Below are positions 1 to 64,000 of a stretch of DNA of 64,000 nucleotides, one piece after another. The notes below the pieces were generated by a model that saw only the letters and a list, made by a program, of their open reading frames with translations, searched no databases and had not been told where the DNA came from. Position numbers and translations under genes: made by a program. Positions within the stretch are counted from its first letter, which is position 1, and each line of letters opens with the position of its first letter. Origin of the DNA: a virus. The stretch is taken from IMG/VR virus record IMGVR_UViG_3300045988_135485; one strand, 5' to 3'.

Positions 1-614
1 AAATGCTGTCCATCCTTCAGGCTTATTCTACGAATTGTGAACTCATTAGGATTAGACGCATTATAATGCCTACTCCATATAAACCACCCATGATTATACA
101 TATTAGAGACGGTTTTTCCAGTATAACTATCTGCTCTCATCTTTAACCTTTCTTTTATAAGATATTCAGTCATCAGATGACCACCTGAAAGTATATCTTC
201 TCTGGTTTTAGAACTTTCTGAATAAGCGTGTCTAAGAAGCATTATGATAACGTCAGCTCCATATTTGAAAGCTTGCCTAATATAATTATCAGCAATGGAA
301 TAAGGTGGGTTTGTTAAAACAATAAAGGGTTCTTTAGGGACATATTCCTCAGCGTGGAAGAAATCCACCCCTCCGATACCAACACCTCTATCAATCAGGT
401 CGGTTTCCAGTATTTTATTAGAGAGATTATCTTTAAGAACCTTGGAAATAGCCCCTTTTCCGCAACTCGGTTCCCATATAGTATAAGCATAATGTATGCT
501 TAAATTAGCCAATAAGGCTCTTGTAGCTTCCGGAGGTGTTTCGAAAAAATCCTCTTTAGGACGTTCATAGCCTTCAGTTGTAATGGTATATAAACCTTTA
601 AAACCGTTATTTGC
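1..614 (-). CDS. DNA N6-adenine methyltransferase, truncated at the window edge (runs off position 1)
   Basis: My translation of the reverse strand from ATG at 614 gives MANNGFKGLYTIT...EPSCGKGAI (motif I-like) and LTNPPYSIADN (NPPY catalytic motif). The reading frame stays open to position 1. Confidence 0.7.
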
Positions 615-629
615 CATTCTGACTGTCTC

Positions 630-914
630 CTATTTTACTTTCGGGTCTTCCAAAATCTCTCTGTCAACCAAGTCATACAAACGGTCAAAACCCTCATCGT
701 CCCACTTATCTTTCTTTAACCTCTCTATTTCAGAAAGAATTTTCCGTTTAGCGAACGTTTGTTCTGTTATAAGCCTAAGTGCTTCATCTATTACATTAGT
801 TGCTTTCCTAATCTTCACACTAGCGGGTGCCAGATTAAAAATAGTATCACTAAGATTATCCTTATATTTATCATTATAGTTATTACCATTATCGAAAGGA
901 TTCCACCAACTCAT
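630..914 (-). CDS. hypothetical protein
   Basis: Tiled minus-strand ORF. No motif recognised. Confidence 0.35.
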   Translation of the reverse strand: MSWWNPFDNGNNYNDKYKDNLSDTIFNLAPASVKIRKATNVIDEALRLITEQTFAKRKILSEIERLKKDKWDDEGFDRLYDLVDREILEDPKVK

Positions 915-928
915 ATTATTTCTCCCAA

Positions 929-1777
929 TTAAATTGTTAAACTAAAAGTTCCTAATTTTTCCTGAGCCACGTCTATCTGTCCATTTCCAGCAAAAAAGTG
1001 TTCCTGAATATCCTTAACCGGTACAGGAATAAAACTGACCAGATTGTACCATGTCTGTAATTCTCCCGAATGATAGGCATCGGCTATTTTATTGGCTAAT
1101 ACTTCCGACAGTTCCTCTGCTAATAGATTCTCAAGACTACCCTGCATACTCTGTAAAAGGTCACTAAATAAAACAAGGTCTTCTTCTTTTCCATATTCAA
1201 GATAGAAGAATACAGTTAAGAAATCTTTAGCATAGTCACTTAACTTATTCCAAGCCGCTTCGCCGAACCCTTTCACTCCCGGTATATTATCAGAGGGGTC
1301 GCCGACTAACATTTTATAAGTCTTTACCCATTTTGGCTCTACCGCTGGTTCTTTAAGCGTTCCTATATTTGGAGAGATTCTTAACTGTGTCAGGTCTCGG
1401 TCAGTGGACACAATGTCCATCTTATCGTCATTAGAGGCCATTTTAACTGTAATAGTAGCTATAACGTCATCAGCTTCATATTCTGGAACCTCGACTGTTT
1501 TCACATTTATAGGAGCGTACTTAAGCAACTCCTTAAAAAACTTCATACCATCATAAATAGACTGGTCAGCAGGTTTCCTCTTCGCTTTATATGCAGGGTA
1601 AATAGCTTTCCTCTTTTTACGGGAATTGACACCATCAAAGATACAGAAGATAAGGTCTTTCTGGTTCGCACCAGCAAGAATTTCCTGCCACAATGTAAAA
1701 AGAGAGGCACCGCCCATAGATTCTGCCATCTTTACGCGCAGCCAGTTATTCATATCGTAGATTAAAATTCTTCGCAT
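929..1777 (-). CDS. 5'-3' exonuclease / flap endonuclease (PolI 5'-exo, T4 RNaseH, T5 D15 family)
   Basis: GDPSDNIPGVKGFGEAAW helix-3-turn-helix motif plus acidic clusters (EYEADDVIAT, STDRDL). Start moved to ATG 1777 (MRRILIY) behind a GGGAGA SD. The first 56 codons of the track ORF are low-complexity and overlap the upstream gene. Confidence 0.75.
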   Translation of the reverse strand: MRRILIYDMNNWLRVKMAESMGGASLFTLWQEILAGANQKDLIFCIFDGVNSRKKRKAIYPAYKAKRKPADQSIYDGMKFFKELLKYAPINVKTVEVPEYEADDVIATITVKMASNDDKMDIVSTDRDLTQLRISPNIGTLKEPAVEPKWVKTYKMLVGDPSDNIPGVKGFGEAAWNKLSDYAKDFLTVFFYLEYGKEEDLVLFSDLLQSMQGSLENLLAEELSEVLANKIADAYHSGELQTWYNLVSFIPVPVKDIQEHFFAGNGQIDVAQEKLGTFSLTI

Positions 1778-1886
1778 TTTATTCTCCCAAGAGCTAACAA
1801 GAAACCGACAAAAAACCAACAGGAAAAAGCAAATAGTTAAAAAAGGAGGGTAGTTCAGGCTACCCTCCGCCGTCAATAAGGACAGT

Positions 1887-2744
1887 CTAGAAAGGTTCCG
1901 AAACCAAGCCCAGATTATGAGCCTGTTCAAACGGAACATATTCAAAGTCTACCAAAGCCCAGTTATTAGAGTTTTTAGAAACATCTCTTCTGGTCAGTTT
2001 AACATAAACTTCTTCTCCGCGTTCTCTTACTTCCTGTGGCAGATTTCTGTAAAAGTCAACCCACGGCTTCCAGTTTGTCGTCGAGGTTGTATGACCGATT
2101 ACAGTCCCGACTGCGGCAACGGTATTACCGGAGAAGCCCTTTACTTCTTTAATAACAGTCATTGGTAAATCAACGCAGTTATAGGGTCTCGCTTTCGGGT
2201 CTTTTTTCTGAATATCGGCAACAGCCTCCAGCCAAGAGCCACCGGAAAGACAAACTTTACCGTCAACGGTAGAAGCATAAGATACCGGCTGGCCGCCTTT
2301 AATAGACAACTTGGCAACTACATTGCTAAGGTTAATGGCTACATAAATTTCTTTATCACCAACAACATCGTTACCAATAAAGGTCTGTTGATATTTTACC
2401 TTCAAATAGTTATCTACAACCATCTGATTAGACATAAGGTCATCCATCGTATAGGAAGTACCGTTAGCCGGGGCTGCCATCGCTTGATTGGAAACATTAT
2501 TTGTCGGGATATTTGCTGCTACGGGAGCTGTTACAGGAGCTGTTACAGGAGCTGCTACAGGAGCATTCATAAGTCCTGCTGCTGGGGGAATCGGAGCAGA
2601 GACCGGAGCTGCGGCCTGCTGAGCTAAAGCCTGAGAATTTTGATAAGCTTTATAAATTTCCCAATCAGCTGAATCTTCCGGACCCGGAACATTGCCTGTT
2701 TGTAAAAGCTGGTTGAAGTAATTAATTTTTTCAGGTGTCAACAT
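1887..2744 (-). CDS. hypothetical protein with Ala/Pro-rich linker (APVTAPVTAPVAA) and a C-terminal globular domain
   Basis: Long ORF. No catalytic motif recognised. Confidence 0.4.
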   Translation of the reverse strand: MLTPEKINYFNQLLQTGNVPGPEDSADWEIYKAYQNSQALAQQAAAPVSAPIPPAAGLMNAPVAAPVTAPVTAPVAANIPTNNVSNQAMAAPANGTSYTMDDLMSNQMVVDNYLKVKYQQTFIGNDVVGDKEIYVAINLSNVVAKLSIKGGQPVSYASTVDGKVCLSGGSWLEAVADIQKKDPKARPYNCVDLPMTVIKEVKGFSGNTVAAVGTVIGHTTSTTNWKPWVDFYRNLPQEVRERGEEVYVKLTRRDVSKNSNNWALVDFEYVPFEQAHNLGLVSEPF

Positions 2745-2940
2745 ATTATTTTCCTTTCAATATGTTTGTTCGGTTTGTTCAATTTTGGTGGGAGGGTCAT
2801 AAAGGCGCAAATTCCCTTTCCGTATTCCCTCCCATATTTCTGGTTCCTGCCAGTTGGTTTACTGACTTTAGCCGTCTCTAGGTATGGAACCAAAATACCT
2901 ATCACCTCTTATCGACGGTTAATTGATGACGAGATAATCT

Positions 2941-3186
2941 TTACAGCTTAGTATTCTTCTTGTCAAGTAAAAAATTTAATAATTTATTAACTTTTCCCTG
3001 TTTTTTCTTCAACTTTTCTTTCAATAACTCATTTACTATTAAATTGGCTACTATCCAAGAAGTATAACCGATGTCTTTAGTTTCGTTTAGGTCTTCTTCA
3101 GCATACATAATCCCTCTCTGGATAGCTAATAAAAGGTCATTCTTCTTAATGATTATTTCCTCACCATTAAATCTTTCATCTAACAT
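2941..3186 (-). CDS. hypothetical protein
   Basis: Tiled ORF. Confidence 0.3.
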   Translation of the reverse strand: MLDERFNGEEIIIKKNDLLLAIQRGIMYAEEDLNETKDIGYTSWIVANLIVNELLKEKLKKKQGKVNKLLNFLLDKKNTKL

Positions 3187-3955
3187 CTATCTTCTCCTTT
3201 ATGGCCCTTTGTTCTCTTTCAGTAGGAGTATTATAAGCGGCGATTCCTGATTCGTTATACATTACTTGTCCTTTGTCTGTGGATAACTCGAATTTGTAAG
3301 TATAATCTCCTTCCGTATGTTCTTTTAAACAATAGGCTATAGAATTGTCTACGAGTTTATAAAAATGTCCTACTTCCGGCTTTATTTTCTTTCTGCGTAA
3401 GACATACCAGTAATCTGAAGAAGTATCAATAGCAGCATTAACCATAAGCAGGTTACTTTCTCCTGTAAAATCATCTTTGTAAAAACGGCACAGGATATTG
3501 TCTTGTAATTTATAGAAGAAGTTAGAGCCTTTGCAAAAAACAGTAGAGCCTTTAGATAATTCGTATGTAATAGTATCTTTAGAGATAAAAACTTTCTCAA
3601 AACCATTAAATGTCTCTTGTGGGGGGGTCATTTCTTTCTCAAATTCGATATTACTGGAACTATCGTTTTGGCTATTGTTTTGGCTGTTGCAATAGGCATC
3701 ATAAAGAGATGTACTGGAAGAATTATTATAAGATTCATCTGATACTTCTCCTTTACCTTTTTCCATAAGCCTAAGCATAAATTCTCTTACCTTATCATTT
3801 CTTATGCTTGTCTCTTTTCGCGTTAAAATGTTAAGAACTGTACCATAACAAATTCCTTCGTCTTTACACAGTCCTTTTAAAGAATTATAGCCTTCTGCCT
3901 TTAATCCTTTATAGATTGCATCTCTATCAATATTGTAAACCCTATATTTTCTCAT
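3176..3955 (-). CDS. hypothetical protein
   Basis: 259-aa ORF with a Ser/Asn-rich linker. Confidence 0.4.
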   Translation of the reverse strand: MRKYRVYNIDRDAIYKGLKAEGYNSLKGLCKDEGICYGTVLNILTRKETSIRNDKVREFMLRLMEKGKGEVSDESYNNSSSTSLYDAYCNSQNNSQNDSSSNIEFEKEMTPPQETFNGFEKVFISKDTITYELSKGSTVFCKGSNFFYKLQDNILCRFYKDDFTGESNLLMVNAAIDTSSDYWYVLRRKKIKPEVGHFYKLVDNSIAYCLKEHTEGDYTYKFELSTDKGQVMYNESGIAAYNTPTEREQRAIKEKIDVR

Positions 3956-4286
3956 ATTAATTCTCCTTTATAATTCTACTTATAACTCTACTTGTAACTC
4001 TCACAATTCTTTTTCAAAGACTACGACCATAAATAATAGGTCAATTTCAAAGACCGCAGTCTCTTCCAATTCATACCAACAAAAACCAAAAAGAAGTCCG
4101 TTTTGCAAAAAACCAAATCTAACTGTCATAATCTTTTACTCCATCTTAATCCATTTTTATTCATATAACGCATAAGCCAAAGAATATGCTTATCACTAAG
4201 CACAGGAAATAGCTCATTACCATAATAATCAACTAAATTTATGTGCTTATATTTTATAGCTCTACATAAAATAAGATATTTTTTAT

Positions 4287-4625
4287 TCATTGTTCTTCAC
4301 TTTTCCTTAGTATAGTATTGATACGTTTTAATAATTTTTCATCCTCTTCATGACCAACAGTGGTCATTTCCATACAAAGAAGAACTCTTTCTTTACACTC
4401 TTTCAACAAATCTAAAAGTTCACCATATCTATTTACTTTATCAACAAAATCTTGCAAACTTGAACAACCCGGACATTCTACTTTATCGCCGTTCGGGAAT
4501 CGAAAAGCGAAAGTAAAATTTAAATTATTTACTGTAGTCACAAGCCTACCATCAGTTTTAAAATATTCAGTAGTATCTGCACCTTTTCTTACCAATAATC
4601 TTTCATCAGTCATTTTTTTTCTCAC
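4287..4625 (-). CDS. hypothetical protein
   Basis: Tiled ORF. A further 54-aa ORF (about 4126-4290) overlaps its stop by ATGA. Confidence 0.35.
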   Translation of the reverse strand: MRKKMTDERLLVRKGADTTEYFKTDGRLVTTVNNLNFTFAFRFPNGDKVECPGCSSLQDFVDKVNRYGELLDLLKECKERVLLCMEMTTVGHEEDEKLLKRINTILRKSEEQ

Positions 4626-4741
4626 TTTCTAGTAAACCACCAAATTAAAAATGTTATGCAGAGAATTAATACTATTACTGCATAGGATTCCTCTGTTGCA
4701 GGACAAACACATTTACCGTAAGTTATCATCTTTTCCTCACT

Positions 4742-5101
4742 TTACTTCAAAAAATTGAATTTCTTAAAGAAACTGAATATTTTATCAAGTGTCATCAGCT
4801 TTTCTCTTTCTTTCAACTGGATGCAAGCCTTAACCTGTTCCTGAAATTTTTTCTCGGCCTTGAAAAACAGAGGGACGGGAACGAGTAATTTTCTTTCAAT
4901 GTAGATTGTATCTCCGTTGGGCATTTCCACAAAAGTACGTTCTCCAGTTCCATCGTTAGAAAAAAGTCCCTTCACCAAGTCAATTTTCTCTCTGACAACC
5001 ATTTTCCCAGAAGTTTTAAATTCCGTAAATGCTATGTGTATATCTGCAATAGCCTTAAACTTTTTCGGGAGAAAAAAGTATTTATACTTATACTGGTTCA
5101 T
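4742..5101 (-). CDS. hypothetical protein
   Basis: Tiled ORF. Confidence 0.35.
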   Translation of the reverse strand: MNQYKYKYFFLPKKFKAIADIHIAFTEFKTSGKMVVREKIDLVKGLFSNDGTGERTFVEMPNGDTIYIERKLLVPVPLFFKAEKKFQEQVKACIQLKEREKLMTLDKIFSFFKKFNFLK

Positions 5102-5406
5102 TTTTCCTCACTTTCATGTTTAGCGATACAAAACCTTTTAACCGCAGATGTTATCCGAATAACGTCTTCGGTATCACAATTAAAGGTAATCCCTCTTGCG
5201 ACCATTTCCAAAAGGTTAAACATTTGTTTATTTTCCTCCTTTAATCGCTGCAACTCGTCATAATCACAAGGCGCGAGAACTTCTATAACATCTTCATGTT
5301 CACAAAATGCCCAAAGTTTCACATCTGACCGCCACCAAGCAAGTACAACTCTGTTATCTTTTAATTTTACGAAATAATATCCTAATTTCCGTGTGTTATC
5401 GTTCAT
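5098..5406 (-). CDS. hypothetical protein
   Basis: Tiled ORF with a 4-bp overlap with its neighbours. Confidence 0.35.
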   Translation of the reverse strand: MNDNTRKLGYYFVKLKDNRVVLAWWRSDVKLWAFCEHEDVIEVLAPCDYDELQRLKEENKQMFNLLEMVARGITFNCDTEDVIRITSAVKRFCIAKHESEEK

Positions 5407-6029
5407 TTTTCCTCACTTTCACCGAGAGCGACTTTAATTTGTGGATAAAGCAGGTTTTCGTGACTATCAGTATATCCCCAGATGTCGATATAGCGCAGGC
5501 ACTCTTTCAGCAATCCTCGAAGTTTTTCAATTTCTGACCGCTGGTTTGTAATAATACCTTTGGCTTCATAATTAAGCTTTTCCCGTTCCTCAACCTCAGT
5601 CCTAAGTTTGATAATACTATCACTCTGAACTGTCTGATACCAACGAGAAGATTCTAGGTCTATTCTTTGGTCAGCAACTTTTTCTTTAAGTTCATCAAGC
5701 TCTTTTTTCAGCTGTTCCTTATCATCAAGAAGCTTATTAACTATTTCACAAGCAGTATCATAGTCAATCGGTTTACCGACATAGCTTGTAACAACACGTC
5801 TAAGTTTAACAAGCTCTGCTCGCATAACCATATACTTGCCATAGGTAGGAACGTGAGAAAGGATTTTAACACAGTTGGCAGGATTTAATCTGTCCCATCG
5901 ACTTACAAAAATATTTTTATTTATATCTTGATAATAAAAATATCCTCTGCTGTATTTATTAAGCTTCCATTCATTTGTTAGCTTCTTTGATAATTTCTCT
6001 GCTGCTTTTTTATTAAATGTTTTAACCAT
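5403..6029 (-). CDS. hypothetical coiled-coil protein
   Basis: Heptad-like K/E-rich segment (KEQLKKELDELKEKVADQRIDLE). Confidence 0.35.
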   Translation of the reverse strand: MVKTFNKKAAEKLSKKLTNEWKLNKYSRGYFYYQDINKNIFVSRWDRLNPANCVKILSHVPTYGKYMVMRAELVKLRRVVTSYVGKPIDYDTACEIVNKLLDDKEQLKKELDELKEKVADQRIDLESSRWYQTVQSDSIIKLRTEVEEREKLNYEAKGIITNQRSEIEKLRGLLKECLRYIDIWGYTDSHENLLYPQIKVALGESEEK

Positions 6030-6364
6030 TAAATATCCTCCTTATCTAATCCTAGAACTTCATAAACTTTTATCATTTGTTCCAACGTGGGGTTAATATT
6101 ACGGAATTTGTGGAAAAGAGCTTTAAACATCTTATCAGCCTGTCTATTGTCTTTAGCTGCTTGTTCACTTTCCCAGAGATGACCATGCGGGTATTCTCCG
6201 CGATAATTGGTTTCTTTATCGAATTTTCCGTGCCAACCATATTTTTCAACTGTATAATATAAACGACCCACTTTCTCAATTGTACAGTTAAAGCCTTTAT
6301 CTCTCGGGTCTGATGGTTCAAACCATACTTCTTGACCTACTTTAAACATCTTTCTTATCCTCAT
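6029..6364 (-). CDS. hypothetical protein
   Basis: Tiled ORF. Confidence 0.35.
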   Translation of the reverse strand: MRIRKMFKVGQEVWFEPSDPRDKGFNCTIEKVGRLYYTVEKYGWHGKFDKETNYRGEYPHGHLWESEQAAKDNRQADKMFKALFHKFRNINPTLEQMIKVYEVLGLDKEDI

Positions 6365-6743
6365 AAAAATTTACTTCATCTCTGCGGACGGGGCGGCAGT
6401 GGTCAAAATAAGTTACAGCAACATTCTTGCCTTTATACCTGCCGAATTGGCTTTCCCAAGAATCATAATCAGCTAATAGTCCGGCTACTTTCTTTTCTTC
6501 TTCCAAATCCCAAAACCAGCAAAGGCACTTGTGGTCAATGATATATTGCCAGTCTGGCTCTGGGTCTTGGTGTAGCTCCCATCGGTTTGAAAAAATATCA
6601 CTTACGGATAAACTACAAAGAAAATCATTATCAGTAGCAACTAAACTACCTTTTTTTTGAATATACTTGTCTTTTTCCCAATTATTACATCTAATCTTTG
6701 CCCCTTTTCTGAACTCGGGCAGCAGTTCTTCTAAATATGTCAT
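6342..6743 (-). CDS. hypothetical protein
   Basis: Tiled ORF. Confidence 0.35.
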   Translation of the reverse strand: MTYLEELLPEFRKGAKIRCNNWEKDKYIQKKGSLVATDNDFLCSLSVSDIFSNRWELHQDPEPDWQYIIDHKCLCWFWDLEEEKKVAGLLADYDSWESQFGRYKGKNVAVTYFDHCRPVRRDEVNFYEDKKDV

Positions 6744-7000
6744 TATTTACCTACCTTTCGTAACGACGTTTCCCAATCATCAACGGGGATAATATCAAAT
6801 ATATCATTTAACCTAATTACCGGTGTGGTTATAAAGGCACCCCAATATCCCTCAAACCAATATTTAACTGGCTCTTCTGAATACCAAAACCAAATTTTAT
6901 CTCCATCCATAGCCACCCAGCCCGAGCGCATTTTAGGCGCTATATCCCGCATAAATTCATCAATCGACATTGTCTTTAATATCCTAAAAAAATTAAACAT
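6743..7000 (-). CDS. hypothetical protein
   Basis: Tiled ORF. Confidence 0.3.
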   Translation of the reverse strand: MFNFFRILKTMSIDEFMRDIAPKMRSGWVAMDGDKIWFWYSEEPVKYWFEGYWGAFITTPVIRLNDIFDIIPVDDWETSLRKVGK

Positions 7001-7116
7001 TGCTTTTGGGGGTTGAATATTCTCATAAGATAAAGAATTGAGAACACCTCATGCTCGTACAACCAGCCGCCTCCAAGCGCATATTTATTATTTGGGAGTT
7101 TGTCGAGATATTTAGA

Positions 7117-7584
7117 TCACATTAAATTTGATTTTGCAGAACTTAACAATCTGTCGAACTGCGACCTTTTATCAAATTCATCAGAACTTTCTTCTTGCAT
7201 AAGGCCTTGATAGTGAGCCTGTACTTTTTCTTTAAAAATTGTTGCTAATGCTTGCAAAATACCCGGTTTTGCAATAAAAAGTTCATTTTCCTGATTGTAA
7301 TATTCATGAATTTCTTTATTGCGGAACAAAGGCCTCATAAAAGGTTTTAACCTATTTCTATAGTCAATATATTTTCCCATTTCAAAAGCTTCCTCTGCTC
7401 CAGCCTCTTCTAAAACATCACCCCAATACGGCAGTTCTTCACCCTCAAAAGGCTTTTGTTTAGAGAATTCCCATAGTTCAGCTTTCATCATTTTACGGAT
7501 TTTGTTAATGTCTTTTTTGTTCGCGACATACAAATAATTTCTATATCCCATTAGTCTTGCTCCTTCATACAAAATATTCCACAT
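7117..7584 (-). CDS. hypothetical protein
   Basis: Tiled ORF directly downstream of the PP-loop gene. Confidence 0.35.
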   Translation of the reverse strand: MWNILYEGARLMGYRNYLYVANKKDINKIRKMMKAELWEFSKQKPFEGEELPYWGDVLEEAGAEEAFEMGKYIDYRNRLKPFMRPLFRNKEIHEYYNQENELFIAKPGILQALATIFKEKVQAHYQGLMQEESSDEFDKRSQFDRLLSSAKSNLM

Positions 7585-8327
7585 TCAACATAACAATCTT
7601 TAGGTTTTCTCCCTTTCATATCGGGGCTTAATTCGTCTAAGAAAATATGCCGAGGATTTTTATTTGCTCCCAAATCAACCAAACGGCACCCTAAACGGCG
7701 AGATTGTTCTGCGCGTTTTTTAAAAACATCAGGGAAGTTTTTACGCACTAAATTCCAATACCAAACAGAACCTGATTTTACACACCCTATACAGTTGGCA
7801 TTTGGGAACTCGTATTTGGTATATATTTCAGGAAGTTTAATCCCTGCGCTTTCCATTTCAGCAAAACAACGATGTTTATCGTATCCATTGTAAATAAGTG
7901 GACATTCAAGAGTATATCCGATGTTCTTTTTGCTTTTTCTGAATCCTTCTGCACGCTTTTCTTCGCCCTTGGTATATCCCATAACAATAATATCTTTTTC
8001 TTTATCAAAGTTGTTTTTTCTTTCCCACTCCATACGCGCTACCTGCTTAAGTTCAAACGTGCAAGGCGCAAATCCTGATGCGTTACTGACAAACTCATAA
8101 TCTTCAAATACTTCTTCGATGTCGCAGTTCTCATAACACGGGTTTATTGCTTTTTCTATTTTAACTCCAAGCCATTTTTCACAGTCTTTTAAGAAACGAA
8201 TATTATCTTGATGTTCGTTTGCTACTGGATTATTTACTACGCGGATATTGTCTTTGTCATACTTCTCAATAGCAAGTTTCGTCGCTACTGCACTTGCAGC
8301 CCCGCAAGAAAAATAACAAACAATCAT
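7551..8327 (-). CDS. PAPS-reductase-like PP-loop ATP pyrophosphatase family protein (CysH/DndC-like)
   Basis: N-terminal YFSCGAASAV resembles the SGGxDS PP-loop. C-terminal Cys cluster CYVECGIFC resembles the CysH-family EC-G-x-H/C tail. Confidence 0.5.
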   Translation of the reverse strand: MIVCYFSCGAASAVATKLAIEKYDKDNIRVVNNPVANEHQDNIRFLKDCEKWLGVKIEKAINPCYENCDIEEVFEDYEFVSNASGFAPCTFELKQVARMEWERKNNFDKEKDIIVMGYTKGEEKRAEGFRKSKKNIGYTLECPLIYNGYDKHRCFAEMESAGIKLPEIYTKYEFPNANCIGCVKSGSVWYWNLVRKNFPDVFKKRAEQSRRLGCRLVDLGANKNPRHIFLDELSPDMKGRKPKDCYVECGIFCMKEQD

Positions 8328-8551
8328 TCCTTAAACTCCTTGCTATTAACTGCCTCTTGCCAAGTCGGGTATTCTGCAATCAGTTTTAATTCTGTTTGAA
8401 CTGTCTTTTTCCAAAGCCTTTCTGTATACCCGTTTGGAAATATGAAATATACCCAGCTAAAAGGTGATTTTGTTTCATCAACCCGTATCACCACAACGCG
8501 TCCTTTTGTTACTGCTAATTCAAAAATTTGTCCTACTTTAATCATCGCCAT
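8324..8551 (-). CDS. hypothetical protein
   Basis: Tiled ORF. Confidence 0.3.
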   Translation of the reverse strand: MAMIKVGQIFELAVTKGRVVVIRVDETKSPFSWVYFIFPNGYTERLWKKTVQTELKLIAEYPTWQEAVNSKEFKE

Positions 8552-8713
8552 AATCTCCTTGTTATTAAAAAGACCTAAAAAAAATAAGGGCTATAAAGTC
8601 CAGAAATAAAAGCTCAATCATTCCTGCTAAAAGATAGATTAGATATTCATCATTAAATCTTCTTCTTTGTAAAATGTCACAAATTATACAAAGAAGAAGA
8701 ACCGTCCATATAA

Positions 8714-8953
8714 TCATAGCTTTTTCTCCTTTCCACATTTAGCACAAACTACTTTATAATGAGGACATTTTTTACATCTTCGAAAAAAGCAACCGGTACA
8801 ATCTGGGTTTCCTTCACAGACATTAATCCACTCATGCCTACAAAGTAATTTCTTAACCCAACTGGTAATTTTTGGTCTAGTCCCAAAAAGCTTTTTCTTT
8901 CTTTCAAGCATTAGTGTCGACATCTTCTTTCTTCTCCAAACACCCATCTTCAT
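8714..8953 (-). CDS. Cys-rich zinc-finger protein
   Basis: CxxC/CxH pairs (CRHEWINVCEGNPDCTGCFFRRCKKCPHYKVVCAKCG). Confidence 0.4.
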   Translation of the reverse strand: MKMGVWRRKKMSTLMLERKKKLFGTRPKITSWVKKLLCRHEWINVCEGNPDCTGCFFRRCKKCPHYKVVCAKCGKEKKL

Positions 8954-9098
8954 TATATTTTCTCTTAGGAAAAATACCGTTAGGATAGGTAATGTCTATT
9001 ACTTCTCCACAGTTAGGGCAAACTATTGTTGGAACTAACAAGGGAAGGTCTATCTTATTAAAGCATTTTGGACACTGGATTGTTCCATAATTATCCAT
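8904..9098 (-). CDS. zinc-ribbon protein
   Basis: Two CxxC pairs (CPKC...CPNC). Confidence 0.4.
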   Translation of the reverse strand: MDNYGTIQCPKCFNKIDLPLLVPTIVCPNCGEVIDITYPNGIFPKRKYNEDGCLEKKEDVDTNA

Positions 9099-9531
9099 TC
9101 TTTTTCTCCTTTTGAAATTCCTTTAAACGCTCATAATCTACCAGAGCTTCTTTAAAAAATACCAAGCGGAACTCAGGTGTTTCGCCTAAACATTCTTTAA
9201 TGAAAGCATTAACTCCTGAATCAATTTCTGCTCTTAAAAACGAAGTGAAAAGGTTTTCATACAAAACTAATTCCTCAGCAAGTCTATCAATTACTTGGTC
9301 TCTTCTATTTTCTAGCTTTGTATCCATCATAGAATATGCAGTTTCAAGCGTAATCTTTTCTCCAGTTCTATAAAATCTAGCCGACTGTGTTCCCGGATAC
9401 ACGTCGAACTCCAAGCTACTACAGCGATAAACACCTTCAGTTTTCTTTACTAAAAGGTCTTTATACTTTGGTAAATCGTACTTTTCAAAAGATTCTCTCA
9501 AAAGCTGTTTCGTTTCTCTACTAAATTGCAT
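9091..9531 (-). CDS. hypothetical protein
   Basis: Tiled ORF. Confidence 0.35.
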   Translation of the reverse strand: MQFSRETKQLLRESFEKYDLPKYKDLLVKKTEGVYRCSSLEFDVYPGTQSARFYRTGEKITLETAYSMMDTKLENRRDQVIDRLAEELVLYENLFTSFLRAEIDSGVNAFIKECLGETPEFRLVFFKEALVDYERLKEFQKEKKNG

Positions 9532-9863
9532 TATTTTTCTCCTAAAATACTTCTAATTAACATTACGATTTTGAATCCGTTGGGGTCATTCTCCACAGCA
9601 GAGGCAATATAGGCTATTACCTCTTCTTTAGTTAAGTCCAACCTCATTTTCGGCTTTATTTTAAATCGTTTTTTACAATAATATTTGCTCCAATATTCTT
9701 TGGCTTTTTTACGTTTATATAAATCTACACTATCTGGTACTTTAAATATCCTCCTAGTTCTTTTAGCCAAATTAACCATAAACCACCAATGCCGTTCAGC
9801 ATAAGCTTTTTCTTCTAACAGTTCGCTAATTTTCTCACGAAAGCAATCTATCTGGTAAAGCAT
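9531..9863 (-). CDS. hypothetical basic protein
   Basis: Tiled ORF. Confidence 0.3.
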   Translation of the reverse strand: MLYQIDCFREKISELLEEKAYAERHWWFMVNLAKRTRRIFKVPDSVDLYKRKKAKEYWSKYYCKKRFKIKPKMRLDLTKEEVIAYIASAVENDPNGFKIVMLIRSILGEK

Positions 9864-9946
9864 AGTTCCAATTAAATGGTCATTTTCATAAGCAACCGAA
9901 CCCTTTAAAGCTTTCTTTTTCTGCTTCTAATTTCTCTTCCCAATAT

Positions 9947-10471
9947 TTAATCAAGTCTAAATTTGTCATAATGGGTTCCTTTCTCAAAAAACTCAACCAG
10001 CTCTTCTATAGTACACGGTATTTTTTTAGTTTTGTTCCTAAAATTATACCGGTGGTAGGCTAATAAAATCTTATTATAGTTAAGGCCATTATCAGAACAA
10101 TATTGTCGTAAAGGTTGACCTTTATAGTATAACTTTATCTGGTTTTTTCGCCTATTTTTATACTGTTCTCCGGCTATAAACTCATCGACGAACTTTTCAA
10201 TATTCAGGTCGTTATTTTTTTTTCTTTCCCTTATAAAAACAGCCATAATATAAATATAATCCAGTTTGTTTTTCATACAGTAAGAATAAAAGGTCTGGCC
10301 TTTATACATAATTTTCTTACGATTTCTGTACTCCTGATAGGCTTTTATAGCTTCTTCCAAAGACATCCCCTCTGCCATTCGAGATTGTATCCCAGAATAA
10401 TTAAATCCGTTATATTGGCAGTATTTTCTTATACTCATTTTATTTCCGTCTTTTAATACATAAATCGTCAT
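9947..10471 (-). CDS. hypothetical protein with an internal tandem duplication
   Basis: Two similar segments (YKGQTFYSYCMKNKLDY / YKGQPLRQYCSDNGLNY; FNYSGIQSRMAEGMSLEEAIKAY / LNYNKILLAYHRY). Confidence 0.35.
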   Translation of the reverse strand: MTIYVLKDGNKMSIRKYCQYNGFNYSGIQSRMAEGMSLEEAIKAYQEYRNRKKIMYKGQTFYSYCMKNKLDYIYIMAVFIRERKKNNDLNIEKFVDEFIAGEQYKNRRKNQIKLYYKGQPLRQYCSDNGLNYNKILLAYHRYNFRNKTKKIPCTIEELVEFFEKGTHYDKFRLD

Positions 10472-10704
10472 TAGTAACCTACCTTTCTAAACTTCCTTAA
10501 GCTCTGCATAATCCACCAACTGTTCTTCTGAAGGTCTCTTAAAGATTTAATGTAGAAACCTCCTCCTTGCCTAACTGCAATCTCATCCGTTTCTTTGGAA
10601 AACACTACTTCCCACCGCTGGTATCTCATATTCCAGTTTACGTCTATTACATAGTCTGATGGCAATAGTTTCTCGAAAAAAGTCTCGATTCTCTTTCTCA
10701 TCAA
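10471..10704 (-). CDS. hypothetical protein
   Basis: Tiled ORF. Confidence 0.3.
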   Translation of the reverse strand: MMRKRIETFFEKLLPSDYVIDVNWNMRYQRWEVVFSKETDEIAVRQGGGFYIKSLRDLQKNSWWIMQSLRKFRKVGY

Positions 10705-12035
10705 TAACCTACCTTTCTACTGTCTTCCTGTTTACGTTTAATAATATCCCACAAGCGATGCTCGACCTTAACATCGTAGAACAATCTATACACTCTGACA
10801 GGATATTTACGCCCGCCACGATCGGCTCGCTGTATTGCCTGTTTCCAGTTGCTGTCCTTATAATCAATGCTGACAAAGATAACAGTATCAACGTGTTCCC
10901 AGTTAAAACCGACAGCCATTGTTTCTGGAGAACCAATTACTACATCCAGCCTACCAGCTCGGAAATCTTGGTCAATTTTGCTTCGATTTTTACCGGAGAT
11001 GGACCCGTTAATTAACCCTGTCCTCAGCCCATATTCTTCGCACAGTTTAACGAGACGTTCCTGTTCAGCAGTGAATACTGAAAATATTAGGAGCGGCTTC
11101 CCAGAATTTTTAGTATCTTCGAGGTGAACTTTAAGCATCTCGTCTTTTCCAAGATAAGGAATCCCTTCCAATCCTATGCTTTCCGGTGCTTCTAAAATTT
11201 GACGACATCTCATTTGGTGAACGCCTCCGGAACCGGAATCGGTTAAGTAATTATCTTCCAATTCCAACAATGCTTTATCCTCAAATTCCTCATAGGCGTT
11301 GAGGTGAACTTTATCCATCCCACATTTTTCCGGAATTATAATCGGTTTTGGAGAACCTTTATAAGCTTCCTCAAAAGTCATTGCTACTGCTTCGCGAGCT
11401 AAAATCCTCTTAATCTTAGCATGATTTGTCCACTCGATAACTGTTCCAAAATCGTCCGTAATTGCGTGCTGATAAAGGAAGTTTTTATAACTGGCATAAT
11501 ATCTAGGCTCAATGACACGGATTGCGGGATAAGCTGAAGAAAGACGGCCGTCGATTAACGTTCCGGTCATTCCCAGAAAAAATTTTACCCTATTCATTGC
11601 TCCGTAAAAACTTTGGGTTCTTTTACTGTCGTTGGTCTTATACCCCATGTGAAATTCATCGACAACTACACCGTTAAATTCTTTCGGAAGTTTTTGCCAT
11701 TCGCGAGAGAAACAATCGAAACCCATCAGGAAAACTTTCACTTTCGGGTTTGCGTAAATTTCCTCTCTCTTCTTTGGAGTACCATCAACAACAGCTACCT
11801 CTTCAGGAAGAAAATCTGTAAATCTAAGAAGTTCGTCATAGTTCTTCTTCAGGAGGGATTTAGGCATAACAAATGCTACAATGGCTTTTTCTATTCTATT
11901 CAAATACTGAATATACAAACAAGCTGTAGGCGTTTTTCCTGTCCCCGGATGGGACAAATTTAACGACCGCTTCTTTGCTATATGGAAAGCTAAATGAGCG
12001 CTTTGATACGGTCTTAAAGTAAACCCTTCTACCAT
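10701..12035 (-). CDS. SNF2/SF2-family DNA helicase
   Basis: Walker A-like HPGTGKT, DExH box VVVDEFHMGY, and C-terminal helicase motif VI (QAIQRADRGGR). Confidence 0.75.
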   Translation of the reverse strand: MVEGFTLRPYQSAHLAFHIAKKRSLNLSHPGTGKTPTACLYIQYLNRIEKAIVAFVMPKSLLKKNYDELLRFTDFLPEEVAVVDGTPKKREEIYANPKVKVFLMGFDCFSREWQKLPKEFNGVVVDEFHMGYKTNDSKRTQSFYGAMNRVKFFLGMTGTLIDGRLSSAYPAIRVIEPRYYASYKNFLYQHAITDDFGTVIEWTNHAKIKRILAREAVAMTFEEAYKGSPKPIIIPEKCGMDKVHLNAYEEFEDKALLELEDNYLTDSGSGGVHQMRCRQILEAPESIGLEGIPYLGKDEMLKVHLEDTKNSGKPLLIFSVFTAEQERLVKLCEEYGLRTGLINGSISGKNRSKIDQDFRAGRLDVVIGSPETMAVGFNWEHVDTVIFVSIDYKDSNWKQAIQRADRGGRKYPVRVYRLFYDVKVEHRLWDIIKRKQEDSRKVGY

Positions 12036-12058
12036 TTTAATCTCCCAAGACTTTATTA

Positions 12059-12484
12059 CTAAATCTTAAAAGCTGATGTCTCTTCAAATTGAGCTTCAGT
12101 CGCTGTTTTAAGTATCATCCAAACATTTACACCGTAATAATCGGCAATTTTTATCAAATCAAGCAAGGTCAAATCTATTGTCCCTCTTTCAATCTGATTC
12201 AACTTCGTTGAAGTGATGCCGATTTCAGCGGCTACAAATGCCAGCGGTTTCTTAGCCCGGAAATTTCGTTCCCAAGCCAGTTTTTCTCCAAGGGCGGCGT
12301 GTAACTTAGTAAGGGGCATACGACTGATAATCTTTTTATTGCTGTTTGATTTCAAAGGCAGATTAAGTCTTTTGGCGAGATTGTATGGATATGTTCTCGA
12401 AGTTCCAAATTCTTTACTGATTTCACTAGCAGTTCTTCCGTTCTTAATCCACTCGATTATTTTATCTCTATATTCATTAAGCAT
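12059..12484 (-). CDS. XRE/Cro-C1-type HTH transcriptional regulator (two HTH-like segments)
   Basis: LAFVAAEIGITSTKLNQIERGTIDLTLLDLIKIADYYGV is a classic Cro/C1 HTH. An N-terminal HTH-like segment (RTASEISKEFGTSRTYPYNLAKR) is also present. Confidence 0.6.
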   Translation of the reverse strand: MLNEYRDKIIEWIKNGRTASEISKEFGTSRTYPYNLAKRLNLPLKSNSNKKIISRMPLTKLHAALGEKLAWERNFRAKKPLAFVAAEIGITSTKLNQIERGTIDLTLLDLIKIADYYGVNVWMILKTATEAQFEETSAFKI

Positions 12485-12803
12485 TATTCTCTCCTAATAA
12501 ATTTTTGAAACTAGACGATTGAAGATGATAAGCCAAAATAGATTCCTTTTGACCGAGATAAATCTTCAGGTCTTCTCTCAGTTTCTCAACTGCTTCAACA
12601 TTCCCATTGTTAGCAAAGGCTCTTAACCATGCATACATTTCCGGAATCATTCTAATTAATTCTTTCGAAAAATCATCCTCAGTTTTAGCCAAGTACACTT
12701 CTTCTCCAGAAACTTTTAACCAACCGGGGCGGGCTAGGTTTTCTACCAACTCCATTTTAGATATTAGTTTTTGGATATTTTCACAACTATACGTTTCTGG
12801 CAT
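12477..12803 (-). CDS. hypothetical protein
   Basis: Tiled ORF. Confidence 0.3.
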   Translation of the reverse strand: MPETYSCENIQKLISKMELVENLARPGWLKVSGEEVYLAKTEDDFSKELIRMIPEMYAWLRAFANNGNVEAVEKLREDLKIYLGQKESILAYHLQSSSFKNLLGENNA

Positions 12804-13017
12804 TTCTCGGTCTCCCTAATTCTCTTTTATGAACTTTCTTTACCCGCCAGTCGAACTCCGGCTGGTGTTTTTCTTTAAAATAAAGCTGTTTTAAGACAAC
12901 TTTATTTTGTCCTATGGTAACTGTTTGAAATGAAATATCTTTAACAGTTAAAAAGTTTTTCTCTTTTCCAATCCAAACATAATCTCCAATCTCGACTTCT
13001 TTTCTCTCTTCAGCCAT
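12787..13017 (-). CDS. hypothetical protein
   Basis: Tiled ORF. Confidence 0.3.
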   Translation of the reverse strand: MAEERKEVEIGDYVWIGKEKNFLTVKDISFQTVTIGQNKVVLKQLYFKEKHQPEFDWRVKKVHKRELGRPRNARNV

Positions 13018-13041
13018 TTCCCGTCCCTTTCTATTCTCCGA

Positions 13042-13416
13042 TTACTTATAACTAATATCAAAAGATGGTTTAGTTTCATTAACAATTTCTTCCATGGATA
13101 AACCTGGAATATTCTTTCCGATTGTATGAGAATATTCATACTTAACCGGTCGTTCTCCTTCCGGCATATGCCATACCATTTCCCAGCCAGTTTCTGATAA
13201 CTTATAGGTAATATGTCTGGTCATTTTAATCGTAAACCGTCCAACTTTAAATTGTTTTGAGGTCTTATCCTCATCAATCATATCCCCGTATCTTTCGAGT
13301 AAAGATTTCTCCATTTCAACCCGAACTGCCTTTACGTCATTTTCGGTTTTCTTTTGATTCACATAAGCTTCCAAGAAAGCTTCGTCATCATATTCTACAT
13401 CTCTAAATTTAATCAT
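13042..13416 (-). CDS. hypothetical protein
   Basis: Tiled ORF. Confidence 0.35.
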   Translation of the reverse strand: MIKFRDVEYDDEAFLEAYVNQKKTENDVKAVRVEMEKSLLERYGDMIDEDKTSKQFKVGRFTIKMTRHITYKLSETGWEMVWHMPEGERPVKYEYSHTIGKNIPGLSMEEIVNETKPSFDISYK

Positions 13417-13417
13417 A

Positions 13418-13885
13418 TTAATTCTCCTTAAAATCTAATGGGACAGGAATTTCCGGACTTCCGCTCAGATATACTGGACGGATGTAAGAACTTCTGGCTA
13501 TTTGAAAAATCCGATTGTAGTTACTTTGTAAAGTTATCCCGTATATCATTAACGGAAGAGCATTCGTTAATGATAAAAGGTAAAGCAATCGGGACGGGGT
13601 GGGAAGAAAGCCGGCATAGATAAAAGTCAATTCCGGCCTTACTTCCAACCCTTTTGGAATTAAGTTTTGCATAACTTCAAAGCTTTTTCCCTCGGATTTT
13701 TCCGGTATATACAGCAACCGTCTCCATTCTACATAGGTATTTTCATTTAAACCTTTATGTGGACACAGCAGCTTTTTGGACGGTTTTTCAAAGGGGCAAA
13801 GCTCGTTTAATTCAGTATCAGGTTCAATAAAGAATCTGATACCTTCATAATCACGAACACCCCAATATGAAACGTCCATACTCAT
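13418..13885 (-). CDS. hypothetical protein
   Basis: Tiled ORF. Confidence 0.35.
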   Translation of the reverse strand: MSMDVSYWGVRDYEGIRFFIEPDTELNELCPFEKPSKKLLCPHKGLNENTYVEWRRLLYIPEKSEGKSFEVMQNLIPKGLEVRPELTFIYAGFLPTPSRLLYLLSLTNALPLMIYGITLQSNYNRIFQIARSSYIRPVYLSGSPEIPVPLDFKEN

Positions 13886-14076
13886 TAAATAATATCTCCT
13901 TTTAAAGTTATTCCATACTTCTTACAAAGTTCGTCCATTCTCTTAGTTTCTGACCTGTCATACTGTTTCCAAAGCTCCACCAACTCGTCTAAGTTTTTTA
14001 GCCTTTCCTTAAGTTTCTGGTCTTCTAAGTTTTTCTTAAACTTGTAAAAATCATAAATTATACATTTCTCTGGCAT
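13885..14076 (-). CDS. hypothetical protein
   Basis: Tiled ORF. Confidence 0.3.
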   Translation of the reverse strand: MPEKCIIYDFYKFKKNLEDQKLKERLKNLDELVELWKQYDRSETKRMDELCKKYGITLKGDII

Positions 14077-14118
14077 TATATCTCCTTTTAAAGGAATTAT
14101 ACTATGTTTATTAAAACG

Positions 14119-14670
14119 TCAACAACTTTTTTCAAAAATATTTCTTACCACTGCTTCATTTTCTTTATCAACTCCAACAAAATGTTTTGAAATCTCGTCC
14201 AACTTTTTTTGACAATCTTCTTGAGAACCACAGATTATCTTCTCAGATTTCAAAAGCTGGACTTCTCTACCCTTCTTTTTCAGAAGATTAGCAACAACCA
14301 CATATTTAAAAGCTGCTTTCAATACTTGAGGTTCCTTTACTTCAAGTCCATCTAAGTCAGTCAGTTTATAGATAAACATATCTTCTCCGTTTATGGTTAA
14401 AACAGGAAGAACGTCCACACCTAGGTTAGGATAATAAATTGTAGTTTTATCTTCGGGTTTTTCTACAAATTCAACATCAGTAATATTTAAGCTCGGGTCT
14501 TCCATTGAATCACCGACAATATCGTATGCCAGACTAATATCTTTTCCGTTTCTTTCTACAGTTATGGAATAGACACAATTTCCTTTTTGACAGCCCTTTA
14601 CAAGTAATTTTTCCTCTCCGAGATAAACAAAATCTCCTTCCCGGATTATGTTCATAATTGCTTTTTCCAT
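14119..14670 (-). CDS. hypothetical protein
   Basis: Tiled ORF. Confidence 0.35.
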   Translation of the reverse strand: MEKAIMNIIREGDFVYLGEEKLLVKGCQKGNCVYSITVERNGKDISLAYDIVGDSMEDPSLNITDVEFVEKPEDKTTIYYPNLGVDVLPVLTINGEDMFIYKLTDLDGLEVKEPQVLKAAFKYVVVANLLKKKGREVQLLKSEKIICGSQEDCQKKLDEISKHFVGVDKENEAVVRNIFEKSC

Positions 14671-14725
14671 TTTGGTCTCCTTTCTTGCCTTGTTTTCTAC
14701 TTTACTTTCTACTTTACTTTCTTTT

Positions 14726-14932
14726 CTATTTTACTTTCTTTTCGATATAATACCAAATTAAAACGGCTGTTTGGTACTTATCAATATTACGGAATTGAAC
14801 CGACTTCACGTCAGGATACTTTTCTGTAAGGTCATTAAACTCCTGTTCAAAGTTTTTAGTCAAATTTAATTTTTTGACTTTTAAGACCTTTTTTACTTTC
14901 GTCTCCGATTCCTTTTTTACATTTCCAGACAT
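14726..14932 (-). CDS. hypothetical protein
   Basis: Tiled ORF. Confidence 0.3.
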   Translation of the reverse strand: MSGNVKKESETKVKKVLKVKKLNLTKNFEQEFNDLTEKYPDVKSVQFRNIDKYQTAVLIWYYIEKKVK

Positions 14933-15330
14933 ATTTCTTCTCCAAAATTAGGTTCTTGTTTTACAATAAAAATCTTTTCAGCTTTCATATCATTACTGAT
15001 ATTTTCTTCTTCCAAGATTTCCTTCCACTCTTTAGCTTTATCACAAGCTTTTTTATAAGTTAAATCTTTTTCTACAATCATCATGTGTTTCTTATTCCGG
15101 TATTTCAGAACCAGAAAATAAAGACTTTTCTCGTCCTTTCGCTTATAAGGAGAAACATCCTCAATAATTGAGGCCAGTTCGGCTGGCATTTCATCTTCAT
15201 AAGAAGTATTAATAATAAGACCTTCTTCCCTATAAATTTCTTTAGCTTCCTCCTTGGAATTAGCCTCAACAACATATTTTACAACTGCATTGATTTTTTG
15301 TGATTGTCTACAAGTAACTGTCCACTTCAT
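14917..15330 (-). CDS. hypothetical protein
   Basis: Tiled ORF. Confidence 0.35.
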   Translation of the reverse strand: MKWTVTCRQSQKINAVVKYVVEANSKEEAKEIYREEGLIINTSYEDEMPAELASIIEDVSPYKRKDEKSLYFLVLKYRNKKHMMIVEKDLTYKKACDKAKEWKEILEEENISNDMKAEKIFIVKQEPNFGEEICLEM

Positions 15331-15539
15331 ATTTCCTCACCTTTTATAATTGTTAATTCACAACAATCTCTAAGATATTCTACAGCCTCTTCCAAACTAT
15401 AATTGGGACAACAAGCTAGTCTGGATTCGGGAACGAACTCAAGTTGGTCTTTATAATTTTCCTCCTTAGCATATTCAATTAACTGGTTTTCAGTAAAACA
15501 CCCTTTATACTTATCATAATCAATTATGAAGTATAACAT
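15327..15539 (-). CDS. hypothetical protein
   Basis: Strong SD (AAAGGAGAATAAT-ATG). Lies immediately downstream of the start-stop repeat array. Confidence 0.35.
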   Translation of the reverse strand: MLYFIIDYDKYKGCFTENQLIEYAKEENYKDQLEFVPESRLACCPNYSLEEAVEYLRDCCELTIIKGEEI

Positions 15540-15561
15540 ATTATTCTCCTTTCAATTACAT

Positions 15562-15613
15562 CCTTACATAGCACCCTTACATAGCACCCTTACATAGCAC
15601 CCTTACATAGCGT
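15562..15613 (-). repeat. 4 x 13-bp tandem repeat (transcribed strand GTGCTATGTAAGG) = array of SD-ATG-TAA start-stop units
   Basis: ccttacatagcac x4 on the plus strand. Intergenic between two same-strand genes. Confidence 0.7.
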
Positions 15614-16142
15614 CAATCTTTGCAATCAATTCTCTGGCTCTTTCTTCGGTCATATTTTCTTCAGATTCAAACTCTTTTATAATCTCCAATGCTTCAGGAT
15701 TCGCTACTATTCTTAATTCATAGTTCTTATCAAACATTCGACCTTCTCGAAACCAATCAAATAAAAGTGGCTCAGTTTCACCTAAATAATCCCTGATAAA
15801 TTTTTCATCGTTCTCTGAAACAAAGGATGTAGAACTACCATCTGCGTCAGGCCAAGGAAAGTCATTGTCTCTCTGATACCCAATTTCCCGTTCGGCAAAC
15901 TCTTCATAGGAAGCATTTTCGCCGTATTTTGCTGCCTCAATCCAAAAGTACCTATCTACATAATCAGTTGGATTTTCCTCTGCATCTTCCCATAAGGACT
16001 CAGCCCTGCTCTTAGTAATGTATTCAAGACCTATTCCTGTCGCACCTTTAAAGTCTCCATCCCAAAAAACGGCCTCGAGATATATAATTACATCATCATC
16101 ATCTATACCAATTAAAATTTTATTTCTGCTTTCCAAACGCAT
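15603..16142 (-). CDS. highly acidic protein (candidate DNA mimic / anti-restriction)
   Basis: D/E-rich throughout (IDDDDVI, WEDAEENPTDY, PWPDADGSS). Early-gene position. Confidence 0.3.
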   Translation of the reverse strand: MRLESRNKILIGIDDDDVIIYLEAVFWDGDFKGATGIGLEYITKSRAESLWEDAEENPTDYVDRYFWIEAAKYGENASYEEFAEREIGYQRDNDFPWPDADGSSTSFVSENDEKFIRDYLGETEPLLFDWFREGRMFDKNYELRIVANPEALEIIKEFESEENMTEERARELIAKIDAM

Positions 16143-16190
16143 AGCTAGTCTCCTTTCTTAAACAATCTCTTTTTTAAACAATCTCTTTTA

Positions 16191-16454
16191 TTAACCAAAA
16201 AACAATCCAGATTTAATTATAGATTTAAATTGGTAATAATACTCCTTAAATCGTTCATCATCTGATGCAATCTCTACCCAAAAAACTTCGTCTATATCCG
16301 AAGCATCATCAGAAGTCATTATAGCCCATTCTTCATACCGATACTCGTTATTAGCAAAACGAGCCAAAGTATCCATCGCTTTTAATGCCTTAACCCTATT
16401 AATCATTACCTTTTGTGTTACGTCTAAGCCCATAATCAGTTCCCCCCTTTTCAA
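16191..16454 (-). CDS. hypothetical protein
   Basis: Tiled ORF. Confidence 0.3.
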   Translation of the reverse strand: MKRGELIMGLDVTQKVMINRVKALKAMDTLARFANNEYRYEEWAIMTSDDASDIDEVFWVEIASDDERFKEYYYQFKSIIKSGLFFG

Positions 16455-16456
16455 AA

Positions 16457-16672
16457 TTAGTTCAAGTTTCCTTCCACAGCTATAATTTTTGGCTCGTCCG
16501 ATTCAACTGCTTGATAAAATTCATCAACACAGGTTTCATCTAAGATTTCACTTTCATTGTACATACAACGCTTAGCTAGGTAGATAGCTTCTTCTGTTGA
16601 ATCAGCCTCAACTTTAACTCTCCGTTTTCTGTACATTGTCTCTGTATATTCGGCATCAACTGTAAATATCAT
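16457..16672 (-). CDS. hypothetical protein
   Basis: Tiled ORF. Confidence 0.3.
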   Translation of the reverse strand: MIFTVDAEYTETMYRKRRVKVEADSTEEAIYLAKRCMYNESEILDETCVDEFYQAVESDEPKIIAVEGNLN

Positions 16673-16890
16673 TTCTGGTCTCCTTTCACGATTTCATTTA
16701 TATTCACGTTCTCATTCACGTTCTCATTCAGATTCTCTTCCAGTTCGGCAATTCTTTTCTTAAGTTTATTCAAGTCCATTAAAACTTCAGAAAGAACCCT
16801 AACTAACATAATTGTAACATTTTGTCCGGTTATTCGATTTATTTCTCCAGACAAAACCATTCTCAAAAGTTCACTACTATATTTATCCAT
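16669..16890 (-). CDS. hypothetical protein
   Basis: Tiled ORF. The NENVNENVNINE repeat is coding. Confidence 0.3.
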   Translation of the reverse strand: MDKYSSELLRMVLSGEINRITGQNVTIMLVRVLSEVLMDLNKLKKRIAELEENLNENVNENVNINEIVKGDQK

Positions 16891-16893
16891 AGT

Positions 16894-17571
16894 TTATATT
16901 TTCCTCTCCAAAAATATTTCTTTCTTTTCCTCATCAACTGAATATTCAAAATATTCTCCGTCTTTATACAAACAAAGTCTTTCATATAAGCAGTCGTCAG
17001 CAAATGATACCAGTTCTTCTTCATAAAACAAATTCCCAAATCTAGCCTCTTCCTCCTCCATTTTTGTAAGAAGATGGAACTCAAACATTACCTGCCATTT
17101 TCTAGTATCTTCCCACTCCTTAAATTCCTCAATTTTATTTGGAACAAAGGAAATAAATCCACTATAACTAGTAAAATTATCTTTTAAATAGTTAGCAAAT
17201 TTTTCTCCGTTTTCGAAATAACAGTAATTTTCTAAAGCTTCCTCATCAACTGTAACATTAGCTATAATCTTGTCATTTCTATAGTTATAGAACCGAGGAG
17301 AATCTATGTCAACAAACTCAAATTTTGTTACGATATTTTTATCCAAATAATCGCTTAGTAATTCAACAGCCTTTTCTCCAACCTCCTTTTCAAAAGCTGA
17401 AAAATCGTCTATTTCCCATTCATACCCTTCTGGCATTTTAAAATCAGGATATTGTTCTGTTAAATAAAAAAGGCTATCACAGTTATATAAATTCGTTTCA
17501 TAAAAACCTTGAAAAATCTTTGTAGACCAGCTTACATATTCAAAAGTAATCATTTTTCTATTCCTTTCCAA
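16894..17571 (-). CDS. acidic aromatic-rich hypothetical protein
   Basis: E/D/F/Y-rich, 225 aa. Confidence 0.35.
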   Translation of the reverse strand: MERNRKMITFEYVSWSTKIFQGFYETNLYNCDSLFYLTEQYPDFKMPEGYEWEIDDFSAFEKEVGEKAVELLSDYLDKNIVTKFEFVDIDSPRFYNYRNDKIIANVTVDEEALENYCYFENGEKFANYLKDNFTSYSGFISFVPNKIEEFKEWEDTRKWQVMFEFHLLTKMEEEEARFGNLFYEEELVSFADDCLYERLCLYKDGEYFEYSVDEEKKEIFLERKI

Positions 17572-18038
17572 AAAATATCGTCCAAAGGGATTGTCTTTTT
17601 AGCTCTGGACAAAGCTATTGCTACTGCCGCTCTCATGTCCTCTCTTGTAGCCGGAAGAGGGTTATCTTCATTGAAGAGAACTAAATATCTTTCAAAACCT
17701 AGATTTTCGCAAACTTCCACGTCTATCAAGTCAACCAGCTCTTCAACCTCTTCCGGATTTGGAACTTGACTTAGAGAGGGGATAACTCTGTAATGCAACG
17801 GATGTACACAATAAGGGACACGACAAACTTTCCTCAACTCATATCCCGGAATAAGTACCCCCTCCTCTTTCATAGTTTTTTCCAAAGCTAATCTGATTTT
17901 AGACCGATTATGATTTTCAGGAACCCAATGGCCTTTATCTAAATTAACTTTATATGATTTTAAAGTTATGATATAATCCAAAAGAGGACTATGCTCGGGA
18001 TTACGTACTGCATTTTCAACTGCATTCTCTTTAGACAT
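17550..18038 (-). CDS. hypothetical protein (possible HNH-like Cys/His cluster CRVPYCVHPLHY)
   Basis: Weak motif only. Confidence 0.25.
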   Translation of the reverse strand: MSKENAVENAVRNPEHSPLLDYIITLKSYKVNLDKGHWVPENHNRSKIRLALEKTMKEEGVLIPGYELRKVCRVPYCVHPLHYRVIPSLSQVPNPEEVEELVDLIDVEVCENLGFERYLVLFNEDNPLPATREDMRAAVAIALSRAKKTIPLDDIFWKGIEK

Positions 18039-18261
18039 CTTCGTTCTCCCTAAAATATTTAGCCTCGTTAGTATAAGCTTCTAATAAACTAGTTTCATCT
18101 AATTCTGGACAACGGCTTATATAATAGCTCTGTCCATCTGGTTGAAGCATATCTTTTCCAAATTTAACGGCCTTCTCTTTTGAATCAAATTCAAGAATAT
18201 ACTTCAAAAGCCAGTTTTCTTTAGGAGAAACAATATAAACCGTCCAAGTCTTTTCAGTCAT
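18031..18261 (-). CDS. hypothetical protein
   Basis: Tiled ORF. Confidence 0.3.
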   Translation of the reverse strand: MTEKTWTVYIVSPKENWLLKYILEFDSKEKAVKFGKDMLQPDGQSYYISRCPELDETSLLEAYTNEAKYFRENEDV

Positions 18262-18280
18262 GGTCTTACTCCTCTTTCAA

Positions 18281-18724
18281 TTATATTTTTGATTTTCTCG
18301 TATAGTGGTCTCTACTATACAAGAAATCCCAATAACGACTCAACTCATCCAACATATTATACATAGTAAGTTCTAAAGTAGATGGATTTATTTCCTGACC
18401 GTTAATCCCCTCTTTTGGAGCAACAGTTAAAAAGAGATAATTACCATCTCCGTTATCTCTCCAATACTCATAAGAACTTACGTCATAGAAAAAATAAATA
18501 CTGACATGACGTAATTCCACCTTTAGTTTATCAGCTTTTTTATAAAAGGCATAATAACCTTTTTTATTAAAACAATCGGTTCTTAAATCTACTCTGAAAT
18601 CAAAAATATCTTCACCATTTTCTTCATAAAAAACATCAACTTTTGTTGATAAACTATCGGCTAGAGCTTCCCAATCGCGGCTAGAAAATACTTTTTCAGT
18701 CATAATTTTACTCCTTTTCTTCAA
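18281..18724 (-). CDS. hypothetical protein
   Basis: Tiled ORF. Confidence 0.35.
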   Translation of the reverse strand: MKKRSKIMTEKVFSSRDWEALADSLSTKVDVFYEENGEDIFDFRVDLRTDCFNKKGYYAFYKKADKLKVELRHVSIYFFYDVSSYEYWRDNGDGNYLFLTVAPKEGINGQEINPSTLELTMYNMLDELSRYWDFLYSRDHYTRKSKI

Positions 18725-19032
18725 TCTTTTTCGCTTTCGGAATCAGAATCGCTTTCGTCTTCCTCGTCCTCGTCATCTTCGTCCTCGTCCTCATCATCTT
18801 CACAATCACAATCGCAATCATTTATACCAACCAAGTCAAAGCACCACTCCCAGTCAAACCATAGGAGGTCGTTCATAGTTACTTCCGGGATTCCGTCAGG
18901 ATAAAGTTCCCGAATCTGGGCCGAGAACGCGTCCGCTTTCCCGGCATCGACTATTTTCTCTTTTGTATTTATGGCTGTTTCACCCCATGGTTCAAATTCT
19001 TCTAAGTCAAAATCTTTACAAATCATATACAT
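18721..19032 (-). CDS. small protein with a poly-acidic tail (candidate DNA mimic)
   Basis: The C-terminus is CDCDCEDDEDEDEDDEDEEDESDSDSESEKD. An 18-bp palindrome lies about 50 bp upstream. Confidence 0.35.
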   Translation of the reverse strand: MYMICKDFDLEEFEPWGETAINTKEKIVDAGKADAFSAQIRELYPDGIPEVTMNDLLWFDWEWCFDLVGINDCDCDCEDDEDEDEDDEDEEDESDSDSESEKD

Positions 19033-19082
19033 TTTTATGTTCCTTTCAATTTCTGTTCAATTTTCCTATTCTTCTTTCAATT

Positions 19083-19100
19083 TGTTCCAACGTTGGAACA
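19083..19100. promoter_or_regulatory. 18-bp perfect palindrome TGTTCCAACGTTGGAACA (copy 1), candidate operator
   Basis: Self-complementary 18-mer about 50 bp upstream of the 18721-19032 gene. Confidence 0.6.
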
Positions 19101-19118
19101 ACTTGGGTAATTTTATGG

Positions 19119-19784
19119 TTAAATCATTTTTATAAACTTTTTCGCCTCTTCAACTGAAAAAGCTTTGCAAAAATCATCCGGGAAATTGTTATACATTGCT
19201 TCAAAAGCTTTATCAAAGTCGCTATCAATAAAGCCGCTTAAATTATCCTCCTCTTCATCATTTCTAAAAAGATGATACTCCCAACATTCGCAGTTGGCCC
19301 AATCAGAATACTGTTTAACTTCCGTCTTTACCCAATAATCGATTTTTTTCTTAAATTTGACAGAAATCCGATGCTTTTTAAATTCCCGGTAAATATGTGC
19401 CTTTTTTACTAAATAGAAACCTATACATCCGCAATCCCAGCCAGTTGATTTTCCAATAAACATATTCCATCCGCTGTGGTCGTAGACAGATACAGGATAA
19501 ACAATAAAACCCATTTCCTCTAAACGTTTTTTGTCTGTCTGGTAATTACCAGATGACCAATCGGAAAAGTCGCCTGTTTCTGTAAGTTCATTCTCAACGT
19601 ACTCACAAGAATTTTTTACAAAAAACTTACCAATAAGGCAATCACAATCGTTGCGAGGATTGTCGCAGAACCGGTCTCTGGTTATTTCAATTCTCCAGTT
19701 CTCTAATTTAGGGTCAATAACTCCCGGCAATTCATACTGAATCTCGTTCTGGATTACGTTCTGAATCTCGTTTGCATTAATCAT
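19119..19784 (-). CDS. hypothetical Cys-rich protein
   Basis: Start moved to ATG 19784 (MINANEIQ) behind AGGAAAGG. The track start at 19841 is a TTG inside the palindrome. Confidence 0.35.
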   Translation of the reverse strand: MINANEIQNVIQNEIQYELPGVIDPKLENWRIEITRDRFCDNPRNDCDCLIGKFFVKNSCEYVENELTETGDFSDWSSGNYQTDKKRLEEMGFIVYPVSVYDHSGWNMFIGKSTGWDCGCIGFYLVKKAHIYREFKKHRISVKFKKKIDYWVKTEVKQYSDWANCECWEYHLFRNDEEEDNLSGFIDSDFDKAFEAMYNNFPDDFCKAFSVEEAKKFIKMI

Positions 19785-19833
19785 AACTTGTTCCTTTCCT
19801 AAAACAAATTCAAGTTGTTCAAGTGGTTTAAGT

Positions 19834-19851
19834 TGTTCCAACGTTGGAACA
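19834..19851. promoter_or_regulatory. palindrome copy 2 (perfect)
   Basis: About 50 bp upstream of ATG 19784. Confidence 0.6.
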
Positions 19852-20405
19852 TTTACATTCTTCTAGAATGTTAATAATTTAGTTTTGTCTAAATAAGATG
19901 AAAAAATATTTTTGTGCTGTATTTGTCTAAAAATTAACCTACTTTTGAGTATGTAAAAATAGGTCGAAATTTACATACAAATTGGTATATATAATAATTT
20001 GTTGCTGTCTTCCTAAATTGTGTATTTGTGTATTTTCGGAAATGTATCCAAAAATACATCTGAAGATACGCAACCAATAAGCCAACTATTAAACCAGTCA
20101 ATAAAATGGTTATTAAACCAGTCATTAAACCCCACTTTTTTAGGCAGTGGTTGCATACACTGTCCTCTCTGGTACCCCCCTACCTGAAAGTAGGCTCATA
20201 TTACTCACAGCTAAAATTTTGAAGATTTTACCATCTTGAGAAAAGACACAGAGGCGGGGGCGTTTCTCAAAAAGGTCAAATTCGAGTTTTACAACCATGT
20301 TTTGTTTGGCATATTTCACGATTAAGTCGGATAAGTTCTTTACCATCGTTTGTTTCCTTTCAGTTGTGTTACCATGGTTTGTTTACCATGGTTTGTTTGC
20401 TAGGT

Positions 20406-20423
20406 TGTTCCAACGTTGGAACA
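20406..20423. promoter_or_regulatory. palindrome copy 3 (perfect)
   Basis: About 60 bp upstream of the small ORF 20140-20346. Confidence 0.6.
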
Positions 20424-21170
20424 ATCTTAAAATGAACGCGGAATCTTTTCCCAAAATTCTCCCCAAATTGATTCCGGATTTTGTTTCCAAATCTCGTCCG
20501 GAATCTGGTCCGGATTCTGGTCGGAATTGTCGCCGGAAAAAGTACTCAGTTTTATTCCCTCCCTAGACAAAGAGACGGAATTTTGAAAAAAAGGTATTAT
20601 TCTACCTTTTTTGGACAGAAAAATGAAAAAAACTAGAACCAAGATAGAACAATTATTTCACCATCTTTGACCAAGTTGTTGTTTTTACTCTTTTGTCTAG
20701 TTTTTTTTTGAGTTGACAGACTATTTTAAATTGTCTCTATATAGAATTTTTTTATAAATACCCCATAGGGTATATTTATCTTATTTTTTTTCCGTGAATC
20801 TTAAAAAAAAAAAAAAATCTATTTTAGACAAAATATATAAAAACAATGGGTTAGATGTAAACTACTCCAGTGGTGTTCTAATAATGTTCAAGTGGTTAAA
20901 AAAAAGCGGGTCCTTATTTTATTGTATAAGTTTCATTTGTCTAATTTGTCAGATGTTTTTTCTTGGTTTTTCAATGGCTTATTTTATTTTCTCCTTATAT
21001 AGTAAAAATGATACGTTTCAGTCTAAAAAGTGGTTCTTTGTCTAGACTGTGAAAGTGCTTGAAACGGGGAACGCCTTTGTCTATCTGGCATAGACGGGGT
21101 GTGGACGAAATTCCGCCCTTTCTTCTGTCAAGAAAATGTCTAACAGTCTAAAATCGACAAAATCTGTCAA

Positions 21171-21188
21171 TTTTCCAACGTTGGAACA
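21171..21188. promoter_or_regulatory. palindrome copy 4 (17/18)
   Basis: TTTTCCAACGTTGGAACA. Confidence 0.5.
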
Positions 21189-21200
21189 CGGAGTCAATTT

Positions 21201-21218
21201 TGTTCCAACGTTGGAACT
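21201..21218. promoter_or_regulatory. palindrome copy 5 (17/18)
   Basis: TGTTCCAACGTTGGAACT, 13 bp from copy 4. Confidence 0.5.
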
Positions 21219-21336
21219 TTTTCGGAATCCCTTAATATGATTCCAAAACTTTTTCGCGCGCCATCTTAAGCGGCCATTTAATATATAAATTAAAGAAAAA
21301 TAAAGAAAAGATATAAAGAGAATCCCGCCCGGGACT

Positions 21337-21354
21337 TGTTCCAACGTTGGAACA
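21337..21354. promoter_or_regulatory. palindrome copy 6 (perfect)
   Basis: Followed by the direct repeat cccggattcctgcccggattcctgcccgg. Confidence 0.6.
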
Positions 21355-21386
21355 AATCCCGGATTCCTGCCCGGATTCCTGCCCGG

Positions 21387-22187
21387 TTAGGCGGCCAACT
21401 TTTCGGTTGTTTGTATTTTCTGGTATGCCTGTGTTATCACTTCCACAACGTCGCCCGCCATCGTAACCGCCTCGCCATAACCGTAAATCTTAACAACGTT
21501 ATCAAACGCGGTTATAAATTCGCTGGCTGCTTGCATCAATACGACTTCCGGCGGAAGTTGTACCGATTCCGGGCTGTTTTCCGTTCCCGTTTCTGAATCT
21601 GATTCCGGGTTAGATTCTGATTCCGGGTTAGATTCTGATTCGTCGCTTGTGCTCGGCTTCGGCTGTTTTTCTGGCTTAAGAGCGTCATACAAACCGCGCA
21701 AACTTTCATAGTTTGCAAAAATACTGCCCGTTATTTCTGCAATAGCCGCGGCGGGCGTGCCTATTATGTTAGACTCTTTAATAATATCGCGGTTTAATTC
21801 GATTAATTTTAATGCCGCTTTAATTTTAGCGTAGATGGATGATTTTTGCGGGTGTGTCCGAATATCCGCGTTTATTTTAAATAAGTGTAAAATTATGTGC
21901 TTTCTGAATCCTTTTTCATCCATCTTTTTATTAAAAGTCGAGTAATATAAACGGGCTTTAAAGATTGACTTTACAACGGCGAGTCCAGCTAATCCGGCTT
22001 TGTTTTCCGCGTTTGTTTCTCTTAAATAGGCATTGTAACCCTCTTTTAAATAAGATAAAACTACTTCTTTCGGCTCGCCTGTAAAGTCATTTGACAAACG
22101 AACGTTGCGGGCGTTATTCTCATTTAACGGCTTATAGTCTGGCTTGTGCAGAGGTTGGGATGACTGGTTAATATGTTTAATAGACAT
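21387..22187 (-). CDS. hypothetical protein with ESNPES repeats
   Basis: 266-aa ORF. SESNPESESNPESDSE low-complexity insert. Palindrome 170 bp upstream. Confidence 0.4.
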   Translation of the reverse strand: MSIKHINQSSQPLHKPDYKPLNENNARNVRLSNDFTGEPKEVVLSYLKEGYNAYLRETNAENKAGLAGLAVVKSIFKARLYYSTFNKKMDEKGFRKHIILHLFKINADIRTHPQKSSIYAKIKAALKLIELNRDIIKESNIIGTPAAAIAEITGSIFANYESLRGLYDALKPEKQPKPSTSDESESNPESESNPESDSETGTENSPESVQLPPEVVLMQAASEFITAFDNVVKIYGYGEAVTMAGDVVEVITQAYQKIQTTEKLAA

Positions 22188-22353
22188 GATTTTGACTCCT
22201 GTATATAAAATGTTAATAAATGTTAATAGCTGTTATTTTCTTAATGATTCCACAAGCCCGCAAATAGCGGTGTATATGGTTATAAATAATATTGTGTAAA
22301 TAGCTAGTGTAAACATTGATGACTCCTTTTAGTTGGCTTATATGTTTATTTAA

Positions 22354-22371
22354 TGTTCTAACGTTAGAACA
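22354..22371. promoter_or_regulatory. palindrome copy 7, symmetric variant TGTTCTAACGTTAGAACA
   Basis: Compensatory C>T / G>A changes keep perfect dyad symmetry. Lies 170 bp upstream of the 21387-22187 gene. Confidence 0.55.
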
Positions 22372-22406
22372 TCTTTGATTTAGGCAATATTCAGATATTA
22401 CCGATA

Positions 22407-22428
22407 CGCGGGGGCGGCAACCCCCGCG
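22407..22428. other. GC-rich hairpin (8-bp stem CGCGGGGG / CCCCCGCG, 6-nt loop) without a U-tract
   Basis: Stands out in AT-rich DNA. Not followed by a T-run on either strand. Confidence 0.5.
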
Positions 22429-22534
22429 CGGTTTGCATAAAATTTACTTATTCACAATGTGCTATAACTACCAGCCGCCCGGCTGATGACTGTTATATAT
22501 AAGCTAATTAGTTACTTGTCAACTACTTTTTTGC

Positions 22535-22552
22535 ACTTTTTTTAAAAAAAGT
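22535..22552. promoter_or_regulatory. AC-T7-A7-GT 18-bp A/T palindrome (intrinsically bent DNA)
   Basis: actttttttaaaaaaagt. Confidence 0.4.
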
Positions 22553-22770
22553 ACACTTTTTTTAGTAAGTCATTGTTTTTGCGTGATTCTTTTTTTATGT
22601 TAAGTTTATTATAAGGTATACACACGGGCACGTGCTATACATGCAAACGTAACCTTTACATATAGGCCGGGTGATAGGGGTGTAGGCTTTTTATATGGGA
22701 GAATAAAAAGGTGGCGGAGAACAGGCCCCGATTCTGACCCCCCGCCCAAAACCATTTCCACCTAACACAA

Positions 22771-22842
22771 CCTACCAACTTACCTACCAACTTACCTACC
22801 AACTTACCTACCAACTTGCCTACCAACTTGCCTATCACCTGA
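22771..22842. repeat. 6 x 12-bp tandem repeat CCTACCAACTTA (iteron-like)
   Basis: Three perfect units, two with one substitution each (last A to G), and one degenerate unit. Confidence 0.8.
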
Positions 22843-22845
22843 CAG

Positions 22846-22909
22846 GACCGCGAACGCGAGCGCAGTCACTTTCGTGTTCGCGGTCGCATTCGCGGTCACG
22901 TTCGTTTTC
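22846..22909. repeat. GTRTTCGCGGTC repeat cluster (one inverted copy + two direct copies + a degenerate copy)
   Basis: gaccgcgaac ... gtgttcgcggtc gcattcgcggtc acgttcg. The same 12-mer recurs at 63846-63893. Confidence 0.75.
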
Positions 22910-23050
22910 ATTTTTGAGGTTCTCAGCAAGGGGAACGACCACGAACACGAACGCAAAAGCCGACATAAACTTGACAAGAATCTTAACCAGAACTAGAATC
23001 TTAACAGTCGACCAGAATAATCGACCAGAACAGGGAGGGAGAAACAACAA

Positions 23051-23533
23051 ATGGATTCAATGATAGCAGGCAACAGCCAAAATCAAAATGCACAAAATCT
23101 TAAACATAACTTCAAACAGATAACCTATACCAAAAACTCAACTAAACAGAAAGAGGAGCGTGCCTTCTTCAAGAATCGTGTTAAGAAAGCATTTCTTCAC
23201 TGGTTATATTACAAGGGGCTCATTCCGTGGAAAGAGCTCCCTTCTTTTTTAGATGTTCACCACAAGCATCCGCTAGGCGGTGGCGGCAGCAATGAATTTA
23301 CCAACTTGGTAATAATGGTCAGGCGAGACCATGAGAAAATGAACAGGGAAATAATAGAGCCGCAGTTGCGTGGCATTCGGGAGGGTGAAACCAGAGAAAT
23401 AACGGTTCCTTGGTGGAACTCTGAGAAGGGAGAATTTATTGATTGGGAAGGCATATACCGGTATTTGGAAGAGCTCGAACGCTCTCGACGTATGCGTTCC
23501 TCCGATCGCGCATGCGGTCGCGGAGGTAGATGA
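23051..23533 (+). CDS. HNH endonuclease
   Basis: DVHHKHPLGGGGSNEFTNLVIMVRRDHEKMN is an HNH core (HH...N...H). It is the only plus-strand gene in the left arm. Confidence 0.6.
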   Translation: MDSMIAGNSQNQNAQNLKHNFKQITYTKNSTKQKEERAFFKNRVKKAFLHWLYYKGLIPWKELPSFLDVHHKHPLGGGGSNEFTNLVIMVRRDHEKMNREIIEPQLRGIREGETREITVPWWNSEKGEFIDWEGIYRYLEELERSRRMRSSDRACGRGGR

Positions 23534-23627
23534 CGGTTGCATACACGAACATATATATGATTGTGTATGCGACCATATATGCAAAAAATTTGCACATATT
23601 AGCGGGAAAAGAGGTCATTCAATACAC

Positions 23628-23689
23628 TTTTTGCAAATAAATGCTAAAAAAGAGGCTTTTTTGCGGTTTTTAGCATTTATTTGCAAAAA
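23628..23689. promoter_or_regulatory. large perfect hairpin/palindrome (23-bp arms TTTTTGCAAATAAATGCTAAAAA, 16-nt spacer)
   Basis: Arms are exact reverse complements. No flanking U-tract. Confidence 0.6.
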
Positions 23690-23695
23690 AGTGTA

Positions 23696-23743
23696 AGAAA
23701 AAGGCCATTCTGTGTGAAAAAATCACACAGAACGGCCTTTTTT
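23696..23743. terminator. bidirectional rho-independent terminator
   Basis: A-run, 15-bp stem ggccattctgtgtga / tcacacagaacggcc with an aaaaa loop, then TTTTTT. Separates the convergent HNH (+) and primase (-) units. Confidence 0.75.
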
Positions 23744-23960
23744 AGCTTAAATTGGTTGATTTTGACCAATTTTGGTTCATCTCGGCGTATTTATGAAAAG
23801 ATTCCTCTATCTCGATACTTTTTTACCTGTTTCCGGTCCTGAATCTCGGCTCGTTTGCGTAGCCTTTTGGCTTTTTTATAGACCTCTCCGGTTACTTTCT
23901 TGCCTTCAAGAACGTATATGACAGCCTCCTTTTCCACAACCTCCTTTTCCTCAACCGATT

Positions 23961-26471
23961 CTACAGGTCGCTCTGCAAGCGGGCACCCGTCGTCTTGTCC
24001 ATTGTGAGTCCATTCACCATCAAGCCATCGACTTGAAAGCCCATAAAGTTGCCTAATTCGGTCAGCCTCCGTAAGAAGCCTCTCAACCCCACAGGCCTTG
24101 CACGGATAGTCGCACAGCAAAAGCTCGTGTATTTTTCGTACAGAGAATTTACCAATACTGAGCCGCTCCCGGTTTCCGTCCTCCTCGGTCCCTCCTCCGA
24201 GGTCAGGTAGAAAAAAACTGAGTCATTCTCACTGGCCATCTCCCTGATTATCTGTTGATGGCTGCTTGGTAAAGTAAAATCTCTTTGCTCTACCAATTCT
24301 CTAACGCAGGAGATAACCCATGCGGCAATGCCCTCTCTCTCCTCAGCGACTATTGTTTCACCAATGTTGCGGACTTTATCCTTCTTTTTAACCGCATGGT
24401 TGAACGTAAGAATGAGCCATCGTCTATTGAATCCTTCCGATACGTCCTTTGTCTTTGGCAGGTAGTTACTGGCAAACCAATGCGTCGCCATCGGCGTAAA
24501 GGAAAATATCGGTCTTCCTTTGTACTGGCCATCTAAGGTACTTCCGTCAATAATCGATTTAAAACTTGCTCCCGGAATCGGTTGCGATTCGTTTAACTCG
24601 CCACAAATGTTTAAAAGGGATTTGGATAATTCCGTTACTTCGAATTTATCTTCAAACTTGTAGGGAGTTACATATGAAATAACCTCCTTGGGTAGTAAGT
24701 GTTTAACTATTTCCAATAATTGAGATTTACCCGAGCCCGCAATACCATAGAGAAGAATGGCTCTGGCAAATGAGGGCCCCATTCCGAAGAAGGTTGCACA
24801 CATCGCTTCCTGAAGAGCTCTCTTTCTCGCTTCAAAATCCAGTTCCATACCCCAAATTGATTCCAGAAACTTATCAAATCTAGGATGATGGTCAACAAGC
24901 TCAGGTACATATCTGAAGGGCAGCGTATAGGTACATCCGAAGGAAGGGTCGTGAGGAAAGGTCATTCCGTCACTGCTTACGAAACAGTTTGCAAAATTGA
25001 CACCCTGTATTTTTCTACTATTCAGGTCAGTTTGAGGAACAATTGACTTTAATACTTTCAAAACCCCGGCATGATCGTGAGCCTTTCTTGCAGCAGGAAG
25101 ATTCCCGTAATTGTTAGCTACTAAACAAAGTATTTCCTGTTCAGACAATACTTCCCAGTTGGAGCCCTTATACTGCCAGAATTTATCATTCCAGAAGTGA
25201 ACTTCTCCTATTCTCTTCAGGTCTTCCAGCACGGCTCTGGCTATTTCCGTGTGGTCAATTCCCTCCAGTTCTCCCCGTCGCAGTTCCTGTAGACGTTTCT
25301 TTAGGCTAGGAACCTGAATAGTTTTACTGTTAGTTTGTTTTATGTAGGTGAAGACCGTATCTATTTCTAAGGACGTTAAATGCGGAGAACGACTAATTCT
25401 GCGTAGAACATATTCTATGGCCGAAATCCTTTGAATAGCCCCCTCATCTTCGTATTTTTCAAACTCGGTCTTGAGATAATCTTTCAGTTGTTCTACCGAC
25501 CATTCGTTATGTTCGGCATCGAATTTAAGACCCCAGCTTTCTTTCTGTTCCTCGGTAAGTCCGGTATCCCATCCGAGAGGAAGCGGTTTATTTTTCGGGC
25601 CTACAACATCCTGAATCAGGAACTGAATGAGGTTGCGGACACCTTTCTCGATGTCAATGTCGTCTCCGGCCACATTCTCAACACAGCAGGTTTTCCATAC
25701 ATACATACGGTCTATTGCTTCCAGCAGCGATAACTCTCCTCTGGTTACTGCATTTGCATAGAAGCCTGCCATCGTGGTCATCTTTACGTCACGGCTTCCC
25801 TGAGAAACGTAATCCGTAGTTCTGGTCCAGCCTGCGTGAGACAGCGTAATTCCGTAATCTTGGAAAGCGTTCCTTAACATGGATTCGAGGTTTTCCGGAA
25901 GAGGTTTCAGATAAGGTATAACCTCTGTAATCGGTTGATTACAAACGTACGGCTTCTGTGTTTTGGGATGTATTGACGGTGGTAGAACCACTTGGTTGCC
26001 GGAAGATAGACATTCACAAATCATGTGACCGTCTACGTCTTTAATTTTAAACGGTTTCTCTCCTTTATATTTATAAAGGAGAACTTTTCCCTTTTGTCCG
26101 ACACGTTCCCAAGGAGAATATCCACAGATTTCATTGATTATATTAATAAGTGTCTTATTCTCGGTATCAATATCAATGGCAACACATCCCGACTGCGGTC
26201 CTAACGGCAATCCTATGTTACTGTCCGGGAAATTGTTTAGCCAGTGGTCTTGTTCCTGAGGAAGCGGCATCTTGTCCTTATAAGAGGTCCAGTTTATCGG
26301 AATCGGTTCCTTGCCGCGAGGGCGTAACGGTATTACCGGAAGCCCTTTTTGCCAAAGAAGCGGGGCATTATTCTTGAAAAGGTCCTTATTCGGGAAAAGA
26401 GTTATGTTTTGGGAGATTTTTTCTTTCTCTTCTGCTAAGTCCTTGGCTAGTTTTAAAGTATTACCTGTCAT
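23961..26471 (-). CDS. primase-helicase (bifunctional prim-pol N-domain + D5/P4-type SF3 helicase)
   Basis: N-terminus GLPVIPLRPRGKEPI...NIGLPLGPQSGCVAIDIDTE matches the bifunctional primase/polymerase N-terminal signature. Walker A GIAGSGKSQLLE and Walker B-like WLILTFNH are present. Length is 836 aa. Confidence 0.7.
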   Translation of the reverse strand: MTGNTLKLAKDLAEEKEKISQNITLFPNKDLFKNNAPLLWQKGLPVIPLRPRGKEPIPINWTSYKDKMPLPQEQDHWLNNFPDSNIGLPLGPQSGCVAIDIDTENKTLINIINEICGYSPWERVGQKGKVLLYKYKGEKPFKIKDVDGHMICECLSSGNQVVLPPSIHPKTQKPYVCNQPITEVIPYLKPLPENLESMLRNAFQDYGITLSHAGWTRTTDYVSQGSRDVKMTTMAGFYANAVTRGELSLLEAIDRMYVWKTCCVENVAGDDIDIEKGVRNLIQFLIQDVVGPKNKPLPLGWDTGLTEEQKESWGLKFDAEHNEWSVEQLKDYLKTEFEKYEDEGAIQRISAIEYVLRRISRSPHLTSLEIDTVFTYIKQTNSKTIQVPSLKKRLQELRRGELEGIDHTEIARAVLEDLKRIGEVHFWNDKFWQYKGSNWEVLSEQEILCLVANNYGNLPAARKAHDHAGVLKVLKSIVPQTDLNSRKIQGVNFANCFVSSDGMTFPHDPSFGCTYTLPFRYVPELVDHHPRFDKFLESIWGMELDFEARKRALQEAMCATFFGMGPSFARAILLYGIAGSGKSQLLEIVKHLLPKEVISYVTPYKFEDKFEVTELSKSLLNICGELNESQPIPGASFKSIIDGSTLDGQYKGRPIFSFTPMATHWFASNYLPKTKDVSEGFNRRWLILTFNHAVKKKDKVRNIGETIVAEEREGIAAWVISCVRELVEQRDFTLPSSHQQIIREMASENDSVFFYLTSEEGPRRTETGSGSVLVNSLYEKYTSFCCATIRARPVGLRGFLRRLTELGNFMGFQVDGLMVNGLTMDKTTGARLQSDL

Positions 26472-27013
26472 AATCTATATTTCCCCTCTTCAATAACCTT
26501 CGTTGTACCTAACCCTGTCCCCGGTTCTGTACCTAATTCTTCTCTACTTTCCGATTCTGCGAGTTCTCTTAAGAACATTTCTCTTTGTTCAGGAAGAACC
26601 TTTTTTAGAATCTTCAAGACTTTGGATTCAAATTCCCGCATTTGATTCAGATTTGTTGCTCTCTCCGCCAACGTAAGCAGCTTCTCCAGCTGGGTGGTTG
26701 CCGTTCTTTGGATAGAAGCTTTGTCTTTATCGTCTATTTCGTTGGATTTAAGTAATTCTTTAGTTTGCCAGTACAGATTAATTATTTCTGTCTTCAGGTC
26801 TAAGTTTGTCATGGTAGGAAGGTCTGCCTTTGACGAACTTTCTCCGGTGTTAATACTAACCGGTGGGAAAATAAGGTTGAGAGACTTTTTGATAGGTTCT
26901 GAATATGGAGATTCGGCTACATACTTAGGGTTTTTTTTTATCTCTAATCCTATAGAATAAATCTTAAAAACGGTCTCATAATTTATATCAGGATATTTAT
27001 TGTTTTGAGCCAT
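26468..27013 (-). CDS. hypothetical protein
   Basis: Tiled ORF between the HTH and primase genes. Confidence 0.35.
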   Translation of the reverse strand: MAQNNKYPDINYETVFKIYSIGLEIKKNPKYVAESPYSEPIKKSLNLIFPPVSINTGESSSKADLPTMTNLDLKTEIINLYWQTKELLKSNEIDDKDKASIQRTATTQLEKLLTLAERATNLNQMREFESKVLKILKKVLPEQREMFLRELAESESREELGTEPGTGLGTTKVIEEGKYRL

Positions 27014-27227
27014 GGGTCGATTCTCCGTTTAAAATTAAAGGTTCTGAAGAAGTATGGTTTTTAAAAAGTTCTACATCTGTAAGTAGAAAATATACCTTTC
27101 CTCCTAAAGTTCTTCGGGGAACTAATGAACCCTTCTTTATATAGCGGTAAATGGTTTGGTAAGAAACACCGACCCTTTTGGCAAAGCTTTCAATGCTTAT
27201 GCGTTTATCTCTATCAGTAACTTCCAT
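26997..27227 (-). CDS. excisionase/AlpA-family HTH DNA-binding protein
   Basis: ISIESFAKRVGVSYQTIYRYIKKGSLVPRRTLGGKVYF. First gene of the minus-strand unit that diverges from the terminase. Confidence 0.55.
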   Translation of the reverse strand: MEVTDRDKRISIESFAKRVGVSYQTIYRYIKKGSLVPRRTLGGKVYFLLTDVELFKNHTSSEPLILNGESTHGSKQ

Positions 27228-27304
27228 AATCCCTCCCTAAATGTTATGGTATGTTAGGTTGTGTAAAGTGGTGGTAGTCTACGATATATTTTTGTAAATG
27301 TCAA

Positions 27305-27336
27305 GCAAAAAACCTCAGTTTATTCAACTGAGGTTT
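27305..27336 (-). terminator. intrinsic terminator, minus-strand orientation, in the divergent control region
   Basis: 10-bp perfect stem aacctcagtt / aactgaggtt followed on the minus strand by UUUUUU. Confidence 0.5.
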
Positions 27337-27515
27337 CGGTGGAACTAATTAAGAAAAATAATATGTAGGTGTTTAATGATTCATGCGTCAAACTGTTATT
27401 AACTGACTAGCTATTCTTGGATTCGATTATCTTATATCTTATATAAAATACTTTGTCAATAGAAAAGTTGACTATTTTAAAAAATAGGTTTAGGCTGTGC
27501 TAAAACGGAGGTAAA

Positions 27516-29246
27516 ATGAAATACGTCTTCTCAAATAATCCTTATCTTCAAGCCTTAGCAGAAAAAGTCATAAGACAAAAGACCGATTCTGATATGGCCG
27601 AATGGGTTTGTAATAACACAACCTTAGCCGGGGGACCGTTTTCTTTGAAGAATAGGGGTTATCAGAGAGCCGTATTGGCTGATATGCACCCTAACCTTTG
27701 TTGTAAGAAGTTATCCCAAATCGGAATGACTGAATGTCAGATTCGTAAAGCTCTTGGTTTTATGGTAATGAACCCCGGAACCCGCGTTCTTTATACTTTT
27801 CCGACTAAGATATTGAAAGATAATAACAGTGCTCCTCGTATTCGCCCTATTTTTGATACGGACTTTCCGGGACAAGGTGATATAAGAAATAATAATATTC
27901 TTCAGATAGGTTCATCTTTCTTATATATTTCCGGTGGTTCCGAATCCGATGTTACATCTACGCCGGTAGATATGATTTTAAATGACGAAATTGATTTGGG
28001 AACATCAGAATTTTATGCCTTGGCTAATTCCAGACTTCAAGCGTCCGTCTATCAAATTAAACAAAGCTTTTCCACCCCTACCTTTGAAAATTTCGGTATC
28101 TCAGCTGATTATAATTCTTCTGACCAACGGGAATATTTTGTGAAATGCCCGCATTGTAACGAATGGCAGGTACCTCTTTATGACCTAGAATCCGTATATA
28201 TTCCTAAGTTACCAAAGTTTATCCAAAGGCTTACAGATATAAAAGAGGACGTAGCCGTAGGATTAGATTACGACAATTCTTGCGTCGTATGCAAAAAGTG
28301 TCGGCATCCGCTTGATTTATCTGATGACGCTATTCGGGAATGGGTTCCCACCTATCCGTCCAGAGAACATCACAGAGGATACCAGATTCGTCCATTTAGT
28401 ACCAATTTATTGTCTATTAAATACTTGGTAATGACAATGGCCGATTGTATAAAAAGAGGTCAAATCCGCCGCGGATATAATACGGTTCTTGGAGAAGAAT
28501 ATAAAGAGGGAGACGCTCGTATTGACGTTAAGGCGATTAAGAAATGCTTTAAATCGCAGGTAGTTCCGGAAGTTTCGCCGGATAAACCTGTATATATAGG
28601 TATAGATGAAGGCCTAACCTGCCATATAGTCCTTTACACAGACGGGGCGGCCTTCGCCTTTATTAGGGTTATTTACGACCAACTGTTGAGTAAAGTAAAG
28701 GAATTGGATAAGAAATACAATATTGTTGCCGGAGCTATCGACCGTTATCCTTATACTCCTTTATCAAATGATATTAGAGATATGACTGAGGGCCGTATCC
28801 AGCCAGTAGTTTACGGAGGCCAGAAGATTGCTGAGCCTAAACACGAACAAGATAAAGCAGTATCTTTCTATATGTGTAACCGTACCCACGCCCTTGATGC
28901 AGTTAAGTCTAAGATAGTGAACGGAGAGATTGATTTTTACGGTTATTATGACCAAGAAGAATTAATCACCGAGCATTTACAAGACATGGCCAGAGAAGAC
29001 GTTCCCGGAAAACAACCTGAGTGGGTAAAGTTGAACGGGAATGACCACTATTTTCATGCGCTTGGATACGCTCTTTTAGCCAAACAGATAAAATATGTAG
29101 CCGGTCTCGGTCTAAAAAATGAAGACAGAACAATAATTAGCTTGACAGGTCCAGAAGAAAATTATAAAAATAAGGATAAGATGAAGGATAGGTCTAACCT
29201 GTGTGGCTATATGAGTGGCTATTCAACTAACAGGTTATTGTATTAG
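27516..29246 (+). CDS. terminase large subunit
   Basis: 576 aa, first gene of the late operon and immediately upstream of the portal. Walker B-like ILNDEIDLG. C-terminal acidic nuclease-like motifs (IGIDEG..., NDHYFHALGYA). Confidence 0.65.
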   Translation: MKYVFSNNPYLQALAEKVIRQKTDSDMAEWVCNNTTLAGGPFSLKNRGYQRAVLADMHPNLCCKKLSQIGMTECQIRKALGFMVMNPGTRVLYTFPTKILKDNNSAPRIRPIFDTDFPGQGDIRNNNILQIGSSFLYISGGSESDVTSTPVDMILNDEIDLGTSEFYALANSRLQASVYQIKQSFSTPTFENFGISADYNSSDQREYFVKCPHCNEWQVPLYDLESVYIPKLPKFIQRLTDIKEDVAVGLDYDNSCVVCKKCRHPLDLSDDAIREWVPTYPSREHHRGYQIRPFSTNLLSIKYLVMTMADCIKRGQIRRGYNTVLGEEYKEGDARIDVKAIKKCFKSQVVPEVSPDKPVYIGIDEGLTCHIVLYTDGAAFAFIRVIYDQLLSKVKELDKKYNIVAGAIDRYPYTPLSNDIRDMTEGRIQPVVYGGQKIAEPKHEQDKAVSFYMCNRTHALDAVKSKIVNGEIDFYGYYDQEELITEHLQDMAREDVPGKQPEWVKLNGNDHYFHALGYALLAKQIKYVAGLGLKNEDRTIISLTGPEENYKNKDKMKDRSNLCGYMSGYSTNRLLY

Positions 29247-29254
29247 GGAAGATT

Positions 29255-30742
29255 ATGGCAGGAATCAGTTCATTATTTGAGTTTATACTTCCAACTAAAA
29301 AGGCAAAGACTGACGGTAATGCTTATACTGATACTTACCGCCCCGGCGGAAGTGCCAGCACTTTAACTGCTCCCGATTATATGGAGCATATTGAAGACCT
29401 TTATGATACAAGGGTTAGTGAAGATTCAAACGAACTTTTACAAAACCTTTTTCGGCAAGACCCTGATTGCTCCGCAGCGGTAAATGCTTTTTTAACTGTA
29501 TCTGATACAAAAATGGTCTATTATGCAGTTGACGCTGAGGGAGAAATAAGTCAAGAAGGAACTAAGACCCTTGAATATCTTATTAATAGGATTACTTTTA
29601 GAAATGATTACACATTAAATTATCAAATGAAGCCTTCTCTTAGTTCTTTAAGAGAAGAGTTAAAGTATATGTGTCTTTTAAGAGGAGCTGTTGGAGCCGA
29701 GCTGGTATTTGATAAAACATTGCTCCCAAAAGAAATCAGAAATGTTGATATGCATTTTGTTGAATGGACGGAAAATAAGAACGGGGAATATAAACCGATT
29801 CAGAAGACTGATGAATCAGGTGAAGAAGTGAGCCTTGATATTCCTACATTCTTCACAGCCTTTTTCCGTAGAGACCCGACCAGTCCTTATACATATTCTT
29901 TCTTTGTAAGTGCTATAAATGTTATCGCCGCCAGACAACAGGTAATTAATGACCTGTATCGGATTATGAATATAACAGGCTTTCCACGCATTGATTTAAC
30001 GGTGATGGAAGAAATTATAAAAAACAATATGCCCGCTGAAATTAAGGCTAATCCGGATAAATATAGAGAATATGTAAATAGCACCGTTAATACTATTGCT
30101 AATTCTTTTGCCAGTATTAAGCCTCAATATCCTATTGCCCACACTGACGCTGTTCAAGCTAAGATGCTGAATGAAAAAGGTCCGGGAAGTTCTTTACAGA
30201 TTGCAGAAGTAATTGATACACTGAATGCCCAGAACCAAGCCGCAATGAAGGTCGTAAGTGCCGTACTCGGCCGCGGTTCTTCAGGTGTAAATACAGCATC
30301 TGTCGAGGCTAAAGTTTTTGCAGACAACGCAGCAGCTTTAAATAAACCGATTGACCATCTTCTTGAAGAAATATTTACACTGGCTTTGCGTATGTCCGGT
30401 TTTGATGGAAAGGCTGTTATGTATTCAAAGGGAGTTGACCTTAGACCAGAACTTGAATTGGAAAATCAACTAACAATGAGACAGGCTCGTTTACTGGAAC
30501 AGCTCTCTCTTGGTATTATAACCGACCTTGATTTTCACCTTTTAATGAATGACCGAGTTCCGATCGGACAAATTACTCAGTTATCAGGAACTAATTTCCA
30601 GTCTAATAAAATGAATACAACGGATACCACTTCAAACACTGACCCTCTTGGAAGGAGTTTAACAGCTGAAGGTGGAGATATGGCAAAGTCAAACAGTAAC
30701 AAAACAACTAAGGACCAGCAGAAAGGGAAAGACTTAAATTGA
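29255..30742 (+). CDS. portal protein
   Basis: 495 aa, directly after TerL. Basic/acidic C-terminal tail. Confidence 0.55.
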   Translation: MAGISSLFEFILPTKKAKTDGNAYTDTYRPGGSASTLTAPDYMEHIEDLYDTRVSEDSNELLQNLFRQDPDCSAAVNAFLTVSDTKMVYYAVDAEGEISQEGTKTLEYLINRITFRNDYTLNYQMKPSLSSLREELKYMCLLRGAVGAELVFDKTLLPKEIRNVDMHFVEWTENKNGEYKPIQKTDESGEEVSLDIPTFFTAFFRRDPTSPYTYSFFVSAINVIAARQQVINDLYRIMNITGFPRIDLTVMEEIIKNNMPAEIKANPDKYREYVNSTVNTIANSFASIKPQYPIAHTDAVQAKMLNEKGPGSSLQIAEVIDTLNAQNQAAMKVVSAVLGRGSSGVNTASVEAKVFADNAAALNKPIDHLLEEIFTLALRMSGFDGKAVMYSKGVDLRPELELENQLTMRQARLLEQLSLGIITDLDFHLLMNDRVPIGQITQLSGTNFQSNKMNTTDTTSNTDPLGRSLTAEGGDMAKSNSNKTTKDQQKGKDLN

Positions 30743-30807
30743 TAGTTTAAAAAAAACTATTGAATTAATTATTTAAAATGTTATCTTTATGACAAAAGGG
30801 TAAAATT

Positions 30808-31995
30808 ATGGCTAAGAGAGTAACTTTAACAGAAAAAATGAGACAAGAGGTAATGGCCCGTTGTGGGACAGATGTTGACCTCAATAAAATTGTCTTTTAT
30901 CAGGCTAGAGGTATTTCTACAGAACCTATCCATCAAGGGACCTTATATGATAAGGGTATCTTAGAAAGACAGGCTCTTGTCGATATGTTAAATCTGGTAA
31001 ATGACCCCCTTAATACTGTTACTCTACAGACAATGCACAATCAAAAGGTTTTGCCAACAGGAAGAGTTTTCTATGCAGAATTAGTAGATGAACAGAATAC
31101 AGGACATTCTGCTCTTTATACACTCTTCGGTGTTAGTACAAATCATCCCGAAATTATATCTGATGTAGATAATGGTATAATCGACGAAGTTTCTTACAGC
31201 TTTATGCCGAAGAAAATTCTATGTAATAAATGTAATAAAGACTTCTTAGATGATGACGTAAACTTTCTTGATTTCCTTACCGGAACCTGTCCCGAATGCG
31301 GAGCAGTTATGGGTAAAGATGACGCTCATGTAATAATCCCGGGAGTGGAATCAGTTAGAGAATTGTCTTTGGTAACTAGAGGAGCTGCTAGACACGCAAA
31401 AATCCTTGATAGTATGTACCAAATGGCAATGTCAGATAAAAGCTCACCAGTTATTACTCTGACAAAGAAAGGGGTTAAAAAAGACCTCTGCGTATTTAAT
31501 TTGTGTTCAACAATTTACAACAAGGAAGTAGAAATGAACCCAGAAGAGTTAAAAGCTGCCATTTTGGCGGCCACTGAGCCTCTGTCAAATGAGGTGAAGG
31601 ACATGAAGGTTTCCTTGGCTTCCCTAGGACAAGAGAAGGCGGCTCTCGAGACAGCTAAAAATGAAGCTGAGAACACTAAAGCTGCTTTGGAAGAAGAGAA
31701 AGCTTCCTTGTCTGAAGAGAAGGCCAGATTAGAAACCGAATTGGCTGATTCAAAGAAAGAAATTGAACGCCTGAAAGGTGTTGAAGCTTCTTTCGATGAA
31801 GAGATTAAAAAGGTATTGGTTGCGGCCGGTTTATCCGACACTATTCCGGAAGACACTGAAGGTAAGGCTGAACTTTTGAAAAAAGCTCATCTTACGTTAG
31901 CAAATATTCCGGTTAATGGCGTTTCTGCCGGAGCCGATAGAGGTATTAACAATAACGAGAGTAGTGTTGACTTCTCGGTATATAAAGTTCGTTAA
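30808..31995 (+). CDS. prohead protease / scaffolding protein candidate
   Basis: Position between the portal and capsid genes. The C-terminal half is a long coiled coil (KAALETAKNEAENTKAALEEEKASLSEEKARLETELADSKKEIERLKG). Confidence 0.35.
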   Translation: MAKRVTLTEKMRQEVMARCGTDVDLNKIVFYQARGISTEPIHQGTLYDKGILERQALVDMLNLVNDPLNTVTLQTMHNQKVLPTGRVFYAELVDEQNTGHSALYTLFGVSTNHPEIISDVDNGIIDEVSYSFMPKKILCNKCNKDFLDDDVNFLDFLTGTCPECGAVMGKDDAHVIIPGVESVRELSLVTRGAARHAKILDSMYQMAMSDKSSPVITLTKKGVKKDLCVFNLCSTIYNKEVEMNPEELKAAILAATEPLSNEVKDMKVSLASLGQEKAALETAKNEAENTKAALEEEKASLSEEKARLETELADSKKEIERLKGVEASFDEEIKKVLVAAGLSDTIPEDTEGKAELLKKAHLTLANIPVNGVSAGADRGINNNESSVDFSVYKVR

Positions 31996-32006
31996 GGAGA
32001 ATTATA

Positions 32007-32393
32007 ATGGCTTATCAGGGCGTTACATTAAAAAATACTGTACCTGCCAATGACCTTACGTTTATTCTGGCTGATGACATTAAAGAAGAGCACGTTGGTT
32101 TGGCTGTTGTACAGGATAGCGCGGCCTCTAATACGGTTAAACTTGCCGGAGACGGAGACCTGATTTTTGGTCGTTTGGAAAATGTCGAAGACCGTAAGGT
32201 TGAAGGCATTAAAGTCGGTGCAGTAAAAATTATCGGTGGTATGGCTTTTAAAAAGTCAAAGGCAGCTGTCGCAGTTGGTGATAAAGTTGTCGGTGCCGGA
32301 AATGGTTTGGTCAAAAAGGGCGCAGATTCCACTTCTGACCTTGCTGTATGGGAAGTAAACGGCGATGAAGTAATCGTCGTAAAGACACACTAA
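32007..32393 (+). CDS. head decoration-like small structural protein
   Basis: 128 aa, G/V/A-rich beta-type sequence directly upstream of the capsid gene. Confidence 0.3.
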   Translation: MAYQGVTLKNTVPANDLTFILADDIKEEHVGLAVVQDSAASNTVKLAGDGDLIFGRLENVEDRKVEGIKVGAVKIIGGMAFKKSKAAVAVGDKVVGAGNGLVKKGADSTSDLAVWEVNGDEVIVVKTH

Positions 32394-32405
32394 GGAGAAT
32401 AACAG

Positions 32406-33611
32406 ATGAAAAGTATTTTGGCATTAAAAGAAAATGCAAAATCGTTGAAAGAACTTCTGGGGGGGTTGAAGTCTGAAAAGCGTGTTGATTCCCAGAATGC
32501 CGGTATCGAATTTGCAGAAAAAGCAAAAGAATATGGCATGGCAATTGACGATTATTTGCGTTTCGCAGTTGACCTTGACGCTGACGAAGAAGGTAAAAAA
32601 TATAAAGCAGCTGGGTTGGATGGTTACGAAGCCGCGCTGGCTTACTTGGGCTTGCCGGTAAGAGAGGACTATTCAAAGAAGATTTCATTGGCCGCCACTG
32701 GTGAAACCTTCCAGTCCTATCCGGGTACCAGAGTTTTGTTTCCGCAGGTAGTTGACAGTGTTTTGCGTTTTTCTACCAATCAGAACTATCTCGAAAGTGT
32801 ATCTGCTCTCGTAGGTAATTCTCGTACTATTACTGGTACTGAGATGATTTCAATCGTCGCTGAATCTGATAAGGACGCAGAAGGTACCTTCTATGTAGCT
32901 CAGGGTGCTGACATTCCTTTGAGAACGATTAAGACCTCTGAACAGATGGTTTCTATGTATAAGCATGGTTCCGGTTACGAGTTCACTTATGAGTTTGAAC
33001 GTCGTGCCGCAATTGACATCCTGATTCCGTATGTTGCTCGTATTAATCGTCAGTTGGAACTGTCTAAAGTTGCTTTGGCTACGACTATTCTGATTAACGG
33101 TGACGGTGTACATCCGGCTGCTCCGATTGTTAAACAGTCTGATATGTATAAGAAGATAAACGGTGAAGCCGCTCAAGCTCCGACCAACAAGATTGATTAT
33201 CCGTCTCTGTTGAGTTGGTTAGTCGACCGGGCTGGTAATGGTGCACACGCTCCGATTGACACCATAGCTGGTAACTATGATATGTACCTGCAATGGATGC
33301 TGATGTTTACACCTACTCTGTCTGATATTTCTCAGCCTGAAGCTATGGCTAAGGTTGGTGGTCCGGTTGTTACGGCAAATATTCCGGGTATGTTCTCTCC
33401 GATTAAATTTGCTCTGTCTTCTACCGTCCCGGCTGGTAAACTGATTGGCTTTACCAAGGCTGAAACGTTAGAGGAACTGATTGAAGCCGGGTCACAGATT
33501 TCTGAATCTGAAAAGGCTGTTAGAAATCAGAAAACAACCTATGTTAAATCAGAAGTTACTGGATACCGTTTGGTCTTCGGTGATACTCGTTCTATCTATG
33601 ATACTAAATAG
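32406..33611 (+). CDS. major capsid protein (HK97-fold candidate)
   Basis: 401 aa, strong SD, synteny. Followed by a UUCG-loop hairpin. Confidence 0.6.
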   Translation: MKSILALKENAKSLKELLGGLKSEKRVDSQNAGIEFAEKAKEYGMAIDDYLRFAVDLDADEEGKKYKAAGLDGYEAALAYLGLPVREDYSKKISLAATGETFQSYPGTRVLFPQVVDSVLRFSTNQNYLESVSALVGNSRTITGTEMISIVAESDKDAEGTFYVAQGADIPLRTIKTSEQMVSMYKHGSGYEFTYEFERRAAIDILIPYVARINRQLELSKVALATTILINGDGVHPAAPIVKQSDMYKKINGEAAQAPTNKIDYPSLLSWLVDRAGNGAHAPIDTIAGNYDMYLQWMLMFTPTLSDISQPEAMAKVGGPVVTANIPGMFSPIKFALSSTVPAGKLIGFTKAETLEELIEAGSQISESEKAVRNQKTTYVKSEVTGYRLVFGDTRSIYDTK

Positions 33612-33625
33612 TAGTGTGGGGGGAA

Positions 33626-33649
33626 GGAGGTCTTCTTCGGAAGACCTCC
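33626..33649 (+). other. 10-bp stem hairpin with UUCG tetraloop immediately after the capsid gene (no U-tract)
   Basis: ggaggtcttc ttcg gaagacctcc. Confidence 0.6.
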
Positions 33650-33671
33650 AGATTAAAGAAAGGAGACTTAA

Positions 33672-34013
33672 ATGTCAGAAAATTACAAAAGAAAAGCTTT
33701 AATTAAACTTAAAGAAGGTTCTTTTCTCGATTTGTTGTGTGAACAACAGTATATTATGAGTGGAAAGCCTTATGTGGCCATTGTTTCTACAGCCATTAAC
33801 AGCCTTATTTCCAGAGGAAAAGCCGAATGGTTGGGAGAACTGGACGAGAGCGCAAGTCAGGAAGAGTTTGAAAAAATCTGGAAGAAGAGTGAAGAAAATC
33901 AGGAAAAGGCTGTGGCTGCTTTCATGAAATCTTTTGGCAAAAATAGAAAGATTGAATCTACTTCGACTGGTAACACAAATTCTTCTAGCCGTGGAAATTC
34001 TAACCAGCAGTAA
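33672..34013 (+). CDS. hypothetical head/neck protein
   Basis: Synteny only. Confidence 0.3.
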   Translation: MSENYKRKALIKLKEGSFLDLLCEQQYIMSGKPYVAIVSTAINSLISRGKAEWLGELDESASQEEFEKIWKKSEENQEKAVAAFMKSFGKNRKIESTSTGNTNSSSRGNSNQQ

Positions 34014-34027
34014 TAAGGTATCCGTTC

Positions 34028-34822
34028 ATGGACTATGTATTTAAAGATGAAGATTTAACGATGCCTGTTGACATTACAGTCAATGGTAATTTCGTATATC
34101 CTGATGATAATAAATACACATATAAGATAAGGTCCATGGACGGAACCATATTATTTTCCAGCGAAGAACAGGAAGTCGTTCCAGAGGAGCCAGAGGAAGA
34201 ACCTGTTTCAGAAAATAGTCAAGATACTGAAACAGGAGAAATAATTCCTACGGATAGGATTATAATAGTTATCCCTAAAGAATATAACACCTTAGAGGAA
34301 GGAAAACTTTTTAAAAGTCAGATTGTGGAAGTAAGTTTCTTATATCAGAAGAAGCCTTATACGATTAAGAAAGCATATAGAATCACGTCCTTTTTCTATT
34401 TTAGTGCTTCTCCTCAAGATGTTAGAAACTATTATGGTCTAAATAACGGGGAGCTTCCCGACGAGGACATTGACCTTAATGAAATTTATCTTCAGTTAGT
34501 ACAAAAGCACGGAAACACTTTTATTAATTGTTTAAAGTCTGATGGTGTAGGTAATATCCGTGCTAACAGGCTTATTACTTTAAAAGGAGTAGTTCAAGTA
34601 TTTCCGTCAGTAAGACTGCGTGTTAATCAAGAAGAAAACGATGGTTCTTCTAAGTTTACGCGTTACCTTAATAAGATTGATTGGGATAGTTTCCTCGACG
34701 ACGTTCAGGCTGAGATAGAGGAGCTGGAAAACAATCTAACTGGGGAAGAAACAATTACCTATACAAGTTATACTCCGTTTGTTGTTGGTGCAGTAACAGA
34801 CGCAATTACCGGAGAAAGCTAA
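34028..34822 (+). CDS. hypothetical structural protein
   Basis: Synteny only. Confidence 0.3.
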   Translation: MDYVFKDEDLTMPVDITVNGNFVYPDDNKYTYKIRSMDGTILFSSEEQEVVPEEPEEEPVSENSQDTETGEIIPTDRIIIVIPKEYNTLEEGKLFKSQIVEVSFLYQKKPYTIKKAYRITSFFYFSASPQDVRNYYGLNNGELPDEDIDLNEIYLQLVQKHGNTFINCLKSDGVGNIRANRLITLKGVVQVFPSVRLRVNQEENDGSSKFTRYLNKIDWDSFLDDVQAEIEELENNLTGEETITYTSYTPFVVGAVTDAITGES

Positions 34823-35385
34823 TGGGTGATTTACATAGGGTAGGCCGGTCGATTAGGCATTTATTCGTAAAAGAAGACGGTAAACGGTTTTGGGGACAGC
34901 TTTTGAAACCGCCGATGAGCCAGACAAGAAGTTCTTCCTTTTTTAATGCTCGTCGTATTTTAAAAGTAGACAAATTTCAAAATATAAAAAATGGAGAAAT
35001 ATTCCAGTTGGCCGAGGGCGACTGGGCACTTACTTTCGATAATACCGAAGGGTACTATCGGGATTTGATTTATTTAACCTATGGGGTAATTATTCTTGAC
35101 ACAGAATTATCTTGGAAGAGAAGAATTTCTGAAATCGACCCGGCTACAAAATTGGAAAAAACCGTAGGTTATAAAGACTTAGGTAAGTTCAAATGTGCAA
35201 TGGAATTTACAGCCTATACAGACGATTCCTTAAAAATTCCTCAGCCCCGTTACCGTCTGTTATGTAACGCCGAAATCAGACCCGGAGACCTCTTAGACGA
35301 CCAGATTACTGTACAACACGTTGAACACGTTCAAGGTATAGTAATGGCTTATGTAAGGGGAAAAGTTCTTGGAAAAGCTGACTAA
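34822..35385 (+). CDS. head-tail connector/adaptor candidate
   Basis: Synteny. ATGA-coupled to the upstream gene. Confidence 0.3.
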   Translation: MGDLHRVGRSIRHLFVKEDGKRFWGQLLKPPMSQTRSSSFFNARRILKVDKFQNIKNGEIFQLAEGDWALTFDNTEGYYRDLIYLTYGVIILDTELSWKRRISEIDPATKLEKTVGYKDLGKFKCAMEFTAYTDDSLKIPQPRYRLLCNAEIRPGDLLDDQITVQHVEHVQGIVMAYVRGKVLGKAD

Positions 35386-35992
35386 AAAATACGAGTTGTC
35401 TGAGCTGGGAAACGTTATCATTAATTCGGTAGAAAAGATAACGTTAAAACGATTTTCTAGATTAAAGCCAAGGCTTCAGGAAGTAGTCAGGAAAGAATCA
35501 GAAAGATATTTTAAGTATTTGGACGAAAAGGTAGTCGGAGTCCATGCTAATCCTTTTCATTTTTACAATAAACAACCTTGGCCAGCTTTAAGTGAAAAGT
35601 ATGTAAAATATAAGAAGAAAAAGCATCGTAGCAGTGGCTTCTGGTCGAATAAGAAAGTTCTTCACAATTGGCTGCAATCGGCTAGTCCAACAGAAGTATT
35701 TGGACAGCCTTATATTGACATAAGAAACTTCAATCCTACTGCTACAGGTTTACAATGGGCTAATATAAGAGTGGAGCCTTTTCCAAGAACAAATATTAAT
35801 GTTCCGGTTGAAATTTATAATAGACTTTTTGGAAGAAGAAGAGTATTATCAGGAGCAGCAGCTGTTTTAGGAACGTATGTATCTAACAACGATATGCGTC
35901 CTATTATTTCTCCGGCGATGAGACAACTTATAAATTATTCTATAAAGAGAAAGGTAACAAGAACTATAAAGGAGGTTTTGCAAAATGGTTGA
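35369..35992 (+). CDS. neck/head-closure candidate
   Basis: Synteny only. Confidence 0.3.
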   Translation: MEKLTKKYELSELGNVIINSVEKITLKRFSRLKPRLQEVVRKESERYFKYLDEKVVGVHANPFHFYNKQPWPALSEKYVKYKKKKHRSSGFWSNKKVLHNWLQSASPTEVFGQPYIDIRNFNPTATGLQWANIRVEPFPRTNINVPVEIYNRLFGRRRVLSGAAAVLGTYVSNNDMRPIISPAMRQLINYSIKRKVTRTIKEVLQNG

Positions 35993-36443
35993 AGAAGATG
36001 TTTATAAAGATACAATAACCTCTGTTATGAGATTCTTACTTGAAAAAATGGAGGATATACGAACGGAGGGTATATCTGAAAATATCGAATTTAAAAACTT
36101 AGATGGTCATGCTGAAGACCAAGTTCTTGAAAATATTGATTATATATTGTTCAGAAATTTTTGTGGTAATATAGGAGCCCACCTTTGCGATTATACCTTT
36201 GAAGTAGGGGTATCTACGTTCGAAGATGAAAATCTATTTAGACACATTGAGATTATAAACAGGCTTGTGAACCTTTTAGCGCCATTAAAACAGATAACCG
36301 TTTATTCTCATAGAGATTACTGGTTGAAAAAAGGCACATTAACCTGTACAGAACCTTCAACGGTACAACCTTTTGGTAAGTATAATACTAGGGCCGTCCA
36401 GTTTCTTCTGGTAAGTGTTGAATCAACCGAGACAAGGCCCTGA
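35985..36443 (+). CDS. tail completion/terminator candidate
   Basis: Synteny. Last gene before the major tail gene. Confidence 0.3.
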   Translation: MVEEDVYKDTITSVMRFLLEKMEDIRTEGISENIEFKNLDGHAEDQVLENIDYILFRNFCGNIGAHLCDYTFEVGVSTFEDENLFRHIEIINRLVNLLAPLKQITVYSHRDYWLKKGTLTCTEPSTVQPFGKYNTRAVQFLLVSVESTETRP

Positions 36444-36600
36444 CATCGGCTTCTGACCCATAGGATAACCCAAGTTTAATTAAATATATAGCCTCTTTGG
36501 TTAGAGACCGTTCTGTAATTTCTGTTCTCTTTCTTAAACAATCATATATGGACCTTGGAAAATAGATTGTAAGACTGACTGTATCTTCCCTCTCGACCAT
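36388..36600 (-). CDS. ribbon-helix-helix (CopG/Arc-like) DNA-binding protein encoded antisense within the late operon
   Basis: ATG 36600 behind a GGAGA SD. VSLTIYFPRSIYDCLRKRTEITERSLTKEAIYLIKLGL has the strand-helix-helix pattern. It overlaps the 3' end of the 35985-36443 gene. Confidence 0.45.
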   Translation of the reverse strand: MVEREDTVSLTIYFPRSIYDCLRKRTEITERSLTKEAIYLIKLGLSYGSEADVRALSRLIQHLPEETGRP

Positions 36601-36711
36601 TATCGTCTCCGTAGTTTATTTTAGTTTATTAAAAACTATTGAAACTATAGATTAAATTATTTAAAATGTAAATCGTAAATTAATATAAATCAATTATGAA
36701 AGGATAAAACT

Positions 36712-37863
36712 ATGCCGGGTGCAGGTAGCGCAAAAACAGAGAGCTTTAACCTTGGTGCCGCAACTGTTATGATTGGTCCAAAGGCAGACGTTCTCGACTT
36801 TACTCCTGAAAAACATGGTATTGGTCTGGTTAAAAACTTTACGTTTTCGTCCAGTGACCAGTATCTTGATTTGACGCAGGGTATTAGAAATACTGTCGTT
36901 TATTCCGTAAAGAATGGTTCCGATATTACGGCTTCGATGGAAGTTTATGAATATACTTCGAGAAACCTCGCCTATGCTTTGGGTTTGGAAGGTTTTGAGC
37001 TTATTGAAGGAGCCGATTTGGCTTTGAAAGAAAACATCAATGGTGATATGGTTACGACTGAAATTAAAGTATCGGCCTCTTCTGATTCCAGTGCCAGTGA
37101 TCTCTTGCCAGATGATTATGTAATTATCCAAGGCAATAAGTCTTCCAACGAAGACTTGGTATTTGTTGGTAAACTGGCTGAAGCAACGTTTGACCCGGGG
37201 ACGGCTCCTCAGGTAGCTGTAAATGGTACGGTTCTTGACTTGATGAGGGCTCTGAAACAGGCTAACGATGGCGTAGCTGTATTGACCATTGAAAAGGGAC
37301 ACATGAAGGTTCTGGCTGGTGCTGAACAGACTGTAACGTGTTCTGAAAAGTTCAAGACAGTCTTCGGTATTACTGAAGGTGAAAGAGGTCCGTTGACGGG
37401 TACGGTTGAAGTTTCGGCTAGAGACGTACTGGGTACTCTGGGCTTTGCGAATAATGACGAAGTTACGATTTCTATTGACTCCAATGAAATTGCCGAAGCT
37501 TTGATTAAGACCTCTCCGGCAGCTGATTCGTCTGCTTCCTATACGCTGACGTTTGACCGTCCGATTCCGGAAGGGTTCAACTTCTCGGCTGGGGACCGTG
37601 TTCACAAAGTAAACCTGATTCCGGTAGGCTCTGCTGAAGACCAGCCGACTTTGGCGGCGAAGATTGTCGGTATTCTTCCGGAAGGCAAGAAACCGGTTAC
37701 TATCATTATTCCGAAGCTGCGTATTTCTAACGGCTTCAGCCTGTCGTTCCAGACAGACCAGTATGGTAATATGCCGTATGAATTTACGCCGATGGAACAG
37801 GTTATGAGTGACCCGCTTTATGCGGAATACGGAGATAAAGGTTTTGCCTTTGTACTCAATTAA
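36712..37863 (+). CDS. major tail protein
   Basis: 383 aa, located upstream of the chaperone/tape-measure genes. An intrinsic terminator follows it, as expected for an over-expressed tail tube gene. Confidence 0.5.
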   Translation: MPGAGSAKTESFNLGAATVMIGPKADVLDFTPEKHGIGLVKNFTFSSSDQYLDLTQGIRNTVVYSVKNGSDITASMEVYEYTSRNLAYALGLEGFELIEGADLALKENINGDMVTTEIKVSASSDSSASDLLPDDYVIIQGNKSSNEDLVFVGKLAEATFDPGTAPQVAVNGTVLDLMRALKQANDGVAVLTIEKGHMKVLAGAEQTVTCSEKFKTVFGITEGERGPLTGTVEVSARDVLGTLGFANNDEVTISIDSNEIAEALIKTSPAADSSASYTLTFDRPIPEGFNFSAGDRVHKVNLIPVGSAEDQPTLAAKIVGILPEGKKPVTIIIPKLRISNGFSLSFQTDQYGNMPYEFTPMEQVMSDPLYAEYGDKGFAFVLN

Positions 37864-37897
37864 ACCTTTTGGCTTTTAGTCTCCGTTAAAGCCAGAT

Positions 37898-37930
37898 AGG
37901 GTAACTTTATAGTTACCCTATTCTTTTTTT
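37898..37930 (+). terminator. rho-independent terminator after the major tail gene
   Basis: agggtaac / gttaccct stem, then ATTCTTTTTTT. Confidence 0.65.
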
Positions 37931-37984
37931 GCTCTTGATTTTATTTTTAGATTAGATATTATAAATTCGTGAAAAACAACAAGC

Positions 37985-38434
37985 ATGGAGACTAAAATGG
38001 AAGAAGCCAAAGATAAGAAAAATTTATCTGATTCAATCAATATTACCTATAGTGAAGACGGGGTAACTGAAAAAACCAAGACGATTAAAATGTCGATGGG
38101 TCTTTTACAAGCCATGTTTTCTAAGTTTGTAGATAAGGACCAGATATTTAATCTGGGAATGGATGCCTATCTTCAAAATGCCCTGATTAATGAAGTTATG
38201 GATGATAGAGACGAGAACGGAAATCGTAAGAATGTAGAAAAGAACTGGGCTATGTTCTTGTCTTGTGAGGAGGGGGAAAAACTCAGCAACTGGATTTCGG
38301 AGCACATCGTTGATTTTTTTACTTTCAAACTGGAGCAGCAGATGAAGAATGTAGAAAAATTAATGCCTGCTCTAAAAGAGGCAGACAAAGTCAACAAGAA
38401 GGCGATGAAAGAGGAAAAATCGAATCCTGCCTAA
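37985..38434 (+). CDS. tail assembly chaperone (lambda G-like)
   Basis: Acidic 149-aa protein immediately upstream of the tape measure gene. Confidence 0.45.
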   Translation: METKMEEAKDKKNLSDSINITYSEDGVTEKTKTIKMSMGLLQAMFSKFVDKDQIFNLGMDAYLQNALINEVMDDRDENGNRKNVEKNWAMFLSCEEGEKLSNWISEHIVDFFTFKLEQQMKNVEKLMPALKEADKVNKKAMKEEKSNPA

Positions 38435-38700
38435 AATGGATAGAAGGGTTAAACTTCGAGGAACTTACCTTTTGGGCTTTTAAGGATTCTTTGTATAATA
38501 TAAAGTGGCGTTTTTCTCTTAGAGAAATTCGCAGCTATATACAAATAAGAGTGTCAGAAAAACAAACTGATGCGATTACCAACTTTGAAGCAATGGCTAA
38601 AGTATTAGCGATTGCTTTTGGGAGTAATAAAAAAGGCAAAGAAACTAAAATCCAGAACGAAAGTCAGCTGAGAATGGCTCTGGAAAAAATGAAAGGGTAA
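38314..38700 (+). CDS. -1 frame ORF overlapping the chaperone 3' end (possible G-T frameshift extension)
   Basis: The -1 frame is open from 38314 and overlaps the G-like gene by about 120 nt. I did not identify a clear slippery heptamer. Confidence 0.3.
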   Translation, partial: FFYFQTGAADEECRKINACSKRGRQSQQEGDERGKIESCLKWIEGLNFEELTFWAFKDSLYNIKWRFSLREIRSYIQIRVSEKQTDAITNFEAMAKVLAIAFGSNKKGKETKIQNESQLRMALEKMKG

Positions 38701-38708
38701 GGGAGAGA

Positions 38709-41700
38709 ATGGCGGACATCGAGAAAGCTGTTGTTGAGACTAAGCTTAAGGTAGATTCTAAGGAATTAAAAAAGTCCTTTGACGAGATAGAGACAAGCCT
38801 TAAAAATATAGAAGCCTTAAAGAAAAAGGCAGCTAAACAGAACCTGTTCTCAGAAGGTGATATAAAAAGGTCACAGTTAATTGGTAAAGAGATTAAGGAG
38901 GCCTTTAATAATTATAACGGCAATCTTTTAAATAAAAGTATGTCGCAAGCCCTTAGTAATATTTCAGGACAAACTAAGGCTTTAAATAGACAGCTCAAAG
39001 CTATACAAGCTTTTTATACTGGTCTACCGGCTATGATTAATAAAGCTGAACTGACTGGTAAACGCACTAAGCTAATGTATAGTGGAGCGGATGCTGAAAT
39101 TTTCCAGCAGGCTAAGACAGCCGCCGCACTGGAAAATATGCAAAAGACAATAAAGTCTTATCAATTATCTCAGCTCGGTATTAGTAACGAAGCTCAAAAA
39201 TATGCTGAACGTTCTCAACAATTAAATCAGTATCTGGGCGTAACCCAGTTAAGGTTAATGGCCAATTATGCGGCTATTAACGCAGTCACAAATGGTCTCA
39301 GGTCTGTTCTTAATTATACGGGTCAGTTTAATGAAGAATTAAAGCAGTTGCAGGCCATATCGGCTGTTTCCGACACCGGCTTAAAAGGTTTAAAAGAAAC
39401 TATTTATGAAGTAGCCAATGCGACCAAATTTAATTCCTTAGAAGTGGCTAAGTCCGCTACAGTATTAGCTCAAGCTGGTTTGAGTGTATCTCAAATTAAA
39501 GAGACCCTTCCGGCCATTGCTAAGCTTGCTACAGCAACAGGTACAGACTTAGCTACCTCCACGGATGTTATTACTTCTACACTTAATATTTACAGTCTTC
39601 AAGTAACAGAGGCAACTCAGGTAACTAATGCCTTAACAACTGCAATGAATGAATCTAAAGCTGATATTGCCGGATTCCAGACTGCTATTCAGTATGCAGG
39701 TAACTTTGCGGCTCAACTGGGTATGTCCTATGAAGAGACAGCCGCTGCGATTGCTGCCGCTACCCAAGCTGGTATTAGGTCTAAATCTATGCTTGGTACT
39801 GGCTTAAGAGCAGTATTGACAGAGTTTTTAAAACCTACAGATAAGTTAGTAACTCAACTAGGAAAAGTTGGACTAACTTTAAGTGACATTGATGTTAGAA
39901 CTAAAGGCTTTACAAACGTATTAAAGACTTTAAAAGATGCTGGTTTTGGAGCTGCTGAGGCTTTTCGAGGAATGGAAAGAAGAGGTGCTGCTTTCTTAGT
40001 CGCCTTGATTAACCAAGTTGATTTTATCGGTCAATTAAGAGAGAGAATGGCTGGTAGCACAGCGGCTATGAAGGCTAATGAAACCCAGATGGAAGCTCTT
40101 ACTAATCAATGGAAGAATTTTAAATCTATCTTAGGAAATATTGCCTACGAAGGATTAGAACCTATAATTGAACTCTTGAGTAAATTACTCAAAACTATAA
40201 ATAGTTTTATGTCTTCAGGATTAGTAGGAATTATAGGTTCAGTTTTATTTGGTACAATAACCGTTGCTGGAACAACCAGCTTTGTTTCTTTGATAATAAA
40301 GAGCCTAGGTACTATTTCTAGTTCTATAGTAAAGCTCGGAAAATCTTTGGAAGTTATGCAAAGATACAGTAGAATGCATGGAGTATCAACGGCAGTTACA
40401 GGCATCTCCGCTATTTTTACTAAACTTCCTCTGGGACAAGTAACAATGTTTGCAGCTGCTATATCTGCACTCATAACTACTCTTGGTATGGCTGCAAGTG
40501 CAATGGGTTTATTTACAAGTGAATCTGATAAAGCAAAAGCTAAGCTTGAAGAATCCTTAGGTGAATTGGATAAAGCTCAGCAAGGTTATAGTACACTGCA
40601 AAATATGCTTGACCGTTTTTATGCAAATAGACAGAAGCTGGATAATCAGGCAGAAAGAAATATTTTCGTCCGTGAGATTATTACAAGGATTCCTGAGGCA
40701 AGCACTGTAATAAAAGATGCGACTATATCTGTAGACGAACTGGAGAAAGCCCTTCATAAACTGAACGATATAAGGCTAGATAAGTTAGTTAATGAAACTA
40801 AAAAAGTGGCTGAAGCTACAAAACAATCTTTGTTTGCTGATACTGCTGAGAATTTGTCTAACATAATTTCAAACGGTTGGTTCGGTTCTTCAAGTGAAGG
40901 GTTACATAATTTATTAGGCTATATAACGAACTTGAAAAATTTGATGCCTGAATTAGAGACTAAAAATATTAGCACTGAATTAAGCAAGGCATGGGATAGA
41001 AGACTAGGCTTTGGTTCTACCGATACGAGTTCTAAAAGATTAACTTCTGTTCTTATTGAAGAAATAAGAAAGGCTGCCGAAAAGAGGTATCCAGAAGAAT
41101 CTTCGAATCAAGCAAGTTATCTTAGAAATACTGCTGAGCTTATTAAGGATAATGAAGAATTTAAACAGCTTTTAAATGATATAGCCGATAATATAGAAGC
41201 TGAAGCTAATCTTATTTCGGCAGCAACCGCTAGAGGTGTTAAAGCTGAATTTAGTGACGAAATCTCTCAGATAATGAGGGACACTCAAAGCTCAATCGCT
41301 GATGCTGCCAAGGCTCAAGAAGACGTAAATAACTCTCTAAGGCTTGGAATTGACTTGAGTAAGGAACAAGTTGAGGCTGTAAAAAACAGCAGTTCTAGTC
41401 TAGAGGAAATGCAAAAAAGACTAGACAGTCTTAAAAATGTAAAGACCACAGCCGATTTAGCTTCTTTCTTCGGTATAAAAGAATCCGATTTAAAAATTAG
41501 ACTTAGTAATATGCGGAAGGAAAACCCGGAGCTGAGAAATGTCTCTGATAAGGACCTTGTTACTAGAATAGTTGGACAGATGACTACAGAGTTCTCTGGA
41601 GCTATTAGTCGTTTAATTGAAGCTATGACAAGCTTAGAAGATACTATCGCTGCTAATTCTCAACTAGACAGAGCCTCTCGTAATGCCGCATCTGAAACTT

Positions 41701-43208
41701 CGAGAATAATATCTCAAAGGATTAATTCATTAGGTGGTATTCCTGCTGCTGAATTGGCTAAGGAAGAGAAAGCTATCAAAGACTTAATAGATGAATATAG
41801 AAGTTATGCCAGAGCCGCTGCCGGACTTGGTAATTTGGAAGAAGGAGTGGCTCTTACTCCGGAGCAAAAGAAAGCTGAATCTCGTATTAATATGCAAATT
41901 GACATATGGGAAAAGAAATTAACGTCTACGTCTAGTAACTTAATTGCTAAAATTGATACTACCAGTATGCGTATGGATTACTTCTTTAAAATGCTTAAGG
42001 CCAATATTGAAGAAGCTGACGCTGCCTATAACAAAGCTATAGCCAATATGAATAAGCAGGTCAATATTCAACAGGGTATAGTTACCGGAGCCGAGAGATA
42101 TTATGGCTCTGGAAGTGTAATATCTTCCGTAGAACAGCAACGTTTAACTGACCTTCAAGAAGCTAATCTAGCGAAGGAAACAGAGGTTTCAGAACGGCTT
42201 TATAAACGATATGAAGAAATCTTAGAGACCTTGAGAAATAACCCGATGTATTCAAATATAAAGGGGGATTATTTCAGTGCCTTAGAAAGGTATCAAAGAG
42301 CTCAGTCTTCTGGTAGTGCCGTAGAAATTGAAGCCGCCTATAGAAATCTGAATCGAGTATCTGATACATATAATAAGTTTGCTAAACAGGAAACAGACTT
42401 AGAAAAATCTATGTATGACTTGAAGGAGACTATAGACGTAAATAACGCCACTTTGGATTATATTAAAAAACAAGGTGAGATGAGTGGTATGGGACAGATA
42501 ACCTCGGGATTTAATTATGGTATTCAGTCCTATAGAGATGAGGTAAAAAATCAGGGATTATTAACTTTAGGAGAAACTACTGCCAGTTATACTAAACAAA
42601 GTGTAGACGCATTAGACTCTAGTTTGTCTGAAATGTTCTCTAACATTTTGAGTGGTTCAGCAAAAGCCGGAGATGCCTTTAAAAGTTTCGGCCAAACAGT
42701 TATAGCTACTTTAAGGGACATTGCTGTTCAAATGGCTGTTAAACAAGGCTTAAATCTTCTCTTTTCTGCATTCGGATTTGGAACCGGGGGGGGAGAAAGT
42801 CCTACGAATTTGTTAGCCCAAATCCCCGGGTTTGGTAAAGCCCAAGGCGGTCTAGTAGTTGGTCCTACTCCTAATCGAGATTCTGTTTTAACAAAGCTAA
42901 TGCCGGGTGAATATGTTCTTAAAAAGTCGGCCGTTGACACCATTGGTAAAGATTATCTGGATAATTTGAATAATAATTCTAATGGAATTATTCAAGGTTC
43001 TAAAGAAGAAATGGATTCGTCTTTAGCTGCAACATCGTCTGATTCAAATTCTCCAACACCAAACGGAATAGTAAACGTATATGTTGTCGCTCAAGACCAG
43101 CAACAAGGTATGTCTCCAAACGATGTTTTGGTTACAATTTCAAACGATATTCTTAAAGGTGGTCAGACAAAACGATTGATTAAACAGGTAGCAGTCGGAG
43201 GTATATAG
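38709..43208 (+). CDS. tape measure protein
   Basis: 1499 aa, coiled-coil rich. A hydrophobic segment sits at about residue 490-570 and a Gly-rich segment near the C-terminus. Canonical position. Confidence 0.8.
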   Translation: MADIEKAVVETKLKVDSKELKKSFDEIETSLKNIEALKKKAAKQNLFSEGDIKRSQLIGKEIKEAFNNYNGNLLNKSMSQALSNISGQTKALNRQLKAIQAFYTGLPAMINKAELTGKRTKLMYSGADAEIFQQAKTAAALENMQKTIKSYQLSQLGISNEAQKYAERSQQLNQYLGVTQLRLMANYAAINAVTNGLRSVLNYTGQFNEELKQLQAISAVSDTGLKGLKETIYEVANATKFNSLEVAKSATVLAQAGLSVSQIKETLPAIAKLATATGTDLATSTDVITSTLNIYSLQVTEATQVTNALTTAMNESKADIAGFQTAIQYAGNFAAQLGMSYEETAAAIAAATQAGIRSKSMLGTGLRAVLTEFLKPTDKLVTQLGKVGLTLSDIDVRTKGFTNVLKTLKDAGFGAAEAFRGMERRGAAFLVALINQVDFIGQLRERMAGSTAAMKANETQMEALTNQWKNFKSILGNIAYEGLEPIIELLSKLLKTINSFMSSGLVGIIGSVLFGTITVAGTTSFVSLIIKSLGTISSSIVKLGKSLEVMQRYSRMHGVSTAVTGISAIFTKLPLGQVTMFAAAISALITTLGMAASAMGLFTSESDKAKAKLEESLGELDKAQQGYSTLQNMLDRFYANRQKLDNQAERNIFVREIITRIPEASTVIKDATISVDELEKALHKLNDIRLDKLVNETKKVAEATKQSLFADTAENLSNIISNGWFGSSSEGLHNLLGYITNLKNLMPELETKNISTELSKAWDRRLGFGSTDTSSKRLTSVLIEEIRKAAEKRYPEESSNQASYLRNTAELIKDNEEFKQLLNDIADNIEAEANLISAATARGVKAEFSDEISQIMRDTQSSIADAAKAQEDVNNSLRLGIDLSKEQVEAVKNSSSSLEEMQKRLDSLKNVKTTADLASFFGIKESDLKIRLSNMRKENPELRNVSDKDLVTRIVGQMTTEFSGAISRLIEAMTSLEDTIAANSQLDRASRNAASETSRIISQRINSLGGIPAAELAKEEKAIKDLIDEYRSYARAAAGLGNLEEGVALTPEQKKAESRINMQIDIWEKKLTSTSSNLIAKIDTTSMRMDYFFKMLKANIEEADAAYNKAIANMNKQVNIQQGIVTGAERYYGSGSVISSVEQQRLTDLQEANLAKETEVSERLYKRYEEILETLRNNPMYSNIKGDYFSALERYQRAQSSGSAVEIEAAYRNLNRVSDTYNKFAKQETDLEKSMYDLKETIDVNNATLDYIKKQGEMSGMGQITSGFNYGIQSYRDEVKNQGLLTLGETTASYTKQSVDALDSSLSEMFSNILSGSAKAGDAFKSFGQTVIATLRDIAVQMAVKQGLNLLFSAFGFGTGGGESPTNLLAQIPGFGKAQGGLVVGPTPNRDSVLTKLMPGEYVLKKSAVDTIGKDYLDNLNNNSNGIIQGSKEEMDSSLAATSSDSNSPTPNGIVNVYVVAQDQQQGMSPNDVLVTISNDILKGGQTKRLIKQVAVGGI

Positions 43209-43609
43209 TGGAAAATTTTGATAATTTTATGATGCATTTAGTAAAGGCTGAATATCAACCTAACGGTTTTTCGGTAAACTTTGGTGGCGGATATTCTTTT
43301 GATACAGATGGTGGTTATCCTCCTCTTAAAAAGTTTACATTGACTTTCAAAGGATATAGATACTACACTAAAATTGTAAATGGTGTCGAAGTTGTTGACC
43401 ATGAAAAAAATAAGGATAAGAATAATATGGCTGCTTTGGAAGATTTTTATTTGCGCCATTTAACTTATAAAAATTTTGAATATAACAGCCCTATTTATGG
43501 AAAAGTTATAGTCAGATTTTCTGAACCTTTAAGTATTCCTGAGGGATATGAAAGTGGTCACGGAGTATTGAAGGATTTTAACGTTATATTGAAGGAAGTA
43601 TTTGCATGA
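43208..43609 (+). CDS. minor tail protein (lambda M-like position)
   Basis: Synteny. ATGA-coupled to the tape measure gene. Confidence 0.35.
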   Translation: MENFDNFMMHLVKAEYQPNGFSVNFGGGYSFDTDGGYPPLKKFTLTFKGYRYYTKIVNGVEVVDHEKNKDKNNMAALEDFYLRHLTYKNFEYNSPIYGKVIVRFSEPLSIPEGYESGHGVLKDFNVILKEVFA

Positions 43610-44094
43610 CTCTACTTATTCCTGAAGAACATAAAGAAGAAAATCTTAAACTTTCAGCAGATGCATACGTTGACCTGTTCCACATCCAACTTCGTAATGG
43701 CTCTAACTTTTTTATTAAAGCTGGAGACCCTGTTTTTTGGAACGGGAATGACTGGGAGAGTCTACCTATTTCTCTTAGCGGTTACGATATAAAGTCCGAT
43801 TCAGAGGTGTCTCGGCCAAAACTTCAAGTTGTTAATCCAGAAGGAGTTTTTTCAAAGATTATTCTTGACGGAGACTTAGATAAAGCTTTTTGTTATCGTT
43901 ACCGGGTTCTTCGCCGAGATATTGACCAAAACCGTCCGGTTTATCAAATGCTGATGTGGATTATTTGGACTGCAACTTCTATCAATAAGCACTATGTTGA
44001 GTTTGAACTGCGTAATCCTATGGACGGTAATAATTTTTATATTCCGGCGAGGCAGTATCTCCCTCCGGAGTTTCCAGCTGTAACATTTAGGTAG
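43606..44094 (+). CDS. minor tail protein (lambda L-like position)
   Basis: Synteny only. Confidence 0.35.
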   Translation: MTLLIPEEHKEENLKLSADAYVDLFHIQLRNGSNFFIKAGDPVFWNGNDWESLPISLSGYDIKSDSEVSRPKLQVVNPEGVFSKIILDGDLDKAFCYRYRVLRRDIDQNRPVYQMLMWIIWTATSINKHYVEFELRNPMDGNNFYIPARQYLPPEFPAVTFR

Positions 44095-44104
44095 GAGAAT
44101 TTAA

Positions 44105-44632
44105 ATGCCTATTATAAAATATCCGACCGAAGAAGTTTTTAGACAGTATGTAGGAATAGATTTTAACCATGGAAGTACAGATTGCTACGGGCTTATTCGT
44201 AGAGTATATTCAGAAGTATTTGGAATTATACTTACTGATTATGCCCGTCCTGATGATTGGTGGAACCATAGTGACGAATATAATCTCTACATGGACAATT
44301 ATGAAAGCGAAGGATTTAGAATCGTAGATTCTGACCTTATTCGTAATTGGGAAGTTGGGGATATTATTTTAATGGCTATTCAATCTACTGTTCCCTGCCA
44401 TGCCGGTATCTATATTGGGGAAGGTAAGATATTACATCATTTTTACGGGCGTAAATCTTCTATTGAAAATTATTGTAGAATATGGAAGAATACCACTACA
44501 GGAGTAATTAGGCATAAAGATTTAAAGATTGATAGGCCTATGGAAAAAATGGAGTTGTCAGAAGATGCTAGAATCAAGTCTTTTATGTTATTACAGCAAG
44601 AACGGTCCAGAACGCGGGGGGATAATAACTAA
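44105..44632 (+). CDS. NlpC/P60 cysteine peptidase domain tail protein (lambda K C-domain-like)
   Basis: Cys in DCYGLIRRVY and His in CHAGIYIGEGKILHH fit an NlpC/P60-like Cys...His arrangement. Confidence 0.55.
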   Translation: MPIIKYPTEEVFRQYVGIDFNHGSTDCYGLIRRVYSEVFGIILTDYARPDDWWNHSDEYNLYMDNYESEGFRIVDSDLIRNWEVGDIILMAIQSTVPCHAGIYIGEGKILHHFYGRKSSIENYCRIWKNTTTGVIRHKDLKIDRPMEKMELSEDARIKSFMLLQQERSRTRGDNN

Positions 44633-44888
44633 CAGAGGTCCACAAGAATGTGAAAATGTTTGCGAAAATCCCTACGGGGGTTTTGAAATGAGCTTTGAGG
44701 ACCAAGACAAGTTGGATTCACCCGATGTTGTTGGAACATTTCATACTCATCCGGGGGCTTCAGCCAACCTTAGCTTTGAGGACTATGAATCTTTTATGGG
44801 TTATCCTAAATTAACTCACTACATTATTGGCCAAGATGGTATTCGCTCCTACAAAGTTATAAATGGAGCATTAGTTAATGAAGGTTAA
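44529..44888 (+). CDS. MPN/JAB (JAMM) metalloprotease domain tail protein (lambda K N-domain-like)
   Basis: GTFHTHPGASANLSFEDYESF contains the HxH...S..D JAMM core. The ORF overlaps the NlpC/P60 gene by about 100 nt in another frame. The first in-frame ATG is at 44677. Confidence 0.5.
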   Translation: MIGLWKKWSCQKMLESSLLCYYSKNGPERGGIITNRGPQECENVCENPYGGFEMSFEDQDKLDSPDVVGTFHTHPGASANLSFEDYESFMGYPKLTHYIIGQDGIRSYKVINGALVNEG

Positions 44889-45453
44889 GATTTTTCTACA
44901 TGGTCATTTACGAGATAAAATTGGAAAAGATTATCTTGAAGAAGATGTAAAAACAGCCAGAGAGGCTTTAAGTAGACTGGACTTTTGTTTATCTAAACTA
45001 GGAAGACCTCCGCTTTCCTTAGGTAGGTGGAAAGTGGTTGTTAAACATTATGAAACTAAAGAGAAACTATTTGGAAGTCTTAGGCATAATATTATTCATG
45101 TTTATCCAAGGTTTTGCACAGCTAAGAATGTATTTTCTGCTATTGGTAATACTATTGTTGCGGCTATGAAGACAATGGGAGGAATAGTTACAGGTCGTAT
45201 TATATGGGATAATAAAGGTTTTATGAAAGACCTTACTCGATTAATGGGGGGAGTAACTGAACTATTTGGGTTAAGCCCGGAAATGAATACGTCTGAAGAA
45301 ATAGAGAATAATTCTAAGTATTTGGGAACTATTGGCAATACAGTTGTTGCCGGAACCCGGATTCCATTTGGGTATGGCCTATATAAAGTTTCTGGACATT
45401 TTATTTCTTATAATGTATCATCTACAACCATAAGGGTATTAAGCAAGGAGTAG
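44878..45453 (+). CDS. tail assembly protein I-like with N-terminal ubiquitin-like domain (copy 1)
   Basis: The N-terminus MKVKIFLHGHLRDKIGKDY begins like the beta-grasp start of lambda gpI. The C-terminal GTRIPFGYGLYKVSGHFISYNVSSTTIRV is shared with copy 2. Confidence 0.5.
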   Translation: MKVKIFLHGHLRDKIGKDYLEEDVKTAREALSRLDFCLSKLGRPPLSLGRWKVVVKHYETKEKLFGSLRHNIIHVYPRFCTAKNVFSAIGNTIVAAMKTMGGIVTGRIIWDNKGFMKDLTRLMGGVTELFGLSPEMNTSEEIENNSKYLGTIGNTVVAGTRIPFGYGLYKVSGHFISYNVSSTTIRVLSKE

Positions 45454-45455
45454 CT

Positions 45456-46082
45456 ATGAAAGTAAAGGTTTATTTTCACGGGCATTTACGGGATAAAATA
45501 AAAAAAGAATTTATTACTTTAGAAGCTGAAACTGCCTATGATGCTCTTAAAGCTATTGCCGTAAAGTATCAGAAAGACCTGAAAGCTCCGCTCGATATTG
45601 GAAGATGGAAGATAAGAATAAAAGGATATGATTCTAAAGAATCTTGGTTTGTTCCTTTATATACTTCAGAACTACATATATATCCTTTATTTAAGGCTGC
45701 TAAATCTAACTGGGCTATGGTTGCCGTCGGTGCTGCCTTGATGGTTGTCGCCCCTTATCTGGCAGGTGCCACAGCTTTTGGACTAGGAACAGCTTTTATG
45801 GGGACTACTGTCGGAGGTGCTTTAGGTTCTTTTGCTTTAACAACAGGTATCGCTCTAGTTTTATCCGGCGTAATGAACCTATTGTTTCCTACTCCGACTT
45901 TAAACACTTCTGAAGAAGCTTCGACAAATTCGAAATATCTAAATGGTTCTAACGCAAATACGGTCGCTGCCGGAACCAGAATCCCATTCGGATATGGCCT
46001 ATTTAAAGTAGCCGGTCATTTTATATCTTATAATATTTCGTCAACAACAATAAAGGTTATAAACAGCAAGGAGTCCAGCTGA
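45456..46082 (+). CDS. tail assembly protein I-like with N-terminal ubiquitin-like domain (copy 2)
   Basis: MKVKVYFHGHLRDKIKKEF ... GTRIPFGYGLFKVAGHFISYNISSTTIKV. A hydrophobic Gly/Ala stretch separates the two domains. Confidence 0.5.
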   Translation: MKVKVYFHGHLRDKIKKEFITLEAETAYDALKAIAVKYQKDLKAPLDIGRWKIRIKGYDSKESWFVPLYTSELHIYPLFKAAKSNWAMVAVGAALMVVAPYLAGATAFGLGTAFMGTTVGGALGSFALTTGIALVLSGVMNLLFPTPTLNTSEEASTNSKYLNGSNANTVAAGTRIPFGYGLFKVAGHFISYNISSTTIKVINSKESS

Positions 46083-49000
46083 TGATAGGTGCCTTAATAA
46101 GAGACAGACTTATTTATGAAAAATCTAAGCTTGAGGCTCAGAAGGCAGAAGAAGCTAAAAAAGCAGCTCGTACCATTAATCTTGACGATACAATCGACCA
46201 AGCTGAAATTGTTCTTGGCCTTTGTGAAGGAGAGATTGAGGGGTTGGAAAATGGAGCAAAAAGTTTTTATGTCAGTGATACTCCTCTTCAATCAGCCGGT
46301 GGAGATGACAACTTTGAAGAAGTGGCTCTTGAACTATTTCCCGGTTCTGGAGCTAATGAAGAACTCTATTATTTCCTCGGTGGCGCAACAAGAAGTACAA
46401 GTGTAGGCGTAGAATTATCTCATGATGTTCCTGTAGTCAGACAAACTCAAACAGGAGAACTTGACTTTATAGAGATTCGTTTGGTTGTATCAGCATTAAT
46501 GTTTCAAGGTAAAAAAGGACCGGGAGCAAGCAGTGTTGAAATAAAGGTTGAATACAGAGCTATATCTGATGAAAAATGGTCCAATATTACTGGAGAAGAT
46601 TTACCGATTATTTTTACTGGTAAAATATCTGGTAATGTGGTTCAAGAATTTAGAATTGAAGTAGAACGAAAAAATGAGCCTTATGAAATTAGAATAACTA
46701 AAATGTCTCAAGACGGTAATAATTCTACAACTTTTAATACCGTTAGCTGGGAATCGTTTCAAGAAGGATTTGTTACTCCTAGAGAATACCCTTATACGGC
46801 TTTAGCTCATATTCACCTACAATACTCTAATCAGTTGACAAGTGTTCCGTCATTTTATGGTATTTATAAACTAATCCGTATTCGTGTTCCTTCCAATTAC
46901 AATCCCGAGACAAGGGAATACACCGGTGAATGGGATGGTACATTTAAAATTGCTTGGTCAGATAATCCGGCTTGGTGTCTGTATGATTTTGTAATGAATG
47001 ACCGTTATGGCGTAAATGCTTATTCTACGGTTACGTTGGATAAATGGGATTGCTATGAAGCAGGTCAATGGTGCGATGAGTTAGTAAACGATGGTCGTGG
47101 AGGAAAACAGCCCCGTTATACCTGTAATCTTCTTCAAACCGAAGCCACGAATGGCCGAGAATTTGCCGTTTATTTGGCAAGTTTATTTAATGCTGTTCTG
47201 GTTGAGGAATCTGTCGGATACCTTCGCCTGTTTGTAGAAAAGGACGCTGACGCAGTCTTCTTATTTACGCCGGAAAATATAACCGAAGATGGTTTCTCGT
47301 ATAGTTTTACTTCTCCGGAAAACAGATATAATGACATTAAAGTTTCATTTACTAATCCGGAAATGAACTGGGAATCGGATACCAGAAGAATCTATAACCA
47401 AGATGACATTGATAAGAATGGGCGCGTTACTTATGATTTCGCTGCTGTTGGATGTATCCGTGAAGGCGAAGCTATGCGACGTGCCTATTATAAATTAATT
47501 ACCTCTCTTACTGAAAAGATTACTGTTACTTTTTCTACAAACAGACAGGCTCAATGCTTATCTAATTTTGATATTATCTTGATAGCTGACCCCGTATTGG
47601 GTTTCTCTATACCGGGAAGAATAAAAAGATTGAGTGAAGATAGAAAGACAGTTTATCTTAGAGACAGTGTTTACCTTGAAGCAGGTATCGGATATAAGAT
47701 AACCTTTAATCTTCCAGACGGGTTATATGAGACCGAAATTAATCCTGTTTCCGGTTCCGGTAGCTTGTATGAATTTACAGTTACAGATGCTCTCCCGGAC
47801 AATCTTCCGGAATTAGCTACTTTCACAATCCATGGTTCTGATAAAACTGGTACTCCTAAACCTTTCCGAATTGTTTCCATATCCGAGGGAGACAATGCCG
47901 ACGTTTATACAATAACGGCCTTGGAATTGAATCGTAATAAATGGGAAGCAGCTGACAATATGGAATTTGAAGGAATGGGAGATTATTCAGGTCTTCCTTC
48001 TATATCAGAGATTCCGCATATATTAGACGCTTCTTTTTATCTTAACTATAATAAGGTTAATAACGAAACCGAATTGTATATCACTGCTACATTTGACCCT
48101 ACATATCCTTATTATTCCGGCGGCCTTGTTGTATATAGTAAAACGTCGGGAGATGAGGCATGGATAAAGAGAGAAGTTGTAAATAACAACATTATTATCG
48201 ACCATCCGGCAGGGGTTTACCAGTTTGTTATTTTACCGTTATCCACAACGGGGATAACGCCGTCTTTTGAGACAGCTCCTATATTTACATACGAGGTCGA
48301 GGACGTGTTCGATTATCCGTCCAACGTTAAAAATTTAAGAGTTTCTCGTTCAATCAATGGTGTTCAACTTACATGGGACCCAGTAGAGGATATTGATTTA
48401 TCCGGATACGAGATAAGAGAAGGAACCGATTGGGATACCGGAGAAGTGATAACAACCGGCTTTATGGGAACTTCTACCTTTGTTGCTCTTGAAGACAGTA
48501 ATACTCATCATTATATGGTTTGCGCTCAGAACTTCTTAGGCATATATAGCTTAATTCCTGCATATATATCCACAAGTGTTTACAATCCTGAAGACGTTCC
48601 GGCTTTCTATGCAACAGTATGCCAAGACAGAGTAAGGTTCGATTGGGAACAAGTCCCGGGCGTGGACATCGAGTATGAAATCAGACAAGGAAATAATTGG
48701 AGCACCGCTATAAAGGTTGCGAAAGTTAAGGGTAACAACACCACTGTTCTTTTGCCTGCTTTAAGTGACGTTGTATATGCAATTAAAGCTGTTTCCCCAG
48801 CAGGTCTATACAGTGTAAATCCTCGATATGCCCGTCCGGATATGGAACTGTTCTCAAACAGAAACATTATTCTGGAAGTAGACAATGCTGCTGAAGGTTT
48901 CCCCGGAATTACTTATGGTTTCGAACCTTTATCGTATGTAGACAAATCTTTGGTTATGAAACAGGAAGTTACCCGTGCCGAGCACTATTTCCCGGTTGAG

Positions 49001-49708
49001 TTAAGGAAGGTAACTCGTGCGCGTAACTGGTTCGATACAGAGGCTTTCTCGTATGGAAATCGCTTAACGTGGAATGACCTTCATTACAGATATTCATCAA
49101 CTGAAGCACATATTTCTTGGATTAACTCCAAGGAACTGGACGCTGACGGAGACATTGAAATAGTAATTATGAAATATCGTGAGCCGGAAAACTATGAGGG
49201 TTTATACGGATTTCCTTATAATGGATTTACTAATGATATAGCTGAAAAGATATATCCAGATGTTGAAACAAATATAAGCTATACTGATTCTCATATTACT
49301 AAAGGGTTATTACTGCATAACAATACATACTTAGAATATAGCGGTATGGTAATACCTGAAACCTTCAATTTAACCTTTAAATTGAAGATTACCGACCAAT
49401 CGGAAAAGAACCTTAACTTAGTCACATTGTACGGAACGAATACCTATTTGAAGGTTTATATGTTTGACGGTCAGCTTTATTTAAGAATGTCTGACCATAA
49501 GGATATTATTATTCCTTATAAAACCGCTACGGCTTTAGACTTTTTAACAATTTCAATAAGCCAGACAGCAACAGAAAGAACCCTTTACTTTTATGCTGAT
49601 TATGGTAATTATGAAAATTATAAAGTTATTGAAGCCTCCCCGGTTGGTGCTTTTTCACAATACTTTATCAATAGAAAATTAGGAGAATATAATGAGAATG
49701 TCGGGTAA
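46082..49708 (+). CDS. central tail fibre / host specificity protein (lambda J-like)
   Basis: 1208 aa. Sits directly after the I-like genes in a lambda-like tip module. Confidence 0.65.
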   Translation: MIGALIRDRLIYEKSKLEAQKAEEAKKAARTINLDDTIDQAEIVLGLCEGEIEGLENGAKSFYVSDTPLQSAGGDDNFEEVALELFPGSGANEELYYFLGGATRSTSVGVELSHDVPVVRQTQTGELDFIEIRLVVSALMFQGKKGPGASSVEIKVEYRAISDEKWSNITGEDLPIIFTGKISGNVVQEFRIEVERKNEPYEIRITKMSQDGNNSTTFNTVSWESFQEGFVTPREYPYTALAHIHLQYSNQLTSVPSFYGIYKLIRIRVPSNYNPETREYTGEWDGTFKIAWSDNPAWCLYDFVMNDRYGVNAYSTVTLDKWDCYEAGQWCDELVNDGRGGKQPRYTCNLLQTEATNGREFAVYLASLFNAVLVEESVGYLRLFVEKDADAVFLFTPENITEDGFSYSFTSPENRYNDIKVSFTNPEMNWESDTRRIYNQDDIDKNGRVTYDFAAVGCIREGEAMRRAYYKLITSLTEKITVTFSTNRQAQCLSNFDIILIADPVLGFSIPGRIKRLSEDRKTVYLRDSVYLEAGIGYKITFNLPDGLYETEINPVSGSGSLYEFTVTDALPDNLPELATFTIHGSDKTGTPKPFRIVSISEGDNADVYTITALELNRNKWEAADNMEFEGMGDYSGLPSISEIPHILDASFYLNYNKVNNETELYITATFDPTYPYYSGGLVVYSKTSGDEAWIKREVVNNNIIIDHPAGVYQFVILPLSTTGITPSFETAPIFTYEVEDVFDYPSNVKNLRVSRSINGVQLTWDPVEDIDLSGYEIREGTDWDTGEVITTGFMGTSTFVALEDSNTHHYMVCAQNFLGIYSLIPAYISTSVYNPEDVPAFYATVCQDRVRFDWEQVPGVDIEYEIRQGNNWSTAIKVAKVKGNNTTVLLPALSDVVYAIKAVSPAGLYSVNPRYARPDMELFSNRNIILEVDNAAEGFPGITYGFEPLSYVDKSLVMKQEVTRAEHYFPVELRKVTRARNWFDTEAFSYGNRLTWNDLHYRYSSTEAHISWINSKELDADGDIEIVIMKYREPENYEGLYGFPYNGFTNDIAEKIYPDVETNISYTDSHITKGLLLHNNTYLEYSGMVIPETFNLTFKLKITDQSEKNLNLVTLYGTNTYLKVYMFDGQLYLRMSDHKDIIIPYKTATALDFLTISISQTATERTLYFYADYGNYENYKVIEASPVGAFSQYFINRKLGEYNENVG

Positions 49709-50132
49709 ATTTCGTGGACGTTTAGTCAACCATAAAACTGGTGAAATTATTTGCTGGGAAAAGCACAATAAGGTAGTAAAAGTTGGCTTTAACTGGGTAG
49801 CGAGCCTTATGTCGGATACGACAGTTAGAATGGCTCCTATTTCTCATATTGCATTCGGAACCGGAAGTAATGTAACAGTCGATTCTATGATTGCTTTGGA
49901 GAACGAGGTTTATAGAGCACCAGTAACTTCTAACTGGAATGAGACCACAAGAGAATTAACTTTTACAGGAAGTATCCCCAAACAATCAGGGTTAAGTGTT
50001 AATATTACCGAAGTAGGTTTATTTAACGCCGAAGCTGGTGGAACTATGTTCGACCGAGCTACATTTTCACCAAAGGGTATTGATGAAGACCTGTCTTTTG
50101 ATTACACGTTTATTATAACCATTACTGAGTAA
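49692..50132 (+). CDS. hypothetical tail-associated protein
   Basis: Synteny only. Confidence 0.3.
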   Translation: MRMSGKFRGRLVNHKTGEIICWEKHNKVVKVGFNWVASLMSDTTVRMAPISHIAFGTGSNVTVDSMIALENEVYRAPVTSNWNETTRELTFTGSIPKQSGLSVNITEVGLFNAEAGGTMFDRATFSPKGIDEDLSFDYTFIITITE

Positions 50133-50152
50133 TCTACAGAGGGAGAATCCTA

Positions 50153-50875
50153 ATGGAAGAGACAAACGAATTAGGCGAAGTATATAACTGGGAGTTTGTT
50201 CCGGCCAAACTTACATCGTGGGACGATGCAGGTAAGCAGTGGGATTCTACAGGTGCTAATCAACCGTGGGATACTTTTGGTAATGAAGGCGGCTGGGTAG
50301 TAAGTACGAAAAGAACTCTTAATTTAAATACGGAAACCGAATCGCGCCTTGACCGATTTACTAAAGAATACCTGTCTCTTATAGACGCTGCTTTCAATAA
50401 TGAGAAAGTTGTTATGAATGATGTTGAGTTTCTGGACGGGGGCTTATCTCTCGATGAGATAAGAGAAATGGCTAAGAAGGGAACTCCTATTGAATATGAA
50501 GATGCCAGACCATTGGTGGCCGGAGAATATACTTATCAAAAGGCTATTGTCGGTATTCGTATGAGAACCTATAGCCTTAACACTAAACTTGGTTTTTATA
50601 AAGCGAAACTAAGTATTGACGTTGAGGATATTGTAGACCGTGGAACTGTTGAAGTAACAAGCACCGACCCAGCTAATCCGACTAAAGTTTCTTATCATAA
50701 GCTCTATTATAATGTTCCGGAAGAAATTATGTTCAATATTACAGAATTTACAGAGCCTTGTACAGTTGAAGTATTGACTAAAACAGAAAAAGAGTTTACC
50801 TTTATGTTAAAGTCCACTGTAAACAAAGATACATACGTCACAGGAAAAGTAAGCTGGCTTGCGACGGGGTATTAA
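50153..50875 (+). CDS. hypothetical tail-associated protein
   Basis: Synteny only. Confidence 0.3.
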   Translation: MEETNELGEVYNWEFVPAKLTSWDDAGKQWDSTGANQPWDTFGNEGGWVVSTKRTLNLNTETESRLDRFTKEYLSLIDAAFNNEKVVMNDVEFLDGGLSLDEIREMAKKGTPIEYEDARPLVAGEYTYQKAIVGIRMRTYSLNTKLGFYKAKLSIDVEDIVDRGTVEVTSTDPANPTKVSYHKLYYNVPEEIMFNITEFTEPCTVEVLTKTEKEFTFMLKSTVNKDTYVTGKVSWLATGY

Positions 50876-52073
50876 CCAATCAGCGAGGAAAAGAATGGCT
50901 AACGAGAAAAACTTACCTAATATTACTGGCGATGAGACCATTGCTAAAACATGGAGGCGCTTATTAACCAGAGATAGAAATACCTCCAACTTCTTTTCCG
51001 GAGACGATTTTACAACTGACCAAGACCCTGTTCAAGATGTCGGAAGACCTAACTGGAGGACGGATTTAAACCGCCTGTTTATTTTTAATGGTACAGACTT
51101 TATCAGTCTGTGGGATTATTTAACTCCTCAAGAAATTGCTTATTCTATTGAACATCCCGATGTCCCTGACACAGTTCAGGACGTGAAAGCGATTCTGGAC
51201 CTGCTTGTGAATCGGAACCTGCTTAATACAGTAACTATGCCTGCGGTGTCTCAAAAATATATCGGGAACGGAACAACTACAGAATACGACCTTGAAAGAT
51301 ATACGAGTAATAAGAATACACTTTATGTATTTATTGACGGCGTGAAACAAGTTACGGATACCTATGAATTAGCTTCTGATGGTATGTCAGTTATCTTTAA
51401 TCAAGCTCCTAATAATGGAGAAACTATTGAAATACTCCAACTAGCATCTTTGCTTGAATATGATTACTCTCCATTTATTAAAAAATTTACTGCTGAAGAA
51501 GGGGTAACAGAGTTCGACGTTGGTTTCCCTATTTTAAATAAGGACAGCCTTATAATAGTTCATGCTGGAAAAGTATTAATGGATGCTGACTGGGAAATTC
51601 TCCCGGACGGTCATACTGTAAAATTTATTATGGAACCGGTAGTAGGACAAGAGATTGTTATTAGGTCCATATTTAAGACCTCTTATGTAACCGTATCCGC
51701 GAACTCAATCGGGACTGCTGAGTTGAAAGATGGAGCTGTTACGGCAGCTAAACTTGCAACAGCCATTCCTGTAGATATAAACAACGTCGCTGACGGGTCT
51801 ATAACCACTGCCAAGTTAGCCAACTCGGTGATTGACTCTACTAAATTGGCTAATAACGCAGTAATTACTTCTTCTATCGCAGATAAATCCGTTACAAAAG
51901 AGAAGTTAGCCGATAACGTCGCAACGTCACTTTTAGGAACGGAGAATGTTTCAACCGGAAACATTGCTCCTAAGTCTATTACTGAAGATAAATTAAGTGA
52001 TGATTTAACTACTGTAATAGCTAATCTAACAACCAGAATTACGGCATTAGAAGCGGCAATAACGAATAAGTAA
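50859..52073 (+). CDS. side tail fibre protein with degenerate 10-12-aa repeats
   Basis: The C-terminal third has repeats (AVTAAKLATAIP / SITTAKLANSVID / STKLANNAVIT / KSVTKEKLADNV / KSITEDKLSDDL). Confidence 0.45.
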   Translation: MRRGINQSARKRMANEKNLPNITGDETIAKTWRRLLTRDRNTSNFFSGDDFTTDQDPVQDVGRPNWRTDLNRLFIFNGTDFISLWDYLTPQEIAYSIEHPDVPDTVQDVKAILDLLVNRNLLNTVTMPAVSQKYIGNGTTTEYDLERYTSNKNTLYVFIDGVKQVTDTYELASDGMSVIFNQAPNNGETIEILQLASLLEYDYSPFIKKFTAEEGVTEFDVGFPILNKDSLIIVHAGKVLMDADWEILPDGHTVKFIMEPVVGQEIVIRSIFKTSYVTVSANSIGTAELKDGAVTAAKLATAIPVDINNVADGSITTAKLANSVIDSTKLANNAVITSSIADKSVTKEKLADNVATSLLGTENVSTGNIAPKSITEDKLSDDLTTVIANLTTRITALEAAITNK

Positions 52074-52083
52074 GGAAAGGCCT

Positions 52084-52797
52084 ATGAATCTTGATTTTAA
52101 TAAGATAGTAGAATACATCGCCGGTGGTAATCTAACCGTACTTATTCTAACCTGCATTATATTAATTTTGGTTGCTTGGATAAAATATGAAGATTCTATC
52201 AGACGATTACTTTCATATCTCAGGTATGACCTCTTCGACCGTAATAAGGAAGAGGTAGAAAAAGAACGTAATGCTTTCGATATTCGCAATGACTTATTCA
52301 TGAACCAAATAAGTCTTAAAATTATAAAAATTGAATCTCTCCATCTTTCAAAAGACGTTGGAAGAAACGCTCTTTATCATTATTTGGTAAAGACTATGTT
52401 GTCTATGTTAAGAGATAAGTTCACGGCTGATTTAACGGCTTACAAAAACGGCGATTTATCTAAAGAAAAGTTCTGTAGCTACTATCTTTACCATAAACAG
52501 GGTATAGAAAATTTTAAAATTGAATATTCAAAAATAATTGAGGAAAAGCTGAAGAAAGATGATTGGAATGACGAAAATATAGCTTACGTTATCAATATGT
52601 TTAACCAATGGTCTTCGTCCTATTTTGAGCTCTTGGCTGAGCTTATTTCTACTTGTAAAATTCCAGATAGTGTAATAATGTCTTGGTGGGTCTTCTTTTA
52701 TGAGATATATATTACACTCGAAAAATTTAGTATCTCTATTAACGGAAGAATCACCGGTAATACTTTTGAAAAAATAAAGATAGGAAAACCTAGGTAG
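52084..52797 (+). CDS. membrane-anchored protein (single N-terminal TM; possible T-type holin-like topology)
   Basis: GGNLTVLILTCIILILVAWI TM segment followed by a 200-aa soluble domain. Lies between the two fibre genes. Confidence 0.25.
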   Translation: MNLDFNKIVEYIAGGNLTVLILTCIILILVAWIKYEDSIRRLLSYLRYDLFDRNKEEVEKERNAFDIRNDLFMNQISLKIIKIESLHLSKDVGRNALYHYLVKTMLSMLRDKFTADLTAYKNGDLSKEKFCSYYLYHKQGIENFKIEYSKIIEEKLKKDDWNDENIAYVINMFNQWSSSYFELLAELISTCKIPDSVIMSWWVFFYEIYITLEKFSISINGRITGNTFEKIKIGKPR

Positions 52798-52856
52798 AAA
52801 ACTAAGATAGAGAATCGAGATGGAGAGCCAAACAATTTAGACAATTTGGAGGAAGC

Positions 52857-54008
52857 ATGGCCAATAACGACGATATTACAGATTACAATTACCCTAACAT
52901 TGAACCTACTGACTATATTGATGAATCTTTACCCAATATATTGGCCAGAGATGATGCTTCCAAACATGGGTTCAGGCGTGTTTCCACTTTCCCGACTGTG
53001 ACTACGGACGACGTTGGTATGAGGGTATATATGAGGGGACGTGGGAACTTTCAGTTAATTTCAGCTGACCCCGAGCCCCAATGGAAACAACTGTCCGAAG
53101 ACAATCGTAATCCTGCTTATACAGATTGGGTGAAGGACAACTATCAACCCCTTAGTAAAATATTGACCACTCTTTCAAAATTAAAAGAAGCCCAGCAAGC
53201 AGTCCCTTATTTTAACGGGCCGGAAGATATGCAAGCTGTCACGATTACTAGATATATGCTGGCTCTTTTTGAGGCTACGGATGACGCTGAGGTCAGGGAA
53301 TTGCTTAACTTAGGTTCAGCTGCAACCATTGACGTTCCTATTGATGGAAAATACATTGCAGACGGGTCTATCACAATGGATAAGGTCAGTACCCAATTTA
53401 AACAATCTTTAGGCTGGACTACTGGCGATGCAAAGTTGACCTTTAAAAAAACGGCTGATGAAGGTTGGATAATGCTTGATGACGGCTCTATTGGTTCTTC
53501 TGCTTCCGGAGCAACAACACGGGCTAATTCCGATACCTATGACTTGTTTATGTTAATGTGGGACATTCCTTATTGTGAAATCCAGACCTTCTCCGGGACC
53601 TCTTCCACGAAGACAACAGCAATCCAAGATTGGTCTGCAAATAAAAGATTGGTCTTGCCAAAGTTCTTAGGTCGTGCCATCGCCTGCGCCGGTCAAGGTT
53701 CCGGATTAACGAAACGGTCGCTTGGTGAATCGTTGGGAGAGGAGAACACCGTCTTAGGCATTAATCAGCTCCCGCGCCATAATCACGGGGACTTGGTGTC
53801 AATTCAATCCAACGTCGGTAGTAAGAACGGCAGAATTGCTTATTGGGTAGGCTCTAGGCAATACAACAGACTCGGGCGCACCGATGAACATACAATCATA
53901 GAAGAGGACGATTACTATGCCGGTACCGCTGAAGCTGGCGGTGGAGGTAATGCAGGCCATAACACAATGCAGCCGACCACATTCGTAAATGTGATGCTGA
54001 AGCTTTAG
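52857..54008 (+). CDS. tail fibre protein with switchable C-terminal tip (expressed variant)
   Basis: 383 aa. The constant part runs to about 53748. The tip ends HNTMQPTTFVNVMLKL. Its last 260 nt lie inside a segment bounded by 62-bp inverted repeats. Confidence 0.6.
   Translation: MANNDDITDYNYPNIEPTDYIDESLPNILARDDASKHGFRRVSTFPTVTTDDVGMRVYMRGRGNFQLISADPEPQWKQLSEDNRNPAYTDWVKDNYQPLSKILTTLSKLKEAQQAVPYFNGPEDMQAVTITRYMLALFEATDDAEVRELLNLGSAATIDVPIDGKYIADGSITMDKVSTQFKQSLGWTTGDAKLTFKKTADEGWIMLDDGSIGSSASGATTRANSDTYDLFMLMWDIPYCEIQTFSGTSSTKTTAIQDWSANKRLVLPKFLGRAIACAGQGSGLTKRSLGESLGEENTVLGINQLPRHNHGDLVSIQSNVGSKNGRIAYWVGSRQYNRLGRTDEHTIIEEDDYYAGTAEAGGGGNAGHNTMQPTTFVNVMLKL
53687..53748. repeat. left inverted repeat of the invertible tail-fibre segment (coding, in-frame)
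   Basis: cgccggtcaaggttccggattaacgaaacggtcgcttggtgaatcgttgggagaggagaaca is the exact reverse complement of 54260-54321. Confidence 0.9.
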
Positions 54009-54035
54009 TTAATCGGAACTAGTTAATCGACAGTA

Positions 54036-54365
54036 TCAAAGCTTTAACATTACGTTCACAAAAACGGTTGGTTGCATAACATTAAACGGTTTACTTTCTC
54101 CGGCTGTACCCATAGATATATCCGGCTCCTGTCCTCTTTGATAAAGATTGTGACCGTCACGGTGGAATGTAAAGTTTCCTGTGTACCTATCAGAATAAAC
54201 GGGAACCTTATTCTTTAAATCGTGGTCGTGTGCTGCTAGTTCTTCAACAGTCATCGTATGTTTCTCCTCTCCCAACGATTCACCAAGCGACCGTTTCGTT
54301 AATCCGGAACCTTGACCGGCGCAAGATTCTAATTCAGTGTTGACTTTCTTACTATTTAGTATATC
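54036..54365 (-). other. silent alternative tail-fibre C-terminal cassette (no own ATG or SD)
   Basis: On the minus strand the frame reads through the right IR in the same frame as the expressed gene: ...SLGESLGEEKHTMTVEELAAHDHDLKNK...FNVMQPTVFVNVMLKL*. It shares the HxHxDL and C-terminal MQPTxFVNVMLKL motifs with the expressed tip. A TAG stop at 54366-54368 lies upstream with no start codon after it. Confidence 0.7.
54260..54321. repeat. right inverted repeat of the invertible segment
   Basis: Reverse complement of 53687-53748, 62/62 identical. Confidence 0.9.
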
Positions 54366-54384
54366 CTAAAGTAAGGAGGTAGCC

Positions 54385-54864
54385 ATGAACTTATCAGATA
54401 ATTTTACACTTGAAGAATTTACTTACTCTTCAACCGCTGAACAAAGAGGGATAAACAATAATATTCATGACCCAGAAACGATTATACCTAATGCAAGAGC
54501 TTTATGCCAAAAAGTTCTTCAGAAAGTAAGAGACCATTTTGGACCTATTGTTATTTCTTCTGGTTATAGTAATGCCCAGCTCTGTCTGGCCTTAGGCAGG
54601 AAGACGACAAGTCAACACGCACTGGGACAAGCTGCGGACATAATCTCGAACTCGGTACCGAATTATGACCTTGCAGTATGGATAAGAGACCACCTTGAAT
54701 TTGACCAGCTTATCTACGAAGTCCGTCGTCGGGGCTTATCTAAAGAATATTATGACTGGGTTCACGTCAGCTATAAAAGAGAGGGACGGAATCGGAAAGA
54801 AGTTCTTTTCTCTCCTCCGGAAAAAGGCTACAAAAACGGCTTGCCGGAGACGAGCTATGTCTAG
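54385..54864 (+). CDS. endolysin, peptidase M15 (VanY / L-Ala-D-Glu peptidase-like zinc peptidase)
   Basis: AAGGAGGT SD. FTLEEF...SGYRS-like...TSQHALGQAADI...DWVHVSY gives the His/Asp/His zinc ligand pattern of M15-family phage lysins. Confidence 0.6.
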   Translation: MNLSDNFTLEEFTYSSTAEQRGINNNIHDPETIIPNARALCQKVLQKVRDHFGPIVISSGYSNAQLCLALGRKTTSQHALGQAADIISNSVPNYDLAVWIRDHLEFDQLIYEVRRRGLSKEYYDWVHVSYKREGRNRKEVLFSPPEKGYKNGLPETSYV

Positions 54865-55189
54865 TCCTGTAAAATATCTTATTTTGGTAATAGGCGTAAT
54901 CGTTGTCTATGCCGCCTTGGTAACGCACGACCTTAATAGAACCGAAGAAAAGTTGGCTGAAAGGGATGAATATATTACCAAGCTAGAATCTAATTTAAAT
55001 TATATTAGTAATCAATTAATATTGGTACAAAAGGCAGCTGAGGAGAGAGAGCTTGAGTATCAGCAAATAGATGCTGAGAAAGAGGCACAAGAAAAAGAGT
55101 TGGAAAAAATAAAGGAGACCGACGATGATAGTAAAAACTGGCTTCTTCAAGTTATTCCTGCTGCTGTCGACAATACTATTCCTTACTAG
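54857..55189 (+). CDS. i-spanin (Rz-like)
   Basis: ATG 54857 overlaps the endolysin stop (ATGTCTAG). N-terminal TM (LILVIGVIVVYAALV) followed by a coiled coil. Confidence 0.55.
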   Translation: MSSPVKYLILVIGVIVVYAALVTHDLNRTEEKLAERDEYITKLESNLNYISNQLILVQKAAEERELEYQQIDAEKEAQEKELEKIKETDDDSKNWLLQVIPAAVDNTIPY

Positions 55190-55373
55190 CTGTACAAGGG
55201 GCGAGAAAATCGTCCCTGTCACAATCTCGGCTAATCTTCTGGAAGAGTGCCCGGTTCCGAAAAGAACCCGCTACAGGAATGATTATTTAAGAAAATATAC
55301 AGTGGATTTACATAAAGCACTTTTAAAGTGCAACGCCGATAAGAGAGCAATTAAAAAGGAACTGGGTTATTGA
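55125..55373 (+). CDS. o-spanin (Rz1-like outer-membrane lipoprotein)
   Basis: Signal peptide plus lipobox LFLTSC. Starts inside the i-spanin gene in another frame. Confidence 0.55.
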   Translation: MIVKTGFFKLFLLLSTILFLTSCTRGEKIVPVTISANLLEECPVPKRTRYRNDYLRKYTVDLHKALLKCNADKRAIKKELGY

Positions 55374-55468
55374 CCTAGTTCCTTTCTTAGTCTTGGGAGA
55401 CTAAACGTTTCTAACCTATGTAATTATTGGAAAGTATCGAACAACATCCACATACTCTTCAGAATACC

Positions 55469-56008
55469 TTAGTCTACTTCTTTAGAAATATCCACATAAG
55501 TATCAAGAAGAGGAATACTGTCTTGGTACGCTTCCAGTTTACTAGGATGTAGGCAAAAGTCAATAGCTTTCTTAAGTAAAGGAACACTAACACCAATATT
55601 TTTAGCTTGAATATAAATGTCTCTAATATCACATGAGATGGTATTCCTCTCATTCAAAAGTCTATCATAATTAGCAAAGAGCTCCTTAACCTTTTCAATA
55701 TTCTGTTTTTGGTCTTCACTCAAATCCGTCATTTCTCTTGGCTGGTACATTTTACAAGCGAAGGGTATTCCAAGTAAATCTGACAAATACTCATAGTCAG
55801 CCTGTGCCTGTCCGTCATAACCTTTTTCAAGATATACCTTCAAAGCTTTGCTAAACATCCCCTTTGGCAAGAAAGATGAGATATGATTCTTTACGTCAAC
55901 CATGTCTTCTTTAACTGCGTTTCTTTCATGCTCGAGGCTAAGAATTTCTCTCATAATATCTTTCAATCTATCTTTCTGAATTAGACCAGTATCAATTACT
56001 TCATTCAT
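55469..56008 (-). CDS. hypothetical protein
   Basis: Tiled ORF. Confidence 0.35.
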   Translation of the reverse strand: MNEVIDTGLIQKDRLKDIMREILSLEHERNAVKEDMVDVKNHISSFLPKGMFSKALKVYLEKGYDGQAQADYEYLSDLLGIPFACKMYQPREMTDLSEDQKQNIEKVKELFANYDRLLNERNTISCDIRDIYIQAKNIGVSVPLLKKAIDFCLHPSKLEAYQDSIPLLDTYVDISKEVD

Positions 56009-56364
56009 AGGTCATTCTCCTTTCTATTAATTGCTTTCTCCGTAGAAAACCCCTGAGGGTATCTTTTTCTTAACTTTTCAGTGTTTATTTGCATAAGGTC
56101 TTCTAGAGAATACCCCGAAATATCAGCAGCCATAGTCAGATACCATAGGACATCTCCCAACTCACTGGCAAAATGCTCTATATCAAATGGTCTTTTATAA
56201 AATAAACACTTTTTAAATACGTCCAAAGCTTCTCCCGCTTCGGTCGCTAATCCAATGAGAGTATAGAGAAGACGGACATTATTAGAAAGTTCTGGTGTAA
56301 TTTCCGCCCAGTCTTCTCTTCTCTCAGTTCTTCGACACTCTTCTGTATATTCTTCCGGTGTCAT
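56005..56364 (-). CDS. MazG-like nucleoside triphosphate pyrophosphohydrolase
   Basis: EAGEALDVFKK and ELGDVLWYL are MazG/HisE-family EExxE/D signature helices. Confidence 0.65.
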   Translation of the reverse strand: MTPEEYTEECRRTERREDWAEITPELSNNVRLLYTLIGLATEAGEALDVFKKCLFYKRPFDIEHFASELGDVLWYLTMAADISGYSLEDLMQINTEKLRKRYPQGFSTEKAINRKENDL

Positions 56365-56365
56365 C

Positions 56366-57052
56366 TTAATTTCCTACAACCGGAATATTAGCCAGAATCT
56401 CATTTAAGCGGCTTTGAGGAACCGACTGCGCCACCGGTTGCGGTGCCGGTTGCGGTTCCGGAGCCGGAATCGGTTGCTGTGCCGGTTGCGGTGCCGGCTG
56501 CGATTCCTGCTGTAGTAAAGGTCTCAGGGGCATAGGAGTTGGATTATACGGGTCATTAACCGTTTTTGACTGCACAACAGGTTTATATGGCCCAGAGAAC
56601 GGTTCCGAAGCCGGAATCGGTTCCAGTTTCTCTATATCGCTAATAATCCACACTGCTGGTTTGGTTGCTTCAACTGGTTCCTTTTCCGGAGCCGGAGCTT
56701 GTTCCGGTTCCTTTTCCGGAGCCGGAGCTTGTTCCGGTTCTTTTTCCGGAGCCGATTCGTACTCTTTATATTTAATCTTATTCGCTTTGGCCGTACGAAT
56801 GAACTTTTCAAGAGTCTCAATAATACCAGAGTTGGTAATTGTTTTCTTGGTATCATTATTTCGCATATTATCGTACCTTGGACGGAGGAAGAAATAAGCC
56901 TTACTTACGTCTTCCATAAACTCAACTTCGTCCTTATAAATAGATTCTCTAACACGTCGTTCCAATTCAAGCTCGACAGCTGCATTATTAATAATTCTGA
57001 AGGCTTCCAGTTGTTCCTCTGTCAGCTTATCCATCTCAACTTTATATTCCAT
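56366..57052 (-). CDS. hypothetical protein with a Pro-rich tandem-repeat linker
   Basis: (APEKEPEQAP)x3 then PQPAPQPAQQPIPAPEPQPAPQP. The 33-nt DNA repeat ttccggagccggagcttgttccggttccttt recurs at 56683-56750. Confidence 0.4.
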   Translation of the reverse strand: MEYKVEMDKLTEEQLEAFRIINNAAVELELERRVRESIYKDEVEFMEDVSKAYFFLRPRYDNMRNNDTKKTITNSGIIETLEKFIRTAKANKIKYKEYESAPEKEPEQAPAPEKEPEQAPAPEKEPVEATKPAVWIISDIEKLEPIPASEPFSGPYKPVVQSKTVNDPYNPTPMPLRPLLQQESQPAPQPAQQPIPAPEPQPAPQPVAQSVPQSRLNEILANIPVVGN

Positions 57053-57054
57053 AT

Positions 57055-59028
57055 TTAGTCTCCATTTCCTAATTGTACATAGTGGTCAGCTTCAATGTCT
57101 CTGTGAGATACCAAAATAACTTGGTTTATATATTTTGAAATCTTTTTAAGACAATTGGCTGTTAATTGTGCCCGGTCTTCTCTCATTGACGCGTCAATCT
57201 CATCTCCGATAAAGACACTAAACACTTTATGGGTTAAGACCTGTCCTAAGCCAAGTCTTAAGGCAAGGTTAATCATAGCCTGTTCCGAACCTGAGAACAG
57301 ATTTATTTCTCGTCCTTCCACAAGAATATCGAAGTCAGGACTGATTGTAATCTCGTTAAACAATCCATCAGACATATCAGAAAGTAAATGAGAACTTACT
57401 TTCTGAAGAGAAGGAAGAACATATCCCTTAATCTTAACTTTCATCTCTTTCAGATTCTCGGCAGCTTTCTTATAGCGACCTCCTTCTCTTGCAAATGTAT
57501 CAGCCCTTTCTTTGGCTCTGTCATAATCCTCTTTTTTAGACTGCCAAAGTTTTATTTGCGTATCGTACTCTTGACATTGATGATACAGAAATGCTAATGC
57601 GTCCTTCTTTTGTTCCATATCTGTAAGCTTAAAATTAGCATATTTAACAGCTAAAGAATCATATTCATGCTTCTTACATTCATAGCTTGTTTTCATAGAT
57701 TCATAGTTTACTCTATCCTTCTCATAAGCTAATTTGGTCTGTAAATCTTCAAGAGTGTAATTAGGAAGGTTGGCCATTTTAGCAGAAATCTCCGCTTCTT
57801 CCCTTTCCTTTTGGTCATACATATCCCAATCCCGAAGGAGATTGCTGGCCTCAACACCTTGTAAAATAGGTTTTACACATTCTTCAACCTTAGGAATTTT
57901 GTTAAATTCGTTTTGATAATTTATTAGCTGTTGTTGTCTTTGGAGACCGTCAAAAGAAAGTTTAGGTTCTTCAAATGGAGGGGGAGTAGGCTCTGTCATT
58001 TGACTGCTGAAGACATGACCGCACTTCGGGCATGTTTGTTTTCTGATATTAAACTTGGTCAGTTCAAGATGGTAAATATCCCACACATCCTTCTTTCTTT
58101 TTTCTTCATCCAGTTCTTTTTGCGTAAAGATAGGTTTTTCTTGTCTAGAGAAGAAATCCGTCTTTGCCAGATATTGTTGGTATTCTTGATAGGCTTTATT
58201 TTGCCTAATCATTTCTTCCAGTTCTGGACGGGTATATTTAGGCTTAACAGTATCAGCAAATTGAAGCAGCTTGGTCTCATACTCTTTTCTGAGCGCGATT
58301 GTGTTGCTAATCTCACTCGCTTCCACATTCCTGATTGTTTCAGAGTATTTATCGTCTGGATTCTCTGGTTCTATTGGTTCTTCCATAGATTGAAAAATAC
58401 TATACTCTGTCAGTTCCATTTTACATTTTTCGTAATCTTGTGCAATTTGTAAAATAGGACGGTAACCCTCTGGCGCGACCGGCTCTTCTCCCGGGTCTAT
58501 TAACAGGCCACGAATCGCTTTCTCTTCATGAGAAAATTCTAAAGCCTTATCATTGGTATATTTAATAAGCTTGTCAATAATCCCTATTCCCAACGTCTTA
58601 TCTAACGCAGTCTTTCTTTCGGAAGGCTTCATATTTCCAAGACCAAGTATATCTAACTGGGCTGCATAATTTCCCATTTTATAAACATTATAATCATAAC
58701 CAAGTAAGGATATAATCTTGATATTACATGGCTTAGTTCCTGTGCATAAGAGAGTTCCTTGACTATCATACAATTTACAATTCTTGGTAGTTCTCTCAAT
58801 CTTGTAGTCTTTTCCTTTCACGCTCAACCAGACAGTAATAGATAAGTCTTTATAATCGTCGACTTTTCCACGAAGAGCTACACTGCCGAAAACCGCGAAG
58901 GACATATATTCTACCAGCAGGGATTTACCACAACCATTAGGACCGACAACAGCTGTCAATCCGTTTTCAAAAGAGATTATCTTTCCACCATGAATAGGAC
59001 CTTTTTCAATATTAACCTGCTTAAACAT
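57055..59028 (-). CDS. SbcC/Rad50-family ATPase (T4 gp46 / T5 D13-like)
   Basis: Walker A GPNGCGKS. Central coiled coil with a CPKCGH zinc hook. The C-terminal helix LFSGSEQAMINLALRL carries an ABC-signature-like SGSEQ, and VSHRD is the D-loop. 4-bp overlap with the SbcD-like gene. Confidence 0.75.
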   Translation of the reverse strand: MFKQVNIEKGPIHGGKIISFENGLTAVVGPNGCGKSLLVEYMSFAVFGSVALRGKVDDYKDLSITVWLSVKGKDYKIERTTKNCKLYDSQGTLLCTGTKPCNIKIISLLGYDYNVYKMGNYAAQLDILGLGNMKPSERKTALDKTLGIGIIDKLIKYTNDKALEFSHEEKAIRGLLIDPGEEPVAPEGYRPILQIAQDYEKCKMELTEYSIFQSMEEPIEPENPDDKYSETIRNVEASEISNTIALRKEYETKLLQFADTVKPKYTRPELEEMIRQNKAYQEYQQYLAKTDFFSRQEKPIFTQKELDEEKRKKDVWDIYHLELTKFNIRKQTCPKCGHVFSSQMTEPTPPPFEEPKLSFDGLQRQQQLINYQNEFNKIPKVEECVKPILQGVEASNLLRDWDMYDQKEREEAEISAKMANLPNYTLEDLQTKLAYEKDRVNYESMKTSYECKKHEYDSLAVKYANFKLTDMEQKKDALAFLYHQCQEYDTQIKLWQSKKEDYDRAKERADTFAREGGRYKKAAENLKEMKVKIKGYVLPSLQKVSSHLLSDMSDGLFNEITISPDFDILVEGREINLFSGSEQAMINLALRLGLGQVLTHKVFSVFIGDEIDASMREDRAQLTANCLKKISKYINQVILVSHRDIEADHYVQLGNGD

Positions 59029-59968
59029 TCTCAGCCTCCGACATCTTATTTTCTAAATACTGGTTATAGACCTCCTCATATAAATTAAGATTGTCTAAAG
59101 CTTCGTGCATAAGCTTTTCAATATCAAACGGTTCAAAGTCTACATTCAGGTCTATTTCTTCTTTAGTTTCCTTGGGCTCAATATACTTTGACATTTGAAG
59201 GCATATTGGTCGTGAAGGAAGTTCTTCTCCCTCTTGCAGTTTAAGACGGTAGCAACGACCTTTTGAAATACCAAGAGAAAGGTCATATTCATATTCAGCA
59301 AGCGTACAGGTTCTCATAAAAGTATTTGTCGGGTCTTCGGCAAAGGTAAGGGGCATTATACTTCCAACTACTGTTAAATTACCTTCTTGACGAGGACTGT
59401 GAATATGTCCACTAAAGACTTGTTGGTAGCACAGCTTTAACCACTTTAGGTCAGCTTCTTCAAAATGACCATAAATGGTATAACCCCTATGGTTATAATT
59501 AGTAAGAACTTGAGGAAGTTCTTCGCTTGAATAGTAGGGAACTAAAAGATGTTCACCTATAAAACGAGGTTCTTCTATAAATCTAAGATTATCATAATTT
59601 TTGCACAGTCTTTTTAATATATCAAAAGCCGATATTCTTTCCTTATCTTTAGACTGGTCATGGTTCCCTTTTATAATGTAGCAAGGGCAATAGTTATAGG
59701 CAAAATTAATTACGACATTATAGACCTTTATAAGGTCATCGTAGCTGACACAGAAAGAATCGAAAAGGTCTCCAAGAATAATTACCCCTTCCTTGTTCTT
59801 TTCTCTGCAAGTTTCAATAGCCTTTTCTACCTTACGGTTAAATTGAGCCAATAGGACTTCTTCACGAACCCCTTTCATTTCCAAAGGAATATCTCTGGAA
59901 CGAAACTTACGTCCTATATGTACGTCGCCGATTAAAACAAATGGACTAGAATTATCAGATAAATTCAT
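59021..59968 (-). CDS. SbcD/Mre11-family nuclease (calcineurin-like phosphoesterase)
   Basis: IGDVHIG, ILGDLFD, IKGNHD and GHFE phosphoesterase motifs. Start moved to ATG 59968 (MNLSDN) behind GGGAGA. Confidence 0.75.
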   Translation of the reverse strand: MNLSDNSSPFVLIGDVHIGRKFRSRDIPLEMKGVREEVLLAQFNRKVEKAIETCREKNKEGVIILGDLFDSFCVSYDDLIKVYNVVINFAYNYCPCYIIKGNHDQSKDKERISAFDILKRLCKNYDNLRFIEEPRFIGEHLLVPYYSSEELPQVLTNYNHRGYTIYGHFEEADLKWLKLCYQQVFSGHIHSPRQEGNLTVVGSIMPLTFAEDPTNTFMRTCTLAEYEYDLSLGISKGRCYRLKLQEGEELPSRPICLQMSKYIEPKETKEEIDLNVDFEPFDIEKLMHEALDNLNLYEEVYNQYLENKMSEAENV

Positions 59969-60002
59969 ATTAATCTCCCAAGTAAAATCAATAGTGTTAG
60001 TG

Positions 60003-60260
60003 TCAGTGTTCTTCTTCCGGTCGGAGAAACAGGTTACAATGGCAATGTCCTGTTTCTTTAACATCCTCTTCCATAAGACTGCAAGGACATTCGTAATTAT
60101 TCTCCGGATGTGCTTCACGTTCTTTTGGCGAAACACAAGGACAATACCCGTTGCAGGCATTTACTCTGGCAATAATTTTCTCTGCATGAGGACTAAGAAT
60201 AAAGCCTTTCTTCTTAGCTATTTCTTGGTAATCTTCTAGAGTTAAAACATCTTTTTCCAT
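60003..60260 (-). CDS. small CPC/CPC/CHC protein resembling the ferredoxin-thioredoxin reductase catalytic chain
   Basis: CNGYCPCVSPKEREAHPENNYECPCSLMEEDVKETGHCHC. The spacing differs somewhat from the canonical CPC-X16-CPC-X8-CHC motif as I recall it. Confidence 0.35.
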   Translation of the reverse strand: MEKDVLTLEDYQEIAKKKGFILSPHAEKIIARVNACNGYCPCVSPKEREAHPENNYECPCSLMEEDVKETGHCHCNLFLRPEEEH

Positions 60261-60832
60261 TATTTTTCTCCCTTGTATTTTTGAGTGTATTTAATAAGTT
60301 CCATAACTTGAAATTTAACATCGGCTAATGCATTATGAGCGTCGTCCGATTCCAGTCTCAGTTCCGGAAGCGGTTCCGGAAACATAATACCCAACAGATA
60401 ACTTCTCATATCTCTGGCCTTCCAGTATTTAAATGGATTTTGAAATCCATACATACGAAAATATTTATCTAGCAGGGCAAAGTCAAAGTGACTAGGCTTT
60501 GACCAAAAATGTTTAGCTGGGCCTTCAACTCTATTCCATCTAATAAAACTATTTATAACTTCTTTAGGATTTAAGGATTTCTTTGTAATCTCATCAAGGA
60601 TTATCTTCCTTTTTGGATTCGATACCCACCAATTAAGGGTTTTTGCTTCCCAGAGGTATCCTTCCGGTAACAATAGACAAGAATCAAATTCGGGACCGAT
60701 AATTCCTTTCTCTAAATTGAACATAACAGCTGACAGCTGAATAACCCCGGCAGTAGCTATACTCGTACCGGTTGTTTCAACGTCGACCATAATATCGGTC
60801 CACTCTACCTTCTGATTATTTAAAGCTTCCAT
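60260..60832 (-). CDS. DEDD-family 3'-5' exonuclease (DnaQ-like)
   Basis: Exo I DVETTG, Exo II-like SHFDFALLD, Exo III DDAHNALADV. Start at ATG 60832 behind GGGAGA. Confidence 0.65.
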   Translation of the reverse strand: MEALNNQKVEWTDIMVDVETTGTSIATAGVIQLSAVMFNLEKGIIGPEFDSCLLLPEGYLWEAKTLNWWVSNPKRKIILDEITKKSLNPKEVINSFIRWNRVEGPAKHFWSKPSHFDFALLDKYFRMYGFQNPFKYWKARDMRSYLLGIMFPEPLPELRLESDDAHNALADVKFQVMELIKYTQKYKGEK

Positions 60833-60863
60833 AATGTCTCCCAAGTAAAAAAGTAGCTTTATT

Positions 60864-61328
60864 TTAAAACGGTACTTCTGGAAAGTCAATATAAAAATGA
60901 ATCATGTCTTCCCAAGTATAGTCACTCACCAACTCCTGATAATTAATGAAGTACCATTCTCTTCTCTCTGTACTGTAGATAAGATAGACATAGTTTCCAC
61001 CAGCTACGGCTATCTTATATCTCTCTGAAGCTTGAGTAGAGAAAAGACTGCCGGTTAGGCCTTTTTTACTGGTAGAGGTTTTTATTTCACAGAAATAAGT
61101 TATACCGTTCATAATTAACATTATATCACAAGGTTTTCGTGGAAGAACAACTTTCTTCTGACCTGTCCCCCAGCGGCCTTTATTGGCATCATAAGTATCA
61201 GAGAATCTGGCAACGTAGATATACTTACTTTTTTTGGACAACCATTTAATAATAAAATCCTCGGCTATCTTTCCGGCTTGGGACGGACTGATTTCTTTTC
61301 CGTTTATCAGCATCGTAGACTTTACCAT
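60864..61328 (-). CDS. putative PD-(D/E)xK nuclease
   Basis: D(IMLIM)...CEIK spacing resembles a PD-ExK core. Start at ATG 61328 behind AGGAGA. Confidence 0.3.
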   Translation of the reverse strand: MVKSTMLINGKEISPSQAGKIAEDFIIKWLSKKSKYIYVARFSDTYDANKGRWGTGQKKVVLPRKPCDIMLIMNGITYFCEIKTSTSKKGLTGSLFSTQASERYKIAVAGGNYVYLIYSTERREWYFINYQELVSDYTWEDMIHFYIDFPEVPF

Positions 61329-61338
61329 AAATTTTCTC

Positions 61339-61860
61339 CTAACCAAGCGCCAATGCTGTCCACGTTCCTTCCCATGCTGGTCTAAAACGTCCACCAATTA
61401 AAAGCTTTGATTGGCCAGTTTCGTTAATTATTTTTGGAATAAGAACTTGTCCTCCATCAGCGTCCCTAACTTGGATGATGGGGTGCAAATGACCTATACC
61501 ATGTTGAAACAGGAAATAACCCTCACTGTCCAGATTATCGTATGTAAAGGTTTGTGAAATCACGTTACCACTTACTACAATATCTGATATGAGTATCTTT
61601 CCTACCAAATAGTATTCCAAGTCCCCTTCCTTTTCTTTATAAGGAAGGACAAAGGTATCAGGCGTGCTACCGTCTTCGCCACCGATTTTTTCGTACAAAG
61701 CGGCCCACTCTGTTTTGGATACCTCTGTGTTCGGTACGCTGATACGCAGAGTTCCTGCTGGAGGTTCGGCTGAATAAGAAGGGATGGTGCTTCCTATCCG
61801 GTCGTAAAAGAGTTCAAAATCTTTTAAACGGGAGGTACTGACAAGAGTTGTCTCTGACAT
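61339..61860 (-). CDS. hypothetical protein (His-rich motif HGIGHLHPIIQVRDADGG)
   Basis: SD GGGAGGT. Fold not recognised. Confidence 0.35.
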   Translation of the reverse strand: MSETTLVSTSRLKDFELFYDRIGSTIPSYSAEPPAGTLRISVPNTEVSKTEWAALYEKIGGEDGSTPDTFVLPYKEKEGDLEYYLVGKILISDIVVSGNVISQTFTYDNLDSEGYFLFQHGIGHLHPIIQVRDADGGQVLIPKIINETGQSKLLIGGRFRPAWEGTWTALALG

Positions 61861-61862
61861 AG

Positions 61863-62192
61863 CTACCTCCCTTTGTTTATTCTTATAAACTCAGCTATAA
61901 CGTCGTTTTGCTGATTTATTTCTTCGTCTATACCTTTTTTGAGTTCGCTTCTGAACTCTATCATTTCGTTTTTGGCTTCTATGATGCTCGCCTTCTGGTC
62001 GTCTATTGACCGGATTAAAAACATAGCCAATAATATGTTCATAACAAAAATTGAGATAAGAGCGGCACCTATCAAAAAATTTTGAGATGTCATATAGGTC
62101 TTGTTTATATTAATGTTACTTCTCTCAGAAACTACGTTGTCATTACTCTGATTGAAGCTATTTTCCTTAGTAGGACTGACAAGTGTATCCAT
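61863..62192 (-). CDS. small single-TM membrane protein
   Basis: LIGAALISIFVMNILLAMFLI TM segment. Confidence 0.35.
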   Translation of the reverse strand: MDTLVSPTKENSFNQSNDNVVSERSNININKTYMTSQNFLIGAALISIFVMNILLAMFLIRSIDDQKASIIEAKNEMIEFRSELKKGIDEEINQQNDVIAEFIRINKGR

Positions 62193-62218
62193 TGATTTCT
62201 CCTTAATAAGTTCCGGTG

Positions 62219-62839
62219 TTAATCTATTCCCAAAAACTTAAAAGTCAAGCTTAAAAAATTATATTTTGCTTCCGGGTCTGGAAGATACCAAATATATCCG
62301 AAAACAAAACCAGAAAATACTTCAGCTACCTGAGTGGCTGAAACATTGATATATCCTTTATTTTTAAGGGTCCAGCATAATCCATATATCGGGCTGATAG
62401 ACAGACCGATAAGAATATATCCGGGTTCAAGAAAATATAAAGCAGGAAGAGCCATCGGTAACGTGTAACGAATCGACATTAAGAATCCGTCAAACCAATA
62501 GCCATACCACATTTTTTCGGGAAAGAGTTTGCAGGCAAGATTATATCCCCACATCTCTTTATACCGGCGAAGGGTATCGCTGCTTGGTTTACCACCATTT
62601 CCACGGTCGAAAACAGGACCATGGCCTTTTGACCAAAACATAAATTGTAACCATAGAGAGGTTACAAGAGCTGTAGCGAATCCATAACACATAAATAAAG
62701 GAAGCATAGATAAAATCATAACGACTGTTTGGATACCCCTGCTTTTTAAAAGAGGAACTTCATCAAATAAGCCACCAAACCAGCGGCGGAGAAAGCCCCA
62801 TAAAATGTTATAGAAAATGGAAAAAGGCGTACACGGCAT
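62219..62839 (-). CDS. polytopic membrane protein
   Basis: Multiple hydrophobic helices, W/F/Y-rich. Confidence 0.4.
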   Translation of the reverse strand: MPCTPFSIFYNILWGFLRRWFGGLFDEVPLLKSRGIQTVVMILSMLPLFMCYGFATALVTSLWLQFMFWSKGHGPVFDRGNGGKPSSDTLRRYKEMWGYNLACKLFPEKMWYGYWFDGFLMSIRYTLPMALPALYFLEPGYILIGLSISPIYGLCWTLKNKGYINVSATQVAEVFSGFVFGYIWYLPDPEAKYNFLSLTFKFLGID

Positions 62840-62974
62840 AAATTCCTCCTTCAGTTCATATATCGCTTTAATATTATAAGAAGAATTTAAATGTCGTCAA
62901 GCGAAAAAGAGAAAGGAGGCGGAAGAGGGAGGGGGCGCAGGCACAAAGCAGGGAGGGAGCCTGCGCCCAAAGGT

Positions 62975-63427
62975 TTAATAATGCATTGCTACCCAATATC
63001 TTTTCATTTTATTGGACGGAGCATCTGAATCATTTAAAAAATCACAAGCTAACCTTATATAAACGTCTGTAGAGAAATCTGGTGAAAAATAATCAGAGTA
63101 GCACATATTCATAGCAACATACCATTCCGCCGCCGGATGGTCGTAACCTTTCTTTTCTAGTACCTCGGTTGTCTGTTCATAAGTCCAGTGCTCTCCTTCA
63201 GTACCATCTTTATTCCTCATTTTCTTAACGGCGTGCTCTGCTTGGTGCCTGTCCCAAGGAATATGCTTATTGCTAAGCTTTACTTTGGTCATGTACTTTT
63301 CATACATTTCCGGGTGCATTTCTTCTAAATCACAAAATAAATGGTCCAGAACCCTAGTCAAGTGGTGCATATCGCTTTCATCACTCACTTTGGCATATTC
63401 TTCCATTAAAGACATAAATTCACTCAT
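62975..63427 (-). CDS. hypothetical protein
   Basis: 150-aa ORF. Confidence 0.35.
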   Translation of the reverse strand: MSEFMSLMEEYAKVSDESDMHHLTRVLDHLFCDLEEMHPEMYEKYMTKVKLSNKHIPWDRHQAEHAVKKMRNKDGTEGEHWTYEQTTEVLEKKGYDHPAAEWYVAMNMCYSDYFSPDFSTDVYIRLACDFLNDSDAPSNKMKRYWVAMHY

Positions 63428-63644
63428 TTGCGGTCTCCTCTACAGGTTCAACAGGGATAGATTTTGTTTTCAAAATGTCCAGCATTGATTTAGAAAAACA
63501 GTCCATCTGATTCGCTATTTTATCACTTATATTAACATAAGCTCTGGCTAAAGACTCTATTTCAAGAGCCGTTATATTTTCGTGTTTAAGATACTTATTA
63601 ATGGCTTCATAAAAAGTATCTTTAATCTGTTCGTCTGTCATCAT
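63420..63644 (-). CDS. hypothetical protein
   Basis: Tiled ORF. Confidence 0.3.
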   Translation of the reverse strand: MMTDEQIKDTFYEAINKYLKHENITALEIESLARAYVNISDKIANQMDCFSKSMLDILKTKSIPVEPVEETANE

Positions 63645-63828
63645 TTTTCTCCTTATTAATGGTTTCGTTCTTTTTCTCCGGTACCATTGAACAGAACAAT
63701 TTACCCATAGGAGTTTTCTTCAGTTCTTGGTCAATGATAAGGGAGGCTTTTTTTAGATTGTCTAAACACCATTTTCTTGCCGTAGCATTTCCTAAAACGT
63801 ATCCGACAACTAATCCAAGCCCCCTCAT
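63622..63828 (-). CDS. hypothetical small protein (first gene downstream of the 12-bp repeat array)
   Basis: ATG at 63828 (MRGLGLVVGY...). The track ORF extends into repeat-derived low complexity. Confidence 0.25.
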   Translation of the reverse strand: MRGLGLVVGYVLGNATARKWCLDNLKKASLIIDQELKKTPMGKLFCSMVPEKKNETINKEKNDDRRTD

Positions 63829-63845
63829 TTTACGCCTTCGCTTTC

Positions 63846-63893
63846 GTATTCGCGGTCGTGTTCGCGGTCGTATTCGCGGTCGTGTTCGCGGTT
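63846..63893. repeat. 4 x 12-bp tandem GTRTTCGCGGTC
   Basis: gtattcgcggtc gtgttcgcggtc gtattcgcggtc gtgttcgcggtt. Same unit as at 22874-22897, about 41 kb away. Confidence 0.8.
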
Positions 63894-64000
63894 GTCTGTT
63901 CAGCGACTGTCTGTGGCGTAGGAGTTGTCTGAGTCCCCGACGGGAAAGCAACCGGAAAACAACTCGGCTTAATGCGGCATAAAATAGACGCGTGAACCGG

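Follow-up and report, generated by a model that had tools for sequence, protein, structure and literature searches.

The SAS repeats of Cluster K mycobacteriophages are conserved, asymmetric elements that include the ribosome-binding site and closely accompany the start codons of some genes. SAS and ESAS are cited in PMC4351075 (Cresawn et al. 2015), the report of a 17-bp dyad repeat, 5′-TGTTCGGNNNCCGAACA, in Cluster O mycobacteriophages; these Cluster O repeats are the closest known analogue of the element described below. Cluster A stoperators (L5 gp71 type) are numerous copies of a single repressor site, located in short intergenic spaces within operons (PMC9283540, PMC6550527), and T4-type phages carry promoter-early stem-loop (PeSL) cassettes (PMC2839356, PMC4122927). 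Dyad-symmetric repeats away from promoters have thus far been described in a few phage groups, Cluster O being an example, without a known function. What is new here is the same phenomenon across a large and widespread phage family, with more than two dozen diverged specificities.

The window, by which we mean the whole 64-kb stretch of DNA that was analysed, comes from an uncultured ~72-kb gut siphophage that is kin to Achromobacter phage JWF and Caulobacter phage Seuss. An 18-bp palindrome, TGTTCCAACGTTGGAACA, occurs in it at seven sites, all within positions 19083-22371. The relevant features are as follows, with start-codon distances counted from the end of the motif.

19083..19100: copy 1, perfect 18-mer, 18 nt past the stop of the 221-aa gene and 51 nt from ATG 19032 of a 103-aa gene (18721-19032, minus strand)
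19834..19851: copy 2, perfect, 50 nt from ATG 19784 of the 221-aa gene (19119-19784, minus strand)
20406..20423: copy 3, perfect, at the gene-proximal edge of the non-coding island, 60 nt from the ATG of a 68-aa gene (20140-20346, minus strand)
20424..21386: non-coding island, 963 bp
21171..21218: copies 4 and 5, 17/18 each (21171 TTTTCC...; 21201 ...GGAACT), centres 30 bp apart
21337-21354: copy 6, perfect, tip of a 16-bp hairpin at 21328..21363 (minus strand)
21387..22187, minus strand: gene of a 266-aa protein, between copies 7 and 6
22354..22371: copy 7, 16/18 with a symmetric C6T/G13A change, 167 nt from ATG 22187 of the 266-aa gene (21387-22187, minus strand) and 37 nt from a doubtful 26-codon ORF
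23961..26471, minus strand: PrimPol-D5 (P4 alpha-like) primase-helicase

Searching the 64 kb with up to three mismatches, and with shuffled sequence as control, recovered every predicted position (19083, 19834, 20406, 21171, 21201, 21337 and 22354) and left the other 60 kb empty; the seven matches compare with a shuffle mean of 0.02, and no shuffle reached seven. The original prediction was right about the seven copies and wrong in calling five of them perfect, as four are perfect, two match at 17/18 and one at 16/18. Its further statement that a copy sits at every early intergenic gap was too broad: copies occupy only the first ~3.3 kb of a long minus-strand block, and many gaps in that block, from 18.7 kb down to position 1, have none. 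The predicted placement was borne out, with copies lying 50-167 nt ahead of a minus-strand ATG or, in three cases (21171, 21201 and 21337), in the 963-bp non-coding island. The TTG at 19841, given as the start of the 221-aa gene in the ORF list, overlaps copy 2 and is therefore unlikely to be the true start. In 596 Gb of bacterial genomes (185,579 genomes) the exact 18-mer has three single matches, which rules out a host regulon, and in IMG/VR it is found in multiple copies only in close relatives of the window phage. The palindrome is a non-random, phage-specific, dyad-symmetric element.

Relatives were found with the primase-helicase as anchor gene; a DNA-level search for near cultured relatives returned none, and kinship is detected at the protein level. 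Gene order in these relatives is as in the window. The check on conservation proposed with the original prediction gave a clear outcome: at the equivalent region, each lineage has its own, different palindrome. At least 25 lineages of the family, JWF and Seuss among them, carry a palindrome of 11-20 bp in 4-14 copies in a common early region downstream of the primase-helicase. Examples include the following.

L025, L026 and L027: TTCCA-N4-TGGAA, with differing centres and flanks
L028: TATGAATCGATTCATA
L029: GACTC-N4-GAGTC
L030: CTAGGT-N5-ACCTAG
JWF: GGTTCGTAACGAACC, 10 copies, all in record positions 69008-81402
Seuss: TTTACCT-S-AGGTAAA, 5 copies

Other IMG/VR loci add about 20 more palindrome types. 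Orthologues of the 221-aa gene that follows copy 2 are present in four other lineages (L035, L101, L106 and L027), each preceded by its own lineage's palindrome, and the element therefore belongs to the genome rather than to the gene. Restriction or methylation sites (AACGTT, CCGG, GANTC, CTAG) showed no consistent pattern across lineages, and this logic was rejected.

According to the original prediction the palindrome marks each early transcription start, yet manual inspection and scans revealed no sigma-70-like promoter at a fixed distance from it. Where promoters are unmistakable, in L029 and L030, the palindromes lie apart from them and are mostly intercistronic, and those of L027 and JWF directly adjoin the Shine-Dalgarno sequence, leaving no space downstream for a promoter. 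A role as a marker of promoters is disfavoured; the sites lie in intercistronic or 5′-UTR spacers and in a highly conserved non-coding island. Intrinsic terminators were also rejected as a general explanation, since six of the seven copies have no T-run on either strand and copy 6 alone is terminator-like. The copy 6 hairpin (fold energy -27 to -29 kcal/mol) lies directly past the stop of the 266-aa gene, with a second hairpin (21321-21336) and a T-rich run after it. This combination makes 21328-21363 a probable terminator, and a terminator scan also flags the site. The copy 6 stem shows two compensatory pairs among 5 distinct sequences, a number that 22 of 500 shuffles reached; given these changes and its place at the tip of a hairpin that resembles a terminator, this copy may have a role at the RNA level. 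A search of positions 18500-23500 against Rfam gave only two chance-level miRNA matches. Pairing with the Shine-Dalgarno sequence was considered because TGTTCC complements GGAACA, which the window has in three ribosome-binding regions downstream, and was set aside because the relation is absent in relatives.

The palindrome could be read as duplex DNA or as an RNA hairpin. The alternative at the RNA level, which we consider rather unlikely, is a 7-9-bp stem-loop placed shortly before the ribosome-binding site, in the 5′-UTR or between cistrons, that would control the processing, stability or translation of individual early cistrons, either by itself or with the help of a nuclease or RNA-binding protein specific to the phage. 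The early transcripts of T7 and SP82, with their conserved intercistronic processing hairpins, offer a comparison. Predicted hairpins at the copies have energies of -8 to -11 kcal/mol (z-scores -2.2 to -5.6), and for 47% of copies a Shine-Dalgarno sequence and start codon follow within 60 nt, compared with 20% of random positions; in L041 and L059, as in L027 and JWF, the copies abut the Shine-Dalgarno. The extended stem of copy 6, with its compensatory pairs and sense-strand U.G pairs, points the same way, as do significant copy-specific stem extensions in L086, L101, L106, L056 and L108 and the arms of L029, which enclose variable loops of 4 to 24 nt (5, 11, 22 and 24 included). The C6T/G13A change of copy 7, kept in all close relatives, had been offered as a sign of selection by a dimeric protein rather than on an RNA. 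That logic is flawed: the two changes are compensatory and preserve base pairing (C-G to U-A), and selection on a hairpin predicts them equally. Against an RNA element, complementarity reaches the dyad axis, where a hairpin cannot pair: the axis-adjacent pair is Watson-Crick in 98 of 150 instances, versus 25% expected for hairpin-loop nucleotides, and 14 of 24 families have it so in at least 75% of their copies. Within one genome the arms are invariant while centres of 4-5 nt vary (L029, L026 and L030), a pattern opposite to the usual reading of hairpins by RNA-binding proteins. Centres that lack symmetry are found in either orientation with respect to transcription (L041, L059 and JWF). Sense-strand G.U pairs are not in excess over A.C in a test over lineages. 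Flanking complementarity specific to individual copies gave no overall signal at fixed positions, and after refinement the test was positive in some distant lineages only; within the window clade (p = 0.73) such extensions are absent apart from copy 6. No gene lies downstream of copies 4 and 5 in the island, and paired sites 30 bp apart have no obvious RNA rationale. Three unrelated lineages have such pairs, whose spacing equals about three turns of the helix. Unrelated palindromes are paired at 30 bp in L056 and L077 as well, and at 28-29 bp in L108. Symmetry up to the axis, constant arms around varying centres, and the 30-bp pairs together favour recognition of duplex DNA by a phage-encoded dimer. 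Half-site spacing, which ranges from N0 to N5 between lineages, counts against a dimer because such variation is unusual for homologous dimers. On balance the palindrome is most likely a DNA binding site of a putative phage-encoded dimeric regulator; the comparative data thus favour the duplex recognition, by one dimeric regulator, that the original prediction had envisaged, and speak against the placement at promoters that it coupled to this idea.

The non-coding island contributes to a further alternative. Its core (20560-21270) shows stronger conservation than the genes on either side, and the island is AT-rich, with homopolymer runs, repeats of the TAGACAAA type and a 12-bp tandem array that varies; the TAGACAAA repeats are tandem in L025, and island arrays also include 11-12-bp AAAATCCGG-type units. 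Equivalent islands are present in L025-L027 and JWF, and the terminal repeats of Seuss end at the island-equivalent position. Copies 4 and 5 flank or overlap a weak, minus-strand promoter-like site (TTGACT-16-GAAAAT), and the stretch that holds them (21171-21218) is invariant in five relatives. The island is probably an origin and/or a terminal-repeat boundary, distinct from the palindrome. An origin array, raised in the original prediction as an alternative and here considered with the primase-helicase or an initiator protein as binder, would account for a cluster that adjoins a P4 alpha-like primase-helicase and has three copies in a highly conserved, AT-rich non-coding island. We consider it very improbable: the copies are spread over 3.3 kb ahead of genes, four of the seven, and most of those in relatives, stand before genes up to 9 kb from the island, and the island's own direct repeats, which are separate from the palindrome, are a better fit to iterons. 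A different alternative starts from the gene content of this hyperplastic region, which differs even among relatives 90-98% identical. In contig 123405 there are 8 copies, two of which are separated by an additional gene; L012 and L017 carry inserts of 0.9-1.2 kb, flanked on both sides by the motif plus ~45 nt (window 19040-19101), with both junctions at copy 1; the L020 insert has a copy at one side only. The palindrome could then be a mobile regulatory cassette like the T4-type PeSLs (PMC2839356, PMC4122927), providing promoter- or terminator-type punctuation and kept identical by recombination (concerted evolution) with no dedicated binder, its main consequence being the modular shuffling of early genes without known relatives. 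The L030 palindromes, preceded by an A-run, followed by a T-run and situated 35-60 nt upstream of strong TTGACA-17-TAnAAT promoters, would suit such a cassette. The window copies lack a sigma-70 promoter and only one of the seven has a U-tract, a length of 18 bp is small for homogenisation by homologous recombination, and concerted evolution leaves the axis-reaching dyad symmetry and the 30-bp pairs unexplained. We consider this alternative improbable; it is compatible with a binding-site function rather than exclusive of one.

If a dimeric protein binds the palindrome, three proteins encoded in the window, all named in the original prediction, are candidates.

12059..12484, minus strand: XRE-type HTH protein, 141 aa, candidate binder, upstream of a SNF2 helicase
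26997..27227, minus strand: HTH_17/MerR-like protein, 76 aa, first gene of the primase operon
36388..36600, minus strand: Arc/Mnt-like ribbon-helix-helix (RHH) protein, 70 aa, antisense within the structural operon

The RHH protein (36388-36600) is the best candidate of the three, as judged by comparison of sequences. Profile searches match it to Mnt (E = 0.012), AmrZ and Arc, and its JWF homologue is annotated as Arc-like; Pfam gave no match, and the RHH identity therefore rests on the PDB profile matches and the JWF annotation. It is family-wide and syntenic in at least 18 distinct sequences. The beta-strand partly tracks palindrome type and agrees within groups that share half-sites: it reads T-x-Y in the window, L025 and L027; AFT[VL]RIP in the L125 group and JWF, both with a GGTTC...GAACC palindrome; and, for L136 and L137, whose shared palindrome is GGTACG-N3-CGTACC, I[TS]V[ML]V[KR]P. 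An exception is L145, whose RHH protein has the A/T/R contacts of the L125 group yet whose motif is GTGCGAC-N-GTCGCAC. L037 has the RHH protein and no detected array, and no palindrome copy with up to three mismatches lies near the RHH gene in the 64-kb window. The HTH_17 protein is a less likely binder, being confined to a gut subclade (9 loci) and absent at this position in JWF and Seuss, both of which have arrays. The 266-aa protein was rejected as binder: it has no meaningful match in Pfam, PHROG or the PDB and no detectable link to JWF gp002. Only close homologues of it were detected, none outside the phage family; its AlphaFold model is all-helical (pLDDT 54), and positional equivalents of its gene are in or adjoin the terminal repeats of JWF and Seuss. 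Presence/absence clustering of genes for a universal binder was swamped by shadow ORFs; it placed the terminase large subunit, portal, primase and a ~160-aa protein upstream of the primase in the universal set.

We propose, with a probability of roughly 45%, that the palindrome is the lineage-specific site of one phage-encoded dimeric protein, most likely acting as an elongation roadblock, and that its copies serve as cassette junctions. A two-fold symmetric protein would bind duplex sites that mark where single early cassettes have their 5′ boundary, as well as a co-operative pair of sites in the terminal non-coding island. So bound, it could gate or block passing host RNA polymerase, giving early-gene shut-off or silencing; a roadblock is proposed because the sites lie inside transcription units and not on promoters. 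The repeats may double as short homologies for gain and loss of gene cassettes, and copy 6 may also serve as a terminator-hairpin tip. The conserved and regionally confined repeat, the lineage-specific palindromes, the symmetry up to the axis, the distance from recognisable promoters and the cassette junctions at copies are observed; protein binding, the RHH protein as that binder, and the roadblock effect on transcription are inferred. More speculatively, and with a low probability, the whole ~70-85-kb siphophage family (gut-metagenome lineages and cultured JWF, Seuss and Lumi) might use a co-evolving "palindrome code", in which the RHH protein, encoded antisense in the late operon, would read the lineage's palindrome before early cassettes and in the terminal island and block elongation, not initiation, of the first-injected genes, with the sites acting as junctions through which early cassettes could pass between lineages of different specificity. 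Having many specificities and at least two cultured members (JWF and Seuss) makes the system testable with regard to the binder, the choice between DNA and RNA, and the effect on early genes. Should a binder be found, the naturally occurring combinations of site and protein would supply a set of orthogonal regulators and operators ready for use, and both the co-regulation and the exchange of early 'host-takeover' cassettes would be explained.

Among described systems, the Cluster O repeats share with the window family an inverted repeat that is specific to the phage and keeps its arms constant around a changing centre, many copies in intergenic positions or near gene 5′ ends, greater density in the non-structural arm, and even similar outer bases, TGTTC...GAACA. 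They differ in belonging to another phage family and host, in numbering more than 30 copies genome-wide with one third in coding sequence, as against 7 in 3.3 kb, and in being reported as uninvolved in insertions and deletions, whereas two cassette insertions in the window family are bounded by copies. Stoperators resemble the proposed roadblock in acting on elongation rather than initiation, and their sequences co-evolve with the repressor between heteroimmune lineages, much as the window family's specificities diverge. In contrast, they are asymmetric 13-14-bp sites, read by a monomer in an orientation-dependent manner, and they span whole genomes of temperate phages; the window sites are dyad-symmetric and local, the 18-mer being a perfect palindrome without one-orientation asymmetry. 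As with PeSLs, short stem-loop repeats punctuate small genes without relatives in a hyperplastic early region and bound insertions and deletions between close relatives; PeSLs combine a strong sigma-70 early promoter with an effective terminator, and the window copies have neither, barring the U-tract of copy 6. The window palindrome also departs from SAS in having no Shine-Dalgarno sequence and in ending 37-60 nt ahead of a start codon (37 being the doubtful 26-codon ORF), while the palindromes of Seuss and JWF, which overlap or abut the ribosome-binding site, come closer to it.

The palindrome TGTTCCAACGTTGGAACA occurs at exactly seven sites in the window when up to three mismatches are allowed (19083, 19834, 20406, 21171, 21201, 21337 and 22354; copies 1–7), as compared with a mean of 0.02 sites in shuffled sequence. 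The restriction to the early region noted earlier is borne out, as no further site was found in the 64 kb. Four copies are perfect, the earlier figure of five having been a miscount, two match at 17 of 18 positions, and one, TGTTCTAACGTTAGAACA, matches at 16 of 18 and carries a symmetric double change. Minus-strand start codons lie 37–60 nt downstream of four of the seven copies, and the remaining three are inside a 963-bp non-coding island; the start of the 266-aa gene is 167 nt from its upstream copy if a doubtful 26-codon ORF is disregarded. The statement that every early gap holds a copy went too far, since numerous gaps of the same block, from 18.7 kb down to position 1, have none. The repeat is real, and it is clearly functional.

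Features of the window
16457–16672, minus strand: DpnD/PcfM-like small protein
18721–19032, minus strand: 103-aa protein with an acidic, low-complexity poly-D/E/S tail
20424–21386: non-coding island
21387–22187, minus strand: 266-aa protein with an acidic, low-complexity ESESNPESESNPESDSE linker of variable length (relatives 254–272 aa)
22758–22853: 12-bp tandem repeat ACCTACCAACTT, about six times, in the 680-bp non-coding stretch from the HNH-like gene to copy 7
23051–23533, plus strand: HNH-like ORF
26997–27227, minus strand: helix-turn-helix protein HTH_17
36388–36600, minus strand: ribbon-helix-helix (RHH) protein resembling Mnt, AmrZ and Arc
55469–56008, minus strand: GapR-like DNA-binding domain protein (E = 3.9e-8)

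The window belongs to a tailed phage with its structural genes in a plus-strand block (27.5 to 55 kb). A minus-strand block running from 27227 opens with the genes of HTH_17, a 181-aa protein and the PrimPol-D5 primase-helicase; after these come a variable slot, then the motif region, then dozens of small genes for which no relatives are known. Farther along it encodes a 5′-3′ exonuclease and a SNF2 helicase, and a second minus-strand block (55.4–64 kb) encodes SbcCD-like proteins. In the window the variable slot, between the primase and 266-aa genes, holds the HNH-like ORF on the opposite strand; among relatives (L numbers denote related phage loci) it holds RNase H (L025), an N6/N4 methyltransferase (L030), PAPS reductase (L029) or two endonucleases (JWF). 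In L026, an IS607/IS605-like gene pair (resolvase and OrfB/TnpB; 7256–9015) is inserted between the terminase and HTH_17 genes. Close relatives, 90–98% identical at the DNA level, come from IMG/VR and Logan/ENA as contigs of 44–72 kb, with at least one source sample resembling, to judge from its name, a human-gut metagenome, and a 72.5-kb contig with circular overlap indicates the genome size. The nearest cultured relatives, at 32–45% primase identity, are JWF, 2-1, Lumi, Seuss and EAb13-type Acinetobacter phages, with genomes of ∼80–85 kb. Gene order is common to the window, JWF and Seuss, in the last two of which a ∼225-aa gene, the positional counterpart of the 266-aa gene, lies within or adjoining the direct terminal repeat; Lumi also has terminal repeats (PMC9959647). 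The gene order and terminal repeats therefore place the motif region at the start of the early arm, beside the genome end.

Relatives were collected through graded primase homologues together with primase and terminase alignments. Every lineage carries a palindrome of its own, present in 4–14 copies in the same region as in the window.

Palindromes of related lineages (a selection; further types exist among the loci compared)
L025, L026, L027: TTCCA-N4-TGGAA, with centres ACGT / CCGG / GATG and differing flanks
L028: TATGAATCGATTCATA
L029: GACTC-N4-GAGTC
L030: CTAGGT-N5-ACCTAG
L041: GGTTCAA-S-TTGAACC
L056: GTGCGAC-N-GTCGCAC
L070: TAGTCCTAGCTAGGACTA
L086: AAGGTTGACGTCAACCTT
L101: AAAAGTGCAATTGCACTTTT

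The Achromobacter phage JWF (NC_029075) carries 10 exact copies of GTTCG-TNA-CGAAC (GGTTCGTAACGAACC), all between 69008 and 81402 of the record, in the early arm or terminal repeat, and the majority abut a Shine-Dalgarno sequence. In the Caulobacter phage Seuss (NC_047757; L033), TTTACCT-S-AGGTAAA is present at five gene starts (3939, 11123, 17487, 19108 and 19906), overlapping annotated ribosome-binding sites. We found no mention of these start-associated palindromes in the literature searched. Orthologues of the 221-aa gene in four other lineages likewise have the local palindrome upstream. Because the palindrome is identical within a genome and divergent between genomes, these comparisons point to a factor acting in trans that would be the phage's own gene product.

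The original prediction paired a single dimeric regulator with a role for the palindrome in marking promoters. The former is plausible and rests on firmer ground than before; the latter is unsupported. The block's only good sigma-70 site, TTGACA-17-TAGACT at 27304, lies upstream of the HTH_17/primase operon, and no comparable site was found beside the copies in the window. L029 has five perfect promoters of the form TTGACA-17-TGnTATAAT, near-identical in sequence (TTGACATTATAACCAAAGTATGNTATAAT; 13471, 14517, 16743, 18086 and 19631), and three strong ones are present in L030. In both, the palindromes are distinct from these promoters, lying upstream, downstream or, for most, between cistrons. 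Two of the five L029 promoters have GGGACTC-N22/24-GAGTCCC in the 5′-UTR, its arms being those of the L029 palindrome. The same separation from promoters was concluded for the 17-bp dyad repeats of Cluster O mycobacteriophages (PMC4351075). Given this separation and the mostly intercistronic positions, the most economical mechanism would be one in which bound sites inside transcription units act as a roadblock or gate.

We tentatively favour recognition of duplex DNA by one phage-encoded dimeric protein (probability roughly 0.45). Of 150 instances, 98 have a Watson-Crick pair at the innermost position, and 14 of 24 families have one in at least 75% of their copies, where 25% is expected; such complementarity up to the dyad axis counts for duplex DNA and a dimer, since a hairpin is unable to pair there. 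Also on this side are the constant arms and variable centres within one genome, the occurrence of asymmetric centres in both orientations, the lack of any excess of sense-strand G.U pairs, and a spacing of exactly 30 bp between paired palindromes in the window clade, L056 and L077 (28–29 bp in L108).

That the palindrome functions purely as a hairpin once transcribed seems less likely, even though several features speak for it. The copy 7 change is compensatory, and copy 6 caps a 16-bp hairpin, with two compensatory pairs and U.G pairs across five sequences (matched by 22 of 500 shuffles) and a T-rich run behind it. Stem extensions specific to single copies reach significance in L086, L101, L106, L056 and L108, though not in the window clade, and in L029 identical arms enclose loops of 5–24 nt. 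Copies are concentrated directly upstream of ribosome-binding sites (47% versus 20%), an enrichment that carries less weight because compact genomes force intergenic elements near the next start. Some copies of what we take to be a protein-binding site seem to have been recruited as terminator tips. Two independent assembly breaks fall at copy 6 (window 21317–21337): one is the start of IMG/VR contig 116539 at 21317, the other the end of Logan contig ERR11473602_34425 at ∼21333. The 34-bp palindrome could have produced them as an assembly artefact or, as relatives carry terminal repeats, they could mark a true end.

An origin array had been proposed as an alternative role for the copies, but other repeats in the island fit an origin and/or terminal-repeat boundary better. 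The island core (20560–21270) is 97.2–98.9% identical in four relatives, compared with 83.6–90.9% for the adjacent 266-aa gene, and contains T15/A9 runs and TAGACAAA-type repeats in both orientations; the latter number 14 against 1.4 expected in four lineages and are tandem in L025. Variable 11–12-bp tandem arrays are also present, and at the gene-proximal end (20480–20540) is a GACCAGATTCCG-type 12-bp array whose copy number varies among close relatives. Its analogues are AAAATCGGGATG in L025, CAAAATCCGGTC in L026 (six copies) and GGCCCAAAATCC in L027 (three copies). Equivalent islands of ∼1 kb occur in L025–L027 and in JWF, there following the ∼225-aa gene. Probable roles for the island are as an origin, a terminal-repeat boundary or both, or else as an RNA not yet recognised. 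Contig ends in several metagenomic relatives fall within the ACCTACCAACTT repeat region.

The best candidate for the binder, still unproven, is the RHH protein, which is syntenic family-wide and bears an Arc-like annotation in JWF. The strand predicted to contact bases is common within half-site groups (window/L025/L027; the L125 group/JWF; L136/L137), with L145 as an exception; L037 has the protein and lacks the array. HTH_17 is a weaker candidate, being confined to the gut subclade (9 loci) and missing from JWF and Seuss, where arrays are still present.

Palindrome copies also mark the junctions of cassettes. Eight of them are present in contig 123405, L012 and L017 carry inserts (0.9 and 1.2 kb) bounded on both flanks by the motif plus ∼45 nt (corresponding to window 19040–19101), and an L020 insertion has a copy on one flank only. 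These junctions look like those of shuffling mediated by PeSL, the promoter-early stem-loop cassettes of T4-type phages. The closest precedent remains the Cluster O repeats, and the window element is of the same kind; what is added here is the divergence of specificities across a whole family, cultured phages included.

Follow-up and report, generated by a model that had tools for sequence, protein, structure and literature searches.

The 64,000-nucleotide stretch of viral DNA analysed here (IMG/VR record IMGVR_UViG_3300045988_135485), called the window below, contains at positions 22188-23050 a gap between two divergent genes, an ESNPES-repeat gene on the left and an HNH endonuclease gene on the right. 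A preliminary description treated this gap as a control hub and proposed that its 12-mer arrays, one family of which recurs 41 kb away, are iterons, centromere-like partition sites or packaging (pac) repeats. The locus raises the question of which of its parts are conserved and what the arrays represent. The reading favoured here, with slightly more confidence than doubt, makes positions 22188-23050 an early region of divergent promoters and their leaders in a lytic-type siphophage of ~73 kb, with slippage-type variable repeats in the spacers. The phage is very common across human gut metagenomes. Searches of deposited phages at near and at distant sensitivity found no DNA similarity to the window.

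Gene calling within the gap returns one small ORF and nothing else. In the six-frame translation, all frames contain many stops, and a gene hidden by an alternative genetic code is ruled out by the several TAA, TAG and TGA codons in each frame. Consequently, the rest of the gap is truly non-coding and not a recoded coding sequence. The preliminary description of a non-coding region is accurate for most of the gap, with the exception of the 27-codon ORF on the minus strand (Table 1). This ORF is intact and of equal length in eight of the nine window-type strains and frameshifted in L031, while a 54-aa ORF is called at its place in the alternative haplotype (L024, L027). Another minus-strand ORF, beginning MKTNVTANATANTK, was rejected as a gene, since L007/L028 lack its start codon and no ribosome-binding site precedes it. 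No tRNA or tmRNA gene was found in the 64 kb, and Rfam covariance models gave zero matches at the gathering score over the same length.

Table 1. Features of the control region and of two further loci, in window coordinates.
Feature	Position	Strand	Description
12-mer array and palindrome	21336-21386	minus	core GAATCCGG (x2.4) with TTGTTCCAACGTTGGAACAA palindrome; conserved module outside the gap
27-codon ORF MFTLAIYTILFITIYTAICGLVESLRK	22233-22316	minus	hydrophobic; AAAAGGAG and 7 nt before the start form a strong ribosome-binding site
Operator-type perfect palindrome ATGTTCTAACGTTAGAACAT	22353-22372		seventh member of the GTTCYAACGTTRGAAC family
GC hairpin	22407-22428	minus	in leader of the predicted leftward transcript; minus-strand fold at -23.6 kcal/mol (z -2.55)
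Candidate leftward promoter PL	22494-22522	minus	TTGACA (22522..22517), 17 nt, TATATA (22499..22494); read from the sequence
AT-rich block	22535-22600		holds the A/T palindrome 22535-22552 and GATTCTTTTTTTAT
GC-/G-rich hypervariable zone	22620-22675	plus	minimal in this window
Conserved centre, unique sequence	22676-22770		AGGGGTGTAGGCTTTTTAT ... (CCCATTTT box in relatives) ... TTTCCACCTAACACAA
CCTACCAACTTR tandem array	22771-22842	plus	5 units and a degenerate sixth; strain-specific expansion
Two neighbouring long imperfect palindromes	22846-22897 and 22899-22953		GTTCGCGGTC/GACCGCGAAC-type units
Candidate rightward promoter PR	22971-22999	plus	sigma-70-type; TTGACA, 17 nt, TAGAAT; 11/12 consensus positions
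PR with HNH leader	22971-23050	plus	PR, short direct repeats and GGGAGGG ribosome-binding site of the HNH gene
C-terminal tail (TTAN)n-TKAKA* of a 144-156 aa protein	63830-63893	minus	coding; four tandem 12-mers at 63846-63893

The elements that had been listed for the region (the seventh palindrome, the hairpin, the A/T palindrome, the 12-mer array, the cluster to its right and the four distant copies) all exist at the positions given for them. On the left side, a transcript starting at PL would pass through a leader with the GC hairpin, the operator-type palindrome and the 27-codon ORF before reaching the ESNPES-repeat gene. PL does not appear in the list from the promoter scan, which accepts a -10 hexamer only if it ends in T; its TTGTCAA box is retained in the relatives L016, L017 and L018. 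The palindrome ATGTTCTAACGTTAGAACAT is a variant of GTTCCAACGTTGGAAC, of which six further copies lie at 19084, 19835, 20407, 21172, 21202 and 21338, and the family as a whole counts 8 matches against 0.15 expected. The other copies are located ~50-75 nt upstream of early-gene start codons, a position that suggests an operator role, and the copy in the gap would be the seventh such early-gene site. A GTTCCA..TGGAAC palindrome is retained at the same place in L016, a 73% relative. The GC hairpin has no U-tract on either strand. Its variants in L007/L028, L030 and L036 form G.U pairs as minus-strand RNA and C.A mismatches as plus-strand RNA, which agrees with the strand of the proposed leader; in L036 the loop is flipped, and in the strain alignment the hairpin is missing from the L024-type haplotype. 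The AT-rich block, which carries phased T-runs, is almost invariant over 11 strains and is kept across the haplotype boundary, with GATTCTTTTTTTAT present in L017 too.

On the right side, PR shows no variation among 11 strains and would drive the HNH endonuclease gene. Both PL and PR are candidate promoters, identified by their match to the consensus. The preliminary idea of a control region is supported by these elements, namely the invariant PR and, between the divergent genes, the candidate PL, the operator-type palindrome and the leader hairpin. The arrays occupy the spacers between the promoters, the leader parts, the AT block and the centre.

The arrays behave quite differently from the elements they separate. 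The CCTACCAACTTA array at 22771-22842 comprises 5.4 copies at 98% identity (TRF). Of the six tandem 12-mers counted earlier, three units are exact, two end in G and the sixth is the degenerate CCTATCACCTGA. Among 14 strains, CCTACCAACTT occurs five times in the window, three times in L025, twice in L030, once in nine strains and not at all in L011. Restricted to strains whose primase is identical or ≥99% identical to that of the window, the comparison gives 1-5 copies of CCTACCAACTT and 0-2 of GTRTTCGCGGTC; L036 and L037 have no GTRTTCGCGGTC at this locus. In L011 (91% primase identity) both units are missing, and their place is taken by an unrelated 13-mer array. The GACCGCGAAC / GTGTTCGCGGTC / GCATTCGCGGTC cluster is present as described, with an extra inverted copy at 22937-22948, and is better regarded as two adjacent long imperfect palindromes, with fold z-scores of -4.2 (plus strand) and -5.1 (minus strand). 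This segment varies between strains, with (AACGCG)3 plus one unit in L007/L028, ACGTTCACGTTCGTGAACGT in its place in L036/L037, a 24-mer array in L027 and the 13-mer array in L011. At 22620-22675, other strains carry (CGCCCG)n-TATATA-(CGGGCG)n together with G-rich arrays of 6, 12 or 18 nt, and the inserts among strains range from 50 to >150 nt. The relatives L016, L017 and L018 have arrays at the same position with unrelated units and periods.

The same behaviour extends beyond the gap. Repeat-unit indels separate the window from L007 at arrays throughout 14-21 kb, and the ESNPES gene has an 18-nt repeat unit at 21598-21641, divisible by three and read as an amino-acid repeat. Period 12 is the commonest unit length, intergenic DNA included, a point against the reading favoured here. 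Assembly breaks or N gaps occur within arrays: the Logan contig from the same sample is broken within 22771-22842, and N-run scaffold gaps lie inside the arrays of L026 and L027. A degenerate terminal unit, GCCTATCACCT, flanks the array, and the seed-like CCACCTAACACAACCTACC is also seen. The 11-strain alignment shows no evident correlation between HNH allele and array state. Slippage would leave copy-number polymorphism in near-identical genomes, and this is demonstrated at both 12-mer loci and at the other 14-21 kb arrays; it would also leave independent, unrelated units at one site in relatives, a degenerate partial unit beside the array and genic units divisible by three that code for amino-acid repeats, and all of these are found. 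The arrays are probably slippage-type variable-number repeats that expand, contract and are swapped between strains, like the other arrays of the early region, coding and intergenic. As iterons, centromere sites or pac repeats they fare poorly, with units that vary in number, vanish or are replaced between strains. In close relatives, the comparison that the preliminary description itself had named, alongside protein binding, as able to overturn its proposal, the repeats are absent or not conserved. On balance, the arrays are somewhat more likely to be filler that evolves quickly within an early control region than to be conserved sites of replication or packaging. In this abundant gut phage, such arrays are strain markers and assembly breakers and unreliable signposts for an origin or a packaging site.

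A comparable pattern is known from Borg extrachromosomal elements, in which variable-number tandem repeats pervade the genome (10.1101/2022.05.18.492195). In both cases, near-perfect units stand head to tail in genes and intergenic DNA alike, evolve fast with presence or absence among close relatives, encode low-complexity protein segments where genic units are divisible by three (here TTAN and ESNPES), and are collapsed or broken by assemblers. However, Borgs are megabase-scale archaeal elements, whereas the present genome is a 73-kb bacteriophage whose intergenic arrays cluster in early-gene leaders and one control region, with conserved layout and fixed strand bias. Moreover, lengths that are multiples of three account for only 14-38% of the intergenic units in Borgs (10.1101/2022.05.18.492195), while here period 12 dominates even intergenically.

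The distant locus changes the meaning of the 41-kb link. The 12-mer family is far more frequent than chance allows: across the window, GTRTTCGCGGTC with <=1 mismatch matches 8 times, a number that no shuffle attained and for which the expectation is 0.11. The four distant copies had been taken as a non-coding array upstream of the minus-strand gene 63622-63828. Instead, they form the 3' end of the preceding minus-strand gene, with its stop at 63830-63832 and a translation ending in ...AEQTTANTTANTTANTTANTKAKA*. That gene extends past the window end and is hence missing from the ORF list; it is called in the contigs of all six other strains compared, which have 2-6 TTAN units against four in the window. 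The two ends of the link are a coding amino-acid repeat and, in the gap, a short relative of palindromic form, and not two intergenic binding arrays. The 12-mer in the gap is probably a decaying relative of the coding repeat, and it is lacking in some strains. Repeats near window edges need to be checked for coding status, by pipelines and readers alike, before they are called intergenic.

The nearby primase gene invites an origin reading, in which the centre and the AT block would be the binding and unwinding site for a PrimPol-D5 primase-helicase, the G-/C-rich arrays would aid strand opening or form R-loops or G-quadruplexes, and a second site like that of P4 ori/crr would be optional. The gene at 23961-26471, 0.9 kb away, encodes an 836-aa protein with PrimPol and D5_N/DUF5906 helicase domains, and the near-invariant AT-rich block at 22535-22600 with its phased T-runs, the unique and conserved centre and the G-quadruplex-type runs (e.g., GGGGACGGGAACGGGGACGGGGG) in the G-rich arrays of most strains are consistent with this reading. 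In P4, the alpha protein binds octamers that are repeated both at ori and at crr, far from it; in Streptococcus and Lactococcus phages, origins take the form of non-coding stretches rich in repeats beside P4-type primase genes. The likeness to P4 includes short direct repeats near a primase-helicase gene, a distant second cluster and an adjoining AT-rich block. However, iterons should be conserved in number and sequence where the initiator is common, and strains with identical primase differ in every array, most having a single CCTACCAACTT unit. Consequently, the arrays are not the iterons of the initiator. The second cluster, unlike that of P4, lies within a coding sequence, and the GC skew, with G in excess to the left and C to the right, is the reverse of the usual leading-strand pattern around origins. 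An origin at this site is distinctly unlikely. As regards partition, no ParA or ParB domain was found among the roughly 18 neighbouring proteins scanned.

Between the arrays, the centre stands out as a sequence that occurs once in 64 kb and whose boxes are conserved in L016, L017 and L018. Neither strand shows conserved RNA structure at the centre, and its fold z-scores are not significant. At 66-73% primase identity, relatives keep the order of leftward promoter, AT block, G-rich arrays, conserved centre, C-rich arrays and rightward promoter, and do not keep the repeat units. All 12 of the 12 genomes compared have positive GC skew on the left of the centre and negative skew on its right, and the G-rich strand points 5' to 3' at the centre on both strands. 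Neutral slippage alone does not predict such constancy. The conserved layout and the constant sign of the skew despite turnover of the units suggest that the presence or composition of the arrays is under selection.

The polarity at the centre is that of joined telomere-like ends, whose G-rich strands are directed inward from both sides, and genome ends are the subject of another reading. The region would lie within a direct terminal repeat (DTR) or mark its edge on the side of the primase, with the centre and arrays serving concatemer processing, packaging or DNA entry and the arrays acting as a class, by structure or composition rather than by exact sequence. This reading is possible without being probable. 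It builds on cultured relatives whose termini were determined from reads: Seuss has a DTR of 1,748 bp with its edge 626 bp from the primase 3' end (PMC4591317), EAb13 a DTR of 2,177 bp (PhageTerm) with the edge at 362 bp (PMC10508131), and Lumi a DTR of 2,298 bp with the edge at about 480 bp (PMC9959647). The present phage shares with Seuss, EAb13, Lumi and JWF an order of early minus-strand genes, optional HNH genes, minus-strand primase, a gene of ~180 aa, TerL and portal. For TerL, identity is 36-39% to the proteins of Seuss, JWF and EAb13 and 33.5% to the Lumi protein. The JWF terminase is annotated in its record as similar to SPO1 gp2.11. The idea that a 76-aa HTH_17 protein and the 181-aa protein correspond to a fusion in EAb13 was dropped, with homology confined to the 181-aa part.

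Synteny with Seuss, EAb13 and Lumi would place the region at or inside the DTR, whose edge in these phages falls at the corresponding spot, at a distance of 0.36-0.63 kb from the 3' end of the primase gene. L018 lacks an HNH gene, and its centre is 296 bp away from the primase stop. The uniqueness of the centre motif in the window, the five CCGCTCGCGGGTC copies 110-230 bp outside the DTR edge of Seuss and the 11-13 of about 18 contig ends that fall within 19.8-23.8 kb point in the same direction. On the other hand, these contig ends coincide with palindromes and arrays, full-length contigs open at various points, and repeats and strain mixtures explain the ends equally well; a collapsed DTR would give a circular assembly graph, in which no break is expected. 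The contig ends were accordingly rejected as physical termini, also considering that Logan (k=31) breaks are expected at palindromes and arrays. As a separate observation, the left cluster of contig ends at 21317-21349 and the right pair at ~23619-23758 are ~2.3-2.4 kb apart, the size of the DTR in relatives, which is a weak lead.

Motif comparison does not strengthen the case for a terminal repeat. Strings similar to GGGGTG occur near the DTR edges of Seuss, Lumi and EAb13, in inconsistent orientations and in genomes that are GC-rich. A TCGCGG(G)TC core common to the phage and the five Seuss repeats was considered as a terminase site and is taken as a coincidence: three closer relatives, L016, L017 and L019, lack it, and L018 has it only once. 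A terminase recognition sequence should be conserved among phages with a common terminase. The arrays are not, while the centre is conserved within the family, with no consistent match to the Seuss, Lumi and EAb13 edges.

Two terminal repeats of other phages offer a comparison. The left terminal repeat of T5 contains, in its injection-stop-signal region, untranslated repeat regions, one split by an HNH gene and one overrunning the repeat edge (10.1101/866236). The present region, which synteny would put within a terminal repeat or at its inner edge, would resemble it in position, in its early-gene surroundings and in the HNH endonuclease gene that interrupts or adjoins it. However, T5-like phages keep both the sequence and the order of these repeats highly conserved, whereas the units here turn over between strains. 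T5 also has DnaA boxes, of which none was identified in the present region. The second comparison concerns T7. There, arrays of short C/A-rich units (CCTAAAG type) flank a unique concatemer junction close to early promoters, as short-repeat arrays flank a unique sequence near early promoters here. In T7, the arrays belong as fixed features to the junction of a 160-bp terminal repeat and have a mapped role in concatemer processing, while the repeats in relatives of the present phage measure 1.7-2.3 kb.

A more specific proposal concerns the centre (AAGGGGTAYA ... CCCATTTT ... ACCTAACAC): it would be an element of the genome end or of a terminal-repeat junction, or else an origin, in a widespread family of gut phages, and selection on the fast-turnover arrays beside it would act on composition and repetitiveness instead of sequence. 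This is considered unlikely. If true, the arrays would constitute a sequence-independent functional class, for instance buffers or structures that serve concatemer cutting, end protection, DNA entry or R-loop priming. The layout kept across the family, with a centre, arrays of opposite strand bias, synteny with a terminal-repeat edge and an HNH neighbour, could indicate the genome ends or the origin of a highly prevalent uncultured phage group.

The strand composition of the arrays also bears on the possibility that the spacers encode short non-coding RNAs with the arrays as functional RNA repeats, either as convergent G-rich transcripts ending at the centre or as a rightward C-rich transcript ending at the hairpin 22846-22897 with a U-rich tail. 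The composition follows the genome-wide rule of a G-rich non-template strand, terminator-like hairpins with U-runs lie at 22730-22715 (minus) and 22882-22897 (plus), and the L024-type haplotype has a perfect TATAAT just 5' of the GC-rich palindrome. Set against this are the lack of an Rfam match, the lack of conserved structure or significant folding at the centre, the failure of the promoter scan to give convincing promoters for such transcripts and the lack of conservation of the array sequences. Such RNAs are given very little probability.

Outside the gap, at 21336-21386, a 12-mer array with a AAATCCGG core stands beside a GTTCCA/TGGAAC palindrome and is a better iteron candidate than the arrays in the gap. 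The pairing of a AAAATCCGG-core 12-mer array with the TTCCA..TGGAA palindrome is also found in L016 (x6) and L017 (x7), while in L018 the array (x3) is followed merely by a partial TTCCAGTGG motif. This module offers a concrete candidate binding site for a conserved regulator.

The window covers 64 kb of a phage genome of ~72-76 kb. It is a very frequent member of human gut metagenomes: the collection indexes one of its proteins in 437 blocks, and many cohorts have yielded full-length contigs of 72-76 kb. A contig from sample ERR209833 matches the window at 100% identity over the stretches compared. No DNA-level similarity to deposited phages was found. Its TerL shares 36-39% identity with its counterparts in Caulobacter phage Seuss, Achromobacter phage JWF and Acinetobacter phage EAb13, and 33.5% with the one in Xylophilus phage Lumi; the local gene order is common to the window phage and these four phages. 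The HNH gene downstream of the predicted rightward promoter (PR) is a variable cassette, with at least three allele types of 156-168 aa among strains. At the syntenic site, relative L017 carries an RNase H gene, JWF two endonuclease genes, and L018 and L019 no gene. The convergent HNH/primase gap holds a strong hairpin and a short array in the window, and a 33-mer in two copies in strain L011 (12640-12790). In relative L016, an IS607-like insertion (4256-6015), comprising a serine recombinase with a MerR/HTH_17 domain and an OrfB_IS605/TnpB gene, separates TerL from the HTH_17 gene.

Coordinates of features in the window and, where indicated, in relatives
Feature	Position	Strand	Remark
Early genes	1 to 22187	minus	
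Period-12 arrays	3958, 14694, 16702, 20071, 20490, 21358, 22770		
GTTCYAACGTTRGAAC palindromes	19084, 19835, 20407, 21172, 21202, 21338, 22355		seven copies
Second large non-coding gap	20347-21386		
(A/G)AATCCGG array and palindrome	21336-21386 (also 20470-20527); L016 13068-13160; L017 12604-12740; L018 11737-11800		
Control region (locus 1)	22188-23050		gap
27-codon ORF MFTLAIYTILFITIYTAICGLVESLRK	22233-22316	minus	
GC hairpin	22407-22428		
AT-rich block	22535-22600		
G-rich array site	22620-22675		
Centre block	22676-22770		
Hairpin cluster	22846-22953		
PR	22971-22999		TTGACA, 17 nt, TAGAAT
HNH endonuclease gene	23051-23533	plus	motif DVHHKHPLGGGGSNEF...DHEKMN
HNH/primase gap	23534-23960		
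Terminator-like hairpin	23700-23745		bidirectional
15-mer array	23921-23956		x2.4
PrimPol-D5 primase-helicase	23961-26471	minus	
181-aa gene and 76-aa HTH_17 gene	between primase-helicase and TerL	minus	
TerL	27516	plus	
Portal		plus	

All elements that the preliminary description listed are present at the positions it gave. The 12-mer GTRTTCGCGGTC occurs eight times in the window with at most one mismatch, against 0.11 expected, and the palindrome of locus 1 is the seventh member of the GTTCYAACGTTRGAAC family. The cluster to the left of PR folds on either strand into two long hairpins (z -4.2 and -5.1); two imperfect palindromes are a more apt description of it than direct iterons. Translation in all six frames rules out a gene that is hidden or recoded. 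A 27-codon hydrophobic ORF had been overlooked. Preceded by a strong ribosome-binding site, this ORF is not called by gene finders; it is intact in eight of nine strains, and its place is taken by a 54-aa ORF in an alternative haplotype. The GC hairpin, absent from the alternative haplotype, takes three variant forms among strains, all of which keep G.U pairing on minus-strand RNA but leave C.A mismatches on plus-strand RNA. Consequently, it belongs to the leftward leader. In one strain (L036, ~12715-12745), its loop is reverse-complemented from CGGCAA to TTGCCG, which is a whole-palindrome flip. Rfam and tRNA scans gave no matches, and small RNAs as the products of locus 1 are very improbable.

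Within the species, PR, the AT-rich block and the centre block are invariant. The layout recurs in the relatives L016, L017 and L018 (73%, 71% and 66% primase identity), in the order leftward -35 box, A/T block, G-rich arrays, centre boxes (AAGGGGTAYA ... CCCATTTT ... AWTTCNACCTRACAC), C-rich arrays and PR or, in L018, the primase terminator. The units of their C-rich arrays are unrelated: a 12-mer (x10.6) with an 18-mer (x7), a 34-mer, and GACAGG-type hexamers. On the best-supported reading, somewhat favoured on balance, locus 1 would be a divergent early promoter and leader region, with slippage-type variable repeats in the spacers between the promoter and leader parts. In 12 of 12 genomes examined, the sequence left of the centre has a positive GC skew and the sequence right of it a negative one; the centre motif occurs once in the window, and no conserved RNA fold was found there. 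That locus 1 serves as a replication origin for the neighbouring primase-helicase seems unlikely.

Variation of the arrays was followed in 14 strains: ten contigs (L023-L032) with a primase protein identical to that of the window, and strain-level relatives, the furthest being L011 (91% primase identity). The unit CCTACCAACTT is present in five copies in the window, three in L025, two in L030, one in nine strains and none in L011. At locus 1, GTRTTCGCGGTC has 0-2 plus-strand copies across strains; ACGTTCACGTTCGTGAACGT replaces the 12-mer in L036 and L037, a different 24-mer is amplified in L027, and L011 carries a 13-mer array, CGCTCTCATCTAT, of ~4.5 copies. At the G-rich site, most strains have arrays of 6, 12 and 18 nt with a (CGCCCG)n-TATATA-(CGGGCG)n palindrome, and the window has almost nothing. 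In scaffolds, N gaps fall inside arrays, a same-sample k=31 contig ends within the 12-mer array, and similar instability affects further arrays at 14 to 21 kb. The arrays had been proposed as iterons or pac repeats, a proposal tied to conservation in close relatives; on that count it fails, since copy number and units change or vanish among the 14 strains.

The long-range link drawn between locus 1 and the same 12-mer 41 kb away (locus 2, 63846-63893) does not hold either. Contigs reaching past the window end contain a gene for 144-156 aa that stops at 63830 and whose product terminates in ...AEQ(TTAN)nTKAKA*, with n=4 in the window and 2-6 in six other strains. As this gene continues beyond the end of the window, the coding status of the array was hidden. 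What the 12-mer family connects is therefore a coding amino-acid repeat and a non-coding site. On one side, the similarity runs ~15 nt past the repeat (CGCAGTCACTTTCGT at locus 1, CGCCTTCGCTTTCGT at locus 2), and the minus frame of locus 1 translates as TANATANTK. We infer from these sequences that the 12-mer site of locus 1 is a decayed relative of a TTAN-type coding tail, not an independent binding array. A conserved gene in this minus frame is ruled out, as the start codon is missing in strains L007 and L028. The window end at 64000, ~107 nt beyond the coding TTAN array, is the exact end of ENA contig ERZ913389 k127_78163 (50,444 bp). A break of the source assembly near this variable array is probable. 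Beyond that end, in contigs L001-L006 (~5100-6600, window-equivalent ~66.8-68.3 kb), the order and orientation of small genes, among them a Gp53-like_C (tail-fibre tip) gene, differ between strains. These genes adjoin an F5/F8 type C-domain protein whose length varies, and the arrangement suggests an invertible or shuffling receptor-binding cassette.

Direct terminal repeats have been determined from reads in Seuss (1,748 bp; PMC4591317), EAb13 (2,177 bp; PMC10508131) and Lumi (2,298 bp; PMC9959647). The primase 3' end lies 626, 362 and ~480 bp from the repeat edge, respectively, and in L018, where no HNH gene is inserted, 296 bp separate the centre from the primase stop. From these distances, synteny would place locus 1 at or inside the terminal repeat. 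In Seuss, five direct CCGCTCGCGGGTC copies, unannotated in its record, lie at 1860-1977 with spacings of 32, 32, 20 and 20 nt, 110-230 bp outside the annotated repeat edge. The terminal repeat of T5 holds untranslated repeat regions, one of them split by an HNH gene. These parallels favour a role at genome ends or in packaging for the centre and arrays, taken as a class; contig ends also cluster at 19.8-23.8 kb, but palindromes, arrays and strain mixtures explain this clustering equally well, and the role is possible though doubtful.

For the behaviour of the repeats, the closest parallel is found in Borgs, with their pervasive, fast-evolving tandem repeats in genic and intergenic DNA; the locus-1 arrays are a real feature of an ordinary kind. 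The second large non-coding gap holds a 12-mer tandem array whose core is (A/G)AATCCGG (2.4 to 7 copies), with a GTTCCA..TGGAAC palindrome directly after it. The module is present in the window phage and the 73% and 71% relatives, and L018 has the array with only a partial palindrome-like motif. As a conserved array for protein binding, it is a more promising candidate than the arrays of locus 1. Three copies of the GTTCYAACGTTRGAAC palindrome (21172, 21202 and 21338) lie in the same gap. Those at 19084, 19835 and 20407 each precede the start codon of an early gene by ~50-75 nt, and the locus-1 copy precedes the start of the 27-codon ORF by ~38 nt. A short variable tandem array often separates palindrome and ribosome-binding site (e.g. 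19809-19838 and 20339-20398), and the family looks like a regulon operator or leader hairpin. Tandem arrays in the window and L016-L018, those in non-coding DNA included, most often have a unit length of 12, with TCAGGACTAGAG (x10.6) and CAAAATCCGGTC (x5.8) as examples in the relatives.

Follow-up and report, generated by a model that had tools for sequence, protein, structure and literature searches.

Within a 64,000-nt stretch of viral DNA (IMG/VR record IMGVR_UViG_3300045988_135485; hereafter the window, meaning this whole stretch), the 3' end of a tail-fibre gene lies in a short segment between perfect inverted repeats, and we find this segment in both orientations on near-identical natural genomes. 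We propose, with a probability of roughly 0.6, that the locus is a two-state fibre-tip switch resembling the G segment of phage Mu and that it is flipped by homologous recombination without a dedicated invertase. The proposal builds on direct observations, namely the anatomy of the locus, the existence of both isomers, the recurrence of the flips, the lack of any known recombinase gene and the homogenisation of the repeat arms. An initial annotation had recognised the G-like architecture and offered three places for the missing invertase: beyond the window, in the host, or in an unrecognised family. Homologous recombination without any invertase is a fourth option, and it is the one we favour.

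Anatomy of the fibre locus

The elements of the locus are as follows.

52857–53684, plus strand: constant part (aa 1–276) of the gene for the tail fibre (side fibre), with the first half of a tail-collar-like domain
53685–53746, plus strand: left inverted-repeat arm, in frame and encoding CAGQGSGLTKRSLGESLGEE; 62/62 identity
53747–54008, plus strand: tip A, expressed in the window, NTVLGINQLPRHNHGD...MQPTTFVNVMLKL, then stop
54006–54033: spacer between the convergent stops, with the 14-nt tandem unit TAGTTAATCGGAAC
54036–54261, minus strand: tip B, a silent cassette, KHTMTVEELAAHDHDLKNK...MQPTVFVNVMLKL, which joins the constant part upon inversion
54262–54323, minus strand: right inverted-repeat arm, in the frame shared with tip B
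54324–54384: outer flank of the right arm, in which the TAG at 54366–54368 closes the minus-strand frame

The fibre ORF (52857–54008) encodes 383 aa. Its constant part is conserved in 43 relatives and matches PHROG tail and tail-fibre families, the protein matching PHROG 8763 ('tail protein') at E=4e-20. The closest annotated phage match, found by tblastn and distant, is the 'tail collar domain protein' of Bordetella phages (33% identity over aa 187–383), and relatives of the fibre protein are named 'microcystin-dependent protein' by JGI. Pfam returned no match to the 383-aa protein at E<=0.01, the collar family (PF07484, 'MdpB'), which is marked by an HxH motif and a C-terminal NMQP...IKL end, having been considered, and only a weak Gp10_C match (E=0.003) to the tip B cassette. 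PDB sequence and profile searches with the fibre protein found no relative, and an AlphaFold2 monomer model was of low confidence (pLDDT 62 overall and below 50 across the tip).

The two 62-nt arms are 100% complementary, a degree of identity that is impossible by chance. Both edges are sharp, identity falling to random from the first base outside and inside, and the repeat is the sole long perfect dispersed repeat in the window. The initial annotation had the length and identity of the arms right and placed them 2 nt off, at 53687–53748 and 54260–54321; the segment between them, which it gave as 511 bp, measures 515 nt (53747–54261). Its statement that both arms are coding and in frame with the fibre gene holds: the left arm begins at fibre codon 277, in frame, and spans aa 277–296, and the right arm lies in the tip B frame, which is indeed open from the TAG at 54366–54368 through the right arm to its stop at 54036–54038. 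In the family alignment, the left arm stands exactly where the conserved part gives way to the hypervariable tip.

The segment contains nothing other than the two tips and a 27-nt spacer. The direct repeat described between the stops is real, with its copies at 54006–54015 and 54020–54029 rather than at 54005–54030; the 14-nt tandem unit is present twice in the window and three to four times in loci L119, L099 and L118. On its plus strand the right outer flank carries TTGACT-16-TATCCT and AAGGAGG upstream of the endolysin gene. This flank is restricted to cassette-bearing lineages and is homologous among them, and in cassette-less relatives only 10–20 nt separate the fibre stop from the endolysin start. 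Of the neighbours named earlier, the endolysin is an M15 enzyme adjoining at 54385–54864 and the spanins lie at 54695–55373.

Neither tip A nor tip B is broken, and both are conserved and lie in frame. The P0002 lineage has a tip 93% identical to tip B, and P0022 and P0043, relatives without a cassette, have as their sole tip one that resembles it; because tip B is the only tip of other phages, we infer that it is functional. Most relatives lack a cassette and have just one tip, with tips exchanged among them precisely at the arm junction, from which we infer that this junction is a general recombination joint of the family.

Both orientations occur in natural genomes

The segment lies as in the window (form A) in L110 and L112–L119 as well as in the window itself, and is flipped (form B) in L001, L004, L010–L017, L099–L101 and L155; the flanks of form A and form B loci are 98–100% identical. 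The 383-aa form A protein (P0128) and the 371-aa form B protein (P0121) are identical over residues 1–296. The inverted product predicted from the window thus exists in nature: P0121, and others like it, express tip B on the same constant residues as a 371-aa fibre, and in form B genomes tip A is the silent sequence on the opposite strand. The silent tip B ORF (P0135) is found on 28 contigs and P0121 on 22.

An assembler may choose an arbitrary orientation at a repeat longer than its k-mer. This artefact is ruled out, as both forms occur on MEGAHIT contigs assembled with k = 99–141, that is, with k greater than the 62-nt repeat. Some contigs do break at the repeat, L003/L015 ending exactly where the right arm has its outer end, and the short contig L122, considered as the signature of a within-sample bubble, is an uninformative low-coverage fragment. 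Both forms within one sample were not seen among the samples fetched, which are assemblies without reads.

On a neighbour-joining tree built from 2.2 kb of flanking sequence the A and B orientations are interleaved, which implies at least three independent inversions within about 1% divergence. Moreover, sister pairs of opposite orientation (L012 in form B and L112 in form A) have rare repeat-edge haplotypes in common. Orientation is uncorrelated with phylogeny, and inversion occurs in nature, recurrently. This is established at the level of contigs, and we have no read data for coexistence within a population or for the rate.

Arm homogenisation and the search for a crossover site

Across more than 30 loci we found nine repeat haplotypes, and in every one the two arms are identical. 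Relative to the window, the L018 repeat carries nine synonymous and two non-synonymous differences and the L111 repeat seven synonymous differences, each present on both arms. Young SNPs at repeat position 6 (L155, L156) and position 53 (L011) are likewise carried by both arms, and positions at the repeat edges have been equalised in both directions (left −1, C>T, in L012/L112; right −1, T>C, in L156; inner +1, A>C, in L099). Because the arms co-vary, young SNPs near both ends included, gene conversion must span the whole repeat, in agreement with the earlier suggestion that perfect arm identity reflects switching or gene conversion that is still going on. A change can be copied from arm to arm by homologous recombination with repair of the heteroduplex, and not by a site-specific crossover at a fixed point, so this pattern favours homologous recombination. 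The cassette and its identical arms have also been retained through at least 18% repeat divergence and an exchange of the partner tip, the pair being A/B in the window's lineage and B/C in L018 and L111. The long repeats of P1 are homogeneous despite a site-specific invertase. Since gene conversion can coexist with an invertase, as it does in P1, conversion by itself does not exclude a host invertase supplied in trans.

No hix/gix-, Mpi- or sfx-like site was found within the 62-nt repeat. Its best match to the 26-bp hix/gix/cix consensus TTMTCNNAAACCNNGGTTTNNGAKAA, in which a 2-bp core is flanked by two imperfect 12-bp half-sites, is wrong at 8–9 of the 20 specified positions, and the best match to the sfx core in the region is wrong at 4–5 of 13. 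The best internal dyad of the window repeat (12+2+12) pairs at 9/12 positions, falling to 8/12 in L111 and 4/12 in L018, and a 17-nt core, GCCGGTCAAGGTTCCGG, considered as a recombinase site, was weakened by a change inside it in L111. Between lineages the repeat differs at 7–11 of its 62 positions. Judged by these sequence comparisons, a conserved core of the recombinase type is absent from the repeat. A run of 11 nt, CAAGGTTCCGG, shows no variation and could conceal a small crossover site, and the outer edge of the repeat falls in the same codon in three lineages.

The phage and its recombination genes

The window together with L010–13 and L094–98 covers the full genome of ~74 kb, the flanks being taken from relatives; a genome of ~100 kb, suggested by the locus coordinates of contig 119754, was dropped in view of 72–76 kb contigs with consistent gene order. 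The phage looks like a virulent siphovirus of the lambda tail type from the human and primate gut, and no integrase or repressor module is recognised in its genome. Its marker proteins are indexed in about 370–440 blocks of the assembly collection, and the phage is common in the human gut; a scan of JGI metagenomes contributed only 6 further loci. No near-identical DNA was matched among GenBank phages, and a tRNA scan found no tRNA genes.

Essentially every ORF of the window was scanned against Pfam and PHROGs, and no recombinase gene was found, which bears out the earlier statement that these 64 kb hold no recognisable Hin-like or tyrosine recombinase. In the remaining ~10 kb, read in relatives, there was no match to a recombinase family in Pfam or PHROGs either, and the proposal that the invertase lies outside the window fails, as the genome is closed with relatives on both sides. 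Resolvase (PF00239), Phage_integrase and IS110-type or DEDD recombinases had no match in the whole genome in either database, and reverse transcriptase families had no match anywhere in it. Several candidates for a hidden recombinase were set aside: 625-aa and 187-aa proteins beside a second invertible region (see below) look structural (BppL_N, F5/8 type C), two extra genes adjoining the right arm in L119 are tail-needle-like or unknown, and a 126-aa protein is endonuclease-VII/HNH-like. The genome encodes many small proteins of unknown function, and an invertase that is host-encoded or of an unrecognised family is not excluded.

The phage does encode candidate recombination machinery, whose link to the inversion is inferred.

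929–1777, minus strand: 5'-3' exonuclease (FEN/T7 gp6-like; Pfam 5_3_exonuc_N, E=1.5e-22), a 282-aa gene in relatives
57055–59028, minus strand: SbcC-like nuclease, first of an SbcC/SbcD pair (57055–60160) matching Pfam SMC_N and Metallophos, PHROG 77 and PHROG 100
59021–60160, minus strand: SbcD-like nuclease, with the matches given for the pair
60260–60889, minus strand: exonuclease (Pfam Rv2179c-like; PHROG 255 exonuclease)
60864–61397, minus strand: Holliday-junction-resolvase-like protein (PHROG 843 resolvase, E=1.8e-5)

Among the proteins of the genome none was recognised as acting in strand exchange or annealing, and a 285-aa protein adjoining the exonuclease gave no matches.

A second invertible region beyond the window

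About 3–5 kb past the right end of the window lies another invertible region of this phage family, which has four cassettes and looks shufflon-like. Its repeats have only about 21–27 nt in common, with the dyad ATAAC-N4-GTTAT, and a 2-nt variant stays with the left flank in every arrangement, as expected if crossovers occur at a fixed place. Recombination here looks rather more site-specific, and if it is, these phages would have access to a recombinase. We found no site common to the two invertible regions. A host shufflon using the second-region site was considered and rejected: among 185,579 species-representative genomes none held the site as paired copies, and the 32 single hits, in unrelated taxa, are about what chance would give.

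Proposed mechanism and alternative explanations

With no recognisable invertase in the ~74-kb genome, ordinary homologous recombination is the most likely way for the segment to flip. Recombination between the arms would invert the 515-bp segment, after which the constant part would read into tip B (371 aa) in place of tip A (383 aa). Such a flip would alter the second, receptor-facing half of the tail-collar-like domain and presumably, with it, the host or receptor range; that the two tips bind different receptors is an inference for which there are no binding data. The inversion may represent the crossover resolution of the same intermediates that yield gene conversion, and it could be carried out by the phage's SbcCD-like, exonuclease, resolvase-like and endonuclease-VII-like proteins, by those of the host, or by both. 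For homologous recombination to be efficient, a repeat of 62 bp is short, and this counts against the proposal, as does the lack of a recognised strand-exchange or annealing protein.

A site-specific inversion catalysed in trans, by the invertase of a host or prophage or by an unrecognised phage family, at a crossover site concealed where the repeat is conserved, with homologous recombination merely keeping the arms identical, is possible and in our judgement rather unlikely. The e14 invertase Pin is able to flip the Mu G segment, and the architecture of the fibre locus matches the Gin, Cin, Pin and Min switches. The stable outer edge of the repeat, the invariant CAAGGTTCCGG and the 9/12 dyad of the window repeat would suit such a site, and the second region reshuffles its four cassettes as if crossovers fell at a fixed place within dyad repeats. 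The dyad of the fibre repeat is, however, not conserved among lineages that differ at 7–11 of 62 positions, the repeat resembles neither the hix/gix, Mpi and sfx sites nor the site of the second region, and a fixed-point crossover does not copy SNPs near both repeat ends across the arms. Nowhere does the genome encode a recombinase of a known family, the second-region site is not paired in any of the genomes searched (its single hits being at about chance level), and a virulent phage relying on a host invertase would be without its switch in many hosts. The many small proteins of unknown function leave room for a phage-encoded invertase of an unrecognised family, serving one or both loci, which we hold to be distinctly improbable.

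Slightly more doubtful still is a reading without any programmed switch, according to which the cassette is a relic of a past tip exchange (an inverted partial duplication), the orientations reflect rare neutral inversions or recombination between strains, and only one form is functional. Most relatives do manage with a single tip and no cassette, both forms have not been demonstrated in one sample, and the contigs that break at the repeat (L003/L015) could mean strain mixtures. Against a relic stand two intact, in-frame and conserved tips, the 93% identity of tip B to that of the P0002 lineage and its service as the only, hence functional, tip of other phages; both orientations are common and have recurred at least three times within about 1% divergence, and the cassette with identical arms has been kept through at least 18% repeat divergence and a change of partner tip. 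There is very little to recommend the reading of the minus-strand frame as an independent small gene, for example a fibre chaperone. The initial annotation held that this frame has no ATG or Shine-Dalgarno sequence of its own. In fact an in-frame ATG (M of KHTMTV, 54254–54252) lies 9 nt downstream of the Shine-Dalgarno-like GGAGAGGAG, public gene callers annotate a 72-aa ORF (P0135) from it, and a strong sigma-70-like match, TTGGCA-18-TATAAT (54510–54481, minus strand), is directed at the ORF. This ATG is probably incidental, because the reciprocal silent A cassette of form B genomes has no matching start. Moreover, the 72-aa sequence makes up the C-terminal half of a collar-like domain and is homologous to the end of tip A, many genomes have it fused to the constant part, and the promoter match is weak evidence, the scan having returned 12 sites against 6.4 expected in shuffles.

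Implications

Here the outcome of fibre inversion is found in a prevalent, virulent-looking gut siphovirus that lacks an invertase. It is also not excluded that the family runs two receptor-binding-protein switches with no recombinase of a known family in ~74 kb. If homologous recombination across 62 bp in frame suffices, any phage could gain a bet-hedging receptor switch by acquiring an inverted second tip, and searches that demand a nearby recombinase would overlook such switches. From one isomer to the other, metagenomic phage genomes may vary, and so may host predictions. Flipping may also affect engineered or therapeutic phages whose fibre modules are repeated. As a natural system, the locus would also allow short-homology recombination in gut phages to be measured, and the proposal is testable with existing read sets.

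Comparison with known systems

Host-range switching by fibre inversion is textbook knowledge for temperate phages with a Hin-type invertase, and the Fis-dependent enhancer of Hin-family systems normally lies within the invertase gene. Like Mu G/Gin, P1 C/Cin, e14 P/Pin and p15B Min, the locus described here has an invertible segment whose inverted repeats lie inside the fibre coding sequence, one constant N-terminal part and convergent, start-less alternative C-terminal parts, and its presumed outcome is likewise an alternating receptor specificity. Unlike those systems, which belong to temperate phages, it is found in a phage that looks virulent and has no invertase gene, adjacent or elsewhere in the genome. 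Its repeat has no 26-bp hix/gix-type site, its segment is only 515 bp long and without fibre-assembly chaperone genes of the U/U' type, and its arms show full-length gene conversion.

A survey of gene-altering programmed inversions in bacterial genomes and prophages, virulent phages not being covered, found tail-fibre and tail-collar proteins to be an enriched target class and noted that some invertible regions have no recombinase nearby (Milman et al. 2023, PMC9881135). As in the R64 shufflon, which uses the tyrosine recombinase Rci, inversion exchanges C-terminal coding segments of an adhesin-type protein, and the neighbouring second region of the phage family, with its four cassettes, extends the likeness; unlike R64, the phage has neither an rci-type gene nor an sfx-like 19-bp repeat, and the fibre locus has a single segment. 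Diversity-generating retroelements, such as that acting on Mtd of Bordetella phage BPP-1, likewise bring diversity to the C-terminal, receptor-binding end of tail fibres. They do so by mutagenesis from a direct template/variable pair with adenine-specific differences, whereas the present phage has no reverse transcriptase, alternates between two discrete states and has inverted, identical repeats.

In plastid genomes, homologous recombination between inverted repeats causes flip-flop isomerisation. In the Anabaena cyanophages A-1(L), N-1 and Elbi, a ~30-kb segment flanked by inverted repeats exists as two isomers, and inversion without a dedicated recombinase has likewise been raised for it (bioRxiv 10.64898/2026.02.14.705889). 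The fibre locus shares with the plastid and cyanophage cases two isomers in close relatives without phylogenetic correlation, repeats that are identical within a genome and diverge between genomes, and the want of any evident dedicated recombinase. The plastid and cyanophage repeats are 400–700 bp or longer and flip large blocks of genes without changing a protein; the phage repeat, by contrast, is 62 bp long and intragenic, and the inversion gives a receptor-binding protein a different C-terminus.

The fibre gene and its silent partner

The window is phage DNA. Its structural genes encode a terminase, a capsid protein, a 1499-aa tape-measure protein and a lambda gpJ-like tip protein, and are followed by fibre-like proteins and then by an M15 endolysin and spanins. 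The other strand carries a module for replication and recombination, in which a primase-polymerase, an SNF2 helicase, a 5'-3' exonuclease, an SbcCD-like pair, a further exonuclease, a resolvase-like protein and MazG are encoded. The 383-aa fibre is a member of a large gut-metagenome phage fibre family (197 matches), the alignment of which is conserved as far as ...LGRAxxxAGxGxGLTxRxLGxxxGEE, hypervariable beyond, and closed by the C-terminal end NNMQPTxFxNxMIKL. The border between conserved and hypervariable parts is the exact site of a repeat. The C-terminal half of the fibre (aa 187-383) is similar to tail-collar-domain proteins, no solved structure related to the fibre by sequence was found, and a monomer structure model of the tip was poor.

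Features of the fibre locus in the window
52857-54008: fibre ORF, 383 aa
53685-53746: left arm of the inverted repeat, starting at fibre codon 277 and encoding CAGQGSGLTKRSLGESLGEE
54006-54033: 14-nt tandem unit (TAGTTAATCGGAAC), between the convergent stop codons
54368-54036, minus strand: open frame from TAG 54366-54368 through the right arm to the stop at 54036-54038, in the same frame as the fibre ORF
54252-54275: ATG of the silent cassette and GGAGAGGAG
54262-54323: right arm of the inverted repeat
54481-54510, minus strand: near-consensus sigma-70-like promoter, TTGGCA-18-TATAAT (11/12), within the endolysin gene and facing the silent cassette

Sequence inspection, a repeat finder and base-by-base extension agree on these arms, which are 62 nt long, perfectly identical and 515 nt apart, with sharp edges: identity is random from the first base past each end of each arm. 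The initial annotation had recognized the perfect 62-nt identity but placed the arms 2 nt off and gave the segment a size of 511 bp. No other long perfect dispersed repeat occurs within the 64 kb. When the constant part of the fibre is joined to the minus-strand frame, a 371-aa protein is predicted (form B, ending in tip B, as opposed to the 383-aa form A, ending in the expressed tip A), and this product of the tip swap proposed at the outset is present in public data as the protein P0121. Tip B is inferred to be a working tip because it is similar to the only tip of the related proteins P0022 and P0043. The open frame of the cassette does run through the right arm to the TAG codon as annotated, but the accompanying claim that it has no ATG does not hold: an in-frame ATG (KHT-M-TV) lies 9 nt past GGAGAGGAG, and the 72-aa ORF that it opens is annotated by public pipelines (P0135). 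This ATG and the minus-strand promoter are probably incidental, though antisense transcription or a truncated product could arise from them. The direct repeat noted between the two stops is real and corresponds to the 14-nt unit, found in two copies in the window, three in the related contig L119, and four in L099 and L118.

Elsewhere in the window, an 18-20-bp perfect palindrome (TTGTTCCAACGTTGGAACAA) occurs in five or six copies at 19075-21368, scattered in a gene-poor stretch that separates the leftward early genes from the next module; these look like operator or regulator-binding sites. Short tandem arrays lie at 22770-22916, 63821-63912 and 15548-15612, some in or beside small ORFs. They have a period of 12 nt (ACCTACCAACTT five times; arrays like CGCGGTCGTGTT in two places far apart) or 13 nt (CCCTTACATAGCA four times), and two CGCGGTCG arrays are alike despite a separation of 41 kb.

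Both orientations occur in nature

An exact-match scan of IMG/VR with the 62-mer returned four contigs, all from one metagenome, and in 4/4 the segment is opposite to that in the window, with flanks 96-99% identical (mostly 98-99%). It is likewise flipped in the ENA contigs L010-L013. The 90% cluster of protein P0001 holds 383-aa and 371-aa proteins alike, P0128 (form A) is on 6 contigs and P0121 (form B) on 22, these two are identical over residues 1-296, and the 'RAV' strain variant is known in both forms (P0123 and P0122). The 72-aa ORF, a marker of form-A genomes, is present on 28 contigs, and ten of these places were read. Where a repeat is longer than k, an assembler could in principle pick either orientation arbitrarily; this was rejected as an explanation, both forms being seen on MEGAHIT contigs at k = 99-141, values that exceed the repeat length (form A on k127 and k99, form B on k119 and k141).

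In a neighbour-joining tree built from 600 nt of left flank and 1600 nt of right flank, forms A and B are interleaved. One sister pair joins L012 (B) to L112 (A), both with a rare 64-nt variant of the repeat; another joins L100 (B) to L115 (A), with 11 differences over the flank alignment; and a 61-nt repeat variant is present in both forms. The interleaving, the opposite-form sisters and the shared variants thus indicate at least three independent inversions within ~1% divergence. At the level of contigs, inversion therefore recurs among near-identical genomes, a statement that does not extend to a single population: none of the samples fetched, as contigs and without reads, contained both forms. 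One 43.9-kb contig (L003/L015, IMG/VR 3300045988_123405) stops precisely at the outer boundary of the right arm, as would fit an assembly graph branching there with orientations or strains mixed in the sample.

The arms evolve in concert

We found nine repeat haplotypes over >30 loci, with the two arms identical within every genome. Relative to the window, the L018/L102 lineage has 9 synonymous and 2 non-synonymous changes among the 62 positions, the L111 lineage has 7 synonymous ones, and every one of these changes is found on both arms. On the outer side of the right arm, a flank of ~60 nt is homologous across cassette lineages and missing from cassette-less relatives, which argues for a single origin of the cassette and, given the identical arms, for concerted evolution of the arms since then. 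Young SNPs behave in the same way, both the non-synonymous one at repeat position 6 (L155, L156) and that at position 53 (L011) being on both arms. Moreover, three independent edge substitutions (left -1, C>T, L012 and L112; right -1, T>C, L156; inner +1, A>C, L099) each extended arm identity by one position, in both directions. A conservative fixed-point site-specific crossover shifts sequence and cannot copy a change between arms, whereas heteroduplex formation and repair in homologous recombination can. Changes on both arms, edges included, therefore show gene conversion over the whole repeat, in line with the original suggestion that perfect arms imply ongoing switching or conversion.

The relatives P0003, P0005 and P0022 (54-68% identity) have one tip, with the endolysin gene 10-20 nt after it, which makes the cassette a derived trait of a single sub-lineage. 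In this sub-lineage the tips are paired A/B in the window's lineage and B/C in L018 and L111, where tip B is expressed and a third tip type (KITLTAGNIPAHKHGINVNSGSGGK...) occupies the silent slot (L018:5113-5433; L111:4116-4458), indicating that the partner cassette was exchanged during evolution. The fibre family exchanges tips at the repeat junction; one such swap in inverted orientation would create the switch. In L119 (1251-2352; window equivalent 54324-54384), two extra genes lie between the right arm and the endolysin gene, encoding 90 aa and 275 aa, the latter with a weak 'tail needle protein' PHROG match.

Search for an invertase and the mechanism of inversion

Pfam searches of nearly all window ORFs revealed no Resolvase, Phage_integrase, IS110-type or other recombinase family, and PHROG scans of the unannotated larger window proteins no recombinase, in agreement with the initial annotation. 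The genome beyond the window was read in relatives at both ends. To the right of the window come small genes together with a fibre-like module and the gene for DNA polymerase A; to its left come the DNA methyltransferase (its 5' part at the window start; 1-617, minus strand, N6-adenine type, NPPY motif), a homing endonuclease, polymerase A and then the same fibre-like module. As the relatives' contigs measure 72-76 kb, the window and these flanks make up the whole genome. Around polymerase A the relatives vary in the presence of an HNH/NUMOD4 homing endonuclease and a PAPS-reductase-like gene. Neither precomputed Pfam matches nor our own scans detected a recombinase in the flanks, which rules out the proposal of an invertase outside the window.

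About 3-5 kb (roughly 2.8-4.9 kb) past position 64000, relatives carry a second, shufflon-like region, which lies downstream of a fibre-like gene of 464-656 aa of the discoidin (F5/8-type-C) type.

Second region in relatives
L010:4322-6617
L011:5139-6599
L012:5131-6597
L013:5155-6621
L096:18594-20048

The ~27-nt repeat of this region, GTCGTATAACTTCTGTTATGAATAAT, contains a dyad ATAAC-N4-GTTAT and occurs up to four times, in alternating orientation. Each copy carries the ATG of one of four small ORFs (82-158 aa, one with a Gp53-like_C domain), each of which starts with ATGAATAAT. Cassette order and orientation vary between strains, and left and right repeat contexts are reassorted among L011, L012, L013 and L096; a 2-nt variant (GTCTC) never parts from the context on its left, so that the crossovers must fall inside the 21 nt that the repeats share. 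No recombinase gene lies near this region, and paired copies of its site were not found in species-representative bacterial genomes. Judged by its sequence alone, the region looks more like site-specific recombination.

The fibre locus is most likely a Mu-G-like host-range switch, a homologous flip-flop that uses no dedicated invertase; that its two tips differ in receptor specificity is inferred. The recombination intermediates behind conversion, if resolved as crossovers, would invert the segment. Candidate phage machinery would include the SbcCD-like nuclease pair, the 5'-3' exonuclease, the other exonuclease, the resolvase-like protein and, just outside the window, an endonuclease-VII-like protein, and the host may contribute its own recombination machinery. 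Among the weak points of this reading are that the homology is short (62 bp) and that no strand-exchange or annealing protein is recognizable in the phage. Two others are that gene conversion is compatible with a trans-acting invertase and that the repeat keeps a stable outer edge from lineage to lineage.

A recombinase acting in trans, or of an unrecognized kind, remains a live rival, mainly because the second region looks site-specific. The fibre repeat has no match to hix/gix, Mpi or sfx consensus sites and no recombinase-type core conserved across the lineages compared. Its best dyad (12+2+12) has 9/12 matches in the window, 8/12 in L111 and 4/12 in L018.

Comparison with known systems

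Tail-fibre and collar proteins are among the targets of gene-altering inversions in bacteria and prophages (Milman et al. 2023, PMC9881135), and a 2026 paper presents its own handful of candidates as the first putative invertons to come from metagenomic genomes of gut viruses. The fibre locus resembles the Gin, Cin, Pin and Min switches in function and layout, but it is not a member of that class because it lacks both defining features, the invertase gene and the crossover-site consensus. It is closest in mechanism to flip-flop isomerization between inverted repeats, from which it differs by having a 62-bp repeat that is in frame and by an inversion that rewrites a receptor-binding tip.
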